NCBI GenBank assembly: GCA_017408325.1
Contig: JAFQUW010000075.1
Location: 1 to 29,085, forward strand
Reading direction: 5' to 3'
Source: Clostridia bacterium
Lineage (GTDB): Bacteria; Bacillota; Clostridia; Oscillospirales; SIG627
Length of the DNA: 29,085 nt
The notes below the pieces were generated by a model. The model made no database searches. It was given only the letters and a program-made list of their open reading frames with translations, and was not told the origin of the DNA. Below are positions 1 through 29,085 of the stretch, one piece after another. How positions within the stretch are numbered: the stretch's first letter is position 1; each line of letters opens with the position of its first letter. The translations under genes were made by a program, and so were the position numbers.

Positions 1-869
1 AAGGGAGTCAGAACGCTCGTGATCGCGGCGGGGATGACGTAAAACGGCAAGTCGCGGCAGCCGTATTCATAAACGGCGAGTTTGTCCGGGGAGAGGGTCG
101 CGCCGATGAAGAGTTTGTCGATCTCGCCGTTTAGAGTCGACACCGAGGAGGCAAGGCCGATCGGCAGCGAAAAAGCGAGGATGCGGCCGAGCATCTTAAA
201 GTCAAAGCGAATGCGCAGAGCACCGGAGTATTTTCGCGCAAAGAGGTAGGCGGCGAGCGCATAGAGTCCCTCACAAATGACGTAAAGAAGGACGTAGAGA
301 CGGAACGCGTCCCCCCAGCCCCAGGAGGCAAAGAGTTCCGCTAATACAATGATGGTGAGCAGCGCGACGGAGTTTGAGATGCGAAAGACCGTCAGCGCGC
401 GGGTGTGTCGGTAGGCGATCAGCAGGTGATCGACGCAGCCTGCGGTGATGTAGATCCAGGGACAGACGAAAAGGAAATATGCATACGTGGAAAGGTTGGG
501 ATTGTTGAAAAACTGCGTGAGCCACGGCAGGGCGAGAACGAGCGTGACGCCGATGATGACGGAGAGGGCAGTCGAGAAGGTGTAATAAACGGAGAGAAAG
601 TGCTGTTTTTGTTCACGGGTCTTCGCACGCGCCAAAAAGTAGTTGATGGAATTGGGCAGCCCCATCATCAAAAAGACGGAAAGGGTGCGGATCGACATCA
701 AAAGCGTCGTATAGGTGCCGTAGTCCGCCTGAGAGCGCAGTCGCGCCATCATCATCGACGAGACGGTGCCGATGAGAAGCGTGATAAACTTTGCGCCCGT
801 CAGTTGGAGCGCACCGCCGCCGAGCGAACCGGAAGAGCCCTTCAGCCGTCGGCGCAAAAACGAGAACAT
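1..869 (-). CDS. Oligosaccharide/polysaccharide flippase (Wzx/MOP family), runs off the left edge
   Basis: Absent from the ORF track because no stop lies in the window. Translated by hand from ATG at 869 (RBS AGAAAGGA upstream): MFSFLRRRLKG...LLMSIRTLSVFLMMGLPNSINYFLAR...FSLPIGLASSVSTLNGEIDKLFIG...LAVYEYGCRDLPFYVIPAAITSVLTP. Many hydrophobic helices; the GLP..I.YF and ID+L.IG patterns fit Wzx-type flippases. Confidence 0.8.
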   Translation of the reverse strand, partial: MFSFLRRRLKGSSGSLGGGALQLTGAKFITLLIGTVSSMMMARLRSQADYGTYTTLLMSIRTLSVFLMMGLPNSINYFLARAKTREQKQHFLSVYYTFSTALSVIIGVTLVLALPWLTQFFNNPNLSTYAYFLFVCPWIYITAGCVDHLLIAYRHTRALTVFRISNSVALLTIIVLAELFASWGWGDAFRLYVLLYVICEGLYALAAYLFARKYSGALRIRFDFKMLGRILAFSLPIGLASSVSTLNGEIDKLFIGATLSPDKLAVYEYGCRDLPFYVIPAAITSVLTP

Positions 870-908
870 AGGAGTCTGTCCTTTCTGGTTTTGGAAAATC
901 GGTACGTC

Positions 909-2120
909 TTACTTTGCGGCAGGCTCGGGGGAGACGAGCGTCGTCACGCCGCGGTCGTAATAGAAGAGAACCGCGCCGTCGGCACCCTCCGCATAGCAGA
1001 GTTCGAGTTCTTTTTTCAGTTCTTCTTCCGTCTTGTTGATCTGCTCGACGTCGGAGCGGTAAGTGAGAAGCGCGGGACGCAGATCCAGTCTCGGGTGCTT
1101 CTGGCGGTAGAGGCGCATGCACTCCGCGATCCACTCTTCGTCCTCGCCGTAATTGCCCGCATAGAGCATCGGCACAAAGAAGTCGAAATACTGCGAGAGA
1201 TCTTCGAGATCCTGTCCGTATTTGGCGATCAGCACGCCGTACTGCGGCATCGTCGCGCCCGAGAAAACGAGGTCGGGATTGACCGCCTTTGCCGCGAGGA
1301 CCATCTGGCGGACAAATTCCGTGATGGCACCTTCGCCGCCGTCGCCCGAGGTGGAGCGGAAACGGTCGGCGCGGACTTCCTCGCCGTCGTAGCGGATGTA
1401 GTCGAAGTGCAGTCCGTAAAGTCCCTCCAAAGAAGCGGCCTCGCGCACTTTTTCCGCCTCGGCATCAAAGTATTCCTGGTTGTAGTTGTTGCCGACGATC
1501 GGGACGACGAACTCGCCTGCGTCGTACAGAGTGATCAGCCAGAGATGCACGCGGATGTCCTCTTTTTTGGCGGCGGCGATGAACTCTTCAATGTTCTTGT
1601 GACTGGCACTCGTCAACACTTCCTGATGCAAAAAGAGATTCCCGACGCCCGCTGCGCCGAGTTCGGCAAGATCAATGGACGAAAGATCTCTTCCGCGCAC
1701 GTAGACGCCGCTTCGGTTCTCGCGCGGGATCGCAGTCAAGGTCACGGGGAAGGAGGCTTTGCGGTAATGCTTCGACCCCTCGTAACCGAAGACGACCTCG
1801 TGGGAGCCTTCCGAAAGCTTCGGCGAAAAGACGGCCGCGCCGTTTTCGTCGGTGGTGGCCTTGATCGGTTCGTCAAGCCCTTCGGCAAAAAGAGAGATCT
1901 CCGCCTCGGCCACGGGCAGTTGATAACTGTCCTTCAAAACGACTTCAAAAAGCAGTTCGGGCAGTTCGCTCTCAGCAATGGTCGCCTCCAGAGAGACGGG
2001 GCGTTTGAGCGTTTCAGGGTCGACCGGATCGACGTCGATCTCCTCTTTTTTCTTGCAGGCGCAAAGGGGCAGCAGGCACAGACAGAGAAAAACAACCGTC
2101 AGACGCAGGGCGTGTTTCAT
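909..2120 (-). CDS. Lipoprotein with a C-terminal putative glycoside-hydrolase TIM-barrel domain (DUF4015/GHL-like)
   Basis: Signal peptide with lipobox-like LCAC (Cys22), a beta-rich Ig-like segment, then IRVHLW...GLHFDYIRY...PMLYAGNYG...GADGAVLFYY. GAGG RBS present. Confidence 0.7.
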   Translation of the reverse strand: MKHALRLTVVFLCLCLLPLCACKKKEEIDVDPVDPETLKRPVSLEATIAESELPELLFEVVLKDSYQLPVAEAEISLFAEGLDEPIKATTDENGAAVFSPKLSEGSHEVVFGYEGSKHYRKASFPVTLTAIPRENRSGVYVRGRDLSSIDLAELGAAGVGNLFLHQEVLTSASHKNIEEFIAAAKKEDIRVHLWLITLYDAGEFVVPIVGNNYNQEYFDAEAEKVREAASLEGLYGLHFDYIRYDGEEVRADRFRSTSGDGGEGAITEFVRQMVLAAKAVNPDLVFSGATMPQYGVLIAKYGQDLEDLSQYFDFFVPMLYAGNYGEDEEWIAECMRLYRQKHPRLDLRPALLTYRSDVEQINKTEEELKKELELCYAEGADGAVLFYYDRGVTTLVSPEPAAK

Positions 2121-2130
2121 GAAAAGATCC

Positions 2131-2613
2131 TCACTTGTGATATTTCATGGAGTGTAAAATGGTGTAGGCGCGGTAAAGAGATTCGGAAAAGAAAAGGCGG
2201 CACAGTTCGTGCGGCATCGTCATCTTGGACAGCGAGAGCCGCACGTCGCAAGCGGCCTTCACGCGGCTGTCAAGCCCGTAGGACGAACCGATGAGGAAGA
2301 CGAAATGCGATCCCTCCTGCATCTTTTCGCCGATGAGGGCGGCGAACTGTTCGCTTGAGTATTCCTTTCCCTCGACGCACAGCGCGATCTTCGTCGCGCG
2401 GGGCAGAGCGGAGAGGGCGGCAAGGATCTCGTCCGCCTCACGCGAGAGGGCGGCGGCGATCTCTTTTTCGCTCGGGTTGTCCGACAGACGCACGGGGCGC
2501 AACACGCGGTGTTCGACGCGCCACTTGCCCGTCAGCCGACGTTCAAAGTCCTCGCACAGCGCACGCACGCGATCGTCTTTCGTCTCGCCGAGACGCAGCA
2601 GTGTCACCGTCAC
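2131..2613 (-). CDS. rlmH: 23S rRNA (pseudouridine1915-N3)-methyltransferase
   Basis: Motifs ALCVEGKEYSSEQFA, FLIGSSYGL, LSLSKMTMPHELCRL, ESLYRAYTI...YHK. Start reassigned to GTG at 2613, which overlaps the sortase stop (GTGA); 160 aa. Confidence 0.93.
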   Translation of the reverse strand: MTVTLLRLGETKDDRVRALCEDFERRLTGKWRVEHRVLRPVRLSDNPSEKEIAAALSREADEILAALSALPRATKIALCVEGKEYSSEQFAALIGEKMQEGSHFVFLIGSSYGLDSRVKAACDVRLSLSKMTMPHELCRLFFSESLYRAYTILHSMKYHK

Positions 2614-3656
2614 GCGGTAAGCACCTCGCGCAGCACGCCGTGGACGACGAAACGGTACGCCTCTTCCTGCGTGGTCGACACGCAGGTCGAAAGGGTGATG
2701 ATCTTGTCGTCGCGCGACAGGGAGACGTCGGAATTGGGGAAGAAAGACTGCTTTTTCGTCCAGTCGAGGAACTCTCTCCACTCGGCGTCGGTAAACTCCG
2801 TGTAGAAGAAGCGATCCATCTCGTGCGGCTGATGCACGGAATAGACGTCGTAGACGTAGATGCCCTCGGTCGTCATCAGACGGATCTCGGCGGACTCAAA
2901 ATAGTTCTGGTTGTTTAGGTTATGAAGGGAGTGGAACATCGTCCCGTCCTTCATGTTGTGCCCGTAGATGACCGTGTTTCGGTTCTCGGAAAGGGATTTG
3001 CAGTTGGAGTCGACGAAGATCGAACCGCTGTTCAAATAACTGCGGTAGAAACTGCGGCGCAGATAGTAGTCGTTGTCCTCCCCCTGCACGACGGGATAGT
3101 CGACGTCCGTGCCGGAGACCTTCAGCCAGCCGTAGGTGTCTTCGTTCAGACTCTTCAGTTTCGCCAGGCGCGCAAGAATGACCTGATAGTTCTCCTCGTC
3201 GCCCATGCCCGAGACGGAATTGTTCGCCGCCGCGTCCGCCGCAGAGGTCTGCATCGAGGAGAGGAGGTCGGGCGTGGAGGGGGCGAGAGAGGGCTCGGCG
3301 AGGTAATCGCCGGAGTTTCCTTCGGAATAGAAGATCTCTTTTAACTCATCGTACTGTTTTTTTGCTTCGGCGTATTCGAGGAGATTGCCCGCGAACTTGT
3401 ATCCGGAAAACAGGAAAACCAAAAGGCAGAGGCCGAGCACGATCCACTGCGTCACGGTAAATCCGCGGGAGGTCTTCTTGCGCTTGGGACGCACGGAAAA
3501 ATCCTCCTCGGTCAGTCGGTCGAGGGATTCGGTCAGCACGGTGGCGGCCTTCTGAGTTTTTTTGCGTGCGAGACGAACACCGTCTTTGGCACGGCGTTGC
3601 GCGATCTTCGACTCGTCGGAGATCGGGGACGCTTGATCTTTTTCAAACTCAGCCAC
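2610..3656 (-). CDS. srtB: Class B sortase
   Basis: N-terminal membrane anchor; DYPVVQG.DNDYYL, NTVIYGHNMKDGTMF, catalytic TLSTC and downstream RFVVHG. GTG start with AAAGGAG RBS. Confidence 0.92.
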   Translation of the reverse strand: MAEFEKDQASPISDESKIAQRRAKDGVRLARKKTQKAATVLTESLDRLTEEDFSVRPKRKKTSRGFTVTQWIVLGLCLLVFLFSGYKFAGNLLEYAEAKKQYDELKEIFYSEGNSGDYLAEPSLAPSTPDLLSSMQTSAADAAANNSVSGMGDEENYQVILARLAKLKSLNEDTYGWLKVSGTDVDYPVVQGEDNDYYLRRSFYRSYLNSGSIFVDSNCKSLSENRNTVIYGHNMKDGTMFHSLHNLNNQNYFESAEIRLMTTEGIYVYDVYSVHQPHEMDRFFYTEFTDAEWREFLDWTKKQSFFPNSDVSLSRDDKIITLSTCVSTTQEEAYRFVVHGVLREVLTA

Positions 3657-3692
3657 GGTATTCGCTCCTTTCGCTCGGATGTTCGGGCAGGA

Positions 3693-4745
3693 TCAGTGTG
3701 CAAACGGATGTGAGCAGTAGGCGCAGCACTCGCCGAAAGCACCGGCCTCCGCATCGGGGTAAAGTCCCGGTTCAAAGGCGGTGACGCATCTCGGGTTGGT
3801 ACAGCGACGCTTCTCAAAGGAATAAGGCACGCGCTTTTGCTCGTAGGGACGCTCCATGAGGCGCAGCATCAGTGCCATTCGGATGCTCACGCCGCCCTTC
3901 GCCTGTGCAAAGTAGAGCGCACGGGGGTCGTCGTCGACTTCGGGCGCGATCTCGTCCACCTTCGGCAAGGGATGCAACACGAGCATCTCGCGACGGGCGC
4001 GTGCCATCTTGTCGGCGGTCAGGCGCAGTCCGTCGGAATCGACCGCCTCGCTTCCGCGCTCACGCTGGGTACGGGTCATATAGAGCACGTCGAGCTTCTC
4101 AATGCAGTCGTTTAAGGATTCGCACTCGCAGACGCGCGCACCGGCGAGAACGAGTTGCTGTTTCAGATGTTTGGGCAGGGCGAGCGACGGCGCGGAGACG
4201 AAGTAGAAGGTACAGCCGCGGCGCGCAAGAGGCGCCGACAGCGAGTGCACGGTGCGTCCGTTCAGAAGGTCGCCGCAGAAGCCGACGGTCAGCCCCGTCA
4301 GGGTGCCGGCGCGGTGGCGGATGCAAAAGAGGTCGGTCAAGGTCTGCGTCGGGTGCAGATGGCTTCCATCGCCCGCGTTGATGACGGGCACGGAGGAAAA
4401 GAGACTCGCCGCGTGCGGGCCGCCTTCCAGCGGCGTGCGAAGCGCGAGGATGTCGCAATACGAGGAGACGATCTTGATGGTGTCCTTCAAGGTCTCGCCC
4501 TTGGTGACGGACGAGGAGGAGGGATCGGCAAAGCCGATGACCTGTCCGCCGAGGCGGAGCATCGCCGTCTCAAAGGACAGTCGCGTGCGTGTCGACGGCT
4601 CGTAAAAGAGCGTTCCCAAGATCTTCCCCTGCGCCTCGGAGGAGAACGCAAGCGGATCGCGGTGGATCCGACGGGCAAGGTCGTAGAGGTCTTCCCAATC
4701 GGCGTCGGTCAAAACGGACTCGTCTAAAAAATCGGTGGGAAGCAT
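3693..4745 (-). CDS. pyrB: Aspartate carbamoyltransferase catalytic subunit with a fused C-terminal PyrI-like zinc domain
   Basis: FYEPSTRTRLSFE, KGETLKDT, HPTQTLTD, GRTVHSL, YMTRTQRER, HPLP. Tail CTNPRC...CAYC. Start at ATG 4745 after AAAGGAG; 350 aa. Confidence 0.95.
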   Translation of the reverse strand: MLPTDFLDESVLTDADWEDLYDLARRIHRDPLAFSSEAQGKILGTLFYEPSTRTRLSFETAMLRLGGQVIGFADPSSSSVTKGETLKDTIKIVSSYCDILALRTPLEGGPHAASLFSSVPVINAGDGSHLHPTQTLTDLFCIRHRAGTLTGLTVGFCGDLLNGRTVHSLSAPLARRGCTFYFVSAPSLALPKHLKQQLVLAGARVCECESLNDCIEKLDVLYMTRTQRERGSEAVDSDGLRLTADKMARARREMLVLHPLPKVDEIAPEVDDDPRALYFAQAKGGVSIRMALMLRLMERPYEQKRVPYSFEKRRCTNPRCVTAFEPGLYPDAEAGAFGECCAYCSHPFAH

Positions 4746-4792
4746 AGAGGTCTCCTTTGTCGAAATCAAATGTGCCTAATAATCTAAACTAT

Positions 4793-4801
4793 ATCATACC
4801 A
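4793..4801 (-). promoter_or_regulatory. Extended -10 promoter candidate for pyrB
   Basis: Minus strand TGG-TATGAT about 47 bp upstream of the ATG; no clear -35. Confidence 0.45.
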
Positions 4802-4829
4802 CAAAATTTCAAAAAGAAAAAGGGTTTGC

Positions 4830-4858
4830 TTGAAAAAAAGGAGGGGATATGTTAAAAT
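4830..4858 (+). promoter_or_regulatory. sigma70/sigmaA promoter for tcdA-pth
   Basis: TTGAAA-17bp-TAAAAT with an extended TG. Confidence 0.7.
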
Positions 4859-4885
4859 ATTTTGTAACTTTTTTGGGAGGGATCT

Positions 4886-5575
4886 ATGGATTTTCTTGCG
4901 CGTTCCCTGCCGCTTCTCGGAAAAGAAGGGCTTGCAACACTCAAAAAAAGCCGCGTGCTCGTTTTGGGGCTCGGCGGCGTCGGTGCCGCCTGCGCCGAGG
5001 CGCTCGTGCGAGGCGGCGTGGGAAGCCTCGTCTTTGCCGACGGCGACGCATATTCCCCGACGAACAAAAACCGCCAGCTTTACGCGACCGACGAAACGCT
5101 CGGAAAAAACAAGGCCCTCGTCGCCGCGCACCGTGCCAAAGAGATCAATCCCGAGATCACGGTCGAGGCGCGTGAGGTCTACTTCAAGGCAGGCGAGGAC
5201 TTTGACCTCGACGGCTTCGACTATATCTGCGACTGCATCGACGACGTGGACGCAAAACTCGACCTCATCTGCCGCGCCTGCGAACAAAAGATCCCGATCA
5301 TCAGCGCAATGGGCGCCGGCGGAAAGCTGGATCCCACACGCTTTCGCGTCGCAGACATCGCAAAGACCCACACCTGTCCGCTGGCCAAAAAGATGCGCGT
5401 CGAACTTCGGCGAAGAGGCATCACACATACGAAGGTCGTCTTCTCCGACGAGATCAGCCGCGCCGTGACGAGCCCCCCTGCCTCCGTCTCCTTCGTGCCG
5501 CCCGTGATGGGCTTTTTGATGGCGGCGGAAGTCGTCCGCACCCTCTGTGAAACCACCGAAACCGAGGAAGAATGA
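4886..5575 (+). CDS. tcdA: tRNA threonylcarbamoyladenosine dehydratase (ThiF family)
   Basis: VLGLGGVG, TNKNRQL, DCIDD, MGAGGKLDP, CPLAKKMR, VVFSDE, SFVP. GGGAGG RBS. Confidence 0.88.
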   Translation: MDFLARSLPLLGKEGLATLKKSRVLVLGLGGVGAACAEALVRGGVGSLVFADGDAYSPTNKNRQLYATDETLGKNKALVAAHRAKEINPEITVEAREVYFKAGEDFDLDGFDYICDCIDDVDAKLDLICRACEQKIPIISAMGAGGKLDPTRFRVADIAKTHTCPLAKKMRVELRRRGITHTKVVFSDEISRAVTSPPASVSFVPPVMGFLMAAEVVRTLCETTETEEE

Positions 5576-6180
5576 TGCTCTTTTCCAAGTTCAAAAAAAG
5601 CGGCGTCGAGTACGTCGTCGCCGCGCTCGGAACCCCGGGCAAAAAATATGAAAACACCCGACACAACGCGGGCTTTCTCTGCGCCGCCTATCTCTTGAAG
5701 GATCTCGGCGCGGACGTTCGCCGCGCGCGCTTTCACGCGCTCACCGCAGAGCTTACCCTCGGCGGTCACCGCGTCCTGCTTCTCTTGCCGCAGACCTATA
5801 TGAACCGCTCGGGCGAAAGCGTGCGCGAGGCGCTCGCGTTCTACAAATTGCCGCCGGAAAATCTCATCGTGATCTCCGACGACATCCACCTGCCCGTGGG
5901 CGGTCTTCGCATCCGCAAGGGCGGCTCGGCAGGCGGTCACAACGGACTGCGCAGCATCAACGATCATATCAAGAGTGAAAACTACGCACGCATCCGCATC
6001 GGCGTCGGCGAGCCGCGCGGTCCCGGCGACGAGCAGATCGACTGGGTCATCGGCGACTTCTCCAAAGCGGATCAGAACGTCCTCCCCGCCGTCTTTGACG
6101 ACGCCTGCCTCGCGCTCTCCCTGCTCGTCGACGGACGCGCAGAGGAGGCAATGAGCCGCTACAACAAACGAAGCCGATAA
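5572..6180 (+). CDS. pth: Peptidyl-tRNA hydrolase
   Basis: LGTPGKKYENTRHNAGF, PQTYMNRSG, ISDDIHLP, GSAGGHNGLRS, RIRIGVG. ATGA overlap with tcdA. Confidence 0.95.
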   Translation: MMLFSKFKKSGVEYVVAALGTPGKKYENTRHNAGFLCAAYLLKDLGADVRRARFHALTAELTLGGHRVLLLLPQTYMNRSGESVREALAFYKLPPENLIVISDDIHLPVGGLRIRKGGSAGGHNGLRSINDHIKSENYARIRIGVGEPRGPGDEQIDWVIGDFSKADQNVLPAVFDDACLALSLLVDGRAEEAMSRYNKRSR

Positions 6181-6197
6181 ACCGAAAAAGAGGTTTT

Positions 6198-8015
6198 ATG
6201 AAACGCATTCTTTGTCTGTGCCTGACCCTTTTCGTGCTTTTCTGCTCTGCGTCGTGCGCGCCGACGGAAAGCGAAACGCCCGGCGTCACACCGCCACCCC
6301 CGACCGCCTCGCCCGAAGAAGAGCCGAAAAACGAGTCGACGCTTGAAAAAGCGGAGAAGGTCGCTCTCGCCACCGTTTTGTTCGTCAAAGACAAAACGCT
6401 CTGCGCGATCGACACCGAGACCGAGAAGGTCTACGAGCTTGCCGAGGGTTACGAGAGCAGCTACGCCGGCGGAATCGCCTTCGATTACGCCACCGTCTCC
6501 CCCGACGGGAAAACGGTCTATTATTACGGCAATTTCCAAGGCACGCAGCGTGACCTGTTCTCCTGCCGCCTCGGCGAAGAGCCGATCCTGATCGCCAAGC
6601 AGGTCAAGGAGTTTCACCTCTCCGAGGACGGGAGCACGCTCTGCTACCGAAACACGCGCGACCAGTTGTTTTTGCAAACGAAAGACGAAACGGTGAAATC
6701 CCCCGAGACGTGCGAATATTTTCTCAGGCTTGCCGACGGCGGCGAGCGCTGTCTGTTCGCATACTTTGACAAACAACTCGGGCGCGAGCGCTATTTTTTG
6801 CAGTCGATGGACGGCTGCGAGGAGATCGTTCTTGAGGGGCGCGTCGTCGGAGATCGACTGAATGCGGCCTACACCTCGCCGACGCTTTCCGACGCCTATT
6901 TTCTGACCTTTGACCCCGTAAACCCGATGAATTACCACAAGGACGGGTACCGTCTCTACCACTACCGCGCAGGCGAAGGGCTCACGGCGGTCAGTCTGCA
7001 CATGCGCGACGTGCACTTCTTCTCCGACGGCGCATATCTGTACACGGAATACAAAACGGGCGGCGTAAGCTCCCTTTCCACGGTCGTGACCGATCGCCTT
7101 TCGGAGTCGGATCGCACCGCGGGTGAAAGCGACGCCAAAAATCGCCGTGATTCTCAGCGTGCCGAGATTCGAGACTACGGCGCGTTTGATCTCTACCATT
7201 ACACGACCTTCTTCGTGGACGGCGAGACGACCACGCCGCTGGAGGGTCAGTTCATTGCCGCCGCGGCGGACGCGCACGTATTCCTGTGCAAAAAGAAGCC
7301 CGAAGAGCTTCCGAAGATCGAGCTTTCCGACTATCCCGACGCGAGCGCGAGCGCGCTTTATTCCGTATGGTCAACCCTCTACACGAAGAGCCACCCCGTC
7401 ACGCTTTACAAGGACTTGACGAAGGTCGCCGACCTGCCCCTCGGGGTCTTGAACAGTACCTATGACAAGCCGCAGATCTCCGACGACGGCACGAAGGTCG
7501 CCTTCCTTGCCGCGAGGCAGAGCGAAACGGACGAATACGATATGTATCTGCTGGACACCAAAAAAGGGACGCAGGCGCGCAATCTGTCGAAGGGGGCGAC
7601 CCCGAGCGCCTTCTACAGCCTCGTGGAAGGCCATCTGGATTGGAGCCTGTCGTTTGACGGAGAGCACTTTTTGAACTATTTCGACGACTACGAGATCGGA
7701 GAAGCCGCGCTCGGCGACCAGACGCCCATCTGCTTTGCGGACGGCGACGAGGTCTTCTTCCGAAAAGGGGGGGCGAAAAATCCGAACGAGTACGGCTATC
7801 GCTACACAACCGACCTCTACCTCTTCGACCAAACGACACGGGAAGAAACCCTTCTCTTCAAGGACTGTTTGCAGGAGCTCTGTCCGTCACAGAAAAAGCA
7901 GGTCGTGCTTGCCGACTTTGACTTTGAGACGGGTGTCGGAAACCTTTCTCTGCGCGAAGACGGCGAGATCCGCACCCTTGTCGAGGGTGTGTCGCAACTT
8001 TTTTATACGCTTTGA
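6198..8015 (+). CDS. Putative lipoprotein with TolB-like beta-propeller repeats
   Basis: Signal peptide ending SASC (Cys20), Pro-rich linker, repeated SPDGKT/SEDGST/SDDGTK blade motifs. Confidence 0.65.
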   Translation: MKRILCLCLTLFVLFCSASCAPTESETPGVTPPPPTASPEEEPKNESTLEKAEKVALATVLFVKDKTLCAIDTETEKVYELAEGYESSYAGGIAFDYATVSPDGKTVYYYGNFQGTQRDLFSCRLGEEPILIAKQVKEFHLSEDGSTLCYRNTRDQLFLQTKDETVKSPETCEYFLRLADGGERCLFAYFDKQLGRERYFLQSMDGCEEIVLEGRVVGDRLNAAYTSPTLSDAYFLTFDPVNPMNYHKDGYRLYHYRAGEGLTAVSLHMRDVHFFSDGAYLYTEYKTGGVSSLSTVVTDRLSESDRTAGESDAKNRRDSQRAEIRDYGAFDLYHYTTFFVDGETTTPLEGQFIAAAADAHVFLCKKKPEELPKIELSDYPDASASALYSVWSTLYTKSHPVTLYKDLTKVADLPLGVLNSTYDKPQISDDGTKVAFLAARQSETDEYDMYLLDTKKGTQARNLSKGATPSAFYSLVEGHLDWSLSFDGEHFLNYFDDYEIGEAALGDQTPICFADGDEVFFRKGGAKNPNEYGYRYTTDLYLFDQTTREETLLFKDCLQELCPSQKKQVVLADFDFETGVGNLSLREDGEIRTLVEGVSQLFYTL

Positions 8016-8030
8016 TATTTAGGAGAAATT

Positions 8031-9074
8031 ATGAAACGCATTCTTTGTCTGTGTCTGCTTTTAGCGGTGCTGTTTTCCGCCGCGTCGTGTGAGCCGATCG
8101 GCTTGCCGCGCCCCGCGCCGAACTACTCCGCCTCCGAAGATCTTGCCCAAAACGTCGAGGCGGATTCGATCCGTTACTATTGTTCCCCGACCACGAAGTA
8201 CAACGTGTTCATCCTGGAGCGCGACGGTAAATTCGGCGTCATTGACGGTTTTGGGAAAGTGCTCGTCGAGCCGACGTGGGACTGCGCGACTCTGACGCAC
8301 ACCGCGAAAGACGAAAGCGAATGGGGCAAGGCCGAAGTGAAAGTGCTCCTCTCCAACCGAACCGAAAACGGCTATCCCCGGATGGAAGGAATGTTCGTGG
8401 AAGCCGACGGAACGCTCACCGAAGGAACGTCCGGCGGCTGGGACTACGGCAGAAGCCTCGTCTATTGGGACTCAAACGAAAAAACGCCGCTTCTCTTTTC
8501 CTCGGGCGACGGCATCACCGAGTTTCGCTCCACGGACGTGAAAGACTACCGAAGACCGTTTCGCAGTTCGGCTTACTTCTTCGCCGCCGCCGATACCCGG
8601 GAAAAAGTGGTCGCCGTGCAGGCGATCTCCGACTATGAATTGGTGGAAGAAAACGGCGGTGTCCATCTGTACGTTACGGAAGAAAAGGACGGAAAGTACG
8701 CCCTGCTCTCTCTGGAGACGGGCAAGCTGCTCACCGACTTCGTCTACGAGGACTACGATCGCACGGGCGAGGTCAACGACGTGATCGCCATGAAGAAAAA
8801 CGGCTCCTGGGGCTACGTCGATTCGGCGGGGCGCGAGATCTCCGAATTCTACTATCTGCCCTGCTACACCGGGGAAAACGGTGAGGACGGCTTCTACCCC
8901 AACTGCAACGGCTACATCGCCGTCTGCGAGGGTGAACTGTACGGCCTCATCGAGGAACAAGAAGGTCGCGTTGCGGAGGCGTCGCAGTTTGCGGACATCA
9001 CCATGCCCACCCCCCACGGACGCTACTGGGCAAAAGACCTCACCGGAAAGTGGTCCGCCCACAAACTCGGATAA
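8031..9074 (+). CDS. Putative lipoprotein with WG-repeat-like beta motifs
   Basis: Signal peptide ending AASC (Cys20); KFGVIDGFGKVL, KYALLSLETGKLL, KKNGSWGYVDSAG, LYGLIEE. AGGAG RBS. Confidence 0.7.
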   Translation: MKRILCLCLLLAVLFSAASCEPIGLPRPAPNYSASEDLAQNVEADSIRYYCSPTTKYNVFILERDGKFGVIDGFGKVLVEPTWDCATLTHTAKDESEWGKAEVKVLLSNRTENGYPRMEGMFVEADGTLTEGTSGGWDYGRSLVYWDSNEKTPLLFSSGDGITEFRSTDVKDYRRPFRSSAYFFAAADTREKVVAVQAISDYELVEENGGVHLYVTEEKDGKYALLSLETGKLLTDFVYEDYDRTGEVNDVIAMKKNGSWGYVDSAGREISEFYYLPCYTGENGEDGFYPNCNGYIAVCEGELYGLIEEQEGRVAEASQFADITMPTPHGRYWAKDLTGKWSAHKLG

Positions 9075-9101
9075 CGTTCCCCAGCTTCCCTTACCGATCA
9101 C

Positions 9102-9129
9102 AAAAAGCACCGCAGTTGCGGTTCTTTTT
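9102..9129 (+). terminator. Intrinsic terminator after the lipoprotein genes
   Basis: AAAAAGCACCGC-AGTT-GCGGTTCTTTTT hairpin with a T tract. Confidence 0.6.
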
Positions 9130-9188
9130 GGCTTTATCCGCGGTCTTTTTCAAGAGAAAAAAGCCCGGCAGAAGCATCACTCCGTATC

Positions 9189-9307
9189 CCGCAAAACGCC
9201 CCCACGGTATACGGGCGCGTTTTGTGCCGAAGGCTTCCCCTTTGCCCGTCTCGCCTCGGCTTTCTTCTTTGTTTCTTTCTTCTTTCTCCCGAAAGAAGAA
9301 AGAAAAG
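9189..9307. repeat. Left copy of a composite palindromic (REP/BIME-like) repeat
   Basis: 9189-9230 matches 10869-10910 at 41/42 nt, followed by CTCGGCTTT and the hairpin TTTCTTTCTTCTTTC-TCCC-GAAAGAAGAAAGAAA. Confidence 0.8.
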
Positions 9308-9334
9308 CCCCCCGTCGCTCAAGGCAACGAGGGG
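9300..9334 (-). terminator. Intrinsic terminator of the XRE gene
   Basis: Minus strand CCCCTCGTTGC-CTTGA-GCGACGGGGGG (with G-U pairs) followed by CTTTTCTT. Confidence 0.55.
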
Positions 9335-9351
9335 TCGTGAATGCAAATGCT

Positions 9352-9558
9352 TTAGTTTTTCTTGTCGGTCCTGCCAAGGATATAGTCCGTAGTTACTTTA
9401 TGAAAATCGGCAAGCTTCAAGAGAATTTCCGTTGGGATATCCAACACGCCGCGCTCATAATCGGAATAAACGCGCTGACTGCAGGAAAGTGCGTGTCCCA
9501 TCTGTGCCTGTGTCAAATCTCGATCTTCGCGCAGATCACGAATTCGTTTGTAAACCAT
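9352..9558 (-). CDS. Small XRE-family helix-turn-helix transcriptional regulator (68 aa)
   Basis: RIRDLREDRDLTQAQMG...SQRVYSDYERG...LLKLADFHKVTTDYILG, a canonical HTH_3 pattern. AGGTGG RBS. Confidence 0.92.
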   Translation of the reverse strand: MVYKRIRDLREDRDLTQAQMGHALSCSQRVYSDYERGVLDIPTEILLKLADFHKVTTDYILGRTDKKN

Positions 9559-9613
9559 GAAACCACCTATACCATATCATCTGCCAAAAACAACTGTGGT
9601 ATACAGTATAGCG

Positions 9614-9659
9614 TAGCGGAAAATCCGCTATTGACTTTTAGTGTAAAATCCGCTAAAGT
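9614..9659 (+). promoter_or_regulatory. sigma70-type promoter overlapped by two 17-bp palindromic operators
   Basis: O1 TAGCGGA-AAA-TCCGCTA (9614-9630, perfect 7-bp arms); -35 TTGACT (9631-9636); O2 TAGTGTA-AAA-TCCGCTA (9639-9655); -10 TAAAGT (9654-9659); 17-bp spacer. Confidence 0.75.
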
Positions 9660-9684
9660 ATAAATGCTCCCCTGTTTCAGGGTC

Positions 9685-9924
9685 GGCGAACGCCTGACGC
9701 GACAAAAGCGTGAAACGGCAAACGCCCGGTGCGGCGAACGCTTAACTCGGCGAACGCGTGAAACGGCAAACGCCCGATGCGGCGAACGCTTAACTCGGCG
9801 AACGCGTGAAACGGCAAACGCCCGATGTGGCGAACGCTTAACTCGGCGAACGCGTGAAACGGCAAACGCCCGGTGCGGCGAACGTTTGACTCGACGAAAG
9901 CCTAACTTGACGAACCCGCGACAA
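9685..9924. repeat. Tandem array of 15 x 16-bp units in a 48-bp (A-B-C) higher-order repeat
   Basis: A GGCGAACGCTTAACTC, B GGCGAACGCGTGAAAC, C GGCAAACGCCCG(A/G)TGC. Four full triplets start at 9685, 9733, 9781 and 9829; three degenerate units follow from 9877. Confidence 0.95.
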
Positions 9925-9945
9925 GAGGGGCAAATTTTTGAGCGT

Positions 9946-9968
9946 GTTTAGCGGATTTTCCGCTAAAC
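9946..9968. promoter_or_regulatory. Distal operator O3 / 23-bp palindrome
   Basis: GTTTAGCGGA-TTT-TCCGCTAAAC; its core 9949-9965 is the exact reverse complement of O1. Confidence 0.75.
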
Positions 9969-9995
9969 GCAACAACCGATGATACAGAGAAAGGC

Positions 9996-10082
9996 ATGGC
10001 TGTTATGAGCACTTTGATTAAAACGATCGAGGCTCTCGCAAACGTTCGAAAAGCACCTGCCGGTATCTGTGATGAGGAGTAA
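9996..10082 (+). CDS. Possible 28-aa small ORF (MAVMSTLIKTIEALANVRKAPAGICDEE)
   Basis: Open frame after AGAAAGG (better spaced for the second ATG at 10005); ends 6 nt before the next gene. No homology evidence. Confidence 0.2.
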   Translation: MAVMSTLIKTIEALANVRKAPAGICDEE

Positions 10083-10088
10083 ATCATT

Positions 10089-10817
10089 ATGAAAAAGCCC
10101 CTTTCTTTTGTTCTTGCTGTCTGTGTTTTTGTCGCGTTTTTTGCCTCAGTCTTTTGTCTGTCGGCTCACGAAGCCGTAAAAAACAACGGGATCTATTATT
10201 ACATCGTTTCATACGGCAAAGCAACCATTACCGATACAGTGAACGAAGCTCTCGGCGATTATGTTGTTCCGTCTACCATCGGGGGATATCCGGTAATCGC
10301 CATAAAGGATAACGTTTTCTACAACGATCTACGACTAACGGCAATTGTCATTTCAAATAATGTAACCACCATCGGAAAGAACGCTTTTTCCGGCTGTGTT
10401 CAACTGTCTTCAGCTACAATAGGAGAAGACGTCACGACCATTGGGGAAGGCGCTTTTTACGGTTGTTGCAACTTAACATCGATTGTTCTCCCCGCAAGCG
10501 TATCAGACATTGGCAAAAAGGCGTTTAGCAAGTGTGCCGAAAATTTTATCATTTATGGGTATTACAACAGCTTTGCCAGAACCTATGCAGAAGCCAACGG
10601 CTATCAATTTGAGGCACTCGACAAACTGATCGGAGACCTTGACCAGAGTGGAGACGTCTCTATCAACGACATAACGCTTTTAGCTAAATATATTTCCGGT
10701 TGGGACACGGAAATTGATGCCGCCTGGGCTGACTGCGATGGAGACACAAAAATCTCGCTCAACGATTTAACCTTTTTGACTCGATCTGTCGCCGGCTGGG
10801 CTGTCTCTTCCGAATAA
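10089..10817 (+). CDS. Secreted BspA-type leucine-rich repeat protein with a C-terminal type I dockerin
   Basis: Signal peptide; VTTIGKNAFSGC, VTTIGEGAFYGC, VSDIGKKAFSKC repeats; duplicated Ca-loop GDLDQSGDVSINDITLLAKYI...ADCDGDTKISLNDLTFLTRSV. Confidence 0.88.
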   Translation: MKKPLSFVLAVCVFVAFFASVFCLSAHEAVKNNGIYYYIVSYGKATITDTVNEALGDYVVPSTIGGYPVIAIKDNVFYNDLRLTAIVISNNVTTIGKNAFSGCVQLSSATIGEDVTTIGEGAFYGCCNLTSIVLPASVSDIGKKAFSKCAENFIIYGYYNSFARTYAEANGYQFEALDKLIGDLDQSGDVSINDITLLAKYISGWDTEIDAAWADCDGDTKISLNDLTFLTRSVAGWAVSSE

Positions 10818-10868
10818 TCAAATTTCACAAGCTGTCATACAAGCGTATAAACATCGAACAAACATAAG

Positions 10869-11202
10869 CCGCAAAACGCGCCCACGGTATACGGGCGCGT
10901 TTTGTGCCGATGGCCCGCTCTTCCTGTTCCCCGCTCGGCTTTTCTTTTGCTCCTTTCTTTTCTCGAAAAGAAGGGGAAAACCAAAACCGAGCCCGCGGTT
11001 TGGGCTCGGTTTTCTGCTGACGTAGTCTATTTCTTTTTCTCGCCTCGGCTTTTCTTTTGCTCCTTTTCTTTTCTCGAAAAGAAAAGGAGAGAAAAACCGC
11101 AAACGGAGCCCGTCGTTTGGGCTCCGGTTGTGTGTGACGTTGCCGTTTGCTTTTTTTAGTATAGCTTTTCTTTGCTTCTTTCTTTTCGCGAAAAGAAAGA
11201 AG
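10869..11202. repeat. Right cluster of composite palindromic (REP/BIME-like) repeats
   Basis: 42-bp hairpin copy (10869-10910), two ~110-bp units (CTCGGCTTTT at 10934 and 11044) each with a TTCTTTTC-nn-GAAAAGAA hairpin and a GAGCCC/GGGCTC hairpin, then a third TTCTTTTC hairpin (11175-11202). Confidence 0.85.
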
Positions 11203-11209
11203 GAAAAAA

Positions 11210-11238
11210 TTGACTCTTACTTTTGTGTGTGTTATAAT
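11210..11238 (+). promoter_or_regulatory. Strong sigma70/sigmaA promoter for the dnaD-dnaC-metG-tatD run
   Basis: TTGACT-17bp-TATAAT with an extended TG. Confidence 0.85.
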
Positions 11239-11293
11239 AACTATGATTTTGGATCGAGGCTTTTTTCAAAGCCCGAGAAACGATGGAGGACGC

Positions 11294-12217
11294 ATGCGCT
11301 ACGAGATTTCTGACAAACTGTTCGGCGACTCGTTTGCCGTCCCCCGAGTCTGCGAGGACTACCTTGCGGAGGCGGGGGAGGTCGAACTGCGCGTGCTGTT
11401 GTTTGCCGCGAGTCGCGCCTCGTTTGAAGACGGAGAACTGGTGGCGGCTCTTTCGGATTTCGAGGAGAGCGAAGTGCGTGAGGCACTCGCCTTCTGGCGC
11501 GGCGCGGGGCTTTTTTCCAAGAAGCGCGGCGTGAAAAAGGCGGCGAAACACGAGACGGAGAAACCGACGGAGACCCCCGAGGTAAAGATCGTCTCCTCGC
11601 GCCCGAACTATACGTCTTTTGATCTTGCAAACGCGGTGGAACAACAGCCCGATTTCAAGAGCCTCGTCGACTATGCCGAAGGGCGACTTGAGAAGATGCT
11701 CAACCGCGCGGATCTCTCGCTTTTGTATTCTTTTGTGGACTATCTCGCCTTGCCCGTCGACGTGGTGATGCTCGGCATCGAGGCCTGCGTCAAGGAGGGC
11801 AAGAAGAGCCTGCGCTACATCGAGAAACTGCTCATCGCGCTCGTCGACGACGGGATCACGAGTTACGAGGATGCGGACGCATATTTTGTCCGCCGCGCCG
11901 AATACTTGTCCTATGAAGGACGCGTGCGCACGATGTGCGGTTTCGGGAGCCGTGCGCTCACCGCGGCGGAGAAAAAACTCATCACCGCCTGGAAGGACGA
12001 ACACAAGTATACCGAGGAGGAACTGGTCGCGGCGTATGAAAAGATGATCGCCGCCATCAACAAGCCCTCGATCTCTTATATGAATAAGGTGCTCCACACC
12101 CTGCGCAGTGCCCCTGCCGCGGCGACGGAAGACACCCATAAGACCTACGACACCGAGAGCCGCTTTTCCCGCGCCGTCTCTCGCAAGAAGAAAACGAAAA
12201 CGGAGGAAGCCGAATGA
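11294..12217 (+). CDS. DnaD/DnaB-domain replication protein
   Basis: N-terminal winged-helix-like part (EVREALAFWRGAGL) and DnaD-like domains (EGKKSLRYIEKLLIALVDDGITSYEDA; KPSISYMNKVL). Start reassigned to ATG 11294 after GGAGG; 307 aa. Confidence 0.85.
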   Translation: MRYEISDKLFGDSFAVPRVCEDYLAEAGEVELRVLLFAASRASFEDGELVAALSDFEESEVREALAFWRGAGLFSKKRGVKKAAKHETEKPTETPEVKIVSSRPNYTSFDLANAVEQQPDFKSLVDYAEGRLEKMLNRADLSLLYSFVDYLALPVDVVMLGIEACVKEGKKSLRYIEKLLIALVDDGITSYEDADAYFVRRAEYLSYEGRVRTMCGFGSRALTAAEKKLITAWKDEHKYTEEELVAAYEKMIAAINKPSISYMNKVLHTLRSAPAAATEDTHKTYDTESRFSRAVSRKKKTKTEEAE

Positions 12218-13152
12218 CCGAAAAGCACGCCGCCGCGCGCGGTGAGATCGCGCGCCGCTTCGAGGAAAAACGAACTCGTGCGGAGTCTGCCGCCGAAGCA
12301 CGCCGCGCCGCGCTCAAAGCGAAGGATCCCGCGTTTTCCGCCATTTGCGACGAGAAGGAAAGCTATCTGGAGAAGATCCTGCTCGCCTTCACCCGTGACG
12401 CCGAAAGCGCACGGGAGGAGCTTTCGACCCTGCGCGCTTCGCACGCCGAACTGCGTGAGAGGGAAGCGGAGTATCTGAAAAAGCAGGGTCTTTCCGCAGA
12501 CTACCTCTTGCCGCACTACGAGTGCGAGGTCTGCGGCGACCGCGGTTACGTCGACGGACGAATGTGCGCGTGCATGCGCGGAGAACTCAACCGCTTTCTC
12601 GCACGCGAGAGCGGACTGTTTTCGCTGTTTGAAAAACAGACGTTTGAGAGCTTTTCGACGGACGGCCTGTCCGAAAAGATGCGTGAGAACTTTGACTTCT
12701 GCCGTGAATACGCCGCAGAGTTCGACCCGAGGACGAGCACGAATCTGCTTTTCGTCGGCGGAACGGGCGTCGGCAAGACCCATCTGTCCAGCGCGATCGG
12801 ACGCGCCGTACTGGAAAAAGGCTACGGCGTGGTCTACGAGGGGGCGATGACCGCCCTTTCGGCAATGGAGATGGAGCGTTACGCCGAGGAAAAGCCGCAG
12901 TCCGCGCGACTGATGGAGGCGGATCTGTTGATCCTCGACGACCTCGGAACCGAGCTTCCGGGCAAGGGGACGGTGAGTTTTCTCTACCTGCTCATCAACG
13001 CCAGACTCATTGCAAACCGCCCCACGATCATTTCCACCAACCTTTCCGCGCGTGAACTGGAAACGCGCTACGAATCCCGTCTCTTCTCCCGACTGACGGG
13101 TGAATACGAGGTTTTGCTGTTCGACGGCGAGGATCGCCGCGGACGAGAATAA
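12214..13152 (+). CDS. DnaC/DnaI-like AAA+ helicase loader
   Basis: Zn motif CEVCGDRGY...CAC, Walker A GGTGVGKTHLS, Walker B LLILDDLGTE, TIISTNLS, RLFSRL. ATGA overlap with the DnaD gene. Confidence 0.88.
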   Translation: MTEKHAAARGEIARRFEEKRTRAESAAEARRAALKAKDPAFSAICDEKESYLEKILLAFTRDAESAREELSTLRASHAELREREAEYLKKQGLSADYLLPHYECEVCGDRGYVDGRMCACMRGELNRFLARESGLFSLFEKQTFESFSTDGLSEKMRENFDFCREYAAEFDPRTSTNLLFVGGTGVGKTHLSSAIGRAVLEKGYGVVYEGAMTALSAMEMERYAEEKPQSARLMEADLLILDDLGTELPGKGTVSFLYLLINARLIANRPTIISTNLSARELETRYESRLFSRLTGEYEVLLFDGEDRRGRE

Positions 13153-13169
13153 AGACGAGGAAGAACACT

Positions 13170-14753
13170 ATGAACGAGAAATTTTACATCACGACGGCAA
13201 TCGCCTATACTTCCAAAAAACCGCATATCGGCAATACCTACGAGGCGATCTTCACCGATACCATCGCGCGCTATCAGCGCCTTTTGGGAAAAGACGTCTA
13301 CTTTTTGACGGGTACCGACGAGCACGGACTGAAGATCCAGCAGGAGGCTGAAAAAGCCGGGATCACCCCCCAGGAGCACGTCGACCGCGTCGCGGGCGAG
13401 GTGCGCGCCATCTGGGACCTCATGAACGTGTCCTACGACCAGTTCATCCGCACCACGGATGAAAAGCACGAGAAATGCGTGCAGGATATCTTCCAAAAGC
13501 TCTACGATCAGGGCGATATTTATAAGAGCGAGTACAAGGGCAAGTATTGCACCCCCTGCGAAGCCTTCTTTACCGAGGCGCAGATCACCGAGGACGGCAA
13601 ATGCCCCGACTGCGGAGCGGATCTCACGGACGCCTGCGAGGAGTCCTATTTCTTCCGTATGTCGAAGTATCAGGATCGCCTGATGGCGTACATTGAGGAG
13701 CATCCGGACTTCATCACCCCCGAAGCGCGTAAGAAGGAGATGGTCAACAACTTCTTAAAGCCCGGACTCTCCGACCTCTGCGTCTCCCGCTCCACCTTCA
13801 AGTGGGGCGTGCCCGTCTCCTTTGATGACAAGCACGTCATCTACGTCTGGATCGACGCGCTCTCCAACTACATCACCGCCCTCGACTATTCGGCAAACGG
13901 TGAAAGCGGAGAGCTTTACAAGAAGTATTGGCCTGCCGACGTGCACATCATCGGCAAGGACATCCTCCGCTTCCACACGATCTATTGGCCGATCATTTTG
14001 ATGGCGCTCGGCGAAGAGCTTCCCAAGCAGGTCTTCGGTCATCCGTGGCTGCTTTCGGGCGTCGATAAGATGTCCAAGTCCCGCGGCAACGTCATCTACG
14101 CCGACGAGCTTGCCGGCTACCTCTGCACCGATGCCGTGCGCTACTACCTCGTCAGCGAGATGCCGTACTTAAACGACGGCACCATCACGTATGAACTCGT
14201 CGTGCGCAAGTACAATGCAGAGCTTGTCAACAACCTCGGCAACCTCGTCAGCCGCACGATCGCCATGAACAAGAAGTACTTCGACGGCGTCGTCCCCGAG
14301 GTGAAGCAGTGGGAAGACTTGGATCTCGAACTGCGCCGCACGGCAGAAGAGACCGTCGCGACCGTCAAAGCCAATATGGACGAATACCGCGCCGCGGAAG
14401 CCGTCGACGCGATCTTTGACCTCTTGCACCGTGCAAACAAGTACATTGACGAGACGACTCCGTGGGCGCTTGCCAAGGACGAGAGCCAGCGTGACCGCCT
14501 CGCCGCCGTCATCGTCTCGCTTCTCTCGGTGATCCGACTTTCCGGCGTGCTGTTGAAGCCCTTCATTCCGGACGCGTCCGCGCGCATCCTCTCCGCCTTC
14601 GGCGGCGGAGGGGAGGACTTCGTCACGGGTCTTGCCTACGACGCCGTGACTGCGGGACAGGAGATCGTCGACTGCGGAATGCTCTTTGCGCGCGTCGACG
14701 AGGAGAAGCTTCTTGAGCGCATCGCCATCACCAACGAGCAGAAGAGAGCGTAA
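13170..14753 (+). CDS. metG: Methionine--tRNA ligase (short form without the C-terminal tRNA-binding domain)
   Basis: FYITTAIAY, HIGN, GTDEHG, CTPCEAF, YVWIDAL, GKDILRFH, KMSKS; 527 aa. Confidence 0.97.
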   Translation: MNEKFYITTAIAYTSKKPHIGNTYEAIFTDTIARYQRLLGKDVYFLTGTDEHGLKIQQEAEKAGITPQEHVDRVAGEVRAIWDLMNVSYDQFIRTTDEKHEKCVQDIFQKLYDQGDIYKSEYKGKYCTPCEAFFTEAQITEDGKCPDCGADLTDACEESYFFRMSKYQDRLMAYIEEHPDFITPEARKKEMVNNFLKPGLSDLCVSRSTFKWGVPVSFDDKHVIYVWIDALSNYITALDYSANGESGELYKKYWPADVHIIGKDILRFHTIYWPIILMALGEELPKQVFGHPWLLSGVDKMSKSRGNVIYADELAGYLCTDAVRYYLVSEMPYLNDGTITYELVVRKYNAELVNNLGNLVSRTIAMNKKYFDGVVPEVKQWEDLDLELRRTAEETVATVKANMDEYRAAEAVDAIFDLLHRANKYIDETTPWALAKDESQRDRLAAVIVSLLSVIRLSGVLLKPFIPDASARILSAFGGGGEDFVTGLAYDAVTAGQEIVDCGMLFARVDEEKLLERIAITNEQKRA

Positions 14754-15530
14754 ATGTTCGATACCCACGCGCACTACGACTCGTCGAAGTTTTCCGAGGA
14801 TCGGGCTGAGGTCATTCGTTCTCTTCCGCGCCCGACGGAGGACGACCCCGTCGGCGTGCGATACGCACTGACCTGTGGAGACAGTATGGAGAGCTCCCGA
14901 CGCGCCATCGCGCTGTCCGAGGAGTACGAATACCTCTTTGCCGCAGGCGGCGTGCATCCCCACGAGGCGGACGGCTTTTGTGACGCGGATCTTGAAACGC
15001 TCCGGATGTGGTATCTGAAAAAAAAGATCGTCGCCATCGGTGAGATCGGGCTGGACTATCACTACGACTTTTCTCCGCGCGACGTGCAAAAGCGCGTCTT
15101 CTCCGCCCAGCTTGCGCTGGCAAGAGAGCTTGGTGCTCCCGTCATCATCCACGACAGAGAGGCACACGCGGACGTGTTTGACGCGATCAAAGAAAGCGGT
15201 GTGTCCCGCGGCGTGATGCATTCCTATTCGGGCAGAGCTGAACTTGCGCGCGAGTATATGAAACTCGGCTTTTACATCTCGTTTTCCGGCTCGGTCACCT
15301 TCAAGAACGCCGCCGGGATTGTCGAGGCGGCAAAGAGTGTGCCGCCGGAGCGTCTTCTCATCGAGACCGACGCGCCGTACCTTGCCCCCGTGCCGCACCG
15401 CGGACGCCGAAACGACTCGCACCTGATGTATGCGACGGCGAAATTTTTGGCAGAACTCAAGGGAGTGCCGGTCGAAAATCTGATCTCGACCACGCGGGAG
15501 AATGCAAAATGTCTCTTTTCCGTCTTGTAA
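14754..15530 (+). CDS. tatD: TatD family DNase
   Basis: DTHAH, GVHPH, AIGEIGLDY, IIHDREAH, MHSYSG, ETDAPYLAP. Confidence 0.93.
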   Translation: MFDTHAHYDSSKFSEDRAEVIRSLPRPTEDDPVGVRYALTCGDSMESSRRAIALSEEYEYLFAAGGVHPHEADGFCDADLETLRMWYLKKKIVAIGEIGLDYHYDFSPRDVQKRVFSAQLALARELGAPVIIHDREAHADVFDAIKESGVSRGVMHSYSGRAELAREYMKLGFYISFSGSVTFKNAAGIVEAAKSVPPERLLIETDAPYLAPVPHRGRRNDSHLMYATAKFLAELKGVPVENLISTTRENAKCLFSVL

Positions 15531-15572
15531 ACGGGAAAAATTGTGCAGCCCGCCGAAAAATGAAAAAACCCC

Positions 15573-15601
15573 TTGTCTTTTTCCTGAATTTAGGATAGAA
15601 T
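15573..15601 (+). promoter_or_regulatory. gap promoter
   Basis: TTGTCT-17bp-TAGAAT. Confidence 0.7.
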
Positions 15602-15651
15602 AACAAGCGGTAAAAAATCACAACCCACACAAAAGAAAAAGGAGAATTATC

Positions 15652-16680
15652 ATGGCAGTTAAAGTTGCAATCAACGGATTCGGCCGCATCGGCCGTCTCG
15701 CTTTCCGTCAGATGTTCGATGCCGAGGGCTACGAAGTCGTCGCCATCAACGACCTGACCGATCCCAAGATGCTCGCGCACCTTCTCAAGTATGACACCGC
15801 TCAGGGTTCCTACCTCGGTTTCATCGGCGAAGGCCGCCACACCGTCGAAGCCACTGACGATTCCATCGTCGTCGACGGCAAGGAAATCAAGATCTACGCG
15901 ATCAAAGACGCTTCCGAGTGTCCCTGGGGAGAACTCGACGTCGACGTCGTGCTCGAATGCACCGGTTTCTACTGCTCCAAGGAGAAGTCCATGGCGCACA
16001 TCAACGCCGGCGCGAAGAAGGTCGTCATCTCCGCTCCCGCGGGCAACGATCTCAAGACCATCGTTTACTCCGTCAACGAAGGCACCCTGACCGCCGATGA
16101 CCAGATCATCTCCGCGGCCTCCTGCACCACCAACTGCCTCGCCCCGATGGCCGACACCCTCAACAAGGCGTTCCCCATCCAGAGCGGTATCATGACCACC
16201 GTTCACGCTTACACCGGCGACCAGATGATCCTGGACGGTCCGCACCGCAAGGGTGACCTCCGTCGTGCCCGTGCCGGCGCCCAGAACATCGTTCCCAACT
16301 CCACCGGCGCTGCCAAGGCCATCGGCCTCGTCATCCCCGAACTCAACGGCAAGCTCATCGGCGCCGCCCAGCGCGTTCCCGTGTGCACCGGTTCCACCAC
16401 CATCCTCATCGCCGTCGTCAAGGGCAAGGACGTCACCAAGGAAGCCATCAACGACGCCATGAAGGCCGCCGCTTCCGATTCCTTCGGCTACAACGAAGAC
16501 CAGATCGTCTCCTCCGACGTCATCGGCATGCGTTACGGCAGCCTCTTCGATGCCACCCAGACCATGGTCGCCAAGATCGACGACGACACCTATCAGGTTC
16601 AGGTCGTCTCCTGGTACGACAACGAGAACTCCTACACCTCCCAGATGGTCCGCACCATCAAGTATTTCGCGGAGATGTAA
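15652..16680 (+). CDS. gap: Type I glyceraldehyde-3-phosphate dehydrogenase
   Basis: [41 protein letters not shown]. Confidence 0.98.
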
Positions 16681-16703
16681 TCTCGGCTGAAAAAACAGCA
16701 TCC

Positions 16704-16736
16704 AAAAACGCCAAGGGATTTCCCTTGGCGTTTTTT
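16704..16736 (+). terminator. Intrinsic terminator after gap
   Basis: AAAAACGCCAAGGGA-TT-TCCCTTGGCGTTTTTT. Confidence 0.85.
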
Positions 16737-16739
16737 CTC

Positions 16740-16768
16740 TTGCTGAAATGGGAAAGGTTTGCTATAAT
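16740..16768 (+). promoter_or_regulatory. Promoter for the transglutaminase-like gene
   Basis: TTGCTG-17bp-TATAAT with an extended TG. Confidence 0.7.
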
Positions 16769-16792
16769 AAAAGAAAAAGGGAGGTGGGCTGT

Positions 16793-18055
16793 GTGAAAAG
16801 CGTTGTGCGCGCACTTTTGCTTATGCTCGTGCTGATTTTTGTATCGGTTCCGCTTCACTCGGCGTTTTCTCCCCGGATCAACGAGTTTTTGACGGGACTT
16901 TTCGGCGAGGCAGAGCCGCAGAAGGAGCCCGTTTTCCCCGAGGTGCTCACCGAGAGCTTTCTGTTTTCCGAGACGGAGCTTTCTGGCGGCGCACACCTCG
17001 TGACGGCAGAGGAGATCGGGGAGTACGTCCCTCTGTTTTCCGCTTACGACAGTAAGGTCTACTACGATACGCTCACGGAAGCGGAGCAGTTGATCTACCG
17101 CGCGTTCCAGTACGCGCTCGACCACAGTTTTCAGGAAATTCTGATCAGTGAAGATCTCAAGGCCGCCGCCAAACTGCGTCCTGCGGAGATTCTGGAATTG
17201 CTTTCGCTCGATAGCGCACATTTGGAGCAAAATCACTTTGAGACGGGTCAGGGGATGGAACGTTTTCTCGTCACGGGTGCGCGCTATTACGGCGGAGAGG
17301 AAGAGACCCCGATGATTGAGGGCTATCGCATCACCGTGTTCAGCTTTGCCAAGGAACGGGAGGAGAAGCGACTGGAGGCACTTGAGGTTGCCAAGAAGAT
17401 CGACTTCGGTTTTTCCGCGGACGCCACGCAGGCGGAAATGGCGCGCGCCATCTTCCGCTGGCTTGGTGAGAACGTCACCTATGACGAGAAATCCACCGAC
17501 GATTTTCTCTACGGCGCACTCGTGGACGGGAAGACCATCTGCGACGGATACGCAAACGCGTTCCAGCTTCTCTGCGGCATCCACGGCATCGAGTGCTGTG
17601 AAAAGGTGACGGATTTCACCAAGCTCGACTACGGCGAGGGCAGGATGGGTCACACCTGGAATATGGCAAACCTTGACGGCGTGTGGTACAACGTCGACCC
17701 GACCGCCTCGGAAAACGCAGTCGGGGAGACCGTCTGGCAGATGGGCTACTCGGACGAGATGGATCCGAATTATACCGCGTACGCGTCCCGTTTGCCGACT
17801 GCCACGGGAGACGCTTTCGTCTACGTCGGTCACTTCGAGACCTTGCTCGACGAGCAACTGGTCGAACGGATTTCCGACGCGTTGTCGCTTTACGGGCAGG
17901 TGACTGCGACCTTCGGCAAGGGTGAGACGCTGAAGATGGACGAGGACGGTCCGCTTGCGGCGTTTGATGCGATCGCCGACCGCATGAAAGAAGCCTACCA
18001 GACCTATAGCTGCCGCGGAACACGACGGGACGTCATTTGTTTTGAACTAGCGTAG
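16793..18055 (+). CDS. Exported transglutaminase-like (cysteine protease fold) protein
   Basis: Hydrophobic N-terminus; ICDGYANAF, GHTWN, WYNVDPT give an intact Cys-His-Asp triad. GTG 16793 after GGGAGG; 420 aa. Confidence 0.82.
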   Translation: MKSVVRALLLMLVLIFVSVPLHSAFSPRINEFLTGLFGEAEPQKEPVFPEVLTESFLFSETELSGGAHLVTAEEIGEYVPLFSAYDSKVYYDTLTEAEQLIYRAFQYALDHSFQEILISEDLKAAAKLRPAEILELLSLDSAHLEQNHFETGQGMERFLVTGARYYGGEEETPMIEGYRITVFSFAKEREEKRLEALEVAKKIDFGFSADATQAEMARAIFRWLGENVTYDEKSTDDFLYGALVDGKTICDGYANAFQLLCGIHGIECCEKVTDFTKLDYGEGRMGHTWNMANLDGVWYNVDPTASENAVGETVWQMGYSDEMDPNYTAYASRLPTATGDAFVYVGHFETLLDEQLVERISDALSLYGQVTATFGKGETLKMDEDGPLAAFDAIADRMKEAYQTYSCRGTRRDVICFELA

Positions 18056-18091
18056 AACACGCCTTTTGCGGCACGCAGAAGACAAAAGAAG

Positions 18092-18126
18092 AACAGAAGC
18101 ACACAGCGCGCGTGCTTCTGTTTTTT
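18092..18126 (+). terminator. Intrinsic terminator
   Basis: AACAGAAGCAC-9nt-GTGCTTCTGTT followed by a T run. Confidence 0.75.
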
Positions 18127-18239
18127 GTCGGTTTTTGGGGCTCATTAAAAAATTATAGGTATCTGGATAATTTGTTTAAATTACATCCCAATGATAAGCT
18201 TTATTTTGCGATACATCATATAAATATAGGCAATCACGT

Positions 18240-18680
18240 TTAATTGAATTTCGCTTTTTGAAAAAAGAAGTCTTTACGAATCAGCTTGGTGATAAGATAA
18301 ATAACTCGAGTTGGCAGGTAAAAGTAAAAAAAGCAAAAAGCAGACCAAAGCCAATTTGCCTCGCCGCGTTGAAAAAACTCAGAAACAGTAAAGGTGATCG
18401 CAACCAAAACAATGCAGGAAACAATAATGTGAAAAACGGTTTTGTATAGAATGCGGGGCATCTCTTTTGAGAACAGATATTTCATGCACACAAACAAGTC
18501 GGCTTCCATTAAAAGCATCGGTAAAAATCCAATCACTAACAAAATAAAAAGAAAAAATCCACCAATATGTCGATCTTTAATATTTGTTTTGAAATAAGAA
18601 CGCGAAAAGTCGTATGAAGCAAAAACGGTTGTTAAAAGTAAGGCCGCAATCAGAAGTAAAATAAACCCTAGTTTTTTCAT
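18240..18680 (-). CDS. AT-rich hypothetical membrane protein (about 4 TM helices)
   Basis: 146-aa hydrophobic ORF downstream of a strong promoter; GC is far below the flanks (one 60-nt line counted at about 28%). Confidence 0.6.
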   Translation of the reverse strand: MKKLGFILLLIAALLLTTVFASYDFSRSYFKTNIKDRHIGGFFLFILLVIGFLPMLLMEADLFVCMKYLFSKEMPRILYKTVFHIIVSCIVLVAITFTVSEFFQRGEANWLWSAFCFFYFYLPTRVIYLITKLIRKDFFFQKAKFN

Positions 18681-18793
18681 AAAATTCTTTACGCTCCGAT
18701 TTCATATTACGGCAAAGAAAAACGGTTTTCTTTGCAAATCCTTTTGCTTTATCTCTCAAAACGCTGTCGGCTATAGTGATTACTTCTAAATTT

Positions 18794-18822
18794 ATTATAC
18801 ATAAAAACCGAAGGTCTTTCAA
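18794..18822 (-). promoter_or_regulatory. Promoter for the AT-rich membrane gene
   Basis: Minus strand TTGAAA-17bp-TATAAT. Confidence 0.75.
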
Positions 18823-18826
18823 GTGA

Positions 18827-18919
18827 CATTCCGACTTTGTCGGAATGATAGTGTCGCCTTACGGCAGCCGTAAGGCGAATAAAACAGGCGTTGTATCCGC
18901 AAGGATACAACGCCTGTTT
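18827..18919. repeat. Three adjacent perfect inverted repeats
   Basis: CATTCCGAC-TTT-GTCGGAATG (18827-18847); TCGCCTTACGG-CAG-CCGTAAGGCGA (18854-18878); AAACAGGCGTTGTATCC-GCAA-GGATACAACGCCTGTTT (18882-18919). Confidence 0.85.
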
Positions 18920-18924
18920 ATCCG

Positions 18925-20001
18925 TCATTCCGTTTCGGCAACGATGAAAGGCTTGTACTCGCTTTCGAGGAAGTACTTTTCGGCGGCGGAGCCGGGGGCG
19001 ACGTGGATCTTTTGGATCGTGGTGGTGTTTGCGAACTGTTCGTCTCCGATGCTCTTGACGCTCTTGGGATAGTTGACGTCGGTGAGGTTGTCGCAGAAGG
19101 AGAAGGCGCGTGCGCCGACCTCCGTCACACCGTCGCCGAGGCGCACACCCGTCAGCATCGAACAGCCGGAGAAGGCCGCTTCACCGATGCGCGTGACGGA
19201 AGCGGGGATGGAGATGCTGGCGATGTTGGAGCAGCCCGCGAGTGCCCAGTCACCGATCTCGGTGACACCGTTCGGGACGTAGAGGGAGGTGATCGTCTCG
19301 CACAGCGAGAGAGAGGCGATCTTTTTCACGTCGGAGGGGAGAGTCAGAGAGCCGCCCTCGCCCTTGTAGGCGATGAGGATACCGTTTCCGACGATGACAA
19401 ACTCGTCTGTTGCGTCCAGAAGGAACTTCGTCTCGTCAAAGGCATAGGCACCGATGATCTCCACGCCGTCGGAAAGGTCGACCTTTTGAAGCGACTTACA
19501 GTTTGCAAAGGCATAGGAGTCGATCTCGTGCAGGGAATCGGGCAGGCTGATCTCTTCGAGATGTCCGCAGCCGTAGAAGCAGGCTTCGCCGATGCGGCGC
19601 AACGTGTCGGGGAGCTTGACGCTCTCGAGAAGCGTGCAGGAGGAAAAGGCGTTGTCGCCGATCTCCATGACGGGCTTGTCCTCGATCTTGTCGGGAACTT
19701 CGGCGTCCGTGACGGTGCTGTCCGCGCTCGTAATCGCGGCGTAGTCCTCGTAGAGATCGTAGGAAAAGCCGCCGTGCTTTCCCGAGGAGACGAATTTGCT
19801 TTCGGGAAGGGGGACGGTCTTGGGGGCGGAAGATTCCACCTTATCCTCGGTGGAAGGCTTGTCGTCTTCCAGGGGGGTCATTGTGGTCGCGGGGGGCGCG
19901 AGGACGATCCACAGCACGATGCCGACCGCAACGAGAAGGACGGCAGCAAGAATGAGGGACAGACGTACTTTTTTGGAAATCTTACGTTTGACTTTTGCCA
20001 T
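18925..20001 (-). CDS. Membrane-anchored BspA-type leucine-rich repeat protein
   Basis: Basic N-terminus, one TM helix, Pro/Thr linker, repeated IGxxAFxxCxxLxSIxLP units. Confidence 0.88.
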   Translation of the reverse strand: MAKVKRKISKKVRLSLILAAVLLVAVGIVLWIVLAPPATTMTPLEDDKPSTEDKVESSAPKTVPLPESKFVSSGKHGGFSYDLYEDYAAITSADSTVTDAEVPDKIEDKPVMEIGDNAFSSCTLLESVKLPDTLRRIGEACFYGCGHLEEISLPDSLHEIDSYAFANCKSLQKVDLSDGVEIIGAYAFDETKFLLDATDEFVIVGNGILIAYKGEGGSLTLPSDVKKIASLSLCETITSLYVPNGVTEIGDWALAGCSNIASISIPASVTRIGEAAFSGCSMLTGVRLGDGVTEVGARAFSFCDNLTDVNYPKSVKSIGDEQFANTTTIQKIHVAPGSAAEKYFLESEYKPFIVAETE

Positions 20002-20012
20002 GGGAGTTCTCC

Positions 20013-21194
20013 TTATGCTTCTTCGGTGAGGGGGATTTTTTCGAGGGACTTGTACGCCTCGTCGAGCAGTCGGTCGAGATCAAGCTTGGCCTCCTCGGCT
20101 TCGATCTTTTCAAGCTCGGGCGTAAGTTTCGGGTGCTTGGGAACGAAAACGGTACAGCAGTCCTCGTAGGGGAGAATGGAGGTCTCAAAGGTGTCGATGT
20201 GGCGCGCGTAACGCACGATCTCGTCTTTGTCGAGCCCCACGCAGGGACGCAGGATGGGAAGCGGCGTCGCGGCGTCGCTTGCCGCCATCGCGGAAAGCGT
20301 CTGGCTTGCCACCTGACCGAGGCTTTCGCCCGTGATGAGGGCAGGGATCGAGAGCTCTTCGGCAAGCCGCGTGGCAAGACGGAGCATACAGCGGCGCAAG
20401 ATCAGGGTGAAATACTCCTCGCGCACTGCGTCGCGCAGCGCGAGCTGCAGTTCGGTCAAACCGATGACGTAGGTGTCAAGGCTACAGGTGTAACGGCAGA
20501 GTTTGCGTCCGAGGGTGAGCACTTTTTCCTTGGCGCGCTCGCTCGTGTACGGATAGCTCTCAAAATGAAGGGCAGATAAGCGCAGGCCACGCTTTGCCAT
20601 CAGCCAGCCCGCGACGGGGCTGTCGATGCCGCCGGAGAGGAGGAGAAGTCCCGTGCCGCTCGTTCCGGCAGGCAGTCCGCGCGCACCGATGACGCGCGAG
20701 GCGTGCACGAAGGCGAGTCGGTCGCGCACTTCCACGGTGACGGTGACCTCGGGATTGTGTACGTCCACCGAGAGGTGGGGGCAGGCCTCGCCCACGCAGG
20801 CGCCGGCCTCTTGCATCAGTTCCATGGAGGTCAGGGGGAAGGATTTGTCACTGCGCTTGGCGTCCGCCTTGAAGCTGCGGTAGCCGCCGAGCGTGGGGAC
20901 GATCTTCTCACGGATGACCGCGAGAATGTCGGGCAGATTCTTTTCGCAAGGATACGCGATCGAGAGCGCGGCGATCCCAAACACGCGCGAGAGTCGGTCA
21001 AACGCCGCCTCGGTGTTCGCGTCGTCTTCCATTGTCAGTGCCATCGTGGACTGGCGGTATTCGGTGCGAAACGCGCCGATGGGCGCGAGGGCGCGAGCGA
21101 TGTCCTCGGAGAGTGCGCGTTCAAAGCGACGCTTGTTCGCGCCTTTTAAGACGAGCTCTCCGTATTTGATCAGGATGCAACGGGCAAAACTCAT
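20013..21194 (-). CDS. thiI: tRNA 4-thiouridine(8) synthase (short form, no rhodanese domain)
   Basis: IKYGELVLKG.N, THUMP region, LLSGGIDSPVA, TGESLGQVASQT, PYEDCC. Confidence 0.95.
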   Translation of the reverse strand: MSFARCILIKYGELVLKGANKRRFERALSEDIARALAPIGAFRTEYRQSTMALTMEDDANTEAAFDRLSRVFGIAALSIAYPCEKNLPDILAVIREKIVPTLGGYRSFKADAKRSDKSFPLTSMELMQEAGACVGEACPHLSVDVHNPEVTVTVEVRDRLAFVHASRVIGARGLPAGTSGTGLLLLSGGIDSPVAGWLMAKRGLRLSALHFESYPYTSERAKEKVLTLGRKLCRYTCSLDTYVIGLTELQLALRDAVREEYFTLILRRCMLRLATRLAEELSIPALITGESLGQVASQTLSAMAASDAATPLPILRPCVGLDKDEIVRYARHIDTFETSILPYEDCCTVFVPKHPKLTPELEKIEAEEAKLDLDRLLDEAYKSLEKIPLTEEA

Positions 21195-22324
21195 TTGCGA
21201 TAGCGTCCTTTCGTCAAGAGTTCTTCTAACACCGAAAGAGTCGCGAGGATCTCCTCTTCGGTGGTGGTGTACGAGAGGGAGAAGCGCAGGGTGCAGTCCG
21301 CGTCCCGGGCACTGATCCCGTGCGCGAGCAGGATCGGGCTTTTTGCGCCCTTTTTCGAGGAGCAGGCGCTCCCTGCGGAAACGCAGATGCCCCGATCCGA
21401 CAGAAGGTGCAGGAGCACCTCGCTCTTGTAGCCCTCAAAGGCGGCGGAAACGATGTGCGCAGCCTGCACAAAACCGCCGTGCACCCTCACGCCGTCCAGA
21501 GCGGCCAGGCCGCGTTCTAGTTGCGCTTTTCTTGTTTTTATTGCTTCGACGCGGGCGGGCAGATTGTCGTGCGCGTCACTTGCCGCCGCGGCAAAGGCGG
21601 CGATGGCCGGGGAGTTTTCCGTGCCACTTCGGAGTCCCTTTTCCTGTCCGCCGCCAAAGACGGGGGAGACGAGACGCACGCCGCTTTTGACGACGAGTGC
21701 GCCGACACCGCGCACACCGTGGATCTTGTGTGCGGAGAGGGAAAGGACGTCGGCGCAAAGCGCACAGAGAGAAACGGGCAGTTTGCCGTAGGCCTGCACG
21801 CAGTCACAGAAGCAGACGGCGTATTTGGAGCGCGATTTGACAAGGGTGAAGGCGCGTGCGACGTCAAAGATCGCGCCCGTCTCGTTGTTGACGAGCATAA
21901 ACGCGGCGAGGATCGTCTCTTCGTTTGCCGCTTGGTCAACGGCGTCCATATCAAGGACACCGCCGCGAGTCGGGATCCGAACGACGTCGAAGCCTTCCGC
22001 CTCGAGCGCTTTCATACATTCCGATACACAGGGATGCTCCGCGTCGGAGACGAGGATGCGCGTACCGCGGCGTTTGAGCGCGCGCGCGGCACCGAAAAGG
22101 GCGATGTTCGCGCTTTCCGTTCCGCCGGAAGTGAAGGTGATCTCCTCGGGACGGGCACCGACGGTGCGCGCGACGCTTTTGCGGTAGTCCTCCAGCCGCG
22201 TGTGCGCGTCGAAACCCGCGCGGTGCATCGAAGAGGGATTGGCGCCCAGCGTCGCTTCCTGCAAAAAGGCGTCCAGTGCCGCTTTGCAGGGAGGGGTCGT
22301 TGCAGCGTGGTCGAGGTAGATCAT
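21191..22324 (-). CDS. iscS: Cysteine desulfurase (IscS/NifS/NifZ type)
   Basis: IYLDHAATT, FTSGGTES, SAHKIHG, GGQEKGLRSGTEN, SAGSACSS. Overlaps thiI by 4 nt. Confidence 0.92.
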   Translation of the reverse strand: MIYLDHAATTPPCKAALDAFLQEATLGANPSSMHRAGFDAHTRLEDYRKSVARTVGARPEEITFTSGGTESANIALFGAARALKRRGTRILVSDAEHPCVSECMKALEAEGFDVVRIPTRGGVLDMDAVDQAANEETILAAFMLVNNETGAIFDVARAFTLVKSRSKYAVCFCDCVQAYGKLPVSLCALCADVLSLSAHKIHGVRGVGALVVKSGVRLVSPVFGGGQEKGLRSGTENSPAIAAFAAAASDAHDNLPARVEAIKTRKAQLERGLAALDGVRVHGGFVQAAHIVSAAFEGYKSEVLLHLLSDRGICVSAGSACSSKKGAKSPILLAHGISARDADCTLRFSLSYTTTEEEILATLSVLEELLTKGRYRK

Positions 22325-23250
22325 CGGTTGAAAAATTCCTTTAAAATGGCGTCAATGTCGGCGCGTGAGGCGGCGCGCATCAGTTTTTCGCGCGTCTGTG
22401 CCGCTCCGCGCAGACCTTTGAAGTAAAAAGCAAGCTGGCTTCGCATCTCGGGCAGGGCGCGCGAGACGGGCTTGAAGCGGCAGGCAAGGTCGAGGTGCTG
22501 CGTCAGCACCGTGTACAGATCGGGCGCGGTGTAATCTTCACCGCGAAACGCGGCTTTGATCTCGTCAAAGAGCCACGGATGACCGAGCGCACCGCGCGCG
22601 AGCATCAGGTGGGAGACGCCTGTTTTTTCGATCGTCTCTTTTGCCGCCCTTGCATTTGTGATGCCGCCGTTTGCGGCGACCTCCACGTCAGAAAACTCCT
22701 CGCGCACACGCGCGATGGATTCAAAATCGATCGGTGCGGAAAAGCCGCCCTCGCGGCTTCTGCCGTGGACGGCGACGAGCGTCGCTCCGCTTTCCACCGC
22801 GGCGCGGGCGCAGTCAAGCACGTTTTTGTGCGCTTCGTCGACACCGGTGCGAAGCTTGACGGAGACGGGAAGTCCGGCTTTTTTCGTTGCTTCCACGATC
22901 CGTCCGATGAGGGCGGGGGAGCGCATCAGCTCGCTTCCTTCCCCGCTCTTGACGATCTTCGGTACGGGACAACCGCAGTTGATGTCAAATCCCTCGGGGT
23001 GATACCGCTCGGCAAGGATGCCCGCGGCGATCTCGAAATCGCGCGGCTCGCTTCCGAAAAGCTGGAAGAGGATGGGACGCTCGATCTCATCAAAGTCGGC
23101 GAGATCGTGCGTTTTGCGGTCGCCGTAGCAGACCGCTTTCGCAGAGATCATCTCCGAGTAGACGAGGTCGGCGCCGAACTCTTTTGCCAGCGTGCGAAAC
23201 GCGCGGTCGGTGTAACCGGCAAGCGGTGCCAGAGATAGTTTCAGGTCCAT
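22321..23250 (-). CDS. dusB: tRNA-dihydrouridine synthase
   Basis: LAPLAGYTD, SEMISA, QLFGSEP, DINCGCP, SVKLRTG, VHGR, ANGGI, MLARGALGHPWLF. Confidence 0.92.
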   Translation of the reverse strand: MDLKLSLAPLAGYTDRAFRTLAKEFGADLVYSEMISAKAVCYGDRKTHDLADFDEIERPILFQLFGSEPRDFEIAAGILAERYHPEGFDINCGCPVPKIVKSGEGSELMRSPALIGRIVEATKKAGLPVSVKLRTGVDEAHKNVLDCARAAVESGATLVAVHGRSREGGFSAPIDFESIARVREEFSDVEVAANGGITNARAAKETIEKTGVSHLMLARGALGHPWLFDEIKAAFRGEDYTAPDLYTVLTQHLDLACRFKPVSRALPEMRSQLAFYFKGLRGAAQTREKLMRAASRADIDAILKEFFNR

Positions 23251-23274
23251 AACGGTCTTTGGAATAAAAGCGCG

Positions 23275-23301
23275 AAAAGAGGGCGCAGAGCGTCCTCTTT
23301 T
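23275..23301 (-). terminator. Terminator after tpiA
   Basis: AAAAGAGGGCGC-AGA-GCGTCCTCTTTT hairpin with T tracts on both strands. Confidence 0.7.
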
Positions 23302-23322
23302 GATTCGCGCGGGTATCGTGTG

Positions 23323-24099
23323 TTATGCTTTGGTCGCTTCGGCACTGCCTGCGGCGACGATGACGAGAAAGTCGGCAGGCTTGAGAGAGGCACCGCCGAT
23401 GAGGCCGCCGTCGATGTCGGGCATGGAGAGCAGTTCACGGGCGTTTTTCGCATTCATGCTGCCGCCGTACTGGATGGTGGTGGCGTCGGCGACGTCGGGC
23501 GTGTACAGCTCGGCGAGAAGAGTGCGGATGTACGCACAGACTTCCTGCGCCTGCTCGGCGGTGGCGGTCAGGCCCGTGCCGATCGCCCAGACGGGCTCGT
23601 AGGCGATGACGACGTTTTCCATATCCTGTTCACTCAGGTCGGCAAGACCCAGACGGATCTGGCGTTCGATGACCGCCTGCGTTTCGTCGAGCTCACGCTC
23701 TTCGCGGGTCTCGCCCACGCAGAGGATGACCTTCAGTCCCTTGGCAAGGGCGGCCTTGGTGCGGGCGTTGACGGTGGCGTCGGTCTCGCCGAAGTACTGA
23801 CGGCGCTCGGAGTGGCCGATGACGACGTATTCGACGTCGCAGGCGACGAGCATATCCGCGGAAATTTCACCGGTGAAGGCACCGCTCTCGGCCCAGTGCA
23901 CGTTCTGTGCGCCGAGGCAGACACCGCTTCCGGCGATGGCTTCCTTGACCTGGAAGAGGTCGACGAAGGGGACGCAGAGAACGACCTTGCAGGCGGCACC
24001 TTCGGTCTTCTCGGCGATCTCGTAAGCGAGGCAACGGGCTTCAAAGGGGGTCTTGTTCATCTTCCAGTTGCCGGCGATGATGATGTTGCGTTTGGCCAT
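23323..24099 (-). CDS. tpiA: Triose-phosphate isomerase
   Basis: IAGNWKMNK, GAFTGEIS, IGHSERR, AYEPVWAIGTG, YGGS, GGLIGGASL. Confidence 0.98.
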   Translation of the reverse strand: MAKRNIIIAGNWKMNKTPFEARCLAYEIAEKTEGAACKVVLCVPFVDLFQVKEAIAGSGVCLGAQNVHWAESGAFTGEISADMLVACDVEYVVIGHSERRQYFGETDATVNARTKAALAKGLKVILCVGETREERELDETQAVIERQIRLGLADLSEQDMENVVIAYEPVWAIGTGLTATAEQAQEVCAYIRTLLAELYTPDVADATTIQYGGSMNAKNARELLSMPDIDGGLIGGASLKPADFLVIVAAGSAEATKA

Positions 24100-24168
24100 A
24101 ATCGTAATTCCTTTTCGTGTCGATTGGGGTGGAAAGTCCCCCGTGGTGCGGGGGACTTGTTCGTTTGA

Positions 24169-25359
24169 TTACTGATCCTGCAGGCCGGCGATACCGGGGA
24201 GTTCGAGACCTTCGAGGAACTCGAGGGACGCGCCGCCGCCGGTGGAGACGTGGGTGATCTCGCCGGAGAGACCGAACTTCTCGATGGCAGCCGCGGAGTC
24301 GCCGCCACCGACGATGCTGGTGGCTTCGCTCGCGGCGATGGCCTTGGCAAGGGTCTCGGTGCCGACGGCAAAGGCGGCGAATTCACAGACGCCCATCGGG
24401 CCGTTCCAAACGACGGTCTTGGCGTTCTTGACGGCGTCGCAGAAGAGGACGCGGGTCTTTTCGCCGATGTCCATACCCATCATGTCGGCAGACAGGGCGT
24501 TGGAGGGGAAGGTCACGGGAGTGCTGTCCGCGGAGAATTCCTTCGCGCAAACGGTGTCGACGGGAAGGAGGAAGTTGACGCCCTTCGCGCGGGCTTTCTC
24601 AAGCAGCTCACGGGCGAGGTCGAGCTTGTCGTCTTCGCAGATGGAGGTGCCGATCTCGTAGCCCTGCGCCTTGAAGAAGGTGTAGGCCATACCGCCGCCG
24701 ATGATGAGGGTGTCGACCTTCTCAAGAAGGTTGTTGATGACGCCGATCTTGTCGGAGACCTTCGCGCCGCCGAGGATGGCGACGAAGGGGCGCACGGGGT
24801 TGGAGAGTGCGCCGCCCATGATGCGGATCTCTTTCTGGATCAGGTAGCCGCAGACGGCGGGCAGATAGTCGGCCACACCGGCGGTGGAGGCATGGGCGCG
24901 GTGCGCCGTGCCGAAGGCGTCGTTGACAAAGATCTCGGCAAAGGAGGCGAGCTCTTTTGCAAAGGCGGGATCGTTCTTTTCTTCTTCCTTGTGGAAGCGG
25001 ACGTTTTCAAGGAGCATCACGTCGCCGTCGGAGAGTTTCGCGGCGAGAGCCTTCGCGTCGTCGCCGATGACGTCACGGGCCAGGGGAACTTCGACTCCGA
25101 GGAGCTCGGAGAGTTTCTTCGCGACGGGTGCGAGGGAGTACTTCATGTTGAATTCACCCTTCGGGCGACCCATGTGGCTGCAGAGGATGACGCGGGCGCC
25201 GCGTTCCATCAGGTTCTTGATGGTGGGCAGAGCCTCGGTGATGCGCTTGGTATCGGTGATGGTCTCGCCGTCGAGCGGCACGTTGAAGTCGCAGCGGACA
25301 AGGACTTTTTTGCCCTTGACTTCGATGTCGTCAATGGACTTTTTGTTGTACATAGACAT
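24169..25359 (-). CDS. pgk: Phosphoglycerate kinase
   Basis: [60 protein letters not shown]. Start reassigned to ATG 25359 after AGAAAGGA; 396 aa. Confidence 0.98.
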
Positions 25360-25402
25360 AGTTTCGGTTCCTTTCTGAAACAAGAATTTGATTTCGCCTT
25401 TT

Positions 25403-25431
25403 ATAGTACCATATTTAGAGGAAAGATTCAA
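25403..25431 (-). promoter_or_regulatory. pgk-tpiA promoter
   Basis: Minus strand TTGAAT-17bp-TACTAT with an extended TG. Confidence 0.7.
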
Positions 25432-25458
25432 GCAAAATCTTCCTGCTTTTTGCGTATT

Positions 25459-26295
25459 TTATCCGTCTTTTTCCACAAAATGCATGTAGATCTCGTTTTT
25501 CTTGACTTTTCGGTCGGCGGCGACGGCGCGCACGGCGTCCTTTTTGGAATAGCCCTGCTTCAAGTAGGAGTCAAAATGCTCGTCGATGGAGAGGTTTTCC
25601 CAGAAGGGGGCGTCGACCTCGCGTGCGCCCTCCAAAACGAGGACGAATTCTCCGCGCGGCGCGTGGGAGGTGAAGTATGCCGCGGCGTCCGAGAGCGTGG
25701 TGCGAAGCGTGGTCTCGTTGAGCTTGGTCAACTCGCGGCAGAGGGTGATGCGCCGATCTCCGAGGGCGGAATACAGTGTTTCAAGCGTGGAGAGAAGGTG
25801 GTGCGGCGACTCGTAGAGGATCGTGGTGCGCGTCTCGTGTTTTAAGGCAAAGAGCCGCTCCTCGCGGTCCTTTTTCTCCGCGGGCAAAAAGCCCTCGAAG
25901 ACGAAGCGGCGCGTGTCGAGTCCGGAGACGATGAGGGCATTCACCGCCGCACAGGCACCGGGGATCGGAACGACGGGGATGCCGCTTTCTGCGCAAAGCC
26001 GCACGAGATCCTCGCCCGGGTCGGAGACCGCGGGCGTTCCCGCGTCCGTCACGAGCGCGACGTCCTCTCCTGCGAGAAGCTTTTCGACGAGTGCGAGTCC
26101 CGCCTCGCGCTTGTTGTGCTCGTGGTAGGAAAAAGTGGGCGTGGAGACGTCAAAATGCGTGAGCAGCTTTCGCGTCACGCGCGTGTCCTCCGCGGCGATG
26201 AGCGAGACGCTCTTGAGCGTCTCAAGCGCGCGCAGGGTGATGTCGGAGAGGTTTCCGATGGGGGTTGCCACCAGATACAAAGTGCCGTTTGGCAT
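25459..26295 (-). CDS. rsmI: 16S rRNA (cytidine1402-2'-O)-methyltransferase
   Basis: LYLVATPIGNLSDIT, AAEDTR, VTDAGTPAVSDPG, YESPH, CRELTKLNE, RGEFVLV. Start ATG 26295 after AAGGAGG; 278 aa. Confidence 0.96.
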   Translation of the reverse strand: MPNGTLYLVATPIGNLSDITLRALETLKSVSLIAAEDTRVTRKLLTHFDVSTPTFSYHEHNKREAGLALVEKLLAGEDVALVTDAGTPAVSDPGEDLVRLCAESGIPVVPIPGACAAVNALIVSGLDTRRFVFEGFLPAEKKDREERLFALKHETRTTILYESPHHLLSTLETLYSALGDRRITLCRELTKLNETTLRTTLSDAAAYFTSHAPRGEFVLVLEGAREVDAPFWENLSIDEHFDSYLKQGYSKKDAVRAVAADRKVKKNEIYMHFVEKDG

Positions 26296-26328
26296 CGCTT
26301 CCTCCTTGCGGTTTTTCTTCTTTTGAAA

Positions 26329-26357
26329 ATTATAGCAATTTTTCGAAAAAAAAGCAA
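26329..26357 (-). promoter_or_regulatory. rsmI promoter
   Basis: Minus strand TTGCTT-17bp-TATAAT with an extended TG. Confidence 0.7.
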
Positions 26358-26452
26358 CCGCACGCCCATTTTTTCTCGCGGCGCATAAACGGGAGATTTT
26401 TGCATATTCTTTTTTCTGAAGCATTCTTTTTTGTTGGAGAGGAGTTGAGCCT

Positions 26453-27721
26453 ATGAATCCCTTTGAAGTCCCCGCGATGCCGCTGGAAAAAACGCTGATG
26501 AACTGGGGTGAGATCCGCCCCGTGAGCTACTCGAAAAAAGAGGTCGATCCCTACACGCGCTGCCGCGTGATTTTGATGAACGGGACGGAGTTTGAGCAGG
26601 TGTGGTTTACGCATCAGTTTTCCCGCAACAGTCCGGATCAGGACGAGCGACGTCTGCTCGCGCTCATCCGCCGAAGCGAGCAGGAGCAGCAGAAGCTTCT
26701 CGCACTCTTAAAGCCCTCGGACGAAACGATGCTGGAGCACACCATCGGCTACGAGCAGCTCGCCGTGGATCTGACGGCGCACCTCGCGTGCCGCGTGCCG
26801 GACGCTTCTGTGAAACGCGCGCTGGATTTCGCGCTTCTCGAGGACTTTGACCACCTGTACCGCTACGCGGACTATTTGGAGCTGGAGGGCGGCTGTCACG
26901 CGGAGGATCTCGTCGGTCGCTACACGGAGATCATGCCGGGACGCCCGACCGTCGCGCATTATCGCCACCCCTTTGATTCCGTGAAACGCCCCATCGACGC
27001 GCCGATCGCCGATCCCTTCACCCGCTTGACCGTCGGGATCATCACCGCCGCCGAGCAGCAGACGATGAACTATTATATGAACGTCGCCGCGACCTACCCG
27101 TCCGACTACGGTCGCGAGCTCTACCAGGAGATCGGGATGGTCGAGGAACAGCACGTCACCCATTACGGCGCTCTGCTGGATCCGAAGCTGACCTGGCTTG
27201 AAAATCTCGTGATGCACCAGTACACCGAGGCGTATCTGTACCACTCCTGTATGGAGACGGAGACCTGCGCGCCCTTAAAGTGCATCTGGGAGCGTCTGTT
27301 CTTGCAGGAGGTCAGTCACCTTGCCGCCGCAAGCGAACTGTTGAAGAAGAAGGAGGGGAAAGATCCCCTTGCCGTCGTCGGCGGCGACGGAAGCTTCCCC
27401 GCACCGCTCAAGCTTGAAAGCAACGTCGCCTACGTGCGCGAGGTGCTGGAGAAGAGCGTGCAGATGACCGCCTGCCGCGAGGAGTACGCCTGCGTCAACG
27501 ATCTGGATGACGGCGCGGATTTCTTCCGCTATCAGGCGATCACCACCCCCGATCTCTGCGATCTGCACAGTCACACCGTCATCGAGGAGCACATTCGCCG
27601 CTACGGTAAGGATTACCGCTTTGAGACCGCGCCGAATCCCATCGAGCCCCTGCGCTGTCGCACCGAGGACAACACCTGCGTCGGTCGCGTCAAAGGCGCC
27701 TTTTGCGCCTGCGAACTGTAA
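26453..27721 (+). CDS. Hypothetical protein with tandem ferritin-like (di-metal carboxylate) bundles
   Basis: Helix pairs carrying E...ExxH-like ligands: YEQLA...EDFDH, AEQQT...EEQH, TEAYLY...EVSH. GAGGAG RBS. Confidence 0.7.
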   Translation: MNPFEVPAMPLEKTLMNWGEIRPVSYSKKEVDPYTRCRVILMNGTEFEQVWFTHQFSRNSPDQDERRLLALIRRSEQEQQKLLALLKPSDETMLEHTIGYEQLAVDLTAHLACRVPDASVKRALDFALLEDFDHLYRYADYLELEGGCHAEDLVGRYTEIMPGRPTVAHYRHPFDSVKRPIDAPIADPFTRLTVGIITAAEQQTMNYYMNVAATYPSDYGRELYQEIGMVEEQHVTHYGALLDPKLTWLENLVMHQYTEAYLYHSCMETETCAPLKCIWERLFLQEVSHLAAASELLKKKEGKDPLAVVGGDGSFPAPLKLESNVAYVREVLEKSVQMTACREEYACVNDLDDGADFFRYQAITTPDLCDLHSHTVIEEHIRRYGKDYRFETAPNPIEPLRCRTEDNTCVGRVKGAFCACEL

Positions 27722-27736
27722 ACCCGTTTGACAGAC

Positions 27737-27767
27737 AAAAAGAGCCTTCCGCTTCTGCGGAAGGCTC
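27737..27767. terminator. Terminator between convergent genes
   Basis: AAAAA-GAGCCTTCCGC-TTCT-GCGGAAGGCTC; the T tract is on the minus strand. Confidence 0.75.
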
Positions 27768-27776
27768 GGTTTGGTT

Positions 27777-28556
27777 TTAAAGTGCAAGAAAACCGAGGTC
27801 GCTTATTGTCGTTCCGGTGCCGCTTTTTAAGAGTGCTGCTTTAAGCCCGCTTGTCAACTCTTTCAAAGAACTTTTCGAGGAGATAAGGGCTATGCCGTTT
27901 GGATGCTTGATGGGATTTCCGGAGAGATCGCGACCGCCGGAGGAGGATTCCTCCCACTTGACCTCGTCACCGATTTTGTAGGTGGAGATATTCCACTCGG
28001 TTTTTCCTTCGTCGTTCATCTCGGCACCGAGGAGGGTGATTTTGCCGACTGCAGAAAGCGTTGCGGTCTTGGATTGCGGAGCGAGGATGGCAGTGTAGAT
28101 GATCGATACCATCGACGTCTGGCTTTCCTGAGTACTGTCGCAAACCACCTGAATGTTTTCGCCGCTTGAGGAGACGGTGATCGTATAAGGCGCGGTATTT
28201 AGAGTTTCGTTGATGGTGATCGAGCCGTTGTTCTTCAAATGAGAATGAAATTTTTTCCAGGAAAGCTCGGCGAGGTATTTTTCGCTTTCCTTGAAGTCAG
28301 CGAGGGATTCAAAGAGCTCTTGCGCTTCGTCGTATTCTTCATTCTGAATATGGATAATCGCTAATTCATAATTGCACTCCTTCACCATTGCGAGGCTGTC
28401 CTCGTAGTCGCCGAGTTCGGTGAAGAGTGCAAGCGCTTCCTCGTATTTGCCATTCTCGTAAAGGTCGACCGCTTTGGAGTAGTTCGAGCCGGAGCAGGAA
28501 AACAGGGAAAGGGTCGTTAAAAGACTGAGAGCGAAAAGTGTGATTTTTTTAATCAT
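27777..28556 (-). CDS. Lipoprotein with TPR-like helical repeats
   Basis: Lipobox LFSC (Cys21); YEEALALFTELGDYEDS and YDEAQELFESLADFKES repeats. GGAGG RBS. Confidence 0.75.
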   Translation of the reverse strand: MIKKITLFALSLLTTLSLFSCSGSNYSKAVDLYENGKYEEALALFTELGDYEDSLAMVKECNYELAIIHIQNEEYDEAQELFESLADFKESEKYLAELSWKKFHSHLKNNGSITINETLNTAPYTITVSSSGENIQVVCDSTQESQTSMVSIIYTAILAPQSKTATLSAVGKITLLGAEMNDEGKTEWNISTYKIGDEVKWEESSSGGRDLSGNPIKHPNGIALISSKSSLKELTSGLKAALLKSGTGTTISDLGFLAL

Positions 28557-28570
28557 AGGTGTTTCCTCCT

Positions 28571-29085
28571 TTATTCTGCAACGCCCACGGCTCTGTTTGG
28601 GTAATAGTAGAGGGAGAGGTCGCTGTAGGTTGTGGTGCTGACGCGTCCGTCGGAATAGGTATGTACGAGTTTTATCGGCGCGCCGTTATGGTTGTAGGTG
28701 TATTCCTTGACTTCGGTCTCGCCGTCATGGTCCGTGGTGGTCGCGGTTTGCAGACGGTTGCCTTTGTAGCGGTAGAGCGTGGTTGTGATTTCGTTTTCGT
28801 CGTTGATACTCTCGCGCTTGGTGCAAAGTTTATTCTCATTGTAGGAGTAGCGGATGGTCTCCTGAGAGAACGTCGTTCCGTCGCGGACCAAGTTCTTCTC
28901 GGCAAGCACGATCAACCCGTCGCTGTTGTGAGAATAGGCGATGGTCGTCACCCAAAGGGGGGTGGTGCTGATCTCCTTTTCGAGACGGTTTTCCTCGTCG
29001 TAGTAATATTCGTAGGTCGTGGTGATGTCGAGCAGTTTGTTGTGGTAGATCTTGCGCACGAGATTTTGGTTTTCGTCGTAGGTGT
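28571..29085 (-). CDS. C-terminal part of a YD/Rhs-like beta-repeat protein (starts outside the window)
   Basis: The frame stays open to the edge (TYDENQNLVRK...); repeats YYYDEENRL, YSYNENKL, YRYKGNRL, YTYNHNG. Confidence 0.65.
   Translation of the reverse strand, partial: TYDENQNLVRKIYHNKLLDITTTYEYYYDEENRLEKEISTTPLWVTTIAYSHNSDGLIVLAEKNLVRDGTTFSQETIRYSYNENKLCTKRESINDENEITTTLYRYKGNRLQTATTTDHDGETEVKEYTYNHNGAPIKLVHTYSDGRVSTTTYSDLSLYYYPNRAVGVAE

Follow-up and report, generated by a model that had tools for sequence, protein, structure and literature searches.

The locus described here lies in a 29,085-nucleotide stretch of a Clostridia bacterium genome (GCA_017408325.1, contig JAFQUW010000075.1, positions 1 to 29,085), hereafter the window, where its neighbours are housekeeping genes (pth, DnaD-like, DnaC-like, metG, tatD, gap, pgk, tpi and others). 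We identified neither phage nor recombinase families in the window, in agreement with the initial annotation of this DNA, which had noted that no prophage was in sight. The locus comprises a short gene of the XRE family, a divergent intergenic region with palindromic sites, a tandem repeat array and a leucine-rich repeat (LRR)-dockerin gene, here termed the cargo. Its features are as follows:

9189-9234, plus strand: left copy of a 46-bp direct repeat (hairpin) of a REP/BIME-like family
9308-9334, minus strand: terminator-like hairpin 3' of the XRE gene, 11-pair stem with a T-rich tail (consensus scan)
9352-9558, minus strand: putative XRE-family repressor gene, 68 amino acids, helix-turn-helix (HTH) only (Pfam HTH_3), divergent and 55 bp from O1
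9605-9610, minus strand: predicted -10 box of the XRE promoter (TATACT), separated from O1 by 3 nt, assigned from orthologous loci
9614-9630: O1 (site A), TAGCGGA-AAA-TCCGCTA, a perfect 7-3-7 palindrome abutting the -35 box of the cargo promoter
9631-9636, plus strand: predicted -35 box TTGACT of the cargo promoter (consensus scan), with a TTGAC core that is close to invariant in 60 loci
9639-9655: O2 (site B), TAGTGTA-AAA-TCCGCTA, 15/17, with two mismatches in this assembly
9654-9659, plus strand: predicted -10 box TAAAGT of the cargo promoter, after a 17-bp spacer and overlapping the last TA of O2
9670-9682, plus strand: small hairpin CCCTG-TTT-CAGGG, located where the leader is predicted to begin and present in the predicted fold
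9684-9898, plus strand: tandem array of 4.5 units of 48 bp, each of three 16-bp subunits, within a leader of ~420 nt
9946-9968: O3 with its GTT/AAC flanks, a 23-bp perfect palindrome ~30 nt before the first downstream start codon
9949-9965: O3 core, an exact reverse complement of O1 that matches the consensus operator and has TTT at its centre
9996-10082, plus strand: 28-codon open reading frame (ORF) between O3 and the cargo gene
10089-10817, plus strand: cargo gene, encoding a signal peptide, BspA-type LRR_5 repeats and a type I dockerin
10869-10914, plus strand: second (right) copy of the 46-bp direct repeat, with 96% identity to the left one

Re-reading of the sequence bore out the O1, O2 and O3 sequences, coordinates and spacings given in the initial annotation, as well as the divergent 68-amino-acid XRE gene 55 bp from O1. 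The centres of O1 and O2 are 25 bp apart, those of O2 and O3 310 bp and those of O1 and O3 335 bp. O2 fills the 17-bp spacer of the cargo promoter and overlaps its -10 box. The -35 box of the XRE promoter is weak, and this promoter was not itself called by the consensus scan, which also detected no plus-strand promoter immediately 5' of the LRR gene or at O3.

The XRE protein matches Pfam HTH_3 (PF01381) with 42.2 bits (cut-off 23) over residues 6-60 of its 68 residues. We identified no oligomerisation, cooperativity or cleavage domain and no sensor domain in it, and no significant match to any C-protein family. Its nearest solved relative is the N-terminal domain of ImmR of ICEBs1 (PDB 7t8i, E 4.9e-8). 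The best phage homologues are less than 60% identical, and the O1-O2 region has no match among IMG/VR phage contigs. ImmR is a longer protein that undergoes cleavage by ImmA and governs a mobile element, and none of these features is found at the locus studied here.

The cargo protein is assigned by matches to LRR_5 (E 5.8e-23) and Dockerin_1 (E 5.8e-7). The 28-codon ORF that precedes its gene has no family match, and four of its five strain variants alter the amino acid by our codon reading; it is probably not a conserved gene. A 95-codon ORF that runs across the array (9664-9951) was rejected as a gene: it starts at the -10 box, lacks a ribosome-binding site and gives a sub-threshold repeat match.

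The initial annotation had proposed a genome scan for TAGCGGA-N3-TCCGCTA. In the whole host assembly (1.05 Mb in 179 contigs, 69% complete), the exact palindrome occurs at O1 and O3 only, where ~4e-4 exact matches would be expected by chance from our composition estimate. Allowing up to two mismatches adds just O2 and two unrelated sites on other contigs. The presence of the motif in the host genome is beyond chance.

A wider search of genome contigs recovered 477 relatives of the XRE protein, from which 80 orthologous loci were retained. Sixty of the 80, from different species, share one arrangement upstream of the XRE gene: site A, TTGAC(T/A), two bases and site B; the remaining 20 have no recognisable module of this kind. 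The hosts are mostly rumen and gut Oscillospiraceae, Ruminococcus and Acutalibacteraceae, and include the cultured Ruminococcus flavefaciens strains FD-1 and YL228. In a DNA search of 60 relatives, the XRE gene with the O1-O2 stretch was likewise found in other genera, with the same layout in seven of eight orthologous loci; in the eighth (G023) the upstream region has been remodelled to a single palindrome without TTGAC.

In the module, the last TA of site B begins the -10 box of the cargo promoter, which reads TAAAAT in 34 and TATAAT in 13 of the 60 loci. The consensus also holds a second -10 box on the other strand, 3 nt past site A (TATAAT in 36/60, TATACT in 7/60), so that -10 boxes stand at fixed offsets on either side of a consensus of ~60 bp. 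Because of this second box, the module appears to be a pair of back-to-back promoters, with the spacer of the cargo promoter occupied by site B and that of the XRE promoter by site A. Most loci have their better palindrome at site B; in this assembly, O2 is the weaker of the two. The centre of the palindrome varies among orthologous operators (AAA, TTT, ATA or AAT).

The half-sites fall into classes across lineages, namely TAGCGGA, TAGCGAA, TACTGCA, TAAGGGA and one TAGCCCA, and each class pairs with its own sequence of the recognition helix and of the loop behind it (such as SQRV..YERGxLD, SQRV..YERGDID, SQQV..YELGQRD and HQTT..YELGNLN), in a correlation that is not absolute. The classes probably represent few evolutionary events. 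Matches to the motif with at most one mismatch are confined to the module pair in five further genomes, among them those of R. flavefaciens FD-1 and YL228, and the TAGCGAA class is likewise local. This joint change of protein and site, together with the local uniqueness of the motif, is what would be expected of a repressor and its operators, and points to binding of the palindromes by the XRE protein. The expectation in the initial annotation that orthologous XRE genes would carry the same palindrome holds for the two-site architecture (60 of 80 loci), with half-sites that vary by class.

Variation between strains was examined in contigs of four metagenome runs from four studies, covering sheep and other animal gut samples. 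The XRE gene has one variant position in its 207 nt. The O1 and O3 cores are invariant in the four runs and positions 9941 and 9969 vary, an invariance that is not significant for a 17-nt site. O2 is polymorphic, with two linked changes (9642 T>C and 9644 T>G): it matches the consensus perfectly in runs X3 and X6, and is weakened in this assembly and in runs X1 and X4. In run X1, several other contigs match positions 9607-9657 only and then diverge. As the ~50-bp module is all that these contigs share, several organisms or loci of that community must carry it.

Given these analyses, we consider it probable that the locus is an autoregulated repressor cassette, in which O1 and O2 serve as operators and O3 is an added third site. 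Most likely, a dimer of the Cro-sized 68-amino-acid protein would bind the 17-bp palindromes. Occupancy of O2 would block the rightward promoter, predicted to be a strong one, and shut off the LRR-dockerin gene, and occupancy of O1 would block the repressor's own leftward promoter, giving negative autoregulation. The predicted outcome is a self-limiting repressor that holds the cargo at a low, buffered level and is not bistable. Repression of the rightward promoter by the XRE protein at O1 and O2, as proposed earlier, thus finds strong comparative support in the 60 of 80 loci with the module, in the joint change of half-site and helix and in a motif that is unique to the locus in six genomes. 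The initial annotation had overlooked that O1 lies in the spacer of the predicted XRE promoter, a position that suggests autoregulation and not a cooperative contribution to O2.

The initial annotation had also read the locus as a phage-like genetic switch, and this reading is not upheld. The locus holds one HTH gene, and the rightward genes are the doubtful 28-codon ORF and the LRR-dockerin gene, so no second regulator is present; the single regulator has 68 amino acids and no cooperativity domain. As there is neither a second regulator nor positive feedback, bistability is not expected. The likeness to the lambdoid Cro/CI systems (lambda, 434, P22) lies in an XRE/Cro-type HTH protein, 17-bp dyad operators ~24-25 bp apart and overlapping divergent promoters. 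In contrast to those systems, the locus has one regulator rather than two antagonists, two adjacent sites rather than three, with neither a prophage nor a cleavable or cooperative C-terminal domain.

Another parallel is C.Kpn2I, a controller (C) protein of a restriction-modification system and a small HTH-only XRE-type protein with palindromes at overlapping divergent promoters and autoregulation (PMC6237814), the last of which is predicted here. Unlike the C proteins, the protein studied here is not accompanied by restriction-modification genes, its gene is divergent from the target, and its two sites lie in the spacers of two back-to-back promoters. RcoLS20 of the Bacillus plasmid pLS20 is also of the XRE type and acts at overlapping divergent promoters, with a promoter unusually far from the first gene it serves and a second operator downstream (PMC4207663), all of which have putative counterparts at this locus. 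However, RcoLS20 is a DNA-looping tetramer opposed by an anti-repressor, whereas the protein here has 68 amino acids without an extra domain and no evident anti-repressor, and is encoded on the chromosome at a locus with no link to conjugation.

O3 and the array are not part of the conserved module. None of the 60 module loci has a site ~300 bp away, and none has a tandem array. The 48-bp array was not found elsewhere in the host genome, in the 60 relatives or in JGI metagenome contigs, and has no match beyond chance level in 400 genomes of the order. O3 and the array thus appear to be a lineage-specific addition in an unusually long leader of ~420 nt; in module loci the cargo start codon is usually 23-130 nt past site B. 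Two module loci (L087 and L092) carry a weaker third site (15/17) at +63, just before the ribosome-binding site of the cargo, which suggests that such sites arise repeatedly. The number of array units seems to differ between strains. One contig of run X4 (sheep gut) joins 9707 to 9852, skipping 144 bp, or exactly three 48-bp units; a separate repeat contig is missing from run X4 but present in the other runs, at 1.6-3.3 times the depth of the flanks. The skip and these depths suggest that the array is a variable-number tandem repeat.

In the autoregulated cassette that we favour, O3 would most likely be bound as an additional site and reinforce repression from its downstream position, either by standing as a roadblock in the path of RNA polymerase or by providing a second clamp. 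A small XRE-type protein, C.Kpn2I, provides a precedent for a downstream block to elongation (PMC6237814). Alternatively, as the initial annotation had suggested, the repressor may bind O1, O2 and O3 cooperatively and loop out the intervening 310-335 bp, giving switch-like control; lambda CI and RcoLS20 would be the models for such control. O3 is an exact consensus site (17/17) of the same specificity as the promoter-proximal site, the 335 bp between O1 and O3 correspond to ~31.9 helical turns and would place both sites on the same face of the DNA, and RcoLS20 needs its second, downstream operator for full repression (PMC4207663). However, RcoLS20 loops as a tetramer (PMC4207663), and 68 amino acids leave no room for a separate oligomerisation domain. 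The absence of a distal site from all 60 orthologous loci indicates that a site at this distance does not belong to the design of the family and leaves the function of O3 without backing from conservation, and the apparent 48-bp steps of the array, of ~4.6 turns each, would shift the phase between the sites. Switch-like control is further disfavoured by the lack of a second regulator and of positive feedback. We regard looping as quite unlikely; a roadblock at O3, which requires no more than a dimer, seems at least as likely as a loop.

O3 might instead not be a DNA operator at all, and could form a leader RNA hairpin that affects mRNA stability or translation, or be a neutral palindromic remnant of a REP/MITE-like repeat. 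If transcribed, O3 with its GTT/AAC flanks forms a 12-pair hairpin in the predicted leader fold. The fold as a whole is not clearly more stable than that of shuffled sequences (z -1.9), and a scan of positions 9000-11300 against Rfam assigned neither the array nor the leader to a credible family; a structured RNA element in the leader was rejected as unsupported by this z value. A remnant would recall two related genomes, in which the palindrome is dispersed. The exact 17-mer occurs 28 times in G023 and 26 times in G035 (another genus of the family), once in G017 and not at all in the other 47 genomes of the family, and with the GTT/AAC flanks included, the 23-bp palindrome has the same counts of 28 and 26 in G023 and G035. 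All dispersed copies are intergenic and mostly sit between convergent genes instead of at promoters: of 24 with a classifiable position, 16 are flanked by convergent and one by divergent genes. Against both forms of this alternative, O3 matches the consensus at 17/17 positions and lies 310 bp from O2, at the locus of the only repressor gene of matching specificity, and the third, weaker sites of L087 and L092 also fall between the module and the cargo ribosome-binding site. Against a remnant in particular, the host genome has no dispersed copies and so no such repeat family. We consider it unlikely, if still worth weighing, that O3 is something other than an operator.

The dispersed palindromes themselves show a pattern that resembles REP/MITE-like repeats and not a regulon. 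In G023, the copies form the centres of imperfect palindromic elements of ~165 bp, whose arms contain small hairpins and heptad repeats, and only one XRE orthologue lies near the dispersed copies in the loci retrieved (L007, L011-L016 and L019-L026 of G023; L006, L017, L018 and L027-L032 of G035). In G035 the palindrome is often paired, with the two copies 42-49 bp apart. It is tempting to speculate that the operator can leave its home promoter, such that a third copy and a variable array would heritably tune the repression of a cellulosome-docked surface protein between strains, and the dispersed copies of G023 and G035 would rewire or titrate the repressor genome-wide; we hold this broader scenario to be unlikely.

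A further alternative derives from the orientation of O1 and O3, which could be the inverted repeats of an invertible promoter, as in fimS and the gut invertons, with a recombinase flipping the 318-bp segment (9631-9948). The repeats are indeed inverted and identical at 17/17 positions, and they flank a segment that bears a promoter. However, each repeat is itself palindromic except for its A/T centre, and this centre varies in orthologues, so that the orientation is uninformative. Moreover, the window encodes no recombinase, no strand-changing joints occur in the contigs of the four runs (contigs of a kind that cannot show rare forms), and O1 is already explained by the conserved module. We consider inversion highly improbable.

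The genes that follow the module at other loci encode mutually unrelated proteins, including YpsA/SLOG, BspA-type LRR_5, DUF6809, zinc-ribbon membrane proteins, a GDSL lipase, a collagen-repeat protein, a PP2C phosphatase and lipoproteins. LRR_5 cargo follows the module in five other loci. Because the cargo genes are unrelated to one another, the unit appears to be a portable regulator/promoter cassette that is common in gut Clostridia. We found no mention of the operator sequence or of DUF6809 in the literature.

The 46-bp direct repeat brackets the cassette of the host genome, and its two copies are members of a family of hairpin repeats that is found many times over in the congeners G001-G003. 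This REP/BIME-like family occupies positions 9189-9307 and 10869-11209, and consists of a GC-rich terminator-like stem with TTTCTTTC/GAAAGAAA palindromes; there are dozens of copies of the hairpins in the congeners, often at contig ends. A target-site duplication cannot be concluded from the 46-bp repeat, as the flanks belong to a multi-copy REP-like family of the genus. Two contig features were also discarded as evidence for excision or an empty site, a joint in run X3 that goes back 1680 and a contig of run X4 that leaves the window at 9234, both of which are explained by the 46-bp repeat and the end of the stretch. The cassette was not found in the three congeners searched, whose assemblies are incomplete and do not keep synteny; the congeners have a different region 5' of the DnaD-like gene, which precludes an empty-site comparison.

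Overall, the locus most likely represents a real but ordinary repressor-controlled promoter, to which an unusual third site and a probably variable array have been added. An XRE repressor with palindromic operators is textbook biology. What the comparison adds is the definition of a 60-bp repressor/promoter unit, together with operator specificities predicted in several uncultured rumen and gut lineages of Clostridia. The unit could serve as a compact, orthogonal set of repressible promoters for anaerobes that are hard to engineer, and it marks accessory genes, many of them for surface or secreted proteins, that are probably kept silent. Its occurrence in cultured R. flavefaciens strains places it where it can be tested, and the third site with the variable array offers a natural experiment on auxiliary operators.

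Several minor features of the host genome may be recorded. A weak leftward promoter-like site (ATAACA, 16 bp, TATCAT) is found on the minus strand at 9979-10006; if this promoter is real, O3 would lie just past its start, and an antisense transcript would run through the array toward the XRE gene. A second BspA-type LRR_5 gene occurs in the window on the minus strand (18925-20001), with neither a dockerin match nor the module. A paralogous XRE gene with 56% identity, on contig C62 (~4824-5170), has its own palindrome (TAGTAAA-N4-TTTACTA) in the same back-to-back layout, and a more distant XRE paralogue is encoded on contig C40.

What the first reader, a model, noticed from the sequence alone, without database searches (positions are those of the whole stretch)
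9685..9924. Nested repeat array: 15 x 16 bp arranged as 48-bp triplets between the operators
Seen: units share a GGC(G/A)AACGC head and cycle through three tails (TTAACTC, GTGAAAC, CCG(A/G)TGC), with the most degenerate units at both ends. Many heads can fold as mini-hairpins (GC-GAAC-GC, GGC-AAAC-GCC). The array starts about 20 nt after the predicted TSS and ends 21 nt before the O3 palindrome. A 16-bp period is about 1.5 helical turns, so successive units alternate faces. Inference, three options: a repetitive leader or ncRNA acting as a protein sponge or processed repeats (layout recalls type III antitoxin arrays, but no toxin follows); an iteron/centromere-like protein-binding array; or a length-variable spacer tuning O2-O3 looping.
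Basis: partly seen in the sequence, partly recalled or inferred. Interest (0 to 1): 0.7.

Follow-up and report, generated by a model that had tools for sequence, protein, structure and literature searches.

The report
Copy-number-variable 48-bp repeat in gene leader
This is a real tandem repeat (48-bp units, each made of three 16-bp sub-units) whose copy number differs between strains of a rumen bacterium. It sits in the leader between a repressor-controlled promoter and a secreted-protein gene, and it most likely acts as a variable-length spacer rather than making a product.

Summary
Positions 9684-9923 hold 15 sub-units of 16 bp, arranged as rows of 48 bp (92% matches). The 9-nt head occurs 11 times exactly, and only here in the window.

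The array lies just after the only plausible promoter for a secreted LRR/dockerin gene. It sits between operators O1/O2 and O3 of a divergent 68-aa XRE repressor. O1 and O3 are the only perfect copies of that palindrome in the genome.

Independent assemblies carry 2, 2 (different rows), 4, 5 and at least 7 rows, so it is a genuine variable-number repeat and not an artefact.

- It is absent from 50 genomes of the same family.
- It is absent from all other XRE modules examined.
- The array-bearing cassette (XRE gene, array, LRR gene) sits elsewhere in the genome in a related lineage.

There is no RNA structure, no Rfam match, no toxin gene and no partner binding-protein gene. The head motif is not enriched elsewhere. 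Look-alike arrays in other phyla are unrelated uniform 16-bp minisatellites.

One oddity remains: differences among rows are mostly synonymous in the one open frame. That ORF, however, lacks a ribosome-binding site, a usable start, normal codon usage and homologues.

Best reading: a non-coding, hypermutable spacer, possibly tuning expression. Interest is moderate to low.

The parts
9352..9558 (-). 68-aa XRE-family HTH repressor gene, divergent from the array-bearing transcript
   Evidence: Pfam HTH_3, E 8e-11, residues 6-60. More than 3,700 cluster representatives at about 80-85% identity in Clostridia.
9614..9630 (.). Operator O1, a perfect 17-bp palindrome
   Evidence: Together with O3 it is the only perfect copy in the 1.05-Mb genome.
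9631..9659 (+). Promoter-like site (TTGACT, 17-nt spacer, TAAAGT) with O2 (9639-9655) in its spacer. It is the only + strand promoter candidate upstream of the LRR gene.
   Evidence: The same O1 / -35 / O2 / -10 layout is conserved in loci L026-L031, L084 and L085.
9684..9923 (+). The array: 15 sub-units of 16 bp in five rows of 48 bp. R1 is 9685-9732, three near-identical internal rows are 9733-9876, and the degenerate R5 is 9877-9924.
   Evidence: Allele comparison.
9664..9951 (+). Doubtful 95-codon ORF across the array (16-aa repeat, Arg-rich). It is the only open forward frame.
   Evidence: Synonymous bias. Against it.
9949..9965 (.). Distal operator O3, a perfect palindrome about 285 nt downstream of the predicted transcript start
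9996..10082 (+). 28-codon small ORF preceded by a purine-rich ribosome-binding-like site; status unknown
   Evidence: Read. Codon score +0.25 bits per codon. No Pfam or PADLOC match.
10089..10817 (+). 242-aa secreted LRR_5 + dockerin protein, the gene served by the array-bearing leader
   Evidence: Pfam LRR_5 6e-23 and Dockerin_1 6e-7. The N-terminus reads as a Sec signal peptide.
9189..9315 (.). Left copy of a dispersed repeat of about 110-125 bp that brackets the cassette
   Evidence: Related copies lie on contigs C32, C35, C65, C66, C85, C91 and C98.
10865..10973 (.). Right copy of the bracketing repeat, running into a 117-bp tandem repeat (10934-11208)

Best explanation
The array is a non-coding, hypermutable minisatellite. 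Its units are 48 bp, each built from three 16-bp sub-units, and it lies in the transcribed leader of an XRE-controlled cassette, between the promoter-proximal operators O1/O2 and the distal operator O3. Shown: rows are gained and lost in 48-bp steps, as expected from replication slippage or unequal recombination between near-identical rows. This gives alleles of 2 to at least 7 rows. Inferred: what matters is its length, not a product. Each step changes the leader by 48 nt and the O1/O2-to-O3 distance by about 4.6 helical turns. This would shift, in a heritable and reversible way, how strongly the XRE repressor and the long leader hold down the downstream secreted LRR/dockerin gene. That would make it a contingency-locus-like tuner of a surface-associated protein.
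For: The repeat is real and specific to this locus. Independent assemblies differ only in the number of rows. The window has 5 rows and L052 has 4. L080, L081 and L082 (three samples) have 2 rows, R1+R5. L053 has a different 2 rows. L056 has at least 7 rows with a scaffold gap. A contig of another study (X6) skips exactly 144 bp. In run X1 the internal-row contig has depth 19.3 against 5.7-5.9 in the flanks, which fits about three internal rows. Words from the array occur in at least 13 studies of ruminant or animal gut samples. The only + strand promoter candidate ahead of the LRR gene is 9631-9659, and no terminator lies between it and 10089, so the array should be in that gene's 5' leader. 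A metatranscriptome contig (X19) lies inside the array (weak, because DNA carry-over is not excluded). O1 and O3 are the only perfect palindromes in the genome. Relatives of the XRE module have O1/O2 but neither an array nor O3, so the array is a lineage-specific addition to an existing switch. The downstream product is secreted, the usual kind of cargo for contingency loci. A documented precedent exists: a variable repeat tract flanked by operators of one repressor at nadA/NadR (PMC2791445).
Against: No expression data link copy number to output. The repressor is 68 aa with no room for a tetramerisation domain, so looping between O1/O2 and O3 is doubtful; a roadblock at O3 would not depend on distance. 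The observed alleles show no common helical phase: O1-O3 is 18.2, 27.3 and 31.9 turns. The 4-versus-5-row difference could be an assembly collapse, because two rows are identical over 95 bp. Two signals hint at sequence-level constraint that a pure spacer does not need. First, the 10-nt core varies in 1 of 10 columns while the tail varies in 5 of 6 (Fisher p 0.008). Second, 11 of 15 differences are synonymous in the open frame (p 0.0003-0.003, recount).
Confidence: 0.38

Rival explanations
1. It is a selectively neutral minisatellite. The array is a slippage-prone by-product in a repeat-rich intergenic region. It is tolerated in the leader and has no meaningful effect on expression.
For: Uniform 16-bp minisatellites are common. 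All 40 pattern hits in two large collections were such arrays in unrelated high-GC taxa, and two more lay under spurious protein predictions. The array is absent from 3 genomes of the same genus and 47 others of the family, and from all related XRE modules examined. The surrounding cassette is full of other repeats. There is no structure, no family match and no partner gene.
Against: It sits exactly between the genome's only two perfect operators, in front of a secreted-protein gene. The head/tail asymmetry and the codon-phase bias of differences are not expected under pure neutrality, although each is only p of about 0.003-0.01.
Confidence: 0.3
2. The array encodes a protein. ORF 9664-9951 would give a small Arg-rich protein with a variable number of 16-aa repeats, translated from a leaderless mRNA that starts at its ATG.
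For: It is the only open forward frame, and it stays open in every allele. Of 15 distinct differences among rows and alleles, 10 fall on codon position 3 and 11 are synonymous (p 0.0003-0.003). This count includes my correction of one position to 9939, read.
Against: There is no ribosome-binding site. The ATG lies only 5 nt after the -10 hexamer, outside the usual start window, so it is probably not in the transcript (the start-window rule is established knowledge). The codon score is -0.23 bits per codon, below the 5th percentile (0.07) of the genome's genes, whereas the XRE, small ORF and LRR genes score +0.25 to +0.34. No gene caller called it on any contig. ESM Atlas recognition is low. 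Its only HMMER hits are translations of unrelated DNA tandem repeats. The Pfam Fibrinogen_BP hit is below the cut-off (31 against 50 bits). The three heads are read in three different frames.
Confidence: 0.12
3. It is a multi-site binding platform. The 15 conserved heads at 16-nt spacing would bind a protein on DNA (iteron- or centromere-like) or on the leader RNA (a sponge or TRAP-like wrap).
For: The 10-nt core is conserved while the tails differ (Fisher p 0.008). Spacing is regular. The + strand is T-poor (11% T) and unstructured, which would leave an RNA accessible. The array is present in an RNA library.
Against: There is no candidate binding-protein gene in the cassette. The XRE operators are unrelated in sequence to the heads. 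The head motif is not enriched or clustered anywhere else in the genome. There is no plasmid or phage context. Two-row alleles keep only degenerate heads.
Confidence: 0.1
4. It is a type III toxin-antitoxin-like array of processed antitoxin RNA repeats.
For: Tandem repeats lie directly downstream of a promoter.
Against: There is no fold beyond shuffles and no Rfam match at E<=1. No terminator follows the repeats. The next gene is a secreted LRR/dockerin protein. There is no PADLOC hit, and no ToxN-family match in the 69%-complete genome, though the control genomes were silent too.
Confidence: 0.02

Closest known systems
Variable-number tandem repeats (minisatellites, such as MLVA or MIRU-type loci) in bacterial intergenic regions
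   Same: Units of tens of bp with high identity between units, degenerate edge units, copy number differing between strains in whole-unit steps, and an intergenic or leader position.
   Different: This one is nested (three 16-bp sub-units with a shared 10-nt core per 48-bp unit). It is placed precisely between operators of one repressor. No family relationship to any described VNTR was found.
nadA / NadR phase variation in Neisseria meningitidis (PMC2791445)
   Same: A variable repeat tract flanked by operators of one repressor, upstream of a surface-protein gene. The tract length alters the spacing of regulatory elements.
   Different: There the unit is a 4-bp repeat upstream of the promoter, in a Gram-negative pathogen, and the repressor is of the MarR family. 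Here the unit is 48 bp, lies downstream of the promoter in the leader, the repressor is a 68-aa XRE protein, and no effect on expression has been shown.
Type III toxin-antitoxin loci (ToxIN, CptIN, TenpIN)
   Same: Promoter followed by a tandem repeat array.
   Different: There is no terminator, no nuclease toxin gene, no structured repeat RNA and no Rfam match.
Iteron or centromere arrays (for example sopC of F, parC of R1)
   Same: Regularly spaced direct repeats with a conserved core.
   Different: There is no adjacent Rep or Par gene. The context is a chromosomal cassette, with no plasmid or phage similarity. The two-row alleles keep only degenerate cores.

Membership tests
Bacterial VNTR / contingency-type repeat locus | Head-to-tail repeats with high identity between units | tested here: met
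   Period 48, 4.5 copies, 92% matches. The internal rows are 98-100% alike.
Bacterial VNTR / contingency-type repeat locus | Copy number differs among strains in whole-unit steps | tested here: met
   2, 2', 4, 5 and at least 7 rows in independent assemblies. A 144-bp skip in run X6.
Bacterial VNTR / contingency-type repeat locus | Located in the promoter or 5' region of a surface or secreted protein gene | tested here: met
   Only one promoter candidate (9631-9659) and no terminator before 10089. LRR_5 + dockerin with a signal peptide.
Bacterial VNTR / contingency-type repeat locus | Expression changes with repeat number | not testable with these tools
   Needs reporters or strain-resolved RNA data.
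Operator-spacing phase variation (nadA/NadR type) | Repeat tract flanked by operators of the same repressor | tested here: met
   O1/O2 and O3 flank the array, and O1 and O3 are the only perfect copies in the genome. Binding itself is inferred from the conserved layout next to the XRE gene.
Operator-spacing phase variation (nadA/NadR type) | Repressor bridges or cooperates across the tract | not testable with these tools
   The 68-aa protein is a single HTH domain, which argues against tetramer-mediated looping.
Type III toxin-antitoxin | Downstream ToxN/CptN/TenpN-type endoribonuclease gene | tested here: not met
   The next genes are a 28-codon ORF and an LRR/dockerin protein. No PADLOC hit. 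No PF13958 match in the genome; this is weak, because the genome is 69% complete and the controls were silent.
Type III toxin-antitoxin | Intrinsic terminator between repeats and toxin | tested here: not met
   No + strand terminator-like site between 9664 and 10089.
Type III toxin-antitoxin | Repeat RNA with defined fold or known family | tested here: not met
   z +0.25 against shuffles. No Rfam match at gathering score or at E<=1.
Iteron / centromere array | Adjacent gene for the cognate Rep or Par DNA-binding protein, on a plasmid or phage replicon | tested here: not met
   The cassette holds only the XRE gene, a small ORF and the LRR gene. No plasmid or phage similarity. A DnaB_2-domain gene lies 1.3 kb away, but in L080/L081 the cassette's XRE-side neighbour is different.
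Iteron / centromere array | Conserved core at regular spacing | tested here: met
   Eleven exact heads at 16-bp spacing.
Protein-coding repeat gene | Usable start (ribosome-binding site, or a transcript start at the ATG), host-like codon usage, homologues | tested here: not met
   No ribosome-binding site, and the ATG is 5 nt after the -10. Codon score below the 5th percentile. No true homologues.
Protein-coding repeat gene | Excess of synonymous over non-synonymous differences | tested here: met
   11 of 15 synonymous, 10 of 15 on codon position 3. The sample is small.

The most novel reading that the evidence does not exclude
A 48-bp minisatellite acts as a heritable, reversible expression switch. 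Each gained or lost row (about 4.6 helical turns, 48 nt of leader) re-phases the proximal and distal operators of a small XRE repressor, and so toggles a cellulosome-associated LRR protein in a rumen Clostridia lineage. This would be contingency-locus logic with a long nested unit, in a commensal Firmicute.
Probability: 0.2. Interest if true: 0.55.

Novelty: new member of a known kind. Interest (0 to 1): 0.33.

Why it matters
If copy number really sets expression, this would extend repeat-mediated phase variation in three directions. It has been studied mostly with 1-8-bp tracts in pathogens; this case has a long nested unit, sits inside an XRE switch, and occurs in an uncultured rumen commensal. 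It would also give a handle on strain-level variation of cellulosome-associated surface proteins. If the array is neutral, it is still a useful strain marker. It is also a warning: 16-bp minisatellites are being annotated as '16-aa repeat proteins' in public catalogues.

Tried and rejected
1. Shared family with look-alike arrays: rejected. Scans of genome contigs, metagenome contigs and viral contigs for three heads at 16-bp spacing gave 41 loci. All are uniform 16-bp repeats with arbitrary tails in unrelated, mostly high-GC taxa.

2. Orthologous arrays in relatives: none found in 3 genomes of the same genus or 47 other genomes of the family. Only the operator palindrome matched.

3. Known RNA family or structure: none.

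4. Protein homologues of the ORF:
- The word-index search found none.
- Atlas recognition was low.
- Exhaustive HMMER gave 39 hits, which proved to be heterogeneous 8- or 16-aa repeat translations. Two were traced to 16-bp DNA repeats.

5. Defence or toxin reading: no PADLOC or ToxN support.

6. Plasmid or phage origin of the cassette: no match.

7. Head motif as a genome-wide site: not enriched, and no other cluster.

8. Literature search for the operator sequence: nothing.

9. Conservation of R1+R5 between cassette lineages: 0 differences in 96 bp at about 1% divergence, which is uninformative.

10. RNA run X19 covers only part of the array and no flanks, so it shows presence in an RNA library, not a transcript map.

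11. Complex prediction and structure prediction were not used, because no binding claim rests on them.

Full report
**What is there**

Positions 9684-9923 hold 15 sub-units of 16 bp. Tandem Repeats Finder reports 9684-9898 as period 48, 4.5 copies, 92% matches, with weaker 16- and 32-bp periods. The repeat finder shows the 16-bp register.

In register the sub-units share the core CGGCRAACGC and cycle through three tails. One sub-unit near the left end (9700) and the last three (9876-9923) are degenerate. The head GGCRAACGC occurs 11 times exactly, all in the array; 1.9 were expected and none of 100 shuffles reached 11.

The + strand of the array is 31% C, 31% G, 28% A and 11% T.

**Setting**

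The window is the whole contig C22 of a 1.05-Mb, 69%-complete metagenome-assembled genome. DNA runs holding the stretch are ruminant and other animal gut metagenomes.

- 9352-9558 (-) encodes a 68-aa XRE HTH protein.
- The divergent intergenic region has operator O1 (9614-9630, a perfect palindrome), a TTGACT-17-TAAAGT promoter (9631-9659) with O2 (9639-9655) in its spacer, then the array, then O3 (9949-9965, perfect).
- O1 and O3 are the only perfect copies of the palindrome in the genome.
- Downstream lie a 28-codon ORF (9996-10082) and a 242-aa LRR_5 + dockerin protein with a signal peptide (10089-10817).
- No other + strand promoter candidate and no terminator lie between 9660 and 10089. 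The array should therefore be in that gene's 5' leader, starting about 19 nt after a start near 9666. This is an inference from promoter geometry.

**Relatives**

The XRE protein has more than 3,700 cluster representatives at about 80-85% identity. Loci L026-L031, L084 and L085 keep the same O1 / -35 / O2 / -10 layout. They have short leaders, different divergent cargo genes (several read as membrane or lipoproteins), no array and no O3.

The array is absent from 3 genomes of the same genus and 47 further genomes of the family. It is a lineage-specific addition to a widespread switch.

**It is a true variable-number repeat**

Independent assemblies that carry the same XRE or LRR protein give these alleles:

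| Source | Rows |
|---|---|
| Window | 5 (R1, three internal rows, R5) |
| L052 | 4 |
| L080, L081, L082 (three samples) | 2 (R1+R5) |
| L053 | 2 (one internal row plus a variant R5) |
| L056 | at least 7, with a scaffold gap |

- A contig of another study (X6) skips exactly 144 bp and carries the same flank variants as L080-82.
- In run X1 the internal-row contig has depth 19.3 against 5.7-5.9 in the flanks, which fits about three internal rows.
- Array words occur in at least 13 studies.
- The 4-versus-5 difference could be an assembly collapse, because two rows are identical over 95 bp. The 2-row, 5-row and at-least-7-row forms are structurally distinct.
- All changes are multiples of 48 bp.

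**Cassette**

The region 9101-10973 is 96.5-98.5% identical in L080 and L081. There, its XRE side joins a nadE region that is 90% identical to contig C35 of this genome, not the WG-repeat gene of C22. The cassette is bracketed by copies of a repeat of about 110-125 bp that also occurs on at least seven other contigs. This agrees with earlier notes e1-5303080 and e1-5303081. The cassette matches no plasmid or phage.

**What it is not**

- The leader RNA folds no better than shuffles on either strand, so the 'mini-hairpins' carry no weight.
- There is no Rfam match at gathering score or at E<=1.
- Type III toxin-antitoxin is not supported. There is no terminator after the repeats, the next gene is a secreted LRR/dockerin protein, there is no PADLOC hit, and there is no ToxN-family match in the incomplete genome.
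- Iteron or centromere is not supported. The cassette has no Rep or Par gene, and the head is neither enriched nor clustered elsewhere in the genome.
- The 41 arrays with the same head found in three public collections are uniform 16-bp minisatellites of unrelated taxa. They are a common repeat class, not a family.

**The ORF question**

ORF 9664-9951 is the only open forward frame. It would give a 16-aa Arg-rich repeat.

For coding:
- Of 15 distinct differences among rows and alleles, 10 fall on codon position 3 and 11 are synonymous (with one position corrected to 9939; statistics: p 0.0003-0.003 for the synonymous count, 0.0085 for codon position).

Against coding:
- There is no ribosome-binding site.
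- The ATG is the fifth base after the -10 hexamer, upstream of the usual start window.
- The codon score is -0.23 bits per codon. Real genes average 0.58 with a 5th percentile of 0.07, and the cassette's own genes score +0.25 to +0.34.
- No gene caller predicted it on any contig.
- Atlas recognition is low.
- Exhaustive HMMER hits are a mixed set of repeat translations, two of which I traced to unrelated 16-bp DNA repeats.
- The Pfam Fibrinogen_BP hit is sub-threshold.
- The three heads are read in three different frames.

I rate coding at about 0.12 and record the bias as unexplained.

A second weak signal is that the 10-nt core varies in 1 of 10 columns while the 6-nt tail varies in 5 of 6 (Fisher p 0.008). 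This points to nucleotide-level constraint or homogenisation of the heads. The two signals cannot reflect the same selection.

**Mechanism**

Shown:
- A repeat between the genome's only two perfect operators, ahead of a secreted-protein gene.
- Whole-row copy-number variation among strains.
- Presence in one RNA library.

Inferred:
- Rows change by slippage or unequal recombination.
- The consequence is a change of leader length and of O1/O2-O3 spacing by 48 bp (4.57 turns) per step.

Centre-to-centre O1-O3 distance is 191, 287 and 335 bp for 2, 4 and 5 rows, that is 18.2, 27.3 and 31.9 turns. There is no common phase, which fits either a toggling switch or irrelevance of phase.

Looping by a 68-aa single-domain HTH protein is doubtful. 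O3 may instead act as a roadblock, or control a weak antisense promoter candidate at 10006-9979.

The closest documented logic is nadA/NadR, where a variable tract lies between operators (PMC2791445).

My weights are: length-variable tuner 0.38, neutral minisatellite 0.30, ORF 0.12, binding platform 0.10, type III-like 0.02.

**Verdict**

This is a new member of a known kind (a promoter-proximal VNTR) with an unusual nested unit and placement. Its function is untested.

Noticed in passing
window 9101-10973; L080, L081: The XRE-array-LRR cassette is 96.5-98.5% identical in a related lineage. There its XRE side abuts a nadE region (90% identical to contig C35) instead of the WG-repeat gene. It is bracketed by a dispersed repeat of about 110-125 bp that also occurs on at least 7 other contigs, which suggests movement by recombination between dispersed repeats.
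   Followed up: partly
L026-L031, L084, L085 (XRE at about 3001 or 1501): A 68-71-aa XRE protein, about 80-85% identical across thousands of Clostridia records, always carries the same O1 / -35 / O2 / -10 divergent promoter. The divergent cargo gene differs each time, and several read as membrane or lipoproteins.
   Followed up: partly
L061-L079 (genomes G025, G031, another genus of the family): The same perfect palindrome occurs 16-22 times per genome away from any XRE gene. It often lies between convergent genes, in mosaics with 7-bp x4 tandem repeats and a second hairpin. This could be either a large regulon or a REP/BIME-like element that carries the operator.
   Followed up: partly
window 9664-9951: Differences among repeat rows and alleles are 11 of 15 synonymous in the single open frame, although every other test speaks against a gene.
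   Followed up: yes
L092 2603-2736; L093 2471-2737: Public protein catalogues contain '16-aa repeat proteins' (P0143, P0139) that are translations of uniform 16-bp DNA minisatellites. They are probably spurious gene calls.
   Followed up: partly
window 10934-11238: A 117-bp tandem repeat (2.4 copies) rich in hairpins ends at a near-consensus promoter (TTGACT-17-TATAAT with TG, 11210-11238). This lies just upstream of, or inside, the annotated start of a DnaB_2-domain gene, so the true start of that gene is probably further downstream.
   Followed up: no
L053 (allele of 9639-9655): In one allele O2 is the perfect palindrome (T9642C, T9644G), so operator strength also varies among strains.
   Followed up: no
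window 9996-10082: A 28-codon ORF with a purine-rich ribosome-binding-like site and gene-like codon usage sits between O3 and the LRR gene. It has no family match.
   Followed up: no
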